A stretch of 63,984 nt of DNA, filler included, from Craspedostauros australis (GCA_030167865.1; 12 parts of 12 records of this genome joined end to end with filler, not necessarily neighbours in it); one strand, 5' to 3'. Positions 1 to 63,984 are shown, counted from the first letter of the whole stretch. Translations and numbers: made by a program. Notes: generated by a model not told the origin, from the letters alone.

Positions 1-499
1 TGTTTCTCCATTGTCGTGTTGTTGTGTTGTGTTTGGTGTTCTCAACCAGTTTTTGCTGTTGGGGGCCACGGAGATTAACCACAATTCTACCGAATGCGCC
101 AACCAATGGGAGCACTTTGCGAGTCCCGAATTTCGCCTCCACTCCACAACAACAAAACTGACCTCACAAAATGGACAACGGAAACATTGCGCATCTGGGA
201 CGACCGGCTGTTGATTCTCGGCTGCTTGTAGCCATTGCTTGTACAACAATGTAGAATGACTGTGACTCTCCACATGGGAGAGAGTGGACGACACAATGCA
301 CCTTGTCACCATCCAATGTTGCCCATGCCCCCTGTGATGCGCCGCGCCATGCTGTGCTTCGATGGCTGGTGATGCGATGCGCTGTCTCGCTGTCCTCGTG
401 TGCCTGGTGTGTGTTGCGACGCGCCTTTCAACTCAACTGCAGCCTCCATCAACACAGCACACACCATCCTGCAACCACTGAACTCTTCACCTTGCAAGC

Positions 500-2943
500 A
501 TGCTGCGCGCTGGTGACTGTGTGAAGGTGGCACCCCACCAGAGCGCAAGTGGCANNNNNNNNNNNNNNNNNNNNNNNNNNNNNNNNNNNNNNNNNNNNNN
601 NNNNNNNNNNNNNGCTACAATCAAACGTGATGGGCCTCTTGCACCAGGAGAGGTGGCAATGGTCATGGTGACCCCAGTGATGGGGCAGAGCCGAATGTAC
701 ATCGTTCGTGAGGATCTGTGCGCACCACACAGCCTTGCTACCTTCGCGCGGACTCGCACTGCTGGTGGCCTTGCTAAGCCTTCCCTCCTTTCTCCCCAGT
801 ATCACTCCGTCGCTGCCGTGCGTGTCAACAACAAAGCTAAGCCCCCCACACCATCCCCAACTACCACGGAATCGCAAGAAGCCAAAATCGCAGATTTTCT
901 CGAGGTCTCGCGGTGTCAGAAAGCAACAGCAATCGCCCAGCTCACNAAGCAGATGAAGAAAGGCGCNAAAACAAAAGGATGGTTGCNAAAGGATGGAGGG
1001 CGTAGTGTTGCTAAGCCTGGTAATCCTAGCAAACGCCTTGACAAAGAAGACAATCGGAACTACACTGTTCTCTATTTCAATTTGGGGGGGGATTCCAGCA
1101 CATGCAAAGTTGATCGCCCATGCATGGGGTATCAACCGCACCACAGTAGGGCGCAACATTGTGAAATTCCAAACGGAGACGCTCGAATGCAAGAAGCGAA
1201 GCGACACAGGCAGCAGCATCTTCACCTGCCCCACCAAACAACNNNNNNNNNNNNNNNNNNNNNNNNNNNNNNNNNNNNNNNNNNNNNNNNNNCCACCAAA
1301 CAACAACAGTACTTCACGCAGCGTACAGCCTTTGCGAAACAACTACGTCTTCAACATCCAGACCAACAGTTCAAGAGCGACGAAATCGCTTCTGCCTATG
1401 CCTCTGCTTCACCTCAAGAGCTGGCATCCGCAAAAGCACTGGCTGATTTGTGGTTGGAGCGTGGTCCCTTCCTGCAATTTGAGCTCCAGGATGTGTTGCG
1501 ACAGTGCAATGGCGCAATCTCGTGGGACGGAATTGCATGGAAACTGGCAGGCAGCGGAAACCCGCAAATCGTTGGTCCAAAGTGTATTTGCAACTTTGTC
1601 ATGGGATTGGAAGGCAGCGAGTACCGTTCTACAAGAATACTCCCTATGATCAATGGCACCACTACAGAAAAGCGCAACATCTGGGCCAAGGACTTCTGTG
1701 TGTTCTGGGAATCAGCGAAGCTGTTCGAGAATACGCAAGTTGTCCTTGTCCACATGGACGAAAAGTGGTCCTACTCTATTGTCGCTCGCAGGCATCTCAA
1801 ACATGTGCCCCAGATGGGAGTTAAGCCTGTTGACCATGCTGTGCATCACAAGTGCCACATTGACAAGACCATGGCAATTGCAACAACAGCATTTGCCCCA
1901 ACAGATAACTGCTTTGAGCGAGGAGGAAAGGCGTATCAGGTGAACTTCGAGCGTGTTGGGCGCAATGCTCCAGCGCAAAAGACTACGTACAAGCAAACTT
2001 GGGTCTCGCCAATGGAGTACAAGCACCTTCTTGATCCCATGAAAATCTCTCGTGTGAAGGGTAAACTGTACTTCCAAGCGCTGGAGATCACAGGCAGCAA
2101 GGAATCAGTTGGTGCNNNNNNNNNNNNNNNNNNNNNNNNNNNNNNNNNNNNNNNNNNNNNNNNNNNNNNNNNNNNNNNNNNNNNNNNNNNNNNNNNNNNN
2201 NNNNNNNNNNNNNNNNNNNNNNNNNNNNNNNNNNNNNNNNNNNNNNNNNNNNNNNNNNNNNNNNNNNNNNNNNNNNNNNNNNNNNNNNNNNNNACAGTCG
2301 CGGATGGCACTTACGACTGCAACCACCAAATTCTCCCATCACGAATGTGAAAGACGATGCGATATTCCCAGCGATGTTGAAACACGTGTCAACATATCAA
2401 GGTGAACACCACGGAAGCCGATTGCTTACCACTGAGGCATTGTGGAAGGTCTGTGGAACCTGTTGGAAACAATTTGGGCTGGACAAGGTGGCGCGTGCGT
2501 ATGTTCGCCACCATCAGATCGCCTACGCAATTTGTGCTGCGAAAGGAGGTGACGAATTTGTGACGGAGAACAAGGGACTGCACATGAATGTGCGGAAACA
2601 AACGTCCACTGAATTCGACAAGGAGGGCAACGAGATTGGCGTTGCCGTGTCTCACATGGACTTCGCGTTGGAAAAGGATGACGCATCCAACACGACCACC
2701 AAGAAGCCAGCTGCAACAGGCAACAAAGGCAAATCAGCTGGCTTCAAATACGCCAAGCCCGACATCAAAGGTATGTACGATGATGCGCTCAAGGTGATGG
2801 CTATCAGTGGACTGCAGTGCCTGAAAACGAACCTGCCAACAACTAGCAGCCTCATTCTGTTGCTGGAGAAGCAAATCATTGAGACCATCAAATGTAACAA
2901 GGAGACTGAACAACAGAATAAAGGCAAGAAGAGAAAGAAGTAA
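500..2943 (+). pseudogene. Mariner-like (IS630/Tc1/mariner) DDD transposase, copy A; gapped and frameshifted
   Basis: HTH-like segment IAHAWGINRTTVGR, then RILPMINGTTTEKRNIWA, VHMDEKW (first catalytic D) and QPPNSPITNVKDDAIFP (third D, at ~2320-2370). These resemble the plant mariner motifs HIDEKWF and QPPNSPDxNVLD. Collinear with copy B at 24585-27666. The second D lies in an N gap. Confidence 0.8.
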
Positions 2944-3983
2944 CCCAGCAAGAGCAAAGCCGAGGTCATTGAGCCTTGCAACAACAACAACAGCAACACC
3001 AAGGCAGCACCCACCATGAACGCATTCGAAGTGGCCATGTTCGCTGGCAAGGACGAGCATCACAGCAAAGCAGAGCAGGATACCAACACAGCAGAGATGT
3101 AACTGCAAATCATAGTAGTAGTGATTATATGTGTGAGGTACACCTGTGATTTGAATGGTTGTGTGCGCATCGTCTGCTTGATGGCATGGAGGATTGTGAT
3201 GTGTGGCATGGTGTGTGATGTTTGTTTTGTGTTTTGTGATGAGTGATGTGATTTTGTGACGAGGGACCGTTATTTTTGTGTTGTGAATGGTGTGCGTTGT
3301 GGAGCCATCATGTTGTGTTGTGCCGCTCTGGTCGGAAAAATTCCAGCCGAACCACACACAAAATACGCTACAAGGCCCCAATTGCGTCGATCGGAGTGCC
3401 AGCACAATCGATGTGTGTTGCACAAACCAATCGAATGGCAAAGGCTCCTCTTTGTTGGTACCGCACTTGTACATCTGTACCACATCGTACCATGCTAGTA
3501 CTCCACTTCCTTTTCATCACACATGTGCAACCCTCGCGATCTTTGCTGCCGTCAAGTCCACGCGTCTGTACTTGTCACTGGAGCACCAACGATGCATCCT
3601 CTGATCATTCATCTCTGCTCGTGCCCTGCCGACGGCACTGCCACTAGCACAATCGTCATGTATTGTTGGAGCAGCGTAGAATAGAGCAGAGCGCAACAAA
3701 TACACTCCATACAATGCTCGTATGCTATACTATGCTATGTTGTGATGTGCTAGTGCAGCNNNNNNNNNNNNNNNNNNNNNNNNNNNNNNNNNNNNNNNNN
3801 NNNNNNNNNNNNNNNNNNNNNNNNNNNNNNNNNNNNNNNNNNNNNNNNNNNNNNNNNNNNNNNNNNNNNNNNNNNNNNNNNNNNNNNNNNNNNNNNNNNN
3901 NNNNNNNNNNNNNNNNNNNNNNNNNNNNNNNNNNNNNNNNNNNNNNNNNNNNNNNNNNNNNNNNNNNNNNNNNNNNNNNNNNN

Positions 3984-5655
3984 CAGAAGGGTCCATCTCT
4001 TCGCTGCCATCGTGTGTTGACGAAGACTCCATTACCTGACTGGGATCATCTTGTGCTGAACATGATCGAGTCTTTGCGCTGGTCTCGTCTTGCGGAGTGG
4101 GCACCGCAGATGCAGATGCTGTCTCCGAAATGATGGTTGTTTGTGAAGACTTCTTGGTGCTGGCATCGGCTTCTTTCGTTTGTGCGTTGTCTCTTGCACG
4201 TCCCATGGTGCTGAGAACCCCAATGGTGGCCAACGATGCAACAGCTGGGGCCAACAGCTGGGGCCAACAGCTGTGATGAGGCGATGCCCACCTTCTGCTG
4301 ACCTTTGCTCTCCTCAGACACCACTGCACCTTGTTTTGCCTGTGAGCTTGTGGCTGCGGCCGTCGCAGATTGGGCCGGGTTGTCCACGATTTCATAGGGA
4401 TCCATCTCATGGCACACAATGACATCGCCGCTCTCACCGTCGTACACTTCGAAGCTCGTGCTGTCGTAGTTCACAAGGTCGATGACTGGTGCTGCACCAG
4501 CTGGGTTGGTGGTAGACTTGTCGGTGCCAATGCTGTGTGCTGAATCGCGTGATGCAAGGGCGTCGTCTCCGCCACCAGTCCATGGATCCTCGTACGAATG
4601 CTTCTCCTCCATGGAGTCGCTGATAACGATGACGCCATCGGAATGACTCTGCGATGGTCGATTCTGCTGGTGATCATCGTTACCCTCGTTGTCACCAGAG
4701 CAGTGGTCGTCTTCGTCGTCGAGCACAATGATCTCTTCGACATTTTGTGAGCGGGAGGCGCTCTCTGCTGGGGGTTGTTGCTCGATGGAATAATTCCCAG
4801 GTGACGCACCACCATGGCTTCCGTGGTCGGTGGCATCAATTGGATCATGTTCAGCCGGAGCACCACCAACATCAGCATTGTCGCAATCCTTTTCTGCATT
4901 CATCAACAACTTGGTCATGGTCGCTGTGCCAACCCCAAGGACAACTGCTGCACCTGCAGCTACTCCAGTCGGGGCGTTCTTGGTGACATCGTCCGATAAC
5001 GACTTCTCTGAGCTGACCAACTTGTGGGATGAGTTACGCTCGATGTGACCAGTCGAAACAGTTGCTGATGCTTCTTGAGCGGCATCGGCAACATCGTTTG
5101 TTGAGGCCACAGACGCGTTGTCGGTGCAGCTGCTATCGACAGGATTCGAGTTGGCGCTTGCGCTCGTCACCATGCTGACTGCAGGGCTGCCGTCAGCTGC
5201 AACTTTGGCTGTGGTAGTGGTAGTGGTTTTGGCTGCAGATGCCACAGATGCCGCCATAGCGACTGCTGCGGCCACGCCAATAGCTGCGGTGATTTTCAAT
5301 GCGTTGGCGTCGTCGTCCTTGTTGCTGTTGTCATCTTTCCCGAAGCCGCGATCGCTCTGTGTTGTGGATGGGCTCGATTGGTCTTGGTGCCCGACCAGCG
5401 CCCCAACCTTTTCCGAGTCAGAGTCCAACAGGCTGATCAAGACGGATTCATTGAACGACGAAGGGCGTTCGTTGTCCGCAGAGCTGTAAGACAACTTCCT
5501 GGTGGAAGCTGCACCAGATCTCACCGACCGTTCATTCTCGGAGAGGTGAATTCGGAGGCTGTGGATTGACCGCTGTTTGTTCCTCGCACAGATATGAGAA
5601 CTTCCATGCCCTGGACGACTGGGATGTCATTGGATGAACGTGCGGTTTCCACGAG
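3984..5655 (-). pseudogene. Low-complexity Ser/Ala/Asp-rich protein fragment, frameshifted, function unknown
   Basis: Long 492-aa ORF. A 13-nt tandem duplication (caacagctggggc, ~4239-4273) switches the frame into ORF 3730..4437, and another frame change occurs near 5525. Truncated by gaps. Confidence 0.45.
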
Positions 5656-5699
5656 NNNNNNNNNNNNNNNNNNNNNNNNNNNNNNNNNNNNNNNNNNNN

Positions 5700-5711
5700 T
5701 TAATTAATTAA
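5700..5711. other. Artificial scaffold spacer TTAATTAATTAA flanked by Ns
   Basis: The same six-frame-stop spacer recurs at 8092, 10405, 17919, 28995, 31694, 43321, 45591, 47414, 53249 and 62677. Confidence 0.97.
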
Positions 5712-7507
5712 NNNNNNNNNNNNNNNNNNNNNNNNNNNNNNNNNNNNNNNNNNNNGCTTTCTGGGCTTGATCTTCGTTGTGCAGTCTTGCTTCAACAGCG
5801 GAAACAGTGAGCGCAACCACGAACGCAGGTAGAGGGCAAAGCCTCGCGCGTACTCTGTGGTACAGGAAGCACATCTGTCCTGACCAGAATAGCCTCCGAG
5901 TGCGAGCAGACACATCCCGCTCGCCGAATGTGACACGACACGTTCCGTTTGCAAACTGAGGCAAGGGCGATAGAAAGAGAAGGTGGATGGAGTTGCGTGA
6001 ACTTCGAAGCGGTATTCGCCAGTACGATGATTGATGCACGGGGCTGCTTGGCTGTCCAAATGTCCGAAAGCAATTTCTTCATCTTGATGAGAACGAGTGC
6101 TTTGTCCTACAGCAACAGGAGATGGCGGAACAACTATGCCTTCTATGACGTCACAATGCATGAGGAGTCGTCATGTGAGTCCACACCACGATCCATGCGA
6201 TTAATTGTTTGATTGCGCAGATAACACGCAAGGTTAGTAGCGTCACATGACTCGAAATGACACAGTGAGCGTCCACCAGCGCGAACGATGATGCAGATCG
6301 CATCGGCCTTCACGTCGCTTTTGTAGTCACTGATGTGGGAGCAGGTCATTCCCGCACGTCGCCCGATCAGTTGTCACCTCGAGTCTGACTCACACGAATG
6401 GGGAGAAGTTCTCTTTTCGCACAGCCTGGTTGGGGAAACGTCAGCACATCATCTGGACCGAACAAGCACAGGAAGCTGCCGGCATTCGTCGTCCACAGAA
6501 GAGTTGGGCCACGGCTATACGCCATGCGAGACAAGTCGAACTTGTGATCATTATTTATCAGCCATGAATGCGTCAACTTCTTGTTTGTGGTGCACGATGC
6601 GAGCGACATGTCAGAAACGAGGGGCTCTCTTCCCTCACGCGGAACAGTTCACCTCAACATAGCCCCTCCTCCAGGATCACTTGTTTTGTGTTGGGTGTTC
6701 GAAGAGATGCGCAGCGTGCGATGGTTGTGTTCGAAGTACTGCTTCGCGAGAGACACCCAGTCATTGCTTTCGCTCCTGCCAGTTTTCCTATCTTCGAGGC
6801 ACATGGCTTTGAGACACCAAGCTAGACATGCGATAGCACGTGTATGCAACCACACAGATTGCGAGATAGATTGGCAACATCTTCATTTGCGCTCATTGAC
6901 ATCGTTGCTAGACGTGAAGAGTTGAGGTAATACTTCTGAAAACTGTACATGCATGTTCATGTCTGACTATTCAAACAACGGTAGCCTATCCTGAACGTGG
7001 ATTGGCCTGACTGATGATGCACGTTTGATGGTGCTCGAATTGAGGGGTACCCGGTAGCAGACATCTTCGTGGTTGTTCTTCCGCTGGCGAGGTTGACCAC
7101 TGCATGATCGTGACGATCGACCGCGGTGTGGACTGATACGACAATCTATTCTAGGTTATCCGCATCCCCCAGGCTGTGTTTGTCCGTTGAGTCATTGAGA
7201 GCCACGCTCAGTACCTGGGAATGGTAGCACGTTCTTCGTCTCGGATGTCCAGCGAACACGAGCGCTTTCGGCACATGTGAGTATCATGATACTATGCCCC
7301 AACACACATGGGGAGCGGTGAAACTACAGTAACCGATGTGTCGGACGCACCCGCACGTCGAAGAGGGAGGGGCAATACATGGGGGAGAACACGCTCCAAT
7401 GTCCAAGCCCCGTCGGATCGGTGTTCTTCCGAAGTTTCGCACTCGCGAACGCGCAACTGTGCTCGCGCAAGCGACACTGAGTATGTGAAGTGAAATGCGT
7501 TGGAAGC

Positions 7508-7650
7508 GACATGGTCACGACACAGGATAGACGTGGGATCCCTATGAACACGCCTTGGACACGACACAGACCTGCGACAAGCACGACATGGACATGCGAC
7601 AGACACGACAGAGGACCGGATCGACGAGCAAGGGGACGCGCAAGTGACAA
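7508..7650 (+). repeat. Degenerate 11-bp-period minisatellite (GACnnnnnCAC) followed by GACGAGCAAGGG-type units
   Basis: gacatggtcac gacacaggata gacgtgggatc ... gccttggacac ... gacatggacat. The same family occurs at 7960-8047 and 47470-47600. Confidence 0.65.
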
Positions 7651-7959
7651 CCAAATTTCTCGCAATTACCGTGGTTTTGTCGGTGTGACATGTCGCGAAA
7701 GTAGACCATACTACGATGTCTAATCTAGTTGNATGTTAAAGGGTGGCAGAGTGCACTTTTCAAAAATAGACTGCATGAATGTAAGCGTACTGTCTATACC
7801 ATGGTAGCACACGTATTTGATCTTGATTGTAACATCATTCTGAAACACAGTTGACAACAGAGATTTGCATCGCAGCGTCTCCAGACTGATCACCTACGAT
7901 ACTGTGACATCTCTCTATAAGTAAAGTGCGGTAAGGGACATGTCGATTTTTCAGGAATC

Positions 7960-8047
7960 GACAAGCAAGGGGACGTGCAAGTGACAAGCAAGGGGACGAG
8001 CAAGTGACGAGCAAGGGGACGTGCAAGGGACGCGACATGAGCACGAC
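7960..8047 (+). repeat. 11-12 bp tandem repeat (gacgagcaaggg / gacgtgcaagt)
   Basis: About 6 tandem units running into the scaffold end. Confidence 0.75.
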
Positions 8048-8147
8048 NNNNNNNNNNNNNNNNNNNNNNNNNNNNNNNNNNNNNNNNNNNNTTAATTAAT
8101 TAANNNNNNNNNNNNNNNNNNNNNNNNNNNNNNNNNNNNNNNNNNNN

Positions 8148-10349
8148 GAAGCTGGACACTGGAAGAACAGAGATTTATGGCAACGGATCAAAACGCAAAA
8201 AAATGGACATATCTCTGCTCTCTGAGCTTGGGCTGAACTGGGCAAAAGTTCTGTGCCAGTACTCCTGGCAAATGTGGACAAAAGGCCATTTCAGCTCTAG
8301 CCGCCATGCAAAGGCGCACAGCACACATGAAACCGTCAGGCCAATACGTCAGTGTGTGTGAGGGGGACTACACCGACATCATGCATGGCTAGCCCTGCAC
8401 ACCACCATCTCCAGGACGTTGGAGTACCCTCTGGCAAGCTCCACGTTCACCAAGGAAGAGGCAGAGCACATCATGAGGCCAATGCTTCAAGTGGCACTGC
8501 CTGCAGCTGAGATACAATGCAACGTGTTGAGGAAACTGGTTTTTGGGCTGCAATAGTGTCTTGGAGTGGGGTCAAGCATCTCTACCTGGCACAAGTCACA
8601 AAGCATGTGGGAGAAATAGTCAAACACTGGGGAAGTCTCTCAGTCACTGGGAAGCTCATGAGGAATGCAATGAGTTTGGTGAAGCTTCAAGCAGAGACGA
8701 TGCAGGTCATGCAGCAGGATCCAGCAAAGTGGGCCAACATGGTGCAGCAACAATGCAGCAGTGAATCTCTGCAGGATGTCAAAGTAGATGCCGTGGTTAT
8801 CAGACACCATATCAGCCCAAGGAGATTGACTACATGAGGAAACAACCAGTCCTGGCCTCATCCCCTTGTGAAACAGCATGATCAAGTGGCTGGAAGTCGG
8901 GCAACTGACCCAACAGGATTGGGTTCAATGGAAGCAAGCAATCATCATGCAATACCCGGCGAGCAGGGCGCGAGAGAGGCGACTGCGGTTGCCATTGGGA
9001 CCATGGCAAAGGTTTACATTGCTCCGACCAGACTACCAGTGGGAACCAGAAACCAAAAGACTCACCTGCTATGGTCAAGAGGGTGTCCACTACAGGCGAA
9101 CTTTGCGGCGAAGATGGTAGACGGAGTATCACGAGGTGCAGGAGCTATCGACAGCAGGTTCTCGCCTTGTGGACGGCTACAAGTATCATGGAAACAAGTG
9201 GTGACACGGACAGGAAAGGAAGGTCCAAGGCTGGCGGCTGCGATGGCGGCTTCGGCAGCCCCAGGGATACAAGTCCTGCCAGAGTCAGCGGCATGGGCGA
9301 CTGAGATCCTCACATTCATGGGAGCAGAGTCAACTCTAGCTCATGTGGCAAGGGCTGGCAAGCTCAGAGCGTGCAGTGATAGTCGGTTGCGCTGGGAAAC
9401 GGAGCGGCCGGGGCAGGCATGGTCGGAGAGCATGAAGGGTTGACAGCGAGAGCCTGGATGGCGTGTCAAGCGCCGCGCGGCAGCAATGTCATGCAGTCAC
9501 ATCGAGCAGAACTTGCAGGTTTGTACAGCATAGTGACAACCGTTGCAGCGCTGCGCGCAGCTCACAATGTACTTGAAGGGAAGATTACCATCGGATGCGA
9601 CAACATTGGGGCTCTCAGAGCCCTAGATCCGGAGTGGCAGCTATCACCATGGTAGTCTGATGCCAATCTTCAACGAGCAGTGCGGAAGAAGGCCAATCAA
9701 CTGCCATTGCAAGTCGTGGGCGTCTATGTCAAAGAGCATCAGGATGATGGCGAGGCATGGGAAGATCTGGATGAGTTGGAACGGCTCAATGTGGAAGCCG
9801 ATGAACTGGTGGGAGTGTGCCAGCGCACCACTCAAGGTCGAGTGCCGCACGACGGGATCATAGCTGGAAAAAGGGTGTCCCTCAGGTGGGGCACCAAGAT
9901 AATCTCTGTGCGATGTTCTCATATCGCGGAGGAAAGTCTGGCCTGCGACAATCTTGACGTACTCTGGCAGAGGAAAGTGATACGCGATGCAAAGCAAATC
10001 GAGTGGACGGCGGAGGTCTGGGACGAACGAAGGCCATGATGACTTTACATTGGTGGCAGGCGAGGTTGCATTTGGGAGGCGCATGCGCCAGTGGGGTCAC
10101 TGTCTGTCCCATGTGTGCCCTGGCTGCGGCCACGAAGAAACCGTGGAACACTTTTGGACCTGCAAGGCCGACAGTCGGCGCCAAATCGCGCAACAAGGAG
10201 TGCAATGCCTGCGGAAATGGATGCTGAAGTACCCCACCAACCCACAGCTGGCGAGGGCAGTAACATCTCTGCTACACAGTCATGCTGACAGCAGTGCATA
10301 CCTCCTGGCCCTGGACGAAGCACCAGACATAAAGGACACCACACAATGA
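8148..10349 (+). mobile_element. Degenerate non-LTR retrotransposon 3' part: post-RT region, RNase H and Cys/His zinc finger
   Basis: LEYPLASSTFTKEEAEHIMRP. RNase H-like motifs ACSDS / SHRAELAGL / IGCDNIGAL / YVKEHQD / LNVEADEL. Zinc finger CPGCGHEETVEHFWTC. Several stops and frameshifts. Confidence 0.75.
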
Positions 10350-10460
10350 CAGCTAGCAGTNNNNNNNNNNNNNNNNNNNNNNNNNNNNNNNNNNNNNNNN
10401 NNNNTTAATTAATTAANNNNNNNNNNNNNNNNNNNNNNNNNNNNNNNNNNNNNNNNNNNN

Positions 10461-10932
10461 TGGGAACGCCATTCTCATCGAGGGGTGGCAGTTGGGTTGG
10501 ATCGATGGCTGCAGTCCGGAATGTTGGGGTGGATATCATCGCACGCCACGCGTTGGCCATGGTTGTTTCATTGTTGCAAATGGTGATGAGTGAGAAAGGA
10601 GTTTGCGGTGCGATGAGAGATCAAACAAATGAGACAAGACGACAACCGCAAACTTCATTGTGTAGCAAAGACAGCGCTTTGCTTGCCACAACCCTGCCTG
10701 ACTCACCGTACTGATCCTGGGCGGCCTGCGTGACACCGAATTGCACCGACAGCATGCGTGCCTGCTCGTTGAGGCGGTCGGCCTTTTGCTGCGACAGATC
10801 GGCCTCCTGCCTCAGATGCCGCACGAGGGCCTTCGTGGCAGAAAAGTTGGGATCATCAGGATCTGACAGCAGCTCCACGAGCAATGCGCTGCTGTCGGCC
10901 ATTGTGGAATCGTGCGAATTGTCGTTGCGCAT
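10461..10932 (-). CDS. 5' part of an intron-containing hypothetical gene (exon 1 10932-10707, intron 10706-10509, exon 2 from 10508)
   Basis: A GTGAGT donor and CTGCAG acceptor join in frame to give ...QDQY-AIDPTQLPPLDENGVP. Exon 1 is coiled-coil-like. Truncated by the scaffold end. Confidence 0.6.
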
Positions 10933-11409
10933 GTGCCTCTTCTCGTCTCGTCTTGCGTGTGCGTACTTGCGTGTGCGTACTTGCGTAGAGCAACCTATCC
11001 TATCTCAACATGGCTGTTCGTTGTTTCACTTGATGCAGTCGCCGGAGTACGGATATAATGGACAAAGGGCGACTCGTATAGTACGAGTATGATGACAATG
11101 CTTCTGCAGCTCGAGAAGTGTGTTGGATCTGTTGGGCAACAGATTTGTGGTTGTTGTGGATTTGGAAGTCAAGGGAGAATTGATGAATGATGGGGGTTGC
11201 GGTGAAATGATATCGCCAAAACTCCATCAACTTGTCGCGACTATTCTGCGAAGGCAAAGGACAAGGCCAGCACGCCGCTTGGGTTGCGTTGGTTTGTGAC
11301 AGCCGCTCGATCATGGCCTTCTCTGTCGCACTGTCTGCCTCTCCATCAGATCATTTTGACCTTGCGACTCCATCTTGCGCGCTTTCTCTCTATCCAAATC
11401 CATATCTGT

Positions 11410-11799
11410 TGTTGGAAATCCGGGGTTATTGTTAGTACTGTAATCTAATGCGCTGTTAGAAACTGTACCGTTTTAGAACTGTGAGCACAATCTCACTTTC
11501 TCTTCCGATTTCATTCTTCATGGTAGGCATCTGTCGCGGTGGCGACACGGGGCGTCCTGTTGTTCTTAGGTGCTTCTCTCCCCATTCATCATGCTCTGTT
11601 CTTGCTTCCTTGTCCTGGCATCGTTGTTGCTTGCCTCTGCATCGTTGTAGCTGTCTACGCTCGCATGGTAGGGATCTGCAGTCCTGAGCACTTGCCTATC
11701 ACATGTTTCCGTTGTTGATCTCATGACGGCATCGTCCCACGATCGATGTCAACCTTTGGTGATGTTCCAAACCTGCAGATGTGCTGATCCTTTCTGATG
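11410..11799 (+). repeat. Left long inverted repeat
   Basis: Reverse-complement match to 13018-13427. Confidence 0.85.
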
Positions 11800-13017
11800 T
11801 TCCAAACCTGCAGATGTTCTTTTCCACAGGAGGGGCGCGTGCTGTCCTCTGAAAGGGGTGCGTCACTTGCCCATCGGCCGGCTGTTCTGATCGACGTCGT
11901 CGTCTGCGTGGTTGCCAGGGTTGGTTTGGTATTGGGACCTCCTGATCCGCCATGGGTGTCGTCCTTACGTTACCAGAGGACAAACTACCCTCCTCGCGGT
12001 AGTACAGGTGTCAAGCACGTCCGTATCCTTAGTCATAGTCATAATGACATGGTATACAAAGGTGTGACAAATAGTCTCCGAACATGTGACGAATAATATT
12101 CAAAGCTTTGACGAATAATGTAGGGAGGTGCGGCAATCAAGGGTATTCTGACAAAGTCGTACCCTCAATTCCTAACAATCTGTGCACTATTGTATCACTT
12201 GCAGTTCATCACGTCATGCCTACCTCTCATGTTTGCCACAATTGCAGCGAGCCATCTCCATGGGAATTGTGTTGTTCTTTTGCATCATTCAGTCTTTTAT
12301 CGTTCCTGTACGATGCTGTGGGCGATACCTTACCGCGCCTGCTTCATCCTCCAAGTGAGCATTGTCCCATACAGTCGTGGTATGGCTCCGCCGCGGTTGA
12401 ACATGCTTGCCTTCCACAGCTTTGTTCCTCTCCAAGGAGCAATATTCTCCATATTGAGCCCGCAGAATAGACAATAGAGCCCAAATGTTATGGCTTATCA
12501 CTTGGTAGCTGTTGTTGGCTGTAGAGGCTTGATTGGCAAGCAGGTCCAAATGAGAGTCTTCTGTTCTGCAAGTAGTCAATTGAGAGTACTGGTAGATGGT
12601 GAAGAAACGTGCGGATTAGGAGAGTTATTTCTATGGACCTTGTCTTTGGGGTGGATCTCCGGTGATGCTCCCAAAGACTTGACGTACAGGTCGCATGGCT
12701 TGAGTACCATGGGAGGGATCCATTCGTCAAGTTTGTTGCGAGGCGATGGGTAATGGTGCGCGCCCCGTGGGGTGCCATCCTCATAGTTTTTAGTCTTGTT
12801 CATGCGTTGGCATTTTGGCGAGGCGGAAGGATCGGTGGCTGGGTCATCGGAATCCTTCAACTTGCTTGACACGGGTTGCCAAAGATTTTCTTCAATGATC
12901 TAGATCGGTAACCAAATGTGGATGAAGAACATTCGGGGTTTGGTCTGACTGATGGACCATAGGTTGGGGAACTCATGGATACGATCACTGGAGTGACTAC
13001 TAGTGTAGCTCTATTAG

Positions 13018-13427
13018 CATCAGAAAGGATCAGAACAACTGCAGGTTTGGAACATCATCTAGGGTGACACCAATCATAAGATGAGGTGTCACAGAATCAA
13101 GGATCGAAATATGTGACAGACAAGCATACAGGACTGCAGATTCCTACCATGCAAACGTAGACGCCTACGAGTATGCAGATACAAACGATGAGATGTCGAG
13201 ACGAGGACGCAAGGGAAAGCATATGAAGATGCACAAGCAAGGCATGACGAATGCAGAGGGAAGCACCCGGGGAACACAACAATGCCCTGTGATGCTACCG
13301 CAGCAAATGCCTACAATGAGAAATGATATTGGAAGAGAATGTGAGATTGAGCTCTCAGTTCTAAAACGGTACAGTTTCTAACAGCAGATTAGATAACAGT
13401 ACTAACTATAACCCCGGATTTCCAACA
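13018..13427 (-). repeat. Right long inverted repeat
   Basis: Reverse-complement match to 11410-11799. Confidence 0.85.
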
Positions 13428-13590
13428 CTAGTTGAGCCCTATTATGATGTGCCACAGAAGGTCATGGTGAGATGATAGCATTTATGAATATATGATAAAT
13501 TTATATTATAGTATATTAGTTTGACGATATTGCCGTCGTTATTGGCGTTCCTTCCATAACCTCTATGTTCGTGAGCCGCCATCGTTGTCT

Positions 13591-16020
13591 TTACGGCGTG
13601 CAGTAACATTGGGAGCAACAGGTGCAGATGATTTCTGGGTCTTCGCCATTCCGACAGCTTGCGCAGTCGCTGAGAAAATGCCTGAGAGAGAATGAAGATG
13701 TGCAGAAGAGGGGGTCAAGGTCGCCGATGAAGTTGTTATTTTCCAGGAAAATATAGTCAACCTGTGTTAGCTGAGCCAGTTGTGTTTGGACTGTGCCATT
13801 GAATTGATTTGAGTGGACACCCAATCCGGTCAATGATGTGAGGAGACCAATCTCGGTCGGAAGTCGTCCACTAAACTGATTGTGATGGAGAATCATATGA
13901 CGCAATGATGTCAATCTACCAATCTCGGTTGGAAGCTGTGCGGTGAAAATATTCGAAAAAATGCCAAGAAAGGTCAGCACTGTCAGTTGACCAATCTCGG
14001 ATGGAAGCCGTGTGGTGAAGCTGTTCGAATCGACTCGAAGAGCACTCATCGCTGTCAGTCGGCCAATTTCTGATGGAATTGGTCCGGTGAGCTCATTGCA
14101 TCCAAGATCAAGATGTGTCAACGATGCCGATTGACCAATCTCTGATGGAAGTGGTCCGGTGAGCTCATTGGCCTGAAGACTAAGATGGGTCAACGACACC
14201 AATTGACCAATGTTGGATGGAAGTGGTCCAGTGAGCTCATTGCTCTCAAGACCAAGACGGGTCAACGATGTCATCTGACCAATCTCAGACGGAAGCGATC
14301 CGTTGAAGCTGTTGAAGCCCAGATAAGAAAATCCCAACAACGTCAGTTGACCAATCTGAGATGGAAGCTGTCCAGTGAGCTCAGTTTGTCCCAGATGGAG
14401 ATATTCCAATGATGTTAGCCGACCAATCTGAGATGGAAGTGGTCCGGTGAGCACATTTTGGCTCAAGTGAAGATATGCTAATGAAGTTAGCTGGCAAATC
14501 TGAGATGAGAATGGACCAGTAAACTTGTTTTGGCCCAGATCAAGATGTGTCAATTTCGTCAATTGCCAGATTTCTGAAGGAAATATACCTTGCAGTCCCA
14601 TGTATTTCAGAGTCAACTCTGACAGCATACTCAACTTGCCGATGTGACTGAAAGCGATATCGATCTGTCTGGTAGCCGAGATTCTCCCTTTCAACTCCCA
14701 TTTCTCAAGATGTGAGAGATGATACAGAGCCGGATCGACCTTGCCCCAAATGCCTCCAGTACTCAAGGCGACTCCTGAAACATGACCGGCACGACACGTC
14801 ACGCCACGAGAGCCAAAGTTCCAGTCACACACGTTAGTATCTGATAGAAAGTCCATCTTGTCATCCCAATTGGCTCCATCGAGTGAAAAGTACATGCTAA
14901 CCACTGCATAGTACTCCAATAGGCTCATGACATTGGCTTGGGCATTTCTTGCGACCATTGATGTGAGATCTGGATGGTTGCTGTTTGCCATCCAATTCAA
15001 GGTACGGTGTGCAGTGCTGGTTGGGCTGGCGAGTTTGGCCACATCGATGGAGGTGGGCTCTTGTTGGAGCGTGGGGGCAAGTGCCTCCCAAATGGTGAAG
15101 AAGGCCTCTGATTGATTGAAGCTGTGCACAGAAGATGAGGTTGGATATGAACTTGTCGTAGGCGACGGCGTGGATGACGGCAATGGTGCCGTCGGGGTCC
15201 AAGACGGTTGAGAGCTCAACATGGGCATCGGTGAAGGGGTCACTTCAGCCTTGGATGGAGTGCCAGTCGGCGTTGCTGTTGGATTTGACGTCGGACTTGA
15301 GGTTGGATCTGAAGTCGGATTCGAACTTGGTGTGGACGAGGGCATCGACGACAGCAATGGTGCCGTCAGGGTCCAAGACGGTTGAGAGCTCAACATGGGC
15401 GTCGGTGAAGGGGTCACTTCAGCCTTGGATGGAGTGCCAGTCGGCGTTGCTGTTGGATTTGACGTCGGACTTGAGGTTGGATCTGAAGTCGGATTCGAAC
15501 TTGTTGTGGACGAGGGCATTGATGACGGCAATGGCGATGTTGGGGTCCCAGACGGCTGAGGGCTCAACATGGGCGTTGGTGAAGGTGTCACTTCAGCCTT
15601 GGATGGTGTGCCAGTCGGTGCTGACGTCGGAGATGCGGTCGGATTCGAACTCGGTGTGGACGAGGGCATCGATGACGGCAATGGCGTTGTTGCGATCCAA
15701 GACGGTTGAGAGCTCAACATGGGCGTCGGCGAAGGTGTCACTTTGACTTTGGATGGTGCACCAGTAGGCGTTGATGGTATTTCGATCGACTCTCGTTCAC
15801 CACCTGCAACTGGTCCACCACCACCCGTTCTATTGCTTGTGGCAACGTCAGCTACCACAGCTACCACTATACCGAGAACGCAGACGATAGCCAACGAGAT
15901 GAAGCATTGCCGTCGCCGGTTCTGTTTTTGTGTTTCGTGCGAATCTTCACCGTCCGCGCCGGGGAGACGGGTAGTGAAGACATCGCCGGCCGCCATCGGG
16001 AATTCTTCATCGGCACTCAT
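13591..16020 (-). CDS. Membrane-anchored leucine-rich-repeat protein (N-terminal TM helix, Pro/Ser/Thr stalk, LRR N-cap, 24-aa LRRs, Cys-rich C-cap)
   Basis: TM helix FISLAIVCVLGIVVAVV. PTSSPT stalk. N-cap YFSLDGANW...FLSDTNVCDW..GVTC. More than 10 repeats of LxxLxLxxNxLTGPLPSEIGxL. C-terminal CTCCSQC. Likely start MSADEEFPM at 16020. Confidence 0.9.
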   Translation of the reverse strand: MSADEEFPMAAGDVFTTRLPGADGEDSHETQKQNRRRQCFISLAIVCVLGIVVAVVADVATSNRTGGGGPVAGGERESIEIPSTPTGAPSKVKVTPSPTPMLSSQPSWIATTPLPSSMPSSTPSSNPTASPTSAPTGTPSKAEVTPSPTPMLSPQPSGTPTSPLPSSMPSSTTSSNPTSDPTSSPTSNPTATPTGTPSKAEVTPSPTPMLSSQPSWTLTAPLLSSMPSSTPSSNPTSDPTSSPTSNPTATPTGTPSKAEVTPSPMPMLSSQPSWTPTAPLPSSTPSPTTSSYPTSSSVHSFNQSEAFFTIWEALAPTLQQEPTSIDVAKLASPTSTAHRTLNWMANSNHPDLTSMVARNAQANVMSLLEYYAVVSMYFSLDGANWDDKMDFLSDTNVCDWNFGSRGVTCRAGHVSGVALSTGGIWGKVDPALYHLSHLEKWELKGRISATRQIDIAFSHIGKLSMLSELTLKYMGLQGIFPSEIWQLTKLTHLDLGQNKFTGPFSSQICQLTSLAYLHLSQNVLTGPLPSQIGRLTSLEYLHLGQTELTGQLPSQIGQLTLLGFSYLGFNSFNGSLPSEIGQMTSLTRLGLESNELTGPLPSNIGQLVSLTHLSLQANELTGPLPSEIGQSASLTHLDLGCNELTGPIPSEIGRLTAMSALRVDSNSFTTRLPSEIGQLTVLTFLGIFSNIFTAQLPTEIGRLTSLRHMILHHNQFSGRLPTEIGLLTSLTGLGVHSNQFNGTVQTQLAQLTQVDYIFLENNNFIGDLDPLFCTSSFSLRHFLSDCASCRNGEDPEIICTCCSQCYCTP
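15170..15745 (-). repeat. Coding tandem repeat (174, 174 and 150 nt units) encoding the Pro/Ser/Thr stalk
   Basis: The caatgg...ccaagacggttgagagctcaacatgggc motif recurs at 15181, 15355, 15529 and 15679. Confidence 0.85.
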
Positions 16021-16927
16021 GCTTGATGGAGTATGCAAATTGTTTGGCGGAGTGATCAATGGCTGGATTGGGAGTTCATTTGGTTTTGTTTCGTCTCGGG
16101 CTTCGTTGTTGTTGTTGACATGCTCTCGCTTTGTTGTTTGGAACAACAACCAAGTCCTCTCTCTGTCTCTCTCTCTTTGTTGTTCTGTTGCGCACAGTGC
16201 CTGTTTGCGATGGCTTGTGCTTCTTCCCGCTGCTGTGAGGTTAGACGCGTCAGCGCCGCCAAAGTGCATTATGAAAAGCCGTTGGTTGGACGTTGCCACG
16301 TGTTCGTATCTGTTAAGTATCTTGCTTGCCGCACCCGGATGTACTTTGTGCCGCACAAATTATTTTTTCCGATGGCTTCTACCGCACGTGCCTGCAATCA
16401 GCCTTCTAGCTTCGCGGATGTTCTTTACTATCACGCATACAAACCGAATAGCCAAGAAGGTGGTACTCATCCGCTCCTATGATCGCGTGCATGATCGCAT
16501 GCTGGGTCGCATTTTCGGAAGGCGATGGGTCCGGTACGGGGTCGGAGGGCAATGCCAACCATGCGAGTACACACCTCTCTACTGTACACTCTAATCGTAT
16601 CCACCAGCGACCTCCAAAGGGTCCTTCTGAGCGTTGCGTCGATGACCCTTCCAACATGTGCTATGCGACGATGTCGGTGACGATGAGAACGATTTCCGAA
16701 GAAAGTGAGATGATATATTTGATTTACCGTGTATCCCATCCCCAACAACAAACAGTGCGATCTTCAGCCGTCTCCTCGACAAAGAAACCAAGCGAAAGTC
16801 ACCACAACGAGTCTCCGAAAATTGGCGCCAAACGAAACAACACGCGGAAACAGACGTGCAGTCACAAGTCCGTGATTAGACCTCTCTGGACTGCTGAAAG
16901 AGCGTGCGCGGATACGACGATGCCAAC

Positions 16928-17874
16928 ATGAGGAGGACACCAGCATCAGTATCATCATCAGCATCATCGACACCTTGGTCGGTCGGCCCGATCCTTCGGA
17001 CGGTCCTTGCGATCGCCATCTTCCTCAGCCTTGCGCAGATCTCATCGCTCCGCTTCATATCCAACCTCTTCGATGTCCCTGATGTCATCATCACATCGTT
17101 CAAGGGGGATGGTAACACAGCCACAGCCACAGCCACACGCTCCCAATGGCCGGAAGCCACTCCGTCAGGACTGTCGGGCGTGCTGAAGATGCCACCGTTC
17201 GACACGATCCACGACTTCTCGACCGGCCACAGACCGCAGCGGTTCATGGCAGGGTACAGCAGGGATGATCTGCTGCAGGGTCGCGGGGTGTCATTCGAAG
17301 ACAACGAGGACGGGACCGTCGACATGACAACGTTCCCTGCTGCGTCATCCACAGCGGACGACAGCACGCAACGGTTTGCTGGCATGACGCGAGAACAGCC
17401 CAGCGATGGCTATTCGGCCGCGTGGCTCGTCACCGTCGACCGCTTGCTCAGCAACGGCCGCATCAGCCTGCAGCATCTTCACGAAGCCAAGAGCATCAAC
17501 CTGGAGTTTGGTCACTTCGCCATGAGCGCGAAGAGCTGGAATCTGCAAGCCGTCGACATGTTCGATTTCTTCGTGCATCATCTGTCGTACTACGAGAAGA
17601 TCACGGGCAGGAGCGCGGAGCTGCTGGGCGACACGATCCAGCTGTTGGAAGGCATGCAGGATGACTACGAGCGCAACGACTTCTACAACAACGCCTCGAA
17701 GCAACGCAACGGACACACCTTGGCGATCGTAGCGTACTACGCGGCCAAGCTCAACGGCCCGGCATTGCGACGCAGCCAGCTGTTCCTCAACATCACGGTC
17801 AAGACTGTGGCGGCCGTGTTCCCAAATGTTGTCGTATTCGTGGGAGATCCATCCGACTACGCCTACGTCGCGCA
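16928..17874 (+). CDS. Hypothetical type II membrane or secreted protein, 3'-truncated
   Basis: Open frame of more than 310 aa with GC3-rich codons and an N-terminal hydrophobic helix (ILRTVLAIAIFLSLAQI). Runs into the scaffold end. Confidence 0.7.
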
Positions 17875-18107
17875 NNNNNNNNNNNNNNNNNNNNNNNNNN
17901 NNNNNNNNNNNNNNNNNNTTAATTAATTAANNNNNNNNNNNNNNNNNNNNNNNNNNNNNNNNNNNNNNNNNNNNTCCAAATGAGACTTTCAATTGGATTG
18001 TGAGCATGTGATGTGCAGCATCCATTATAGTTGGATCTGCAACATCTCTATTAGTAGTGGTATAGTGGAGCGTTGAGTCTCCGTACGTGCAATCATCGCG
18101 GTGTCGA

Positions 18108-18247
18108 TGTTGCCATTTCCAAGAGGAGACATCAATTTCGTGACGGTCGGAGAGAGAGTTTGTTGTTCACTCTCCTCCGATCAATTTGGGGGAACAAGGT
18201 TCATCCAACGGTTTGACCCGATTGTCCGTTCAGGACAGGTCATGTCA
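18108..18247 (-). repeat. Probable 3' LTR of a related copia element on the minus strand
   Basis: The minus strand reads GGGCG|TGACA...GCAACA, the same boundary motifs as the LTRs at 24326 and 39972. Confidence 0.45.
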
Positions 18248-18589
18248 CGCCCATAAGTGGCGTGGGANNNNNNNNNNNNNNNNNNNNNNNNNNNNNNNNN
18301 NNNNNNNNNNNNNNNNNNNNNNNNNNNNNNNNNNNNNNNNNNNNNNNNNNNNNNNNNNNGAGTCACGCTTCAATCCCGCTCAAACTCTGAGCAGTCGGTC
18401 ATTTGACTAACTAGACTAAATCTTAACACGACTAATAGGAATACTAGTTTGAGCTAATAACAACCGTACCTGGACGACCGTCATCAAGGAGCTTGTTGAG
18501 CTTGAAGATGCGGACATGGAGTTCATCCACAAGAAACTTGGAAGGATCGAACGATCCATCCAGAGTCCGGAGAAAACATCATCCAAGCA

Positions 18590-21500
18590 TTGTCTCTTTT
18601 GCCAACGCTTACTTTGATCAACATTGAAAACATTCTTTGCATCCTTGCTTTCGCAAAAGAGCGACAGATCGATCAGGCCACCGATTGGGACGCAATCGAC
18701 AAGTTCATCAAGTTCTCTGGATATGAAGTGCCATCTATCGAGACCCCAGTTGCACTCCGAGCAATTCAGTTGCAGTTAGAGGCGGACATGAAGGCAACAA
18801 GCCGAGAGCTCGCAGATGCTTCAAGCCGCGAGGTTGTGGTGCACTCACCACAGCGCCAGCCGGACCTGCAACGATCGCCATCTATGCCATCTGGCTAGCG
18901 ATATGATAAGGTCACCATGCCAGAGGCCGAGCCATTCAGCGGACTCAACATCGAGTGGTACCAGTGGAAGACGGACTTCATGCAACAACTGGTCACCACC
19001 AGATATGCAGACTACATGGAAGCGGAGAAGCCAGCACACTACCGAGCATCAGTGGACACTCAATTCTATGCGGTCTTCAAGTCCAGGACATGCAAGGGCG
19101 ACGCGCAGTACATCGTCAATGCTGAGGAACCAAGCTGTCACGCCGCATTCCAATCTCTCATTTGGATCTACGAGTCCAGCGAGAATCGGGCTGGCATCGT
19201 GGCAGAGGAGGAGGCAAGGCTCTCCAAGCTCATCTACACTGGGGACAGTCCATTTGCAACATTCATCAACGACTTCTCGATGTCTATTCACGCTATCGAG
19301 GACAACGGCAAGCCGATGAACGATCAGGAGAAGATTGCAAGATTCTTCTGCAACATCCGCGACGAGCGATTTGCAAGCATGATCACCAGCCTACAGCAGA
19401 CAAAGGAATCATTCTCCTGGGTCCGCGAAACGCTCATGCGCCATGACAAGATCCTCGACAAGTCTCCAGGACGCAGTCGCCGCACGCATCAGAAAGACAG
19501 TCGTCCGGACCGCAAGCGGCCGTACGACGAAGCATCTGGTGACCGCAAGAAGTCCTCCCACTACCGTCTGCCAAACATGGTGTTCAGAAGCCTACCTGCC
19601 GCAGCACAAGTGCTAGTGGTGGAGTCTTCATGCCACTTCCGCAACACCTGAGAACAAATCAGCAAGGCTGCGCTCAAACGCGCCAAGCCTGCTGAGTTCG
19701 CCAAGACCCAAGAGCAACAAGCTCAGCGCAAGTCCCACAAGCGCGCAAGATTCGGCAACAAGACCAATTGTGTCAAGAAGTATGGACCATGTGACAACAG
19801 TTCCTGACAACCACCAGCGGCTGTCACATGCCGTCAATCGGAAGTCAGCATTCATATCAAGGATCGGGATAACACTGACCTGGCGCATGATACTGCGGAG
19901 AGTAAGCCGGCAGCCAGAGCCCCGGAAACGCTACAGGTGTCGCGTCACAGCACAACCCACCCAAATACAGAGCACACGATTCGACGGGCAAGAGTAACGA
20001 ATAGTAGCCACGGCTATATCATTCTAGACTCAGGGGCGGACAGCGGCATTGTACACGAGTCTGGATGGGAAGTGACCCGACAGCATCTGCAGAAGCTCCA
20101 CGCTCGCGGCGCGACCGTGGATTCACCGGTCGATGCGTTTGCAATGGTTGACGCAGTGGCAGCATACGATCCGTCAGACGGCGGAGTGATTCTCATCAAG
20201 GCATATTTCGTGGCTCTCGACAAGCATCCACGGCAGATGGAGTTGCTATTCAACATGCACCACATGCGAGCTTCCGGCGTGCGCGTCTACGACAGACTTC
20301 GACAACACGATGGGCAGCAACGGATATTGTCTGGTGACATCAGCATCCCACTGGCAAATCATGACGGAAATACCCTGCGCATCCCAATCCGCAAACCAAC
20401 AGCTCACGAGCTCACCCAAGCCGCGCACATCACGATATGCGACAGGCACCGACGCCTAAGGCGATCACACACACATGTCGACTTCGACAAAGTAGTCCAA
20501 CATCTCCCACCGCAAGTGGTGGCGAAGACCAAGGAAGCATCCACCCAGCTGGCAGAGACTCCCATCGAAGCAGAGTCAAGACTCATCCCGAGGCAGTACC
20601 GAGCACAGCAAGCAGGTGCGCTGCAACCACACCGAATCAAGGGAAGAGTGGACACAGATCCATTTTTCTCCACAGTCCCATCCATTCGACATTACTGATG
20701 CATCCAACTCTTCACGCACAGCGAATCCAAGTTCATCTGGGCCAAACCGCTACGCAGAGAGGCGATGGCGCCAGGGGCGCTAACGGAATTCATTTTTCAA
20801 GTCGGGGCACCCGATCTACTCATCTCGGACAACTCACAAGTCCAAGCCGGCAAGGCATGGAAGGCTGTCACCACGAGGTACATGATCAAGCACTCCTTCA
20901 CTGCTCCAATGAACCAAAATCAGAACTGCGCGGAAAGAGCTATCGGCGATATCAAACGGCACGCATACCAGATGTTGTGGGTGGCCACTGCACCTCTCAC
21001 ATTCTGGTGTCACACGGTGCAACATGCGATTGATGTATGGAACTACACGGTGAAGGAAAGCATCCAATAGCGAACTCCTGTCGAGATGCTCCGCGGGAAC
21101 ACTCTGGACATCTCCATGTTCGGATTCACATCCTTTCAGCCGGTCTGGTATTTCGAGCCGATGACAAAGTTCCCACATCACCCATTCAAGCCTGGACACT
21201 TCTTGGGAATTGCATGGGACCATGGGGACCCTTTCACCTACCACATTTGGTTGCCAAAAGGCGAAGACGTCACCAAGGGCACGGCCCTGGTGCGCAACAT
21301 TGTGAAACCACGAATCGCGGAAGGCGCAAGTGCACCGCAAATCACTGACGAGGAAGTGCAACGAATCGCACGCCTTGATCTCATACACTACACAACCAAT
21401 GGCAAATCGGAGAAGCGGGTGCGAACCAAGACTATTCCGGCGCAGCTTGCTCAACAGGTCCGTGAGGCCATCGACGCGGTTGCCATGCGGTCAGGGGCGG

Positions 21501-24328
21501 CGGCTCACATTCCTGAAGCAGGACCACCGGAGGTCAGGGGCGTCGCGGTGAACGAAAACAGTACTCCCAACGCAGACCGATGGTTCGATCAGCCAAATGT
21601 CATCGCAGACGACGATGACGACCGCGACAGCGGGCCCACGGGCGCAATATCCGACAAAGACGGGGACGACGATCCCTCAACTGGCAACATCTCGGACGAA
21701 TCCGATGGCTATGAACCGGTGAGGATTCCAGATCCACCCCAGCAACGGATTCAGGGGCGTATCGACACTCTGGCTGAGTGCGAGCATGACGAAATGTTCC
21801 AAAATCAGATCACAAAAGACGAAACGAACGACCCAGCAATCGCATCTGTCGATGGCCATTCATTCCAAGGCGGACATCTCCATCTCAATGTGAAATGGGA
21901 CAACGATGAGATGCAGTGGTTCCGATACAACATCCTGAGGGCAGACCATCCCGAGCTCGTGGCGCGATACATCATCGCAAACGAACCGAAACGGCATGAC
22001 AGACACAATCGGCAATCGACGACAATGCTGAAATGGGCAAAGCACGCTGTGCGCGCAATACGAAGACGCATGCGACGCATCGAACGCACGCACATATTCA
22101 CAGTTGACGACGATGATAACATATCCATCTTGAGACGCATGTGGCCAGGGAAGAAGAAACCAAAGAAGGACTTCTTCGCCACCGTGTTTCACTACGGAGT
22201 GGAAGTGCCGCGCAACATGAAGCACGCACTCCAGCTTGACGAGTCCAACGGCAACACATTGTGGAGAGACGCGGCAAAGAAGGAGATCGACGCTTTCATC
22301 AAACTCAACTGCTTCAAGTTTCATCCATCAACATACCAACCTTCCTCAGACTATCATAGCACCAAGAAACGGCTAGTCTTCGCAGTGAAACAGGATCTGC
22401 GACGCAAGGGGCGCCTGGTCACCGGAGGCCACCTCATCAAACTCGCTGACAACATCAGAGTATACTTGTCCACAGTGAAGTCCACCAGTGTTTGAATACT
22501 CGACATCATTGCTGACGCCAACAAGCTGAAACAACTGTGCGGCGACGTTGGCAACGCATTCGTCAACGCATACACCAACGAGAAGATCTACGTGAGAGCT
22601 GGAAAGGAATTCAATCACCGTGAAGGTCAGACCATCGTACTCAAGAAGGTGCTGTATGGACTTTGATCGAGTGCACANNNNNNNNNNNNNNNNNNNNNNN
22701 NNNNNNNNNNNNNNNNNNNNNNNNNNNGACGCTTTCATCAAACTCAACTGCTTCAAGTTTCATCCATCAACACACCAACCTTCCTCAGACTATCATAGCA
22801 CCAAGAAACGGTTAGTCTTCGCAGTGAAATAGGATCTGCAACGCAAGGGGCGCCTGGTCACCGGAGGCCACCTCATCGAACTCGCTGACAACATCAGAGT
22901 ATACTTGTCCACAGTGAAGTCCACCAGTGTTTGAATACTCGACGTCATTGCTGACGCCAACAAGCTGAAACAACTGTGCGGCGACGTTGGCAACGCATTT
23001 GTCAACGCATACACCAACGAGAAGATCTACGCGAGAGCTGGAAAGGAATTCAATCACCGTGAAGGTCAGACCATCGTACTCAAGAAGGTGCTGTATGGAC
23101 TTTGATCGAGTGCACAACGCTTCCATGCTCACTTTGCAAACACACTCTCATCCATGGGGTTCTCCCCATCTCGACATGATCAAAAGATGTATGGATCAAG
23201 CTCAGAGATGATACTGGCTATGATTACATCTGCACACATGTTGGCGACTTCAAGATCGTGGCAAGGGATCCAGATCAATACATGAAGTCTATCCAGCAAG
23301 TCTACACAATCAAAGACATTGGACCACCCAAATACTATCTGGGCAACGACTATTCCAAGAATGCCAAGGGCAAATGGAGCGTTGGATGTGACAAATACAT
23401 CGCGAACGCACTGGACAAAGTCGAGCGGCAACATGGTGTGCTGAACAAACAGCTCGTGGCCATGTGCAACAAGGATCATCCGGAAACGGACAACTCCAAA
23501 CTACTCACACCTGATGAACATCAACAGTGCCAGCAGCTTATTGGCATGCTGAACTGGGTTGTTCAACTTGGACGTTTCAACGTCGCTTTTGCAGCTTCTT
23601 CACTTTCTCGATTCACTGCATCACCACGCAAAGGACACCTTGTGCGGGTGCTCAAGATCTGGGGCTACCTCAAGGCAAAGTCCACACTCAGAACGCAAGT
23701 CGACTCCAGACCCATGATACTTGAAAACTTCGATTCGACGCCCTCCAACCCAGACTTGGTTGTGCAAACGAAGGAAGAGTACCCTGAGGCGACGGAGGAC
23801 ATCGACGACCGATCGCCCAAGCCGATTTATCCAGAGCTACCCATGTATGCATTCGTCAATGCGGACCACGCACACGATCTCGTCACACGACGATCCAACA
23901 CTGGCATCATACTATTCCTTGGCAGGACACCTGTGTACTTCGTGAGCAAGAGGCAAACATTGGTTACCACGTCAACGTACAGCACAGAATTCAACGCGAT
24001 GCGATCAGTGACGGAGGAAATCATTGAACTACGATATGCGCTCCGATCGCTGGGAGTACGCGTCAAATCGCCAACGATCACATTCTGTGACAACAATGCG
24101 GTAATCTCGAACACGACCATCGCAGACAGCCTGCTGCAGAAGAAGCATGTGGCCATCTCATTTCATCGAGTCCGGGAGGCCGTCGGCGCCGGGATACTGG
24201 TCCCAGTACACGTCCCATCGGCTCACAACTTTGCTGACATGCTCACCAAGGCATTGGCAAAGCCAACACTAACGCTTCTTGTCACAGCTCTCTTCTATCC
24301 GGGTCTACCTCAAGATCAAGGGGCGTGA
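18590..24328 (+). pseudogene. Single-frame gag-pol polyprotein with multiple nonsense mutations
   Basis: PR: IILDSGAD. IN: VDTDPFFS / LISDNS / QNCAERAI. RT: DVGNAFVNA / LYGL / THVGDF (degenerate YVDD). RH: NADHAHD / YSTEF / CDN / NFADMLTK. In-frame stops at 18896, 19649, 19805, 20696, 21068, 22493 and 22664. Confidence 0.9.
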
Positions 24329-24446
24329 CAACTTTCTCTGTACCTTCTTACCTCTTTACAAATCATATTAGTCAATATACTGGTCGGGGGATTGTCTTCG
24401 GACAACTCACAAATAAGAACAAGAGCTCCGGCCAGGGCACGCAACA
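24326..24446 (+). repeat. 3' LTR (~121 bp, TGACA...GCAACA)
   Basis: Follows the PPT-like tract. Homologous to 39853-39972 (minus strand), and homology ends at CA. Confidence 0.8.
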
Positions 24447-24584
24447 ACAGACCAATACGTCTATAGTAGCTACTTGTGCACTTTGACATCACACACAACC
24501 ATCAACACACATGCATGATCTGTTGTTGTTCTACGAAATGCTAATAAATGTATCGTATTTCTCTACTTCTTCGGGATGCAGCGG

Positions 24585-27500
24585 CTACATGCTGACTCTC
24601 TTGCGGCCGTTCAACCGGAAGGCTGTTGCTCGCGCTCTTGTGACTACTCCCTCGCTCTTGCATGGCTTCGCAGTTGCCTTTGCTGTGGTCTTCTTGCTGC
24701 TGTCCTTCGCGGTTGCCTTTGCTGCAGTCTTCTTGTTGCTGCACTTTGCGGTTGCCTTTGCTGCTGCCTTCTTGCTGCTGTCCTTTGCAGTTGCCTTTGC
24801 TGTGGTGTTGTTGCTGCTGGTCTTCGCCTTCTTCAAGGGCCTCGATGTTGTCTTCGTTCCGTCCTTGCCCTTCCTCTTGCTGGTGGCCTTTGCAGGTTGC
24901 CTACTATCTATATCCTGTTGCTCGACTTTCTTTTTTATCATGGCAGCCAATTCCTCTCTCTCAGCGTCACAGAGTTCCCCATGGTGTTGCTCGATGCAAC
25001 TCAATTCCGCCACGCTCATCTTCTGAAGGATCTGCTCGCGAGTGGCCTCCACATTCGGTTTCTCGTATTTCAGTTTGTTGCTGTCGCTCTTTGTTTCATC
25101 CCGCACTGGGCGTGCCAATTCCATGTTGGTGTACTCCACGCCGATGACTTGTCCATCTTCATCTTTCATTGGGACTTGCCTCTTGGTCACGTTCATCCTG
25201 AGCCCTCTGGATTCCGTCACGAACTTGTCGCTGCCTTTGCAGGCACAGATCGCGTAAGCAATTTGGTGATGACGAATGTAGGCAGTGGCAAGTGTCTTGA
25301 GTGACAAGTGCTCCCAGCACTTCAGGGAAGCTTGCCACAATTCTTCAGACGACATGATGTTGCTTCCGTGGTTTCTGGCTTGGTATGATGACACATTACG
25401 CGACAATACGGGGAAGACGCAGTTGTCATTGACGTTGGTGATTGGGGAGTTTGGAGGTTGAATGCGGAGATGCCAACCGAGGCCTTTGAACCGTTCGTTG
25501 ATGAACTCCAGCAGTTCCTGGTTTTGATGAGGCCCGCACCATCCATTTGGTAGCGAACAACGACTCGCATCTCTTTGTTGTCTCCGCGGACTCTGGAAAC
25601 AAGATCTTGGATGGCTGGGATCTCCGAGGTCTCGAAGTACTTTTTGAGACTGAACTTCTTCTTGCCGTTCACTTCTTCTTTGGTCCCCGTGATCTCCAGC
25701 GCTTGCCACCTGCGCTCACCTTTCTTCCTCAAGCGGTTCTCTGGGGTTGGTGGGCATTTGTAGTTGCCCCTGCTGTCGTAGACGCGGCCGAACGAATCCT
25801 TCATCGCGACCTTCCAATGACCAACTCGCTCGAAGTTCAAGAGGTGCGCCGTTCCGCCCTTCTCGAGGCAGTTGTCGTTGGGCACAAAGGCGGAAGAAGC
25901 AATGGCCATAGTCTTGACCAAGTGGTTGCGATGTTGACAATGGTGCACAACTGGTTTCACCTTCAATTTCTCAACGGACTTGATGTGCTTTCATCCGACA
26001 ATCGACCAGAACCACTTCTCATCCATGTGAACAACAATCACTTGCGTGTTTTTGAAGTGCTTTGCTGACTCCCAGAACATGCAGAACTCGTTGGCCCAAT
26101 CGATGCGCTTCTGCACTGTACCTTTGCTGAGGAAGGGGAGGATTTTGGTGGATGTGTACTTGCTGCCTTCGAGCCCCAGTACAAACTTTCGGATGGACAT
26201 GGGACTGACAATGTGCACTTTTCCACTTCCCGCGATCTCGCTTGCAATGTCCCGCCAGGATAGGGCTCCTCCGGACCTCTGCAACACCCGTTGAAGATCG
26301 CTCAGGAGGTGCGGACCACGGTCACGCCACTCCTTCGCAAGGTCCTCTGCAGCCTTCTTTTGGTCCGTTGTCGCATTGGTGAAGGCCATGTCGATGTATT
26401 CTTTGTTCAGTTTCTGCCCAGCGTTGTCTGCACGCAACATCCTCTCGAAGGCTTTCCGAGCTGTGAAGTGTTGAGCTTGTATGCGTGTGCTCGTGAACAC
26501 AGAAAGCCCAGCGTCATCGCGCTTCTTCCGTTCCGTATTGCCTTCGCGGAAATCTTTCAACACGCGCGAAACGCAGCTCCTGTCTACACCCCATGCATGC
26601 GCAATGCAACTGATGAGAAAGGGAGGTGAGCCAAGGATGAGACGAAGCTTGACGATGTTGTCTTTCTCTTCCTCATCCAGATGCTTCTTTCCTTTTGGTG
26701 CTGTTTGCCCGCTGCTGCCTACAACCGTCCGCAACCAACCCCTTTTGTTCATGTCGTTGTGATGCTTTTGCAAATCGGCCAGCACTTCGGCCTTGTCATC
26801 CAAACAACGTATTAGAAGGCGTCGGATTGGCGTTATTTCCGGTTTCTCTGCTTCTTTCTGGGTGGCGCTGGGAGCTGCAGTCGTGAGGTTGCGGAGCTCG
26901 GCGGCAGAGTGATGGTNNNNNNNNNNNNNNNNNNNNNNNNNNNNNNNNNNNNNNNNNNNNNNNNNNTATTGCCTTCGCGGAAATCTTTCAACACGCGCGA
27001 AACGCAGCTCCTGTCTACACCCCATGCATGCGCAATGCAACTGATGAGAAAGGGAGGTGAGCCAAGGATGAGACGAAGCTTGACGATGTTGTCTTTCTCT
27101 TCCTCATCCAGATGCTTCTTTCCTTTTGGTGCTGTTTGCCCGCTGCTGCCTNCAACCGTCCGCAACCAACCCCTTTTGTTCATGTCGTTGTGATGCTTTT
27201 GCAAATCGGCCAGCACTTCGGCCTTGTCATCCAAACAACGTATTAGAAGGCGTCGGATTGNCGTTATTTCCGGTTTCTCTGCTTCTTTCTGGGTGGCGCT
27301 GGGAGCTGCAGTCNTGAGGTTGCGGAGCTCGGCGGCAGAGTGATGGTCGGGAGACAGCAACGACGGTAATGGAAAGGCGTCACTGGGTTCCTGTTTGGTT
27401 GCCCTTGCCAGAGCCTCCATGTTGCACACCCTGCACATTGACTCTGGAACGACGTAGCAATGATCTCGCGAGAGAACAGGATTCACCTTCACGAAGGCCT

Positions 27501-27666
27501 CTTCATCTGCTGCAAGGGGTTCATCGCCTCTGTCCGCGTATTCATCATTCCTATTCTTTACTGTCTTGCTCAGGCCGACAATGAAGGCCATGCCCAGATT
27601 AAAGTACTTGCCGTTGGAGACATGGGGAGCCACCTCCACGTATTGGCCAATACCAATACGGATCAT
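24585..27666 (-). pseudogene. Mariner-like DD38D transposase, copy B, with a Lys/Ala-rich tail
   Basis: HTH ISCIAHAWGVDRSCVSRVL, then VHMDEKWF, YQMDGAG(PH) and QPPNSPITNVNDNCVFP. One TGA at 25991-25993 and a 1-nt frameshift at ~25532. Assembly duplication around the gap at 26917-26966. Confidence 0.85.
24668..24810 (-). repeat. 39-nt coding tandem repeat (AKATAKDSSKKxx)
   Basis: About 3.5 units of gcagttgcctttgctg...cttcttgctgctgtcctt. Confidence 0.8.
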
Positions 27667-29050
27667 GGTGGCGAATGAAAGATGGAATGATGGCTTGGGT
27701 TGGTGTGTGTGTGTGCACGATTTTGTTGATGATGACAGAGATGTGAACAACGAAGGAATATCGCAGGCACACAGTGCCTGTAGAAGCATGATGGTCATGT
27801 TCCCACAGCACATGGCCGCAGAAAAGCATCAACGATTGCAGCAACAAGAGAGCAGGTTGGAGAGGTTCCGATTGCCCTGCTGGTCGTCCAAACCTCATCA
27901 TTCGTGCGACCACAAGCAATGTTCTGTGAAGAACGATGGAACAAGAACCCGATGTCATTCTAACGCACTCGACACCACCGCGAAGAACAAAATCGAAGTC
28001 GTCAATGTGCATGTATTCGTCTGAAACATGGTCAACTTCCGCAAACCCCAACGATGTGAACAACAAAACACACACAACGACATGACAATGGCGTCTCACA
28101 ACAACACTCAGCAACAGCCGCTGAATGGGCCGCAACTATCACGCCTCCATGAAGACATCCAAGCACATCAGTGGATCCGCTGTGCTTCATATGGTTGATG
28201 GGTGAGGCTTCAAATGTATACCCTGCCAATGGAGGGAGATATAGCAAAAAGAAACAGGAAGGTCATTTGCACTCAACATGCCCTTTCAAGATACAGAGGC
28301 GGCATGATCGACACAGACCATTCCAGCCACTATTGATGCGCAAGATGCACGAAGTGGATCATATTGGAGGTACCCACAAAGTTTGGCGTCCATCCAGCAG
28401 CGGCAAGGTCGTCATCGACAAGCAGAAGTGGATAACAAGAGTTTTTGGAGGTGGTGACAGAGCCTGATGCCCTTCCTTTGGGCACCAGTGGCACGCCACA
28501 CATCCACCAAATGGACAACTCTCCCATGCAAGAAGCACTCAGAATCCCTTGGAGAGTCGATTGAGCAATGTGTGTGCGCTGGAAGCATTGCGACATGCGG
28601 TCGCTCTTGCCGCCAAAGACAGATGGTCAATTTTGGGACATTGAAAAACTCGAGGGTGACAAGTGCAGAACCAAGCTGCCTGTCATGGATATCCACTTGC
28701 GAGTGCTTTTGGATGCACCATTGTGTTGCCTGAAGCCTACTGGATCCGGAATGCTGTGTGGTGGTGGTGAACAAGGTCGGATGGATGAGATATCTTGGTT
28801 GCAGGAAGGCGGACTGGAGTTTGCGTCCATTTTTGGAAATCCTGAATTCCAGAAATCGCAACCTGGGGAGATGGATATGGACTTTCTGAGTCGAACACGT
28901 GCCCAGACGATGGATATGGGAGTATACAGAGGCGATGGGGTGCTCAGATANNNNNNNNNNNNNNNNNNNNNNNNNNNNNNNNNNNNNNNNNNNNTTAATT
29001 AATTAANNNNNNNNNNNNNNNNNNNNNNNNNNNNNNNNNNNNNNNNNNNN

Positions 29051-31649
29051 CATCCCCTTTCCATCCGCTGACAATCAAGGCGCAGAGGTACCATCGCTAC
29101 CTGCTCCAAAGCAGAAACCAATGATGCAAACGGATGCAGGTTTAATCAATGATGACCTCGCCCCTCCAATGTCAGCTTCAGAGGGAGTGAACCAACCGCT
29201 GTCTTCGACAGAGGGAGACTTCAGCTACCCTCCTGCAGCAAGTGAAGGCGAGGAACTCCAAGAGGGCCCCGCTTCACAAGAACCGCAATGGGAACCTTCT
29301 AACCAGCTTCCTGATCCGCTGAAGAAAGATCAGTCAGCTCAATCACCACTTCAACCCGTGTCCTCTATGCCAACATCAAATGTACCAGAGAGCACGACCT
29401 CATCACCAATTCCACCAACATCCACGATTACGCCCAAACGAGAACGGAGCACCAGGATTCGCAAAGAGCCACTCCGATTTACCTATGGACGTCTTGGAGG
29501 CAAGGCAGCGTGGCTTGAGGACGACGATTGTGAAGAGTACCACCTTTGTGTTGCGACGGCTGCTGAAGAAGAAATTGAATCAGACGACGCCACATCTGAC
29601 ATACATCCAGATTCGTATCCAATTCACGTATTCTCACGAGCTGTCATCGATTGCCTCAACACAATTGAATTTCTACAACGAAACGGCAGTGATCCTCTCT
29701 CTATCTACCTCCACGATTTCAAGGTCAACTCGCTATACTTGCTGCGCCAACTCCGCCAACGCTACCGAACTCTAAATCCACAAGCTCCAGTTCACGATTT
29801 GCCAAGAATGGAGCCTGAGGAGTTTCAAGCGAACATGGTCGATTGGTGGCAACCGGAACCAACAGACATGACGGAGGACGCCCCATTCAACGTAACAGAT
29901 CTATACGAAGACTTCTTCCTGGACATGGAGCTCCACATCATGGAGGANNNNNNNNNNNNNNNNNNNNNNNNNNNNNNNNNNNNNNNNNNNNNNNNNTACG
30001 CTGTGCGCAAGTTCCTCGGGATCATGAGCAAATACATGCTCACAGGAATCATGACCCCACGCTTCGATGCACTCGACTTCGCAGCAAGCTCTCTTCGTGA
30101 TCCAGCCGAATCCGACGATCTCGAAACACTGATGAACGAAGGGCACACTCCTCCAGAATGCGGACTTGGAGCAACAATGTTCAAGGCAAAGTTCCTCTCC
30201 ATCTGGAATGCAATCGGACAGAGCCATAACTACCGGCTGGCATTCGAATCCTTGCGACAACACACCAGCACCATTCGCCCAGGACCATGGCAGCAACCCA
30301 GCAAGTTCGAAGTTCAGCAATTCAACCTTGGAGTGCAAGAAGGAGGCACCGAGCCGGTCCATCACGTACCNAACACGCGCGAGACTGACTTTCAAGCCAT
30401 CCTCCAAAGCACCCTGACAGTTGACCCGAGCTACATTCTTGACACCAACAACTGCATCCCATAGAAGGATTGGGCCAACATCGAGCAGCACGCATACTCC
30501 GTGAACATCATTGAGCCACAGCCAGATGCCACCAACTTCCCAGCTTATGTTGACTGGCAACTCATGAGCTACTTCGCCACAGGCGCCGACCTCGACATCT
30601 CTGAGCGAACGGCAGCGTACAAGGCTTCGACCTCCGACCCAGACACACTCTCCTTCGACGAGNNNNNNNNNNNNNNNNNNNNNNNNNNNNNNNNNNNNNN
30701 NNNNNNNNNNNNATGGCAGCAACCCAGCAAGTTCGAAGTTCAGCAATTCAACCTTGGAGTGCAAGAAGGAGGCACCGAGCCGGTCCATCACGTACCTAAC
30801 ACGCGCGAGACTGACTTTCAAGCCATCCTCCAAAGCACCCTGACAGTTGACCCGAGCTACATTCTTGACACCAACAACTGCATCCCACAGAAGGATTGGG
30901 CCAACATCGAGCAGCACGCATACTCTGTGAACATCATCGAGCCACAACCAGATGCCACCAACTTCCCAGCTTATGTTGACTGGCAACTCATGAGCTACTT
31001 CGCCACAGGCGCCGACCTCGACATCTCTGAGCGAACGGCAGCGTACAAGGCTTCGACCTCCGACCCAGACACACTCTCCTTCGACGAGGCCATCCGCGAT
31101 GATAATAGAGACGCATGGATGCAAGCAGCGAACAAGGAAATCCAAGACCTCACCGAAAAAGGGACATGGGAGGAAGTCGACAAGAGCACCGTGCCCTATG
31201 GAGAGAAGATCTACCCAGGTACGTGGGTCTTCCGCCGCAAGCGCCTCCCCGACGGTACAATCAAGAAGTACAAGGGTCGATGGTGCTGCCGCGGCGATCT
31301 CATCCTCGAAGACGCTTCAACTTATGCGCCGGTCGTGGCATGGTCCTCCGTTCGCATCTTCCTGATCACATCCATCGTCCTGGGATGGGTCACGACATCA
31401 ATCGATTTCACCAACGCCTTCGTCCAAGCTGAAATTCACAAGCCGGTGTTCCTTCATCTACCACGGGGATTCAAGTCAAGCAAGGGATCGAACACCTGCC
31501 TTGTCCTCAGAAAGAGTCTGTACGGCCTCACCATCGCCCCTCGCTTATGGTATGAACACCTCATACGAGCTCTCCTTGCCGAAGGATTCACGGCCTGCGA
31601 TCAGGAGCAGTGCCTCTTCATCCGCGAAGGCATCATGATAGTCCTCTAC
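29051..31649 (+). mobile_element. Ty1/copia pol fragment: IN-RT linker and reverse transcriptase N-terminal half
   Basis: RERSTRIRK, DPDTLSFDEA, WVFRRKRLPDGTIKKYKGRWCCRGD, TYAPVV, IDFTNAFVQA, LRKSLYGL..APRLW, CLF, IVLY (cut just before VDD). Confidence 0.9.
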
Positions 31650-32172
31650 NNNNNNNNNNNNNNNNNNNNNNNNNNNNNNNNNNNNNNNNNNNNTTAATTA
31701 ATTAANNNNNNNNNNNNNNNNNNNNNNNNNNNNNNNNNNNNNNNNNNNNTTGACAGGACGATCGAGTAAAAGGGCAGGGTTCATGCTGTCGTGCTTGAGC
31801 CGTTTGTGTTGTACATCAACATGTCGTGGTGGTTCGGCACATTCACAGCTGTTCAGCAGCTCCATCCGCAGAGCAGTACTTGATCCACAGGCATGGATAT
31901 GCTTCAAGATGCCTGCAGGATTCGCAAGATGGTGAGCTGAACAGGTGGCGTGGTTACAGGAGCTGGAGGGTGAGCAGGGCATGGATTGTGGTTCAACTAC
32001 ACACCATGCGCGCGGTAGCCTTTCATTGCAGTATCGGGTTCGGATACCGGGTACCGTGTACGCAACATGGACGATTGAGTCCCGGATGGATCCCGGACCA
32101 AGTCTGTCCCAACTCTCCCTCTCGGCGTAGTGCGAAGCATGTCCCTGGAGTAAAAACCTCCATTGTTCGATC

Positions 32173-32338
32173 TGTTGGCATACCCGTGGGCCTGACGAAG
32201 GACAGACAGTCCGCAAGGCCCTCACACAGGAGGAGACACAGAGCCATCCGTCTCCTGTCCTCATAATTCCTCTCCGATCCTCATCCTACACACAGTATAA
32301 CATCATAGCATCACACTATCACCCTCACGATACTGACA
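32173..32338 (+). repeat. Probable LTR related to the adjacent copia LTR
   Basis: Starts TGTTGGCATAC like 32668, has a CA-rich 3' half, ends TGACA and is followed by GGTTCTG (PBS-like). Confidence 0.5.
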
Positions 32339-32667
32339 GGTTCTGGCCTTTTCACGCTTTGCGTGTTTTGTAACCGACCTCTGCGTATGCTTATGACCCA
32401 CTCGAGTGAACGAAGGTGCAGTCGTGCCTGATCGTGACTTAAACTTTAACAAAATAAGTACATATTCGGAATCTACGTAAAATTTTGTCGAGGGATATTT
32501 AATTTAAAAATCGGGAGAGTTGTGGATCAAAAGTTATAGACCTTGCAATAGTTTTGGTGTTCGGCCGTTGTAGACCTTCCTTAGACTTCGCCGGGTATGG
32601 CCAAAACTCGCTGATGATGTCACACCTGTTCCTATTTTGAATTATTTTGTCGCTTGCAATCTGGTTC

Positions 32668-32801
32668 TGTTGGCATACGGTCGCAGACAGACGGTGCAGC
32701 AGCACACACCCATGGTCACAGCCTCTGCCAGATCGGAGATAATCACAATAATCACATCATCACACACACAACACATCACGTATCGTCTCCCGATCATCAC
32801 A
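32668..32801 (+). repeat. 5' LTR (134 bp, TG...CA)
   Basis: tgttggcatacggtcgcagacag... is repeated at 38636. Ends tcaca immediately before the PBS. Confidence 0.9.
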
Positions 32802-32810
32802 GGTTATGAG
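32802..32810 (+). promoter_or_regulatory. Primer-binding site GGTTATGAG (complementary to the initiator tRNA-Met anticodon arm)
   Basis: Directly follows the LTR CA. It is the complement of CUCAUAACC. Confidence 0.65.
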
Positions 32811-32935
32811 GAAATAAGCTTTAAGGCTCATCCTGCTACTCTGTACCCTCTGCTGTTGTTGGAAATCCACATCCGCGCAGCTCCTTTCTTGCACTACTTC
32901 CTCGCTCTCTTTTCCGTATCCATTCTTCGCACGTC

Positions 32936-34606
32936 ATGCCCGCCAAAACCGACAACCTCGATTCTGAGGAACTCAAAGGCCTCGCGTCTCTCTTCGCGCG
33001 CCTCAACTGGCATTGGGCTGGACACTTCGTCACCGGCGCCAACCTTCAAGACACGCTGGACCTCTGGGACTTCCTCGAGCTCGACGATGAGCTGTTCGAC
33101 GCCTTCTTCGCGAACTGGCCCAAGAACTCGGTTACGCGCGAATTCGGCCTCCGCCAGCTCCGGCGTTACTACCAGGACCACCCCGACGTTGCGTCTTGGG
33201 TTGATGTTCTCAGTCGTGACGACCTGCGCACGTACAAGCGTGCTAGCAAGCCGGCCGCCGTACCTCCGCCGAAGGTGCCCCCAGCCGCGCCTAACGCTGC
33301 TGCTGCCGACGTCGTCGCCGATGCGCCGCTGCCTGGTCACTACGGCCCTTCTGACGCTGCTGCTGGCGCCACGACTGAGACACCTCCGGACCCCGTGCTT
33401 GGCACTGAGGAACATCCGCTCGATGTCCCCGACGCGGGCCGTGAGCCACTGCCAGGTGATTCTACGGACTACATCACGGGGTCTGGTCTTCCCTATGCTG
33501 CCGCCAATGGCAACCCGTCCACGCTCGCACACTTCTCCTACGAGGCTGTGCTCTCTCCTATCGAGCCTGACAGGGATGCTGCTGGGTACTGGCAGCGCTG
33601 GGTGGCCAAACTCGTGGTGGACCAGCCTGCCGATGTGCTCAAGTGGTACACACAGTTTCAGGGTGAGGCTGATCGCGTCAGCATTGCGCTCGTGCCTTTG
33701 TCGCACTTCAACGCCCGGTGCTCTCTCATCCCCAAGAATGCCACTCGCGCCATCGTCATGCGCTCTGGTGTGCAGCTCAATCGCAAACTTCAGGAGGACG
33801 GCATCCTTGACCTGTCCGATCCATCTGTCAAGATGTATCACACGGCGTGCTTTGGCGTGGTGCCCCATCGCCTGTCTGGGTACATGCTCTTACACCAGGT
33901 GCTCCATGATGCCTTCCAGCGCATCGAGCGCACTGTCAGCCAGGCTCCTGCCTACTCTGACTTCCGTGACGTCGTGCTCTACGCTGACGCTCTCCTTGCG
34001 TACCAGCAGACTGAGACCGTCGTGCACAAGCGCACCTTCACGGACGTTGAAATGACGCGTCGGTTCCTGGAAGACCTTCGCGCCAGTGGCCTGGACGTTG
34101 GACACTTGGTCACTTCGCTGGAGCTTCTGCCGCAAGGCAAGCGAGTGCCACCCCATCTCCATGTGTCCGCGCTGGCCAGGACCATCCACTCTGATCCCAC
34201 CGTGCCTACTCGCCCCACTGGGCACCGCGCCCAAACCCGTTCGTCCACTCGACAGGGTGCAGGTGGCGGTTTCCGTGGTGAGCGCAAGCGATCGGCGTTT
34301 TACCAACCTGACAAGGACGCTTTTTGCACGGCTTGCAGACGTGGAGGACACAAGGCTGAATCCTGTCTCAATTGGGCAAGACACCTTGCCTTTGCCGAGC
34401 TCCGTGAGTCTGAGCCAGCCCTGGCGTCCACGGTCCTTGCAAAATTCAAGGAGACCTACACCAAGGACAAGTCTCGGGCCCTCGCCAGAGCGCTTCGGCT
34501 GACTCACGCCGACCTTGGTGATGGCGACGACCTCGACGATGGCGCCGTTGTTGCGCACGTTGAGGACCTGCTGCTGCAGGATTTTGTGCTTGCTGGCCAG
34601 GACTAA
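32936..34606 (+). CDS. gag: Gag protein of copia element
   Basis: 556-aa ORF after the PBS with a CCHC zinc knuckle CTACRRGGHKAESC. Confidence 0.9.
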   Translation: MPAKTDNLDSEELKGLASLFARLNWHWAGHFVTGANLQDTLDLWDFLELDDELFDAFFANWPKNSVTREFGLRQLRRYYQDHPDVASWVDVLSRDDLRTYKRASKPAAVPPPKVPPAAPNAAAADVVADAPLPGHYGPSDAAAGATTETPPDPVLGTEEHPLDVPDAGREPLPGDSTDYITGSGLPYAAANGNPSTLAHFSYEAVLSPIEPDRDAAGYWQRWVAKLVVDQPADVLKWYTQFQGEADRVSIALVPLSHFNARCSLIPKNATRAIVMRSGVQLNRKLQEDGILDLSDPSVKMYHTACFGVVPHRLSGYMLLHQVLHDAFQRIERTVSQAPAYSDFRDVVLYADALLAYQQTETVVHKRTFTDVEMTRRFLEDLRASGLDVGHLVTSLELLPQGKRVPPHLHVSALARTIHSDPTVPTRPTGHRAQTRSSTRQGAGGGFRGERKRSAFYQPDKDAFCTACRRGGHKAESCLNWARHLAFAELRESEPALASTVLAKFKETYTKDKSRALARALRLTHADLGDGDDLDDGAVVAHVEDLLLQDFVLAGQD

Positions 34607-34627
34607 AACCGTGTCCTGGTGAGCAGC
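34579..34627 (+). promoter_or_regulatory. Putative programmed -1 ribosomal frameshift signal (G_GAU_UUU plus stem-loop)
   Basis: Heptamer at 34579-34585 in gag phase, 5-nt spacer, then stem TGCTGGCCAGGAC / GTCCTGGTGAGCA. The -1 frame is open from 34564 through the protease. Confidence 0.75.
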
Positions 34628-37600
34628 TCAAAAACGTTTCCCGTGCATGCGAGACACCTGTAGGCGCTCCGTATGGAGAGGTGTCTTCGCTTACCACAGC
34701 CTACGCGCACCAGCCTCCTTCCAAGCTGGTGCCATTCGTGGCCTGTACTGACGTGACGCTGTTCGCAGCATCTACTCGACAGGTATCACGACGTGCGTGG
34801 CGCCGACAGGACCATGGGCAGTGTGACCCTGGTGCCAATGTCTGTGCCACGCCGCACATCGACATGCTTCATGCCTATGAAGTCTTTGCGCAGCCCGTCC
34901 TTCTTGAGGCTGCCAATGCTTCGGCCCCTGCTATGGAGTGTCCCGGTGCCGGCGTCATGCAATTGCATGGTACTCAGGACCGCAGCGTCTCTGTACGTAT
35001 GCTCCACTGCCCGCACTTGGCTGACACGCTTGTTTCACCGCAGGCTATCGTTGGGCAGTCCGACAACGACTTTCAAGGTTTCTTTGTGCACTCCACACCC
35101 CATGGAGCGCGAGTGGTCTTCACGTCCAGCGCTGGTGAGGTCGAGGTTCCCCTTGTGGTGCGCAATGGCCTGTACTACTTCCAAGGCCCATCTCAGCGCG
35201 TGTTTTCCATCCGCAAGGCATCTGCCACACTCGTGTCGGAGCTCTGGCATCTCCGCCTTGGCCACGTTGGCATGAGTCAGCNNNNNNNNNNNNNNNNNNN
35301 NNNNNNNNNNNNNNNNNNNNNNNNNNNNNNNCGCTACGGGTATACCGCCTGAGGCCATCGCTGCAGTGCACCCACTACGGCACTGTGATGCGTGCAGCCA
35401 GGCTGGATACCAACACGCGGCCCGAGGTCCCAATGATACTCAGACAGCCAACGTCCCTGGCGCAAGGTTCCATGTCGACTTTGGGTTCATGCGTGCGTCC
35501 AATGCGCAGTATGGGCTGAAGGGCAAGAGTCCGCGTGACTCGCGTGTGGTACGATCTGTGGATGGATACTGCGCATACCTTCTTGTGGTGGATGCGTACA
35601 CGGCGTACGTCTGGGTCTTCATGACCAAGGACAAGTCTCCACCCATCGTGGCTGTCCGGCAGGTACTCACGTCGTTTGGCCGGTCCAGTGGTTACAGAGC
35701 AGTCCGTGTTGATTTGGGTGGCGAACTGGCGCGCTCCGATCAATTCCGTGCCATGGTGATGGAGTGTGGTTACACAGTTGAACCCACCGGAGCCGACTGC
35801 GCCTGGATGAACGGCAAGGTCGAGCGCCTTAACCGCACATTTGGCACCATGGTGCGGGCACTCTTGTACTCTGCCGGCATGCAACCACATTTCTGGTCCA
35901 AGGCGCTTGCACACGCCGTCTACCTGAAGAACCGGCTGTACCACTCGGGCATCCGCACCACTCCGTACGAGAGACAGCATGGCGTCCAGCCTGATCTCTC
36001 TCACTTGCGCGTGTTTGGGTCTCGCGTTACAGTCAAGAAGCCTGGGAAGGCTGCTGCCAAGCTCGACGTGCACACCTACGATGGCATCTTCGTCGGGCAC
36101 ACCGCCACACAGGCCCTGCATGAGTACTTTGATCTCCGCACTGGCCGGTTCAAGCGCGCTGGGAACATTGTGTTCGACGAGGCACACTTCTCATCGACTC
36201 ACCGGCCGCCTGGACCGCAACTGCTCTTTGATCTGGGATTTCAGCAGCCAGTTGCGGTTGAGTGCGATGCCGCCCGTGTGGGGACTGCTTCATATCCTCG
36301 CATTGGGAAGAAGGTTTCTGCCACACCACCACTCGCGTGCCGGGTGCCGCTCCCTCTTGGAGATCTGCTTGATCGTGCCATCCAGCATGCGTCTGCTGCG
36401 GCCTGCTCCACCACCGATGCGACACATGCTGTGGATCTTGACATGGCTGATGATCCCTTTGGGTACAGCTTCGACCAGACTGTCGCAATCGCTGGGACCG
36501 ATGTCACTTTGGGCTTCGACTTTCGGTACGACGCGCAAAGAGATCGCCTCGTGCTCATCATGTGCCGGCCTGGACAGCCTTCTGCACGGATACCAAGGTG
36601 GAGATCGCGTCTTCGGCACTCTCACCTGCAGACTGTCCATGGCCAAGATGTGCACAACCTGGATCAACTCAAGGCGTGCATCCGCAAGCTGCGCGACGAC
36701 AAAATCTCGTCTGCAGTGTTCACCTTCGCGTTTGACGACGTCCGCAACGCGCTCTCCCAGACTGGTGTCCCGCAAATGTACTTCGATCAACTTCGCAATG
36801 TGAGGGACATCATCGAGTCCATCAGTCCCGTCGCACATGCCACCAGTGTCACTAATGCGCCTGTGAAGCTCACTCGACGGAAGCTTCTACAGCAGGACGA
36901 CTGGCCTGAGTGGAGTGCGGCTGAGTACAAACAATTGGATCAGTATGATGCGCAACGGATGTTTGGAGAGCCCGTCGTGCCCCCTGCAGGAGCAGCTGTG
37001 TTCAACTGGGTTTGGGTCTATGTGGTGAAAACCCATGAGAATAATCGCAAGAAGGCTCGCGCAGTGTGCGACGGATCCACTCGAGGCGGTCATGCACGCG
37101 TCTTTGGCCACACCTATGCCGCCACGCCCGACCTGACGGAGCTTCGCATTCTTCTTGCCATTGCAGCGGTTCAAGGACTCAAAGTCTATGGATCTGACGT
37201 CACCAATGCATTTGCGGAGGCCCCAGCTGGCGAACAACGGTACTACATGCGTGTTGACGAGCAGTATCGCGCCTGGTGGGAAACTCGACGTGGTCGACAC
37301 ATGCCCAGTGGCGCTGTCATCCCAGTCCTCAAGAACTTGCAAGGTCACCCCGAGGCACCCAGGTTGTGGAGTATTCATGTCAACGGACTACTTCGTGCAA
37401 TGGACTTTCAGGCCACTACCCACGCGCCGTGTCTCTACACTGGGAGCATTCAAGGGTCCAAAGTGTACGTCCTGCGACAAGTGGATGACTTCGCGGTTGC
37501 GGCCACCTCCGAGGGTGTTTTTGACACATTCTGCGATCGCCTGGACAACAGTCTGTTCCAGCCCATGACCAGGCAAGGCCTGATGGTACATTACAATGGG

Positions 37601-38602
37601 CTGGATGTCGATCAAACCCAGGACTTCGTCAAGGTCCATTGCACTTCATATATCGACAAGATGCTCGAGCGTCATGAGTGGCAAAACCTCAAAACTACGC
37701 AGCGACTGCCCATGCGATCGGACAACTCCTACGTCAAAAGTCTGGACAACGCGGTGCTCCCAGCGACTGATGCCGAACGCGCGAATGTGGCGAGTCAGTT
37801 TACCTTCCGGTATCGGCAAGCAATCGGTGAGCTTATCTGGGCAATGATCTCGTGCAGACCTGACATCTCTTTCCCGGTTGTGAAGCTCTCACAATTCTCT
37901 GCCAATCCTGCTGCGCTTCATTTTGAGGGCGTCAAGTATCTCATGCGATATGTCGCCGGTACTCGTGATCACGGTGTCACGTATTGGAGGGTACAGCCTC
38001 TCGTGGATATGCCTCCGGCGCCCCATCCCACTCGACTTTCGCCTGCCGACGACGATGTCCATGATGCTACTGGCATTCAACACCTCGACGCGTCAACGCT
38101 GTACGGCTACACTGATGCTGACTGGGGGGTTGACATTCGACATCGCAGGTCCGTCACTGGGATCATCTATCTCTTTGGAGGCGCTGCAGTGGCTTGGAAA
38201 ACTCGTGTGCAGCCTACTGTATCCATGAGCAGCACCGAGGCAGAATTCGTCGCTGCTAGTGATGCTGGCCGCATGGCCCTTTGGCTTCGTTCCATTCTTG
38301 ATGAGGTTGGCGTGAAACAGCAGTACGCGACCATGATATTCGAGGACAACCGCGGCGCGCGGCTGATGGCTTCTGCCAGTCAGCCTACCCGGAACTCGCG
38401 TCACATCGCGATCCGAGAGTTCGCAGTCCTTGATTGGGTTGAGCGGGATCTGCTCACCTACCCAGAGGTCGCCTCTGACCTAAACGCATCCGACATTTGC
38501 ACGAAACAGACGCCTGTGGCCCTGTACTTCCGGCATATCGACCTAGTGATGGGTCGTCTTGTGCCTTTCTATGTACGCGGCCGCGGCAACCCGGATTTGT
38601 AA
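34579..38602 (+). CDS. pol: Pol polyprotein (protease, integrase, RT, RNase H) in the -1 frame to gag; N gap at 35282-35331
   Basis: PR: QCDPGAN. Zn finger: LWHLRLGH...CDAC. IN: FHVDF / RVDLGGE / NGKVERLNRT. RT: KKARAVCDG / DVTNAF / RQVDDF. RH: YTDADW / SSTEAEF / EDN / ASDICTK. Confidence 0.92.
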
Positions 38603-38635
38603 CTTTTCCGCTGGCTACGCCAGCGTGGGGGGGGG

Positions 38636-38710
38636 TGTTGGCATACGGTCGCAGACAGACGGTGCAGCAGCACACACCCATGGTCACAGCCTCTGCCAGA
38701 TCGGAGATAA
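38636..38710 (+). repeat. 3' LTR (visible part), preceded by a poly-G PPT at 38627-38635
   Basis: Identical to 32668-32742. Confidence 0.9.
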
Positions 38711-39852
38711 NNNNNNNNNNNNNNNNNNNNNNNNNNNNNNNNNNNNNNNNNNNNNNNNNNNNNNNNNNNNNNNNNNNNNNNNNNNNNNNNNNNNNCACAA
38801 TTTCCCACGTCACATTTTCCTTCAATGTTTCCGCACTTTCGACTGTTTGTTTTGCCGCATGTGGATGCAAATCATCGTGAGTTTGCTCCAAATTCTCGTC
38901 TTCCTTGGCTTTGCACCGTACAAATTCTTCTTCGTCACAACCAGAATCATTCAGCGTTGGTTGCGCACTGGCGCTCGCAGTCATACTTACCATTGTGCAC
39001 TCCATCGTTTCAGCGGTTGTTGACTTCTTTTCTTGTTCTTTTTTTAACTTGAGATAGTCCGTGATGAGGTATGCTTTTACTCTCAGTGATGATACGTGTA
39101 GTTGAGCGTGCGAGTCTGTTTTCACCCGTTCCATCGTCATCAGTTGTTGGCGTGCGTCGTACTCCGACATTCTGTTCCTTGAGTCATGGCAAGCAAGTAC
39201 GCAGATTTTGATCAGCTCTGCCAACACATAGTCAGGATAGGCTCAAACGATCGAGTCTTCTTTGCGGCGCAACCCGGTGTTGCAACAGGAGGAAGATCCA
39301 TAGAAGCAGTTGTATCCTTCCACATCGCGTCATATTCAGCAGTTTCCATGAGGTTGTTGTGGAGGGCTGTTTTAATACATTCGCTCCACTCTGTTTCACA
39401 CTCTTCTGGGCTTTACGCCTCATCTTTGCCTTTTTGTATCAACTGGTACTGGTTGGCGTGACTACTTGTGGTCTTCCTTCACCGTCGCGCCAAGTTCGTT
39501 CACAACGGAGCACTCCCAAGCCTCTTCCTCCACCAAATTTGGCATCGGTGACATTCGAAGTGTCAAGTAACCAAGCTCTCTCATTCTTGTATTGAATCTT
39601 GTGAGTGTTGGGAACACCAAGCATGTTTGCAGCCCATTGAGGTCTTGGGATCGTACAGTGAGTCAGCCACTTGCCCTTCAATAGGGAAGCGTCAACCAGC
39701 AACATCGTGGTGCCATTGATGTCTCCAAATCGCAGGGCTTTCAAGATGATTGCCATCCCTTCCATCGCTGTCGCCATCACCTGTTGCCTCATCACCATTG
39801 CTATCCCTGCTGTCAAAGTACACAAGTAACTACTGAAGACGTGTTGGCCCAT

Positions 39853-42800
39853 TGTTGCATGCCCTGGTCGGAGCTCTTGTTCTTTTATTGTGAGTTGTCC
39901 GAAGACAATCCCCCGACCAGTATTTTGACATATATGACTAGAAGAGATGAAAAGGTACAGAGAAAGCTGTCACGCCCCTTGATCTCAAGGTGGATCACTG
40001 TAGAACAGGGTTATGGCAAGAAGTGTTAGTGTTGGCCTCACCAATGCCTTGGTGAGCATGTCAGCAAAGTTCTGAGCTGATTGGACTTGGACTGGAACCA
40101 GTATCCCAGCTCCCACAGCCTCACGGACTCAGTGAAATGATATTGCCACATGCTTCTTTTGCAATAGGCTGTCTGCAATCGTCGTTTTCGAGATCACCAC
40201 ATTGTTGTCGCAGAATGTGACCGTCAGTGATTGGACGTGGACTCCCAGCGATCGGAGTGCGTATCGGAGTGCAATGATTTCTTCCGTCACTGATCGCATC
40301 ATGTTGAATTCTGCTCCATATGTAAACGTTGTGACTGATGTCTGCCGCGTGCTCAAGAAGTACACAGGCATCCTGCCAAGGAAAAGGATGATCCCAGTGT
40401 TTGATCAGCATGTGACAAAATCGTGCGCATGGTCAGCATCGACGAATGCATACATTGGCAGCTCCGGATAGATTGGCTTTGGTGATCAGTCATCGACGTT
40501 CTCCTGTGCCTCAGGGTATTCTTCCTTCATTTGCGCCACCAATTCTAGGTTGGACGGTATCGAGTTGAAGTTGTCGAATATCATGGGTCTGGAGTCGATT
40601 TGTGTTCTGAGTGTGGACATACTCTTGAGATAGCCCCATATCTTGAGTACTCTTGCTAGATGTCCTTTCCGTGGTGATGCAGTGAATTGAGAGAGTAAAG
40701 AAGTTGCAAAAGCGACGTCGAAACATCCAAGTTGAATGACCCAGTTCAGCATGCCGATGAGCTGCTGGAACTGTTGGTGTTTGTCTGGTGTGAGTAGTTT
40801 GGAGTCATACGTTTCCGGATGGTCCTTGTCCCACATGGGAACATGCTGGTCATGGAGTGTTCCATGCTGCCATTCGACGTTATCCATCGCGTTTGCAATG
40901 GATTTGTCACATCCAATGCTCCATTTGCCTTTCACATTCCTGGAGTTGTTGTTGCCCAGATAGTATTTGGGTGGTCCAATGTCATTGATGGTGTAGACTT
41001 GCTGGATGACCTTCATGTATTGGTCTGGTTCTTTTGCCACAATCTTGAAGTCATCAACATGCATGCATATGTAGTCATACCCAGTGTCATCCCTCCACTT
41101 GATCCATATGTCCTGGTCATGCCATGATGGAGAGAACCCCATGGATGAGAGTGTGTTTACAAAGTGAGCATGGAAGCTTTGCGCACTCGATTGGAGTCCA
41201 TACAATGCCTTCCTGAGTACGATTGTCTGACCCTTTCTGTAATCGAACTCTTTTCCTGCCCTCACGTACATCTTCTCGTTGATGTAGGCATTGACGAATG
41301 CATTCCCCACGTCGCCGCAGAGTTGCTTCAGCTTGTTTGCGTCCATGATGACATCGAGTATCCGTATACTGGTTGATTTGACGGTTGATGAGTATACTCT
41401 GATGTTGTCAGCGAGTTCAATGAGGTGACCGCTGGCTACCAGCCGCCCCTTGCGCCGCAGATCCTGTTTCACAGCGAAGATGAGCCAGAGCTTGGTGCTC
41501 TGGTAGTACGATGAAGGTCGGTGAGTGGATGGATGGAATTCAAAGCAATCGAGGTCAATCAGAGCGTTGATCTCTTTCTTTGCTGCATCCTTCAACAATG
41601 TGTTGCCATTGGCTTCGTCAAATTGGAGTGTGTGTCGCATGTTGCGTGGCACTTCTACACCGTATTGGAATACTGTAGCGAGGAAGTCCTTGTTCAGCTT
41701 CTTCTTTTCTGGTCGTATGCGCCTCAGGATGGCGATGCTGTCGTTGTTGTCGACTGTGAAGATGTGCATGCGCTCGGTTCGTCGCATGCATCTGCGTATC
41801 GCGCGAAGAGCGTGCTTTGCCCATTTCAGTATTGTCATTGACTGTCGATTGTGCCTGTCATGCCGTTTTGGCTCGTTGGCAATGATGTATCGCGCCACGA
41901 GCTCGTGATGGTCTGCCCTCAGGATGTTGTATCGGAACCATTGAGTTTCATTGTTGTCCCATTTCACATTGAGATGGAGATGTCCGTCTTGGAAGGAGTG
42001 GCCTGCGATGGATGTAATTGCTGGTTCGTTCGTATCGTCTTTGTAATCTGATTTTAGAACATCTCATCATGCTCGCGCTCAGCCAGAGTGTCGATACGCC
42101 CCTGAATCCACTGCTGGGGAAGATCTGGAATCCTCACTGCTTCATAGTCATCGGATTCTCTCAAGTTGTCTGCAGTTGAGAGCTTGTCTTCCCCTTTGCC
42201 ATCGGATATCATGCTCGTAGGCTTGCTGTTGTGGTTGTCGTTGTCGTCAATGATGACATTCTGCTGACCAAACCATCAGTCGTCATGCGGAATAGCATTG
42301 TTGTTGACCACGACGCCCCTGGTCTCCAGTTGTCCCTCAGGAATGCGAGCAGCCGCCCCCGACCGCACGGGAATCGCGTCGATGACCTCACGGACCTGTC
42401 AAGCGAGTTGCACCAGCATCGTCTTGGTTTGCGCTTGTTGCCCCAAGTTGTCTCTGGTAGTAGTGTGTATGAGATCGAGGCGTGCAATGCACTGAACTTC
42501 CTTGTTGGTGATTTGCGGAGCGCTTGCGTCTTCTGAAATTCGTGGTTCCACAATGTTCTGTACCAGGGCAGTGCCTTTGGTTACGTCGTTGCCCCGCGCC
42601 AACCATATGTTGTATGTGAAAGGGTCTCCATGGTCCCATGCGATTCCCAGGAAGTAACCTGGATTGAATGGGTGATGCGGAAACTTTGTCATTGGCTCGA
42701 AATACCAGACCTGGTGAAAGAACGTGAACCTGAACATGGAGATGTCCGGAGTGTTCTTGTGGAGCAGTTCGATGGGATTCTTCCATTGAATGCTCTCCTT

Positions 42801-42890
42801 CGCCGTGTAGTTCCATACATCGATGGCGTGTTGTACCGCATAGCACCAGAAGGCGAGCGGTACGGACGCTTGTTGGCAAGTTCCGCTCAC
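39853..42890 (-). mobile_element. Decayed 5'-truncated copia element of the same family as 18360-24446 (IN C-terminus, chromo-like domain, RT, RH, 3' LTR 39853-39972)
   Basis: Protein collinear with element 18360-24446 (KWDNNETQWFRYNILRADH, DVGNAFVNA, CMHVDDF, QKKHVAISFH). The LTR is homologous to 24326-24446. Confidence 0.92.
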
Positions 42891-43080
42891 GGTAACCTAC
42901 GATCGTGGAAGATGGTGTTGGTTGATAGTCGTCTGTTTGCTATTTCATTACGTTGNNNNNNNNATACTCTCGGTGTCCGTTCGTTCTCTTGCCCGATGCT
43001 CTCGGCGCTTCAATCTGTTTTGTAGATTCGGTCTCCGACTATGAGTCGGTACACGAGATCCTCTCTCGCTCTTCTCTGTA

Positions 43081-43106
43081 CTCTCTCTCTCTCTCTCTCT
43101 CTCTCT
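43081..43106 (+). repeat. (CT)n microsatellite
   Basis: Direct reading. A CT/CA compound microsatellite is also present at ~43853-43882. Confidence 0.9.
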
Positions 43107-43851
43107 TTCAACATCGTGTGCTCGTGCTACACGATACTCCGTGTTCGATGCATGCTCCGCATTCAACACTCTGTTCATTCAGTATTGGCTTTTACTCCAT
43201 GAGTACTTACCATTTGAAGTTCACCTTCAGTATCCATGATCTTCATGGGTCATCGTATCTTCATCTCCTGCTCTGANNNNNNNNNNNNNNNNNNNNNNNN
43301 NNNNNNNNNNNNNNNNNNNNTTAATTAATTAANNNNNNNNNNNNNNNNNNNNNNNNNNNNNNNNNNNNNNNNNNNNCAGTATCAATTCACGTAGAAATCA
43401 GATTTAGGTTCAGTCGGAGTTACGACTGCTCCGGATCTCATTCCGACGGTTTCTAAAGCGCTATTTTTGATAGATATTCTAGTCTTGTCGGAGAAAAACT
43501 GCGAAAAACATAGTTCACGTCGGACACATAAAGCCTACTTGTCGGATGTGTTTTTGGGGCATTCGTGCAAAATGGGTTCTCGTCGTACTATCACGATCGT
43601 GTGATCCCGGAATTAATCATGCCAATGGCACGTTGATCTCGTGATGAGACAATTGGGGTCGTGGGCGCGCGTTGATGGGTTCAACGGCTCTCCAACCTGA
43701 TGCTGACGCGCACAACGGGCCCGAGCGCGTTGACCTGGCCACCCACACGAACATGATTCGAATCCAGCGCCACATCCCTCACGACAAAAATCGCCTCTGC
43801 GATTCCGAGATTGCCACAGGAAGAAATCCAATGACGTGAAATCGTTGCACG

Positions 43852-43883
<32 letters not shown>

Positions 43884-44142
43884 CCTCACTCTCATTCTCG
43901 TCCTCTTCTTGATGCAACACATGATCAACATCACATCAGCCCGAACCTCGGTATGCACATCCCATCATGGCACAGCCTCATCCCCGCAACCAGAGTCGAA
44001 GTGGGGTAAATCGGGCGAAGCAAGTCTTCTCCGACAACAATTCAAGTGGAGGGGCACGAACAGTGTTGGGCCAGCACAAGCATCCACAAGCAAAAGCTGG
44101 CAGCAGCTTGCTTGAGAGCAACAACAAGGCACAGCACATCGA

Positions 44143-45546
44143 ATGGCAGGGACCGCCACTACCACATCTCTGAGCCAGCCTTCAATCAACAGCAAAGCGA
44201 TGGTGAATGGCATCTACGACAATCGGTATGGAATCGGCACCGTCCAAGACTTCCTCGATCTGGCACGGCACATCCTCCTCACCCCTGGGCAGTGCATCAC
44301 CAATCTGCAGAGCCGGGCAGATACATTCGGAAAAGACTTTGCCGTTGCATTTGGGGTTTCTCCCCATCTCTGCGCTCTTCTTTGGGAGCACACACAGCGC
44401 ATACANNNNNNNNNNNNNNNNNNNNNNNNNNNNNNNNTGTACTACATGCGGCACTACCCATCTGTGCGCATGGCATGCCTGTTTCTCAGAACAACAGACA
44501 AAACACTCAAGCTGCATGTGTGGCAAGCCATCAAGGCTGTCGCAGCCCTGAAGAACGAAGTGGTAAGTCAATGCNNNNNNNNNNNNNNNNNNNNNNNNNN
44601 NNNNNNNNNNNNNNNNNNNNNNNNCGTCCAAGACTTCCTCGATCTGGCACGGCACATCCTCCTCACCCCTGGGCAGTGCATCACCAATCTGCAGAGCCGG
44701 GCAGATACATTCGGAAAAGACTTTGCCGTTGCATTTGGGGTTTCTCCCCATCTCTGCGCTCTTCTTTGGGAGCACACACAGCGCATACAACCTTTGCGCC
44801 CGATACATCTTCTCTGGAGCCTGTACTACATGCGGCACTACCCATCTGTGCGCATGGCATGCCTGTTTCTCAGAACAACAGACAAAACACTCAAGCTGCA
44901 TGTGTGGCAAGCCATCAAGGCTGTCGCAGCCCTGAAGAACGAAGTGGTAAGTCAATGCAAGTGCTTGTGGTTTCACAGTTCAATTCGATATCTCACAAGC
45001 TCATCCATTTGCGCCGATTGTTCCCCTTTGATACTACTCTGGATAGATTGTCTGGAACGCGAGATACCAGGGGGATAAGAACAGGACATGCCTTGTCACT
45101 GTGGATGGCACGGATTTTTCAATCAACGAGCCAAGCCCATTCGACCGCAAGTGGTACTCCCACAAGTTCAAGTCGGCTGGAATCAGGTACGAGATTGCAG
45201 TCTCCATCCAGAGGGGAGATATCGTCTGGATGAATGGTCCATTCCCTTGCGGACGGTATCCAGACTTGAGGATCTTCCGCTCTCTATTGAAAGAATACTT
45301 GGATGAAGGTGAAATGGTGGAAGCTGATCGTGGGTACCGTGGCGATGATGCTGTCCGCACTTCAGATGACTATGTTACAGAGGCGGAGAAGCATGCCAAA
45401 AGCCAGGCTCGTGCGCGTCACGAGACAGTGAATGGCCGCTTCAAGACGTGGAAGATCTTGCAGAATCGTTTCCGGAACGACCTCATGTTACACAAGCATG
45501 TGATGAAAGCGGTGGTCACCATCACACAGCTTCAAATCGAACATGG
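44143..45546 (+). CDS. PIF/Harbinger-type DDE transposase/nuclease with intron 44947-45046; 3'-truncated; internal assembly duplication
   Basis: Spliced product reads ...KNEV|IVWNARY...CLVTVDGTDF..WYSHKF..GIRYEIAV..GPFPCG..D...ADRGY..RARHETVNGRFKTWKIL, matching DDE_Tnp_4-type motifs. Confidence 0.85.
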
Positions 45547-45646
45547 NNNNNNNNNNNNNNNNNNNNNNNNNNNNNNNNNNNNNNNNNNNNTTAATTAATT
45601 AANNNNNNNNNNNNNNNNNNNNNNNNNNNNNNNNNNNNNNNNNNNN

Positions 45647-47255
45647 CTCGGGTAGTCCATCGAATACTTCTTGTGAGATGAAGGTGGGATCCTCCTGTAG
45701 TTTCTTCGAAATGGCATTGATGACCATCTCGGTGTTGGATTCATCTTGATCTTGGTTGGTTTCGGCGGTTGCCTTGAAGATCCTGCGTTTGCCGGACCTT
45801 GATCCCCGCTGGTTGTTGGCTACCGCATTGTCCCTGGCGGACTCGGAGATGAGGTACATGCAGGTGGCNCCCATNGACTGCATGTCNGNGCTTCGCTCGA
45901 TGCTCNGGACCATGGTGCGGACATTGATGTCGTCGCAACCAATGAGGTGGTTAAGGAGCGTGCGGCGTTGTTGCGCGTCGGAGACTTGTTGATCCGGGTT
46001 AGTCGCCAGGAAATTCACGTTCGCGAATATATCTTGGATCTCCTTCACATAGGATCCCAGGTCCTGCCTGCTGGGGTTGAAGTCGTGTACCCTCTTCATC
46101 AGAGAGTCGACCTCCATTCCTCGGATCCAGTCGTTATCGTAGGTATTGAGGNNNNNNNNNNNNNNNNNNNNNNNNNNNNNNNNNNNNNNNNNNNNNNNNN
46201 NCATTCCAGAATAGGATACCGTCCTCGGTGAGGAGTCCTCTGGTGGCGAGTCCATGTGCTGGGCCGCCGGCGAAGACGGAGTATAATCCCGCGAATAGGG
46301 TTCTGACGTCGCTCGCGACCTGTTCTGGCGAGGTGGTTGTTGGCACACCTGTCACTGGGTCGATGTGGTCCTTGATCGCATGGATTCCTTGGGAATGGTA
46401 TCTGTGCCGGAACTGGTCGTTGATCAGGTACGCCATGTCGTTTCCCAGGAGGTGGGCATGGATCTGGTGTTTGACCACTTGGAAGGATGCCGCATCACTC
46501 GTGAATTTGACGGAGTCGGGGATGGGGCGTCGCTTCGTTAGCTTGGCCTGGGCGACTGGTGGTTCGCCGTGGGTGGGTCCACGATGTGGTGTATACCCGG
46601 GGTCGTGTTGCCCGTGTGGGGTGTTCGGGCCCATGTTGCGTGGGTCATGTCTTCCGAAACCTCCATTGGGATCGGTTGGGCGGTACCCATACGTGGGTGG
46701 TCGTGGTGGATACCCGGGGTTGTGTTGCCCGTGTGGGGTGTTCGGGCCCATGTTGCGTGGGTCATGTCTTCCGAAACCTCCATTGGGATCGGTTGGACGG
46801 TACCCATACGCGGGTGGTCGTGGTGGATACCCGGGGTGAGGATGTCCAACGGGGGTGAAGGCTCCTTGTGGCATTGGAAAGCCTCCGGCTCCATGGGGAA
46901 AATGGCCCATGGGGATAGGGATTCCAATGGGCGGGAATCCTCCTGGGTGGGTTCCGTGGTACACCGGAAGCGGTGGGCCATGAGGGAATTGGTTTCCCAT
47001 GGCAGGGGAATGCCCATACGGGTTGCCGCCGTGGTGTCCATGGTTAATTGGGGTTCCATGGTTGTCACGGTGCGGGCGGTTTGTCCCATGGTTCGCGGGT
47101 GGGTTTCCGGCAGGGTTTCGGTTCACGGGTTCGTGTCCGTTGTTGCCTCGATAGTTACCCACGCTGTGTGAGGCTGGTGTATCCGCAGTACCGTGGTAGG
47201 GATGCGGGTTCCGATCGTGGGGTGGACGGTTCCCGTCGTTCTCTGGGTAGCTCAT
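45647..47255 (-). mobile_element. Probable LTR-retrotransposon gag fragment with a Pro/Gly/His-rich N-terminus
   Basis: Helical copia-gag-like region (VKFTSDAASFQVVKHQIHAHL...EDGILFWN...SDAQQRRTLLNHL). 117-nt tandem duplication at 46594-46836. Confidence 0.6.
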
Positions 47256-47469
47256 CCGGGGTGCATTGGTATCCCCTGGGTCTCTGGCGGTCGTTTCGGG
47301 GGCGAAGGTTACTACCTTGGCGCCGGTGGGGTTGCGGTTGTAATCGCCGATCGTCGCGGGGTCTACGTTNNNNNNNNNNNNNNNNNNNNNNNNNNNNNNN
47401 NNNNNNNNNNNNNTTAATTAATTAANNNNNNNNNNNNNNNNNNNNNNNNNNNNNNNNNNNNNNNNNNNN

Positions 47470-47600
47470 ACATGAGCACGACGTGAGCACGACGTGAACG
47501 CGACGTAGACGTGCCTTGGATGTGACAAGGGTGCAATGGATACACGACTTGGACGCGACCCTGTCACGACATGGACACGACATAGGTACGACTTCGCACA
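47470..47600 (+). repeat. 11-bp-period minisatellite
   Basis: (g)acatgagcac gacgtgagcac gacgtgaacgc gacgtagacgt ... gacttggacgc gaccctgtcac gacatggacac gacataggtac. Confidence 0.75.
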
Positions 47601-49339
47601 CATGGCTGCACGAGGGGCGTTGCGAATGACAGTGACGCTCAACGCATGCGCGCGGAGAAACTAGTGTCCGTTCCGTTGGTCCGTCTGTTTCGACCCCATA
47701 AATAGGCGCCTGTGCTATCCGCGGGAAATACCCCGAGCAATGCACATCGTGACACAAAGAGCTGCAGGGGCATACATGTTGATCGTGCTTCGTTTCCATC
47801 GTTTTGTGTGTGGGACTCAGGCGAACATCGTTCACTTGTTGTGTAACCGCCTTTCGCGTGCTTGCTTCGTGAGGAGGTGCGCATCCAGGGAAACGTGCTC
47901 TCGCCACGCGCGGTACTACACTGTCGCATGGAGCAAACTGTTACCGTTATCATCTCGATGTGCTCCACCGCGACTCCTCACAGACGGACGCGCGTGATGA
48001 CATCAGCAATAAACATCACAGTGAATCACATGAACATTGGAGAGTGAAGGTCGTGTCGCATGTGCTGTCCGGCACCCAATTGCGAGACACACAGTCTCAT
48101 CTGTTCTCTCGCACTACGCCGCGCAACCAATCATTTGCAATTTTGTCACGGTGAACACAGCGGGCGTGCTCATCACTGAGCCAAGACAATTCTGCTCATC
48201 TCGTGTGCGTTGCGATGTTTGTGTTGCAGTTTCAACCACGGGGGATGATTGCGACAGCCAGCTTGTTGCTGTGTGGTCTTTGGGGCGATTTCTCCGTCTT
48301 TCGCCAGTGACTCAAACCGAAGTGAGTGCGTCACGAATTTGGATGCGCTGATGCTGGGCACTGTGGGGCGCCCTGTGTCTTTGCGCCAGCTTACTGTGTG
48401 GATGGCATCCTCCGCCGCTGCCTCCAACTGACAACAGTCGAATCAAGCACTCGTCATGCACACACCTGAAGCGCATTCAACACAGTCGCAACACTGACTC
48501 GAATTGAACTCTGTGATGGCTTGCCCTCGTTTGATGTTGTTCCTGTGATGCAAGAGACATGCGACGGGTGGGGGCTGCCCAAACAGATGCACAGAACACA
48601 TGATAACTAGCCCATCCCTTGTACTAGCAACAAATAGCTACACTGTCAAAACCATGAAACGTGATGACCGTCGATAGCTTCCTGTGTCTGTTGAGTGAAC
48701 GCGTGGTTGGTGTCCTGGTTTGAATAGAGCAAGCAAACAATTGCACTGATGGGGTACACGGGAAAGCGCCATGTTCCGTTGTTTGACGTTGTAAGTACTA
48801 TGTTCTGAGTTTGCATGTCGGACGCACTGGACAAGCATCGTGAGGAATGCAACGCGAATTTCGTGCCCTTGTGGCAACACCCCGAAGAAGGAAGACCGCC
48901 AGACACCAACGCTTGCTGAAGAGAGTCCCACCTTGTCATGCGAAAAACCCAGAGAATCACCAACGAGCACCTGAGCCGCACAGCCAAACAAACGTTGGAC
49001 GGGAGCGGGCTCACCACCTTCGACACCGGACACGAGCACGATAGTGATCACACAACAACGTAGCGCGCATTAATACAGGAACGTGGAGGAATGGCGCTGC
49101 TCCCGGTGCAGAGTGTGACAGTTGATGACACGAAGTTCAGTAGGCTAGTAAGACAACGGACAGCTTGTGGTTGCAGGAGCGCTCTGCGGCATCCAGCGAC
49201 GGTGCGAAAAGGAACTGCTCAGACAAGTACGAAAGTTACGTGAGCAAGGGGAGGGGAGAACACGAATGATGATTGCAAATCAGCCACTTCTTTCCGAAGA
49301 GGGAAAGCAATTGTGTGACTGCATCAATGCTGCGTCGTG

Positions 49340-49993
49340 TCGTGTCGTGGGTCTGGGAGGGGATGTGTTCGCACAGACACAACAGGGTGGACGAGAAAAG
49401 GGGAACATCATTGGCATGTGCGAACAGTGTGCGGCATCGCAACCACGAACGCAAATCAGCGCGACGTCATGTCGACACGGGAAAGGCGTGCTCTAGTAGT
49501 CCCATGAGTGCATGACTCGACAGACCCAAAAGCCGCACAACACGCCCCAAGCGTGAACAAATCAAAAATCGACGCAAAAAGAGACTTTACCGCGCTTCCC
49601 ACGCGTTCGAGAGTTGTTCCGGCACGAAGACATGCACCAGCACGAACAACGAATGCGAAGCAAGGACCCTCTTGAAAAGCAAGGGGCGATTGAGCTGAAG
49701 GGCTGTCACAGCGGAAAGGAGGCAATGTGACGTCGCGTGTCTGGGAATGGGGATGCCTTGGAGCAGACACGAGGGGATGGAAGGAGTGCAAAGTGGACGT
49801 CATTGGCACGTTCACACAGTGTTGGACATCGCCAGGCACGCACATCAACAAGCGCAACATCACGCCGACACGGGAAAGGCGTGCTCTAGTAGTCGCATGA
49901 GTCGATGATCCGAACGAACAAAGCACGGCACAACACGCTTCAAGCGTGAATAAAGTACAAATCGACACATGTGGTGTCTTTACCGCGCTTCCC
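49340..49993 (+). repeat. Diverged direct repeat (~260 bp, two copies ~390 bp apart)
   Basis: Shared blocks gacacgggaaaggcgtgctctagtagtc, gcacaacacgc..caagcgtgaa and tttaccgcgcttccc. Confidence 0.75.
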
Positions 49994-50689
49994 TATCACG
50001 AGGCGGTCGGCGCGGCCTCGAGAAGCAGATGAAATCCGGCAACATCCAAGAGCGCTTTGACTCGCGGACGCTTTGCGATCTGGTCATCAACGCACATCGC
50101 ATGCTCTCTCCGTTGTTCGGCGACCATGTGGATCCATTGTCGGTGTCATGGGTTCGACTCTCACCGGCTATTCGTCAACTGTGGATGATGGCTTTGTTCC
50201 TTCACGCAGCATTTGGCATTTAACACATCGCGATCTTCGCTCTGTTCTTCGCCACGCCCGACGACGAAGGTTTCGGCCAATGGAATCGATGCTTCCAGTT
50301 CCAAGATACCGTACTCATCGACGTTACTATTACATTGGTATGTTCGATCCACAACGCACCACAATCCGAGAAAGTTGAAACAGGTGACTTCTCTATCACC
50401 TCAGCAAAATAGGCGAGCGTGACCACAACGGAGAAACGTTAGAGAAGTACAGAATCAGTAAAAGAGGACACTCTACGTGTCGAATCCTATCATTGGACTC
50501 GTTAGACCATAAATCGGACAGGATTGTGGAAACACGAACAATGACATGGTGACGTGGATCGGTCGATTGGGATTGTTGGAGATCCACAACAACAACAAAC
50601 AACAACACTATTAGAACTAACTCAGAATCCACAGTAGATGATGTTGGTTTGTTGTAACTACGATGTTGGTCTTATTTGAAGTCGACTTA

Positions 50690-50771
50690 TGTCTTCTGTT
50701 GTTGCTGTTGTTGCTGTTTCTGTTGTTGTTGTTCTTGCTGCTGTTGCTGCTGCTGCTGTTGCTGTTGCTGT
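50690..50771 (+). repeat. (GTT/GCT)n trinucleotide microsatellite
   Basis: Direct reading. Confidence 0.85.
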
Positions 50772-51179
50772 CAGCCCACAACCGGTTGTTTTGTTGCTTG
50801 GTTCCTTGTTGAGCCTATCTTTTCGTTTGACTCGTTTGACTCTAGTGCTGTTCCCATCCCGCCGTGACGTCACACTTTCGTCTGGTTTCGCTCCAATAAA
50901 CACCTCACAAATTCACAAGCGGATGGTGCGAAACAAGCACAACGTCACCAACATCAAATCAGCAAGGGAATGCAAGACAAGGGTACCTACGAGTACGATA
51001 CGAAACTTGGTGGTTGATCTCCTTCGCAGAACATGCATGGAGCACGAGCTGTGAGCAATGCAGGGCAACAAACACAATTCCACTTGCTTACTGACCATCC
51101 CCCAAGCCAAAGTCACAGCCACAGCCACAGCCACGCCTCCAGAGCAATCACACACAGCCCCATCCCAATACCACAGACA

Positions 51180-51660
51180 ATGATGAAATTGACCATCTTC
51201 CTGACGATACTCGCGTCATTTCTTTGCGCCTCGCGGGCCTTCGCGCCACCGTCCACGACTCGCAAGTCTCCGACCATCATGTAACGGCATCATCGACGAC
51301 TTCAAGCTGATCTTCAGCGACGAAGGCAAACAGAACCGCGCCAACTACGATCGCCGACAGCGCGAGGAGCAAGAGGCAGCGCAGCGAGAGATTCTGGAAC
51401 GCGATCGCAATCCCGAAAAGATGAAGGATTACGAGCAGCAGGTCATGCAGAAGTGACAGCAGCTTTCGGAGGATCGCAGAGCGTGGGATTTCCAGAACAA
51501 AGTCGGAGGGGAAGGGTACGATCCGCTGTCGGAGTGGAACCGATTGCGCGAGGAAGGCAAGATCACGGTCGGATCGGAGTTGGAGCGCGATGAGTCCAGC
51601 AGCCGGCTGGGCAGCGAAGGGTTGGTCGACGTGCGTGTCGATGAGCGCATGCCATGCAAG
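51180..51660 (+). pseudogene. Disrupted gene for a plastid-targeted hypothetical protein
   Basis: Signal peptide MMKLTIFLTILASFLCASRA|FAP (ASAFAP-like). A frameshift at ~51282 leads into NGIIDDFKLIFSDEGK...; TGA at 51454; continues YDPLSEWNRLREEGKITVG...DERMP. Confidence 0.65.
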
Positions 51661-52670
51661 TCGGCGCGATTGGAGTTGAGGTGGAGTACTCTGGAGAGTA
51701 GCGAAGATGCGAGCAACGAATGCGTTGAAAGGTAGTGTTTGAAGAATGGACCAAACGCTTTGATTGCCGGTGATTCCAAACTTGCATGCACGCCCTTCCG
51801 GTGATAATGCTCGTGACATTGCTGACTCGTATGGTGCACGTCTTGTTCTCGTTTCTCGATTTGTTTTCTCCTCACTTTATGTGTTGAAAATGAGGTTCCG
51901 AACTATTGTACAATACGACTATGAACGAATACTGCAGACATCGATCCAGGATACGTCGACGACAACGCTGATTCTATGGAAAGCATAAGGATTTTCCAGG
52001 GTTGCCGTCATCGTTGGTTGTTGCGAAATGCGATGAGTTTGATTTTGCTGCGAGCTATCACAGAATCCACTCTGCGCTCTGGATGATGGCGTCGCGGCGA
52101 CTCAAGGTGCTAGTTTCTCATGTCTGCGTTCCATTCAATTGCGAAACTCTGTGATTGTTTCTCACGTCCCCGCCGCCACGATTGTCATCTTAGCCCATCA
52201 TCGTCCTCGTTGCGGTCGTCGTCGCAACCAAATGGCGACGAGCAGTTCATGGACATCATTAGAAACAAGAAGAACAAGGACAAGGGCAGGAAATGAAGCA
52301 GCGACGGCTATAGCAGCAGTTGCTGCAGCAATGTACGAGTGCGTCGGTAGAGTAGAACATGATTTATCAAAGAATGAATATTGCATGTTATGTACATAAT
52401 ATGCGAGCTCTGATTGCGTCATCTTGGCTTGTAATCCATCCTTTTCTATTGAGCGTTGGTGTCGATCAGAACAATACTACTCGTAGCATGTACATAGGAG
52501 GAGGTTGAAGCAGGACGGACGCACGAATCTCAGAAGGAAACAAATTGCCAACATGAAGTGGGTCGGCGAGAAAATGCTTCGATGTTGTGGAAGCAAAAGA
52601 GAATAGTGCGTCATATGATTATACATCGCATTCTGCATGCTAGTGTTACGACGAAGACCCCTTGCATCCA

Positions 52671-53204
52671 TCAGCCCTCCAACTTTACAACGCTCGATCG
52701 ATTGCAACGCCGTTGACTATTGTGCCAATTGAGGTAGACGTTCCATGTGCTGCCGACGGCGGCCGTGTACAGCACGCGATAGGCAGGCGCGATGAAGGTG
52801 AAATTGAAGGAATTGACGACGGGCCAGAACACGCATCCTGCCATGAGGGCTTCGGGCACCTTAGTTTGGGTGCGCTGCGCGACTGCCTGCGATAGCGTCG
52901 TCGTCGTCGCCGTCATCGTGGATGACTGCGTCTGCGTCTGCGTCGGCAACAAGGCATCATGGAAATAATGCGTCACGGCCAAGTACGTGAACAGCGCCAG
53001 TAGGTACGGCGGAAAGACGAAGACCTGACCGCCCATGGTCTTCTTGAGAACGGCCCGCATCTGTTGCGACGACGTCGCCGATGGTGGTGGCAACGGAAAG
53101 TACTTGTCCAGCATGATGAATCCAAAGTGCAAGAAAGGTCCGTGCAGCAGCAATCCGGCCGCCGTCCATTGAATCGTCCGGAATTGGTCCAATGATTGCA
53201 ATTG
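52671..53204 (-). CDS. Mpv17/PMP22 family membrane protein, 5'-truncated
   Basis: GLLLHGPFLHFGF..LDK, VLKKT..GQ.FVFPP, FWPVVNSFNFTFIAPAYRVLY...W.VYL. Confidence 0.88.
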   Translation of the reverse strand, partial: QLQSLDQFRTIQWTAAGLLLHGPFLHFGFIMLDKYFPLPPPSATSSQQMRAVLKKTMGGQVFVFPPYLLALFTYLAVTHYFHDALLPTQTQTQSSTMTATTTTLSQAVAQRTQTKVPEALMAGCVFWPVVNSFNFTFIAPAYRVLYTAAVGSTWNVYLNWHNSQRRCNRSSVVKLEG

Positions 53205-53385
53205 NNNNNNNNNNNNNNNNNNNNNNNNNNNNNNNNNNNNNNNNNNNNTTAATTAATTAANNNNNNNNNNNNNNNNNNNNNNNNNNNNNNNNNNNNNNNN
53301 NNNNGCGATACCGTTCGGTCACTGTGTGTACTGTGTTGGTCATATGTGCATACAAAAGGTCAAGCATACTTGATTGTAACAACCC

Positions 53386-53988
53386 CACAACTCCAAGCAC
53401 ACTCCATGGGGTACAGCCACGAAGTTTGAGGTCTTGGATCCTTCTGGAAGGTACTCATACCGATGGATCTGGATATCATGGCGTCTTGTGTGTGGCAGTA
53501 CTGTGAGCTACGCATCAAACGACATCTTGATCTGTAGATTTAAGTCCTTCCCACATGGATCTATCACTTTGAACTCAATATTCGTACACTTTGGAGGAGA
53601 TTCGGAGTCATCGAAGTGTTGGATTGGAGTATGATTGACATTTTGTATGCACACATGCTCAGAACGTTGTACAGCGCAATGCGTACCGTTCAGTACTGCT
53701 TGGTATCAGCATCCATAGAATTGGATCCCTTCTAAACTGATCTAGGACTTCAAACTGGGTGACCGCACTTTTTGGAGTGTGCTTGGAGTTGTCCAGTTGA
53801 TTGAATCTCTGAAAGCGGCCTGTGCAATGCATTGGTATGCATAATGCTGTACAAGGTGATGCGTACCGTGCAGTCTTGTCCAATGCAGAACTGCGTGATA
53901 TCAGCATCCATATATTTCGATAACTTCCAGACGGATCTAACACTGCAGGCTCCATGGTCGTACTCTTGGGAGTGTGCTTGGAGTGGTG
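53386..53988. repeat. Three diverged copies of a ~120-135 bp unit (one forward, two inverted)
   Basis: actccaagcacactcc...gatc..tctggaag...atggat..gata...tacgcat at 53386-53518 (+), 53676-53793 (-) and 53856-53988 (-). Confidence 0.75.
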
Positions 53989-53989
53989 C

Positions 53990-55760
53990 GGTTGGTATCA
54001 ATCTACATTGGTTGAAGCTCAAAGACTTCAACAACAACATCAAGAAGCTGAACAACCACGTTCGCAACCAAGTCTTCACTCTCCAGTCCAAAGGCGAAAC
54101 ACTTGGCTGCAAAGTCACCTTTGCACTCATCACTGTATAAAACACATCATACAATGAGGAGTTTGTCAGCCGCATCCAGCGCTGCAGCGACTGCGGTACT
54201 CCAGACTACATCAGTCTCATGAATACTGCTGAGACCAAGTACCAGAGCGTGGTCAATGCCAGCACATGGAACTGCCTTTCTTGCGACAAGCAGCTCCTTG
54301 CTCTCTGAGCCAAGACGAAGCAGCTCAAATTGTCACTCACCAAATCATCCAGCAAGCAAGCAAACAACAAGAATGACAACCAAGGGACAGCTTACCACAA
54401 GGCAGCAACCACCCTCTTGCCAATCAAGATCCACCAAAGGGCAACAACCCCAGGCACTTTTCCATCAGGGAACCACCTTCCACTGGTGTGACAACCACAA
54501 GGCATGGGGCAAGGACAAGACATCCAACTGTCACACCTGATCTGGCAAGCATGCTGAATCCTCCAGGAAGAAGTGCTTGTATGACAAGAAATCGTCCTCA
54601 TCCAAATCCGCCAAGGTACACACCAAGTCAGCTCCTCACGTCCACTTCGACGACGGCAATGGAAACTTCAACAGTAGTCAGCATTCCGCTCCCAGCAATG
54701 GAAACATCAGCGAGAACTGACATGTCAGCACGCCCATCCAGTCAACGTTATCAGTCACAGAACTGCAAGGCACCTCTGCGATGCAGATGGCATTGCATTG
54801 GATGGGTGATGTGCCAATCGGAATCGACACTTGCATGTTGGCCACAGTCTCTGGACAATGCGGCAACTTCAACAACAATCTTCAACCTATCCATGGTATG
54901 ACCATACAAGGGGTTGGAGGGTCCATCCCCATCCAATCCAAGGGCACACTGTCATGGACAATACTTGACAATGATGGCAGGCCACTGCGGATTAAGATAT
55001 CCAATGCTTACTACGCGCCACGGCTTCGCATCCATCTGTTCTGTCTGCAGCAATGGTCTGACCAAGGTCCTCGCAATCACCACTGCAGGCACCTGCGTAC
55101 CTGCACGACATACGGCAACTACACTGTCCTGCGCTCCTCACGTCGCAAGGTCACAGTATATCATCATCCAGGCATCAACCTGCCTTTGACGTCTGTCGCC
55201 AACACCAAGTGACATGCGCCAGCATTCCTTGCTACTTCCAGTCCTCCAAGCAACTCTGAACTTCTCAACATCAACAATGTCCCCGATGACATGATGGAGG
55301 TTCACGAAGATCCCAAGCTCGCCAATTTGAGGCCCGATACTCTCCAAGACAACAACACACTGGTCCGTGATCAGTTGGCAACACATCCTGTTGGTGCGTC
55401 TGACGCACAAGGACAGCTACTCCGGTGGCATCATCACTTGGGACACCTACCCTTCCGTGTCTTGCGCAACATGGCGTCACACAGCATCATACCACGACAC
55501 TTGGCCAAGGCCGAGTTCCCTCTCTGCTCTGGGTGCATCTATGGCAAAGCCGTCCGTCGGTGCAGGCCAAACCATATCATGCACGTTGTCAAACGAGCGC
55601 GATTCCCAGGGCATATAGTGTCAGTCGACCAGATCGTCTCTCGCCAGCCNNNNNNNNNNNNNNNNNNNNNNNNNNNNNNNNNNNNNNNNNNNNNNNNNNC
55701 ATATAGTGTCAGTCGACCAGATCGTCTCTCGCCAGCCTGGGGTGCTTCCGCAGCAAAACG
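53990..55760 (+). mobile_element. Degenerate copia fragment (gag C-terminus, protease, integrase N-terminus)
   Basis: FHWCDNHKAWG..C, IGIDTC..ATVSG, LLRWHHHLGHLPF, CSGCIYGKA, PGHIVSVDQIVSRQPG. Many stops and frameshifts. Confidence 0.8.
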
Positions 55761-57983
55761 GCACGCACACCTGGTCGCGATACGAGCCCCTCGAGCGAGT
55801 CGACCAACTGTTTGAAATGAACTTCCATACTTTTTTCCTCCGATTTAAAACTAAGCATATACTCGCAATCCTTATAGATCTAAAACATATACTGATCCAT
55901 TTTGGTTCTGCTATTGCTCCTATTTTATGTTTTATGGACCGATGGATGTGCATATTTTCCGATCTCTTTCGGGTTTCAGCCTTTTGCCTACGACTACTTC
56001 GATCCAACTTAACCCTTTGCTGTTCTTCGTTTCAGCAAGTTTGTTCCGATTTTGAATTGTTTAGTTTCTTTTGAGGCGTTCTGATCAGACCAACCAACCC
56101 CTCGTCCACCATAACACTAGTTGTAGAGTCCTGGGAGAAGCGGCGGGTGCGCGTTTGCATCCATTCTATCCAGTGTTTGCATGATCCGTGATCTACGTCA
56201 CCCAACTGGCTGCTGCGTCATGAACCACCAATCACAGCACGATGTGAATCATCATCAGCTGCGTTTCGTCGTGACGGAATGGTCGAGTTGCGTTGGTACT
56301 CTCGAAGTGTTTTGTGTCAGGCTTCTTTCGTACATTCGGTACAATTGTTGGTTGTTACCGCACCCCCCAAGATGTGACGCCGGTCGGGAGCGCAAAACTC
56401 GACACAACCACATGACGATGGTGGAAAACAAAAAAAAATCCACAACGGCCGTCCAACGGCATCCTCGGCGCCGCACCAACAAGCGGTCCACCGACAAATC
56501 CAAGCACATCGCCGTCACCGCCATGCAACCCTTGGTGGGTGGACGAGCGGAGGCTGCGAGAGCGGTTGATTTGGGGCCGCCGCAGGCCTCCGCGCAAACG
56601 TCTCAAGATTGCGGCAAATTGGCTCGTTGGATGTAGCCTGTGTACTCCATGCACAGGCCACACCAACACCTACAAATGGGCAAGGCACATCCAAGAGGGC
56701 ATCGCCAACGCGCCCACAAAGTCTCAGGCTCGGGGAGGCCCAGGAAGGCATCCGCGCGGAGGAATCAGTGGAGGGCAAGAGTTTTGTTGGGTGGATCGTG
56801 GCGAACCTGCCATGTGACTTTGGCAGTGAGGGGGCAGCATCATCAAGCTGCCCAATCTCCAAGTCACCCATACAAGCCCCGTGCGTCATCGCCTGAAGAT
56901 GCACGTCGCGAAGTTTGGGCTGCTCCAATGGTCTGGAAGAGGCTGCGGCATGGAATGAGTGCCAACAGGTCTTTTTTTTGTGGGCCACCCCAAAACAACA
57001 GTGGCATCACCAAATGGAGGTGTACCATCGGGACCATCCATGCCCAGCCCCCTCTGGATGCATTGTCGTGTTGCCAGGGAGTGTGGGTATGCACGAGGGG
57101 CACGTGGAGAGGATGAAAGGGTCATGTGGATGAGGTATGGATCTGTATCCATGCCACAACCGGCTTGCAAATCGTTTTTCGAAATTGCTCTTTTCAGTGT
57201 ATTGACACATTTGGATATGCAATGTGGCAGAAACGTTCTGTCCTTCATGGGGTGGATAGATGGGGAGTATACAGAGCGAATGGTATGCACAGTTTGTCAA
57301 TATAACAAGATGATGATGATGATCATGGGTGCTGAGGGGAGGGCAACATTGCTTGTTCAAATTTTTCAATCCACCACGCAACTGTGTGGTGGGCCAACAT
57401 GAAATTAAAAATAGCTTCTATGTCAATTTAACTTCAATATTCTGAATAAACGATAGTCAGGCGTATGAATGCACTGTTTAGATTTGATTGTAAACGATGT
57501 GTTGTTGATATATAGCATGATAAGCAGATATTTGGATGGTTTTGGGGTGGGCTCTAGATAGTCTACGTATCACGACCCATNNNNNNNNNNNNNNNNNNNN
57601 NNNNNNNNNNNNNNNNNNNNNNNNNNNNNNAGCGAATGGTATGCACAGTTTGTCAATATAACAAGATGATGATGATGATCATGGGTGCTGAGGGGAGGGC
57701 AACATTGCTTGTTCAAATTTTTCAATCCACCACGCAACTGTGTGGTGGGCCAACATGAAATTAAAAATAGCTTCTATGTCAATTTAACTTCAATATTCTG
57801 ANTAAANGATAGTCAGGCGTATGAATGCACTGTTTAGATTTGATTGTAAACNATGTGTTGTTGATATATAGCATGATAAGCAGATATTTGGATGGTTTTG
57901 GGGTGGGCTCTAGATAGTCTACGTATCACGACCCATCACCCACAAAACTCCACAACTCGTGTTATCGCGTCGAAGCACCCCCA

Positions 57984-58955
57984 TCACAAAATTTTCGTCT
58001 CATCATCCCACACAGCCTCACTTTCTGTGTTGGCCTTCATTGTGTGAGCATCACACCACCTCTGATTCTCCAATTGCTCTTCTTCTCTCTGCAACTCCTC
58101 TTCTCTCTGCTCTTCCTCTGTTNNNNCTGGTGCATTGTGGATTGCCACAATTGCNGATGCTGCTGTTGCTTTGTTTGTTGTGTTGGTTTCTGTCTTGGTG
58201 AGCACAGCCTCCTGGTTTTGTTTGCGTTGCTTGGCACTGTACGCTGCAAACAGCGACGCTTTCACGCGCATGGGATTTGCATGCAGTTGTACGTACCAGT
58301 CAGTTTTGGTCCTGTTGTCGTCCATCAATTGCTCGTGTGCTTCGTGTTCGGATGGTCTGTTTTTCGGGTCCTTCGCGGACGCTTCACTGATGTCCTTCAA
58401 TNNNNNNNNNNNNNNNNNNNNNNNNNNNNNNNNNNNNNNNNNNNNNNNNNNCTCTCTCTGCAACTCCTCTTCTCTCTGCTCCTCCTCTGTTGCAGCTGGT
58501 GCATTGGAGGTTGCCACGATTATGGATGTTGTTGCGTTGCTTGTTGGGTTGGTGTTGGTGCTGGTTTCCATCTTGATGAGAGCAGCCTCCTTCTTTTCCT
58601 TGCGTTGTTTGGCGTTGTACGCTGCCGACAGTGAAGCTTTCACACGCATCGGGTTAGCGTGCAGTTGTACGTACCAGTCAGTTTTGGCNNNNNNNNNNNN
58701 NNNNNNNNNNNNNNNNNNNNNNNNNNNNNNNNNNNNNNNNNNNNNNNNNNNNNNNNNNNNNNNNNNNNNNNNNNNNNNNNNNNNNNNNNNNTAGTCTGGT
58801 AGTTTCGCGTTGATCCGTGTGGTTTTGCTCGCCCAGCCTGGCACTGCGAGTGGTGGGTGTTCAGTTTCGGCGGTCTGGTCTTGTAGTGCTGTGGTGTGAT
58901 CGGGGACACCCGGCAAGTGCATCGAATACTTCAGTTTACGACTAGTACGACTCAA
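57984..58955 (-). CDS. Hypothetical protein with a duplicated ~120-aa module
   Basis: KTDWYVQLHANPMRVKASLxAAYxAKQRK...TEEEQREEELQRE occurs twice with substitutions. Gapped. Confidence 0.4.
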   Translation of the reverse strand: MSRTSRKLKYSMHLPGVPDHTTALQDQTAETEHPPLAVPGWASKTTRINAKLPDXXXXXXXXXXXXXXXXXXXXXXXXXXXXXXXXXXXAKTDWYVQLHANPMRVKASLSAAYNAKQRKEKKEAALIKMETSTNTNPTSNATTSIIVATSNAPAATEEEQREEELQREXXXXXXXXXXXXXXXXXLKDISEASAKDPKNRPSEHEAHEQLMDDNRTKTDWYVQLHANPMRVKASLFAAYSAKQRKQNQEAVLTKTETNTTNKATAAXAIVAIHNAPXXTEEEQREEELQREEEQLENQRWCDAHTMKANTESEAVWDDETKIL

Positions 58956-59140
58956 AAGTGCTTTTTGTCATTTGTTGTGTTTCTTCGCTGTTTGTGAATG
59001 TTGAGCAAGCAAATGTCGCAGCGACGTCTTGGTTTGATTAATTGATATTAATAGTTTATCAATAGGTGTTACTCGGACAAATTTAGTCATTGCTTCTGTT
59101 TGGTTGAAGTGTCATCGAGTCCCGTCGAACCTGCTTCCTT

Positions 59141-59298
59141 TTGCAAAAAATGCATTTGCAGTGCATTTAATGCAATTGGGGTTCAAAAAATGCATTTGAA
59201 GTGCATTAAATGCAATTGGAGTGCATTAAATGCAAATGGAGTGCATTAAATGCATTTGGAGTGCAAAAAATGCATTTGAAGTGCATTAAATGCACTTC
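59141..59298. repeat. 20-bp palindromic tandem repeat (GTGCATTAAATGCAATTGGA), ~8 units
   Basis: Direct reading. TGCA recurs at alternating 9- and 11-bp spacing. Confidence 0.88.
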
Positions 59299-62200
59299 AT
59301 CGGTTTTGCTGTCCACAATTCGTGAATGGATCCTCCTGGCATCAACTCGCCACATCCAACCGCTGGGCGCAAAACTGGTGGTTGCATGAGCCAGACGTAC
59401 TGTTTGCGAACGGAAGGTGGTTGTGGTGAGCAAGAACACTTCTCCTGCTGCCAATTCAGTGGTTCTTGTAAGCCATGTGCTGTGTGCCATCGTGTTTTCT
59501 GTAAGCCCCATGCTGGGTACCATTGTGTTTTCCTGAACAGAAGTAATCGGAAAACACTACTTTCTTAGCCAGCGATGTACCGTGTTGTCAACTAGGGTTA
59601 GACATATTTAGCTATATGTCTACGACACCAATACTGGCTGGCTTGTCCTCAACGCGGACAAAAAGCATGACGTCATTGACGGTCGATGACAGACCGAAAT
59701 TGTATTCAATGGTGTGGATGGTGATGTTGTGACAGGTCCAGTGTCGTGTTGATTCCTCACGTTGTTGGTGATTTGGCTCCTTTGGGTGTTTCCTCCTGCC
59801 AGTTTTGTGTCAAGCAGCAAAGCATTGGAGGTGCCATCCCGACATGTCGGCCACAACAGCCACACTTGTGAATGCTATACAACGTAATATTATGCAATGT
59901 AATGGAGGGCAGTGACTTATCCTTTGCTATGCACAACAAAATACAATACTAAATAATACTTGGCTAGTTTGTGAATATTCTACAAAGTCCTGTGCAATCT
60001 GCTTTGTTCCCCTTAGACATGGGATACCATGATCATCTGCTGAGCTGTTGACATGGTGCAGAAAGAGACTGGTGACAGTAGTGCTGTTATCCTTGTTGTT
60101 TCTTGCATCGTGATTCAAGTGCTTGTGGATTCAATACAACCAAAACAAGAAGTAAAGAGGGGGAGCAGATGAGCAACAGGCAGAAGCCAATGATGGCCAT
60201 TGGCGACGATGAGCAGAGAGGAGGTCCAAACACACAGGCAGGGAATAGACCCGAAGCAAGGACAAGGCTGTACTATAGAGTAGGCATATGAAGGGAAGGC
60301 AGCATGTGCTGAATGAAATGTGGACGAAGCTGAATGTCCTGAATCATGAACAGCAGCAGACCGAGCACAAGGCATGATGCAGGTCAAGCTAAGGGAGAGA
60401 GCAAAGGTTGAATTGGGGTGTACCCCCTGTGGATAGCATGGAGCCTGCAACCCTCTCACCACTATATGCATTCTTCTCCACATGGGTTCCATTTATCCAA
60501 AGCCCAGACGAAGCAGCAGCCTCGGCATGCCCACCGCCACCACGCAATCCTCAACCTTTCGTCACAAGAAACCGCCTCACTCCGTGAAATGTGAGTGTGT
60601 CGATGATAGACACGACTGGTCAGCATGTCGAAACACGACTGACGATTCCCAACCCCATTTGCTCTATGACCCGTGTGAGTCAATAGCGGTGCGGTCCCTC
60701 CAGGATTCTTTGATTTTGGACCTTCAATTCAGATGAAACTTGGCAAACATACACTTTAATATGCTTAGATTCATAATACGAGATTGAAGCTCCAGGGAGG
60801 CCTTATTTATAAAGTTATGAGATGATGAAGTTGGGCAGGCTACCTCTAATGGAGCCCACGATCTGTCGTGTTGTTTTTCTCGAGTTTGGGACTATCTCAT
60901 GACTTTTTGGTTTGTTCACGAGTTCGAGAATCTGTTTTTGGTGGGTCGAAGGCAAAACTTGATGCCGAATTCCGCATAGACGGGCAGACGGAAATTATTG
61001 GGGTGCTCACAACATGGTCAACTCGCGGTGTCAACGTGTGCAGCTGTCCCAACTGCTCTTCCCCTCCTCATTCTCGTTTCACTGCGACCAGGATTATGAT
61101 GGTGAAGGCGGTACTTCCAATGGGCGGGGGAGAATCGAGCTTAAAGCTTCTGAAAGAGTGAGGCGACGATGGAGAATGGGATTGACATCCTCAGTCTCGT
61201 GCATTACCGTGTTGTACTGAGGCGAATGTCCTTGTTCACATGTGTTCGATCTCAGTCGTTCAATTCAATCCTTGTCGAAGAAATCGTCCCCAGTCTTTGG
61301 AGTGCATCATTTATGAAGTATTGAAGTACATGTAGTCTTCTGGGTGGCAGTGAGTAAGCTGGAGAAGAAGCAATGGTAGAACCCCTTTAATCGCCATCAA
61401 TCCAAAGCGAGAGTGTCCATTTTAAATATTGGCTCGCGCAACCTCACTAACGTTACTCGTGTTTCATGGCAACGATCTACGCAATTTCTACTACTGAAAA
61501 ATGTGAACGTTTGAAATTCAAATTTGAAATTATCCGGATGGTTCCCGCATTTTGTCATTGACATTCGTAAAACGTCATCATCAGTATTCCTTGTCCAATC
61601 ATTTCGTCTCACCATCATGACGTGTGTATGCGGGTACACGGACAGACAGTATCTGGTTCTCGCAAAGCATTCGAACTCAACAAATTCACTCGCATCGTTC
61701 GGTGAGAGGCGTTGGGTGGACCAACAGATTCGTCCCACCGACACCGTCAACAACAGAAACTGAACAACAACGCAATTGCATCCATCACAGCAAGTCAACC
61801 GGGGCCGCAGGTCAACCTCACCATCAACAATGACTCCATTGTGGCCATCGACGATATGGTCAGTGTGTGCTTAGCAGAATGACACTGCGTAGTTCAGTAT
61901 TGACAGCATCGTCGATGGCCATGAGACACCACCATCTCATGAACACACCAGCAGAGAAATTTACCAAGCTACTCCACCAACATCTACCGCAGCATTGTTA
62001 GCGGATGCAGCAACCATCGTCAACACTTTGTACCGACACACAAGGAACACAAGTATGGTTGAAGGGCAATGGTGGATCTGGAGCTGCATCTCCTTGCACT
62101 CCCACTGCAGGACAAATTCTCATCCTACATGATGTCGCTGGGCAAAGGGCAGTGAAGAGCAGTCGGCAATGCACAACGAGCTGCGAATGGCATGCATCAG

Positions 62201-62732
62201 GGCAACAACAACCTCAATAACACTGACATCACAGCGGCAAGGACAATACTCAGTGAGTTGGTGCATTCAGAGCCTTGTGGATGGCTGCGCATTGCGCCTG
62301 TGGAATGAACATCACAGTAGTCTTCAGAAGTTGTATATTTGGCTGATGGTCAATAGCAGAGCGTCTGGCTGGAAGCAACTGATGGGCAGAGAGCACAGCA
62401 TGCAGTACAGATCTCATCAGTGTATGTCGCAATAGAGGGAGAGCAGTGCATCCCGTCGAAAGCATGAAGGGCAACATCCGGCAGACACCAATGCACATAC
62501 TAATCACTGGCACCACACAGAATGCAGAGTGCAGACTGCTTCCTGAATCAACCAACTGATGAGAAGACTGCATTCAGCAAGATCCGGGAATATTGTTCTT
62601 GATCAACAAGTAGTAGGCAGTTTCCAGAAGAANNNNNNNNNNNNNNNNNNNNNNNNNNNNNNNNNNNNNNNNNNNNTTAATTAATTAANNNNNNNNNNNN
62701 NNNNNNNNNNNNNNNNNNNNNNNNNNNNNNNN

Positions 62733-63984
62733 TGTTCGATGATGTCAGCTAGATCCGTGTATGCGATGAGCTCCTCGGTGTCGTCGTCGCCGTATGCGAT
62801 GAGCATCTTGATGTTGTCATGGTTGGCTGCGTCACCGTCCTTGATCTTGCGGATNNNNNNNNNNNNNNNNNNNNNNNNNNNNNNNNNNNNNNNNNNNNNN
62901 NNNNNNNNNNNNNNNNNNNNNNNNNNNNNNNNNNNNNNNNNNNNNCCTGGATCTGATTCTCCATGTGATGTGGCTACCAGGTCAGATAGTGCATGCACAA
63001 CGGGTTGTCTAGCTTTAGGTGTGCTGTCACTGTCGAAACCTTCTGGATTTTCGGTTTCGCTAGCTTCGTCACCCACGCTACCATCCTCCCCAGAATCAGG
63101 CAGGGGGTAGTCCGCCCGAAGGTTTCGCGCGTCATCAGACACACGTCGGATGCTCGAGCGTGGCAACAGCCGTTGCGTTGCTTCATCTAGTACCCAGAAC
63201 GTCAGTTCGTCACCCTTGTGCTCGCACGGTCCAGCCCAGCGTCCACGCCGTTCTTGTGTGGTGCCAGGGAAGGCAGCATTCCCAACCTTGTAGTAAACCG
63301 GCTCCCACCAGTGGAAGCTGAGGTACTTGCTCACGTCGGGACGTCGGCCAGTGGCGGCTTGGATGGGTGTGATGTGACCGGCTGTGGACTGTGACAGGTG
63401 GTTGAGCAGTCCCACGACGTACAAGGTGCNNNNNNNNNNNNNNNNNNNNNNNNNNNNNNNNNNNNNNNNNNNNNNNNNNTGCATGCACAACGGGTTGTCT
63501 AGCTTTAGGTGTGCTGTCACTGTCGAAATCTTCTGGATTTTCGGTTGCGCTAGCTTCGTCACCCACGTTACCACCCTCCCCAGAATCAGGCAGGGGGTAG
63601 TCCGCCCGAAGGTTGCGCGCGTCATCAGACACACGTCGGATGCTCGAGCGTGGCAACAGCCGTTGCGTTGCATCATCCAGTACCCAGAACGTCAGTTCGT
63701 CACCCTTGTGCTCGCACGGTCCAGCCCAGCGCCCACGGCGTTCTTGCGTGGTGCCAGGGAAGGCAGCGTTCCCAACCTTGTAGTACACCGGCTCCCACCA
63801 GTGGAAGTTGAGATACTTGCTCACGTCGGGACGTTGGCCAGTGGCGGCTTGGATGGGTGTGATGTGACCGGCTGTGGACTGCGACAGGTGGTTGAGTAGC
63901 CCCACGACGTACAAGGTGCAGATGAGCCAGAACCTGGCAGGGGTGCCAGTTCGGTCCATGATGCCGTTGGTGGTGCGCTTGATA
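62733..63984 (-). mobile_element. Copia (CoDi-like) integrase C-terminal fragment, duplicated across a gap
   Basis: IKRTTNGIMDRTGTPARFWLIC, TPIQAATG.RPDVSKYL.FHWWEPVYY, ERRGRWAGPCEHKGDELTFWVL. Confidence 0.85.

Follow-up and report, generated by a model that had tools for sequence, protein, structure and literature searches.

The Ty1/copia element at 32668-38710

The stretch of DNA analysed here (the window; 63,984 nucleotides assembled from the Craspedostauros australis genome, GCA_030167865.1) is a gap-rich draft with 59 runs of N. On its plus strand, at positions 32668-38710, lies a young Ty1/copia LTR retrotransposon. The first 75 nt of the 5' LTR, which starts TGTTGG (32668-32742), recur at 100% identity as the first 75 nt of the 3' LTR (38636-38710), a direct repeat with a spacing of 5968 nt. 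We consider this copy young because the two LTR stretches are identical at 75 of 75 positions. The 3' LTR is cut by an N gap (38711-38795), which leaves the LTR ends unreadable, along with the primer binding site and any target-site duplication. A polypurine tract of nine G residues (38627-38635) adjoins the 3' LTR. No second copy of the element family occurs elsewhere within the window.

The gag open reading frame (32936-34606, frame 2) encodes 556 amino acids from its first Met and ends at the TAA at 34604-34606, as the first-pass annotation had read it. Gag carries a single CCHC zinc knuckle (CTACRRGGHKAESC; 34325-34366), and the residues C464, C467, H472 and C477 are invariant in an alignment of 14 gag proteins; Pfam gave no family match for gag. 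The pol frame is -1 relative to gag. It is open from 34564, directly after a TGA (34561-34563), and overlaps gag by 43 nt (34564-34606). The annotation had described this frame as lacking an ATG ahead of the protease, and we found the same: the first Met is residue 101, past the protease motif CDPGAN, whose Asp codon (34825-34827) is residue 88. This 5' part of pol (34564-35281) runs on into the beginning of the integrase zinc-binding region, where WHLRLGH (35245-35265) agrees with the consensus of the relatives and where the Pfam family gag_pre-integrs matches with E = 2.5e-4, short of its curated cut-off.

The remaining pol (35333-38602, 1089 aa) comprises the integrase core, the reverse transcriptase and RNase H. 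Pfam matches in this part are RVT_2 (E = 4.7e-15) and SH3_retrovirus (E = 9.5e-13); the integrase DFGF region lies at 35477, and VDDF, within RVT_2, at 37481. The domain order PR-IN-RT-RH together with an RVT_2-type reverse transcriptase places the element in Ty1/copia (Pseudoviridae).

Between the two parts, inside the integrase zinc-finger region, is a 50-N assembly gap (35282-35331). The gap interrupts the pol of this copy, which can be called intact only tentatively. Downstream of the gap pol reads in frame 2, the frame of gag. Relatives are continuous here, with PR-IN-RT within a single uninterrupted open reading frame and with consensus room for only about seven codons at the gap. This marks the 50-N run as a placeholder, and no meaning attaches to the change of frame across the gap. 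We rejected as an artefact of this placeholder an arrangement in which gag and the main part of pol share a frame and only the protease lies outside it.

The window also holds another copia family (18590-24328), which the first-pass annotation had described as using one frame. Four of its five open reading frames of at least 200 aa do lie in one frame, but the copy is broken and contains an N gap. It is thus a decayed or gapped copy and gives no clean evidence of a single-ORF strategy.

The gag-pol overlap

The overlap contains a candidate slippery heptamer, G_GAU_UUU (34579-34585), in phase with gag, of which GAT (34580-34582) and TTT (34583-34585) are codons. It is followed by a 5-nt spacer, GUGCU (34586-34590), in which the MFE fold permits weak extra pairs, and by a two-tier hairpin (34591-34625), a putative frameshift stimulator. 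One tier pairs TGCT (34591-34594) with AGCA (34622-34625), the other CCAGGAC (34597-34603) with GTCCTGG (34613-34619), and the gag stop TAA forms the first three bases of the 9-nt loop. Heptamer phase, spacing, both stem tiers and the place of the stop codon all agree with the first-pass annotation. That annotation had also proposed folding 34586-34660. The fold has a free energy of -29 kcal/mol (z = -3.63), none of 200 shuffled sequences was equally stable, and the hairpin at 34591-34625 is stabler than 99.7% of the element's 50-nt segments.

From these features and from the relatives described below, we consider it very likely that the element makes Gag-Pol by a retrovirus-style programmed -1 ribosomal frameshift at G_GAU_UUU, as the annotation had suggested. 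Full-length RNA would be translated to Gag, terminating at the UAA at 34604. A minority of ribosomes, their P site on GAU and their A site on UUU, would slip by -1 on the heptamer while the hairpin 5 nt downstream pauses them, and would then read on in the -1 frame to give a Gag-PR-IN-RT-RH fusion with the junction ...LLQDF/CACWPGLK.... The translated transframe peptide, ...LLQDFCACWPGLK, is the one given in the annotation. The result would be a low, retrovirus-like ratio of Pol to Gag. We infer that slippage occurs, and likewise its efficiency and the role of the hairpin, as opposed to the nearby stop codon, as the stimulator.

tRNA re-pairing on G_GAU_UUU would be perfect in the A site (UUU to UUU) and partial in the P site (GAU to GGA). 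Because P-site re-pairing is imperfect, this is not a canonical X_XXY_YYZ heptamer. Moreover, GGATTTT occurs eight times on the two strands of the window where 6.5 occurrences are expected, so the heptamer in one copy alone is weak evidence. Only the occurrence at 34579 ends a long open reading frame with a long -1 frame behind it, and the comparative data described below lift this candidate site above chance. Rfam gave no family match at the site, only two sub-threshold chance matches.

Conservation of the junction among relatives

An exhaustive HMMER search of 1.8 billion representatives with gag found 32 homologues (160-885 aa), with matches reaching their C-termini, and none of the 32 is a gag-pol fusion. 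Asp-Phe lies within 10 residues of the stop in 17 of them. The gag stop falls at a homologous place, 0-7 residues past Asp-Phe, and nearly all of the 14 aligned gag proteins have D549 and F550. The downstream part of pol (35333-38602) has 165 homologues, the best 46-54% identical; named relatives among the matches listed come from the diatom Thalassiosira profunda and from MMETSP transcriptomes. The 120 pol homologues listed are 615-1785 aa long, none reaching the length of a fusion (~1900 aa), and the 24 N-termini that we read start near the protease. A word-indexed protein search gave no match for the PR region and none for gag, a scan of viral contigs with pol gave no match, and a related-locus scan with five gag proteins gave 199 pattern matches, none confirmed.

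We compared DNA at the best 80 of 236 confirmed metagenome stretches, which are anonymous contigs that mostly end short of the junction. A closed pol 5' end preceded by 600 nt or more of sequence was present at 22 of the 80 loci. Nine of these 22 have pol at -1, with an overlap of 16-115 nt, and all nine carry an in-phase G_GAT_TTT inside the overlap. A looser scan added four loci with short upstream flanks, bringing the metagenome loci to 13; the signal is thereby found in distant relatives sampled from marine sources. Their common layout, found also in the MAG contig L083, is a gag open reading frame that carries G_GAT_TTT in phase and stops 3-18 nt further on, together with a long -1 pol frame. 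In eight relatives (five metagenome loci with a full gag frame, and L035, L081 and L083) the distance from heptamer to stop is exactly 3 nt, and L081 has kept the site as a decayed copy. At the equivalent place L084 has G_GTA_AAA, encoding Val-Lys instead of Asp-Phe, with a homologous hairpin equally distant. A slippery in-phase heptamer with a hairpin at the end of gag is present at every related -1 pol locus with a readable junction. Three loci that might have passed for counter-examples (L052, L079 and L080) were set aside as truncated or decayed copies. A sister group has an in-frame TGA in place of the -1 site.

These relatives bear on whether the frame offset is a 1-nt indel private to the window copy, arising as a dead-element mutation or a draft error in a family whose gag and pol are otherwise fused. 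The 59 N runs of the draft and the shift of pol itself across an N gap would fit such an error, and many copia elements are single-ORF, as in a 2003 survey summarised in the available text of PMC5009743. Continuous gag-pol frames in related copies, which the annotation had named as the finding that would speak for an indel, are what the homologues fail to show: the 32 gag homologues include no fusion, and the 120 pol homologues listed all fall short of fusion length. The -1 layout with an identical in-phase heptamer recurs at 14 independent loci, and the gag stop keeps its homologous place 0-7 residues past Asp-Phe. We regard a private indel as very improbable. The absence of fused gag-pol from these relatives and the conserved heptamer favour the retrovirus-style frameshift, so far as sequence comparison can speak to it.

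The conservation of the heptamer goes beyond the peptide that it encodes. G-GAT-TTT is found at 14 of 14 sites in the -1 elements, whereas only one of the 72 other in-frame Asp-Phe pairs in these open reading frames has it; GAT-TTT regardless of the preceding G is found at 14 of these 72 control pairs. The codon before the GAT of the heptamer encodes P, S, Q, L, E or V and always ends in G, with G3 only 0.11-0.28. In an alignment of 10 elements, the heptamer accounts for the sole seven invariant columns of 66. This pattern points to selection on nucleotides, beyond the peptide alone, at the heptamer.

The same pattern weighs on a second alternative, in which pol is a cistron of its own, apart from gag, and its product arises by a route other than frameshifting: internal initiation, reinitiation, bypass, or translation from a subgenomic or spliced RNA. 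Asp-Phe would then be kept for the sake of the Gag C-terminus, perhaps as a motif for assembly or for cleavage by the protease, and the role of the hairpin would lie in packaging or dimerisation. The near-invariance of D549 and F550 in the protein is consistent with this, and Gao and colleagues are said to have proposed in 2003 such other routes for those plant sireviruses whose gag and pol do not overlap. Against this, the heptamer is fixed at its synonymous sites and at the wobble base of the otherwise variable codon before it (14 of 14 against 1 of 72), and L084 keeps the slippery pattern at the equivalent place without Asp-Phe. In addition, the pol frame of the window element has no ATG before the protease, and the overlaps are short, with the heptamer in all. 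We consider separate cistrons unlikely, if somewhat less so than an indel.

A third alternative places the shift in the RNA: the polymerase would slip on the T run of GGATTTT and add or drop a base, and the ribosome would not slip. There is a homopolymer run at the site, but it is only four T (four A in L084), below the lengths known to slip. The invariant G_GA and the phase with gag codons would have no role in such slippage and fit tandem tRNA slippage, and an RNA hairpin 0-6 nt downstream is the ribosomal arrangement. Although transcriptional slippage is documented as another way to arrive at such products (PMC5009743), we think it has very little chance of being the explanation here.

The downstream hairpin is itself conserved. 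All 14 of the 14 elements have one that begins 0-6 nt past the heptamer, and in each case its stability exceeds that of the median segment of the element concerned (fractions 0.003-0.215; over nine lineages, p = 7e-7 by Fisher's test). The least exceptional hairpins are those of L033 (fraction 0.215) and L083 (z = +0.26). The first-pass annotation had pointed to conservation of the heptamer and compensatory stem changes as checks on its reading. The former holds in 14 of 14 elements, and the latter holds within one subclade. In the consensus of this subclade, which has seven sequences, compensatory changes affect seven of the 11 pairs. Of its cells, 95.9% are paired, a level reached by none of 500 shuffles, with slid controls at 27-47%. 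The covariation test used ranges trimmed to the predicted hairpin of each sequence and covers only about four lineages. Across all clades there is no consensus: RNAalifold found no consensus pairs among 10 hairpins, and a covariance-model alignment of ten elements had 51% of cells paired, equalled by 73 of 500 shuffles. Arm and loop lengths of the hairpin vary between clades, so only one subclade is in register.

Known recoding systems and the Ty1/copia branch

Ty1/copia elements are better known for a single open reading frame, for splicing (Drosophila copia) and for +1 shifting (Ty1). Yeast Ty1 shifts +1 at CUU_AGG_C. It shares with the window element its superfamily and the purpose of recoding in a short overlap, namely the ratio of Gag to Gag-Pol, but it shifts in the opposite direction, depends on a rare tRNA, and lacks tandem slippage and a stimulatory hairpin. 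The proposed mechanism is closer to the -1 sites of retroviruses and Ty3/gypsy elements (HIV-1, RSV and many Drosophila elements), where Gag likewise stops a few codons past an in-phase heptamer, a start-less -1 pol and an RNA structure after a short spacer follow, and the output is a low-ratio Gag-Pol fusion. Unlike these, the window element is Ty1/copia (PR-IN-RT-RH), and its heptamer is not XXXYYYZ.

The heptamer itself is better matched among RNA viruses. Dianthoviruses use GGAUUUU as a -1 site. Some yeast and fungal dsRNA viruses have G_GAU_UUU frameshift sites as well. The annotation had called GGAUUUU a working -1 site in plant viruses, and for pea enation mosaic virus 2 (PEMV2), an umbravirus, this is documented in the available text of PMC4737148 and PMC5009743. 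PEMV2 has the same heptamer and phase as the window element and a hairpin close downstream, and in its G_GAU_UUU_UGG_UAG the stop lies 3 nt past the heptamer (PMC5009743), as in eight relatives of the window element. These plant and fungal systems differ in being RNA viruses that express an RdRp, and PEMV2 adds long-range elements. Among animal LTR elements, -1 frameshifting was counted in 28 of 51 by the 2003 survey, according to the summary in PMC5009743. The CoDi elements of diatoms (Maumus et al., 2009; PMC2806351) are Ty1/copia-like. Only indirect hints bear on a place for the window element among them, namely the origin of the named pol relatives in Thalassiosira profunda and MMETSP; the main text of that paper, in the part available, names no slip site or structure.

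The mechanism is a textbook one; there is little documentation of its being conserved within a branch of Ty1/copia. Here a Ty1/copia lineage carries what appears to be the classic retroviral -1 signal, kept down to synonymous sites, in a superfamily that surveys describe as mostly single-ORF or +1. For such elements in diatom and other protist genomes this suggests an annotation rule: where an in-phase GGATTTT lies just before the end of gag, pol should be read onward in the -1 frame. Under this rule such pol genes would no longer be called truncated or start-less. Together, the relatives with a -1 site, a variant heptamer or an in-frame UGA form a compact natural system for the exchange of recoding signals, and the hairpins with compensatory changes are a natural mutant series.

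We tentatively suggest, at somewhat less than even chances, that Gag-Pol recoding throughout a deep Ty1/copia branch of diatoms and other marine protists may go back to an ancestral module of G_GAU_UUU and a bulged hairpin, one that has stayed unchanged over a pol divergence of more than two substitutions per site. Lineages with an in-frame UGA (readthrough) would then have arisen by replacement, and one lineage would have swapped to G_GUA_AAA. If so, the branch would be a natural series of recoding-signal swaps, and the first group of Pseudoviridae with a conserved retrovirus-style -1 site, its heptamer shared with umbraviruses, dianthoviruses and totiviruses.

Element structure and the gag/pol junction

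The junction lies within an LTR retrotransposon at 32668-38710, delimited by a direct repeat and by its gag and pol content. Two 100% identical copies of the 75-nt repeat, which begins TGTTGG, are found at 32668 and 38636; a G9 polypurine tract lies just before the downstream copy, and an N gap truncates that copy. Between the repeats, a gag ORF of 556 codons runs from Met 32936 to TAA 34604-34606; it encodes one CCHC zinc knuckle and had no match in a Pfam search. A protease/pre-integrase segment (34564-35281; motifs CDPGAN and WHLRLGH) follows in the -1 frame, and the rest of pol, 1089 codons encoding integrase, RVT_2 reverse transcriptase and RNase H, lies beyond a 50-N run at 35282-35331. 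Because the domain order is PR-IN-RT-RH, we assign the element to Ty1/copia.

Pol reads in the gag frame after the 50-N run, a point that the first-pass annotation missed. In relatives, PR-IN-RT occupies a single uninterrupted ORF, and their consensus has space for some 7 codons in place of the 50 N. Since 50 N replace roughly 7 codons, the pol frame appears falsely shifted, and we take the run to be a placeholder of arbitrary length across which a frame change is meaningless. The window is a gap-rich draft (59 N runs, 52% G+C), and many of its gaps are of fixed size, either 50 N or paired 44 N + 44 N. Other distant copia-like pol remnants, with 24-25% identity to the element's pol, occur at 18590-24328, 30465-31697 and 40048-41481 (minus strand). 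The first of these had been described as using one frame; four of its five ORFs of at least 200 aa do share a frame, but the stretch is split, holds an N gap and looks decayed or gapped.

The first-pass annotation had proposed a programmed -1 ribosomal frameshift joining gag and pol, and direct reading of the window located every junction feature on which it drew. The -1 frame is closed by TGA 34561-34563, giving a 43-nt overlap with gag, and has no Met ahead of the protease Asp. GGATTTT lies at 34579-34585, with GAT and TTT both gag codons, and is followed by a 5-nt spacer and a two-tier hairpin (34591-34625; TGCT/AGCA plus CCAGGAC/GTCCTGG) whose loop starts with the gag stop. When folded, the hairpin region reaches -29 kcal/mol (z = -3.63), a stability matched by 0 of 200 shuffles. 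The window contains 8 copies of GGATTTT where 6.5 are expected, and the slip-site copy is the only one of the eight with a long ORF on one side and a long -1 ORF on the other. Taken alone, this layout in a single copy is only suggestive. Another two copies, at 63045-63051 and 63535-63541, lie 490 nt apart in identical ORF surroundings, indicating that a tandem or dispersed repeat is present close to the end of the window.

Relatives and the conservation of the proposed slip site

An exhaustive HMMER search recovered 32 gag homologues (160-885 aa), with matches reaching their C-termini. A continuous gag-pol ORF, which would have pointed to a simple indel, was encoded by none of the 32. Seventeen carry Asp-Phe within 10 residues of the stop (for example EDFCNAGQE, QDFINAGQM, QDFC, ADF, SDFP and TDFR), the remaining 15 being mostly fragments or differently ended. 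In the window's closest gag relatives (P0004-P0007 and P0015), x-x-Ala-Gly-Gln/His stands between Asp-Phe and the stop; in the window, the 5' arm of the hairpin is built from the corresponding codons (GCUGGCCAGGAC), and these residues may be conserved because of the RNA structure or because of the -1 frame that overlaps them (CWPG). Pol homologues numbered 165, from MMETSP, ENA, JGI and Logan assemblies; the best 120 of these span 615-1785 aa, none of the 120 reaches fusion length, and the sole named organism among those listed is the diatom Thalassiosira profunda. The N-termini of the 24 inspected begin near the protease. A dUTPase domain (PF00692) is present in the polyprotein of many distant pol relatives (33-40% identity; P0059, P0070, P0073 and others) and missing from the window element and its closest relatives.

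At the DNA level, scanning JGI metagenomes with gag left no locus confirmed, and a pol-based scan gave 80 loci, the best 80 of 236 confirmed stretches. The junction-informative set comprised 22 of the 80, in which the 5' end of pol is closed and the upstream flank measures at least 600 nt. Pol lies at -1 to a long upstream ORF, with a 16-115 nt overlap, in nine of the 22, while gag and pol share a frame, with a single stop between them, in ten; L052, L079 and L080 were set aside as truncated or decayed copies. All nine -1 loci carry an exact G_GAT_TTT in gag phase within the overlap, and the gag stop comes 3 or 15 nt downstream of it (18 nt in the window). A looser scan added four loci with short upstream flanks (L035, L037, L039 and L046). 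These relatives contradict the reading of the frame change as an indel private to the window copy.

A scan of GTDB genomes yielded six further loci, L081-L086, on contigs assigned to bacterial MAGs. The layout of the -1 loci recurs in L083, and L081 is a decayed copy that retains the slip site. L084 also has pol at -1, with G_GTA_AAA (L084:1287-1293) at the identical position instead of G_GAT_TTT, followed by the same 6-nt NNN-TAA spacer and a hairpin homologous to the ones in L081 and L083. In this relative one slip site appears to have been naturally exchanged for another. The bins are Sulfomarinibacteraceae, Luteolibacter, Lamprobacter, Gammaproteobacteria, Woeseiaceae and Afifella, and the copia-type contigs are most likely eukaryotic contamination of them.

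Conservation of the heptamer, a check proposed at first pass, was borne out: its 7 columns are the only invariant ones of 66 in an ungapped alignment of ten junctions. The site reads G-GAT-TTT in 14 of 14 elements, whereas control in-frame Asp-Phe pairs from the same ORFs read GAT-TTT in 14 of 72 cases, and with the preceding G in 1 of 72. The codon before Asp-Phe at the slip site encodes P, S, Q, L, E or V and always ends in G, as do only 11-28% of codons overall; given x-Asp-Phe, the pattern has a probability of 0.02-0.06 under each element's own codon usage. L084 gives up Asp-Phe and retains the slippery pattern. Because the heptamer is fixed beyond what Asp-Phe needs, and because L084 keeps it slippery, these sequences indicate that slipperiness, and not the Gag peptide alone, is under constraint. 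The rival reading, in which Pol is expressed separately and Asp-Phe is kept because Gag needs it, is contradicted by both the synonymous-site data and L084. Transcriptional slippage is unlikely, since the homopolymer run is only 4 nt and both the phase and the upstream bases are conserved.

The downstream hairpin

A hairpin starts 0-6 nt past the heptamer in 14 of 14 elements. Most of these hairpins have two tiers and a bulge of 2-3 nt on the 3' side, and the gag stop falls at the spacer end or in the apical loop. Compared with 50-nt windows of its own element, every hairpin exceeds the median in stability (fractions from 0.003 in the window to 0.215 in L033; Fisher's combination over nine lineages, p = 7e-7). 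Arm and loop lengths vary between clades. The compensatory stem changes sought at first pass appeared in part. Across all ten trimmed hairpins, RNAalifold found no pairs, and a covariance-model alignment paired 51% of cells, no better than shuffles. For seven sequences of one subclade that could be brought into register, 7 of 11 consensus pairs show compensatory double changes and pairing holds in 95.9% of cells (a level reached by 0 of 500 shuffles; slid controls 27-47%). With ranges trimmed to each predicted hairpin and about four lineages represented, this covariation is supportive rather than decisive. Further compensatory changes occur in the L081, L083 and L084 hairpins; that of L083 alone is unexceptional (z = +0.26).

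Alternative strategies and the proposed mechanism

The stop between gag and pol is TGA in all ten same-frame loci, a sister set (L004, L005, L009, L013, L014, L015, L016, L023, L028 and L058; e.g. L004:2618-2620), with no obvious shared context downstream among them. The pattern points to UGA readthrough, or to a host in which TGA is sense, as an alternative Gag-Pol strategy. On pol trees, L001 and L026 cluster with the window (SH-aLRT 100), whose distance to the other 12 frameshift-type rows exceeds 2 substitutions per site; the eight in-frame-stop rows are nearer its clade than those are. Strategy labels cluster strongly on the tree (equalled by 0 of 500 shuffles). A single switch between the two strategies is neither established nor rejected (support 63) on this unrooted tree, built by a quick method without an outgroup.

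The best reading of these sequences is tandem -1 slippage on G_GAU_UUU giving Gag-Pol; the slippage, how efficient it is and the part played by the hairpin are all inferred. tRNA-Asp and tRNA-Phe would slip together by -1, promoted by the hairpin and perhaps also by the nearby stop, and the product would be a fusion joining ...LLQDF to CACWPGLK... Retroviruses and many gypsy-type elements are textbook cases of gag-pol -1 frameshifting, and GGAUUUU is a -1 site in dianthoviruses. The same site is documented in pea enation mosaic virus 2 (PMC5009743, PMC4737148), where, as in some relatives of the element, a stop lies 3 nt downstream (PMC5009743); it is also reported for several fungal dsRNA viruses. 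A 2003 survey of recoding in LTR elements, as summarized in a review, placed pol at -1 in 28 of 51 animal elements and in no then-known plant element (PMC5009743). The main text of Maumus et al. on diatom copia elements names no signal (PMC2806351), and full-text searches, covering few subscription journals, returned no paper on a slippery site for a copia-type element. The mechanism is a familiar one, and its apparent use in a copia lineage, little documented, is well supported by comparison.
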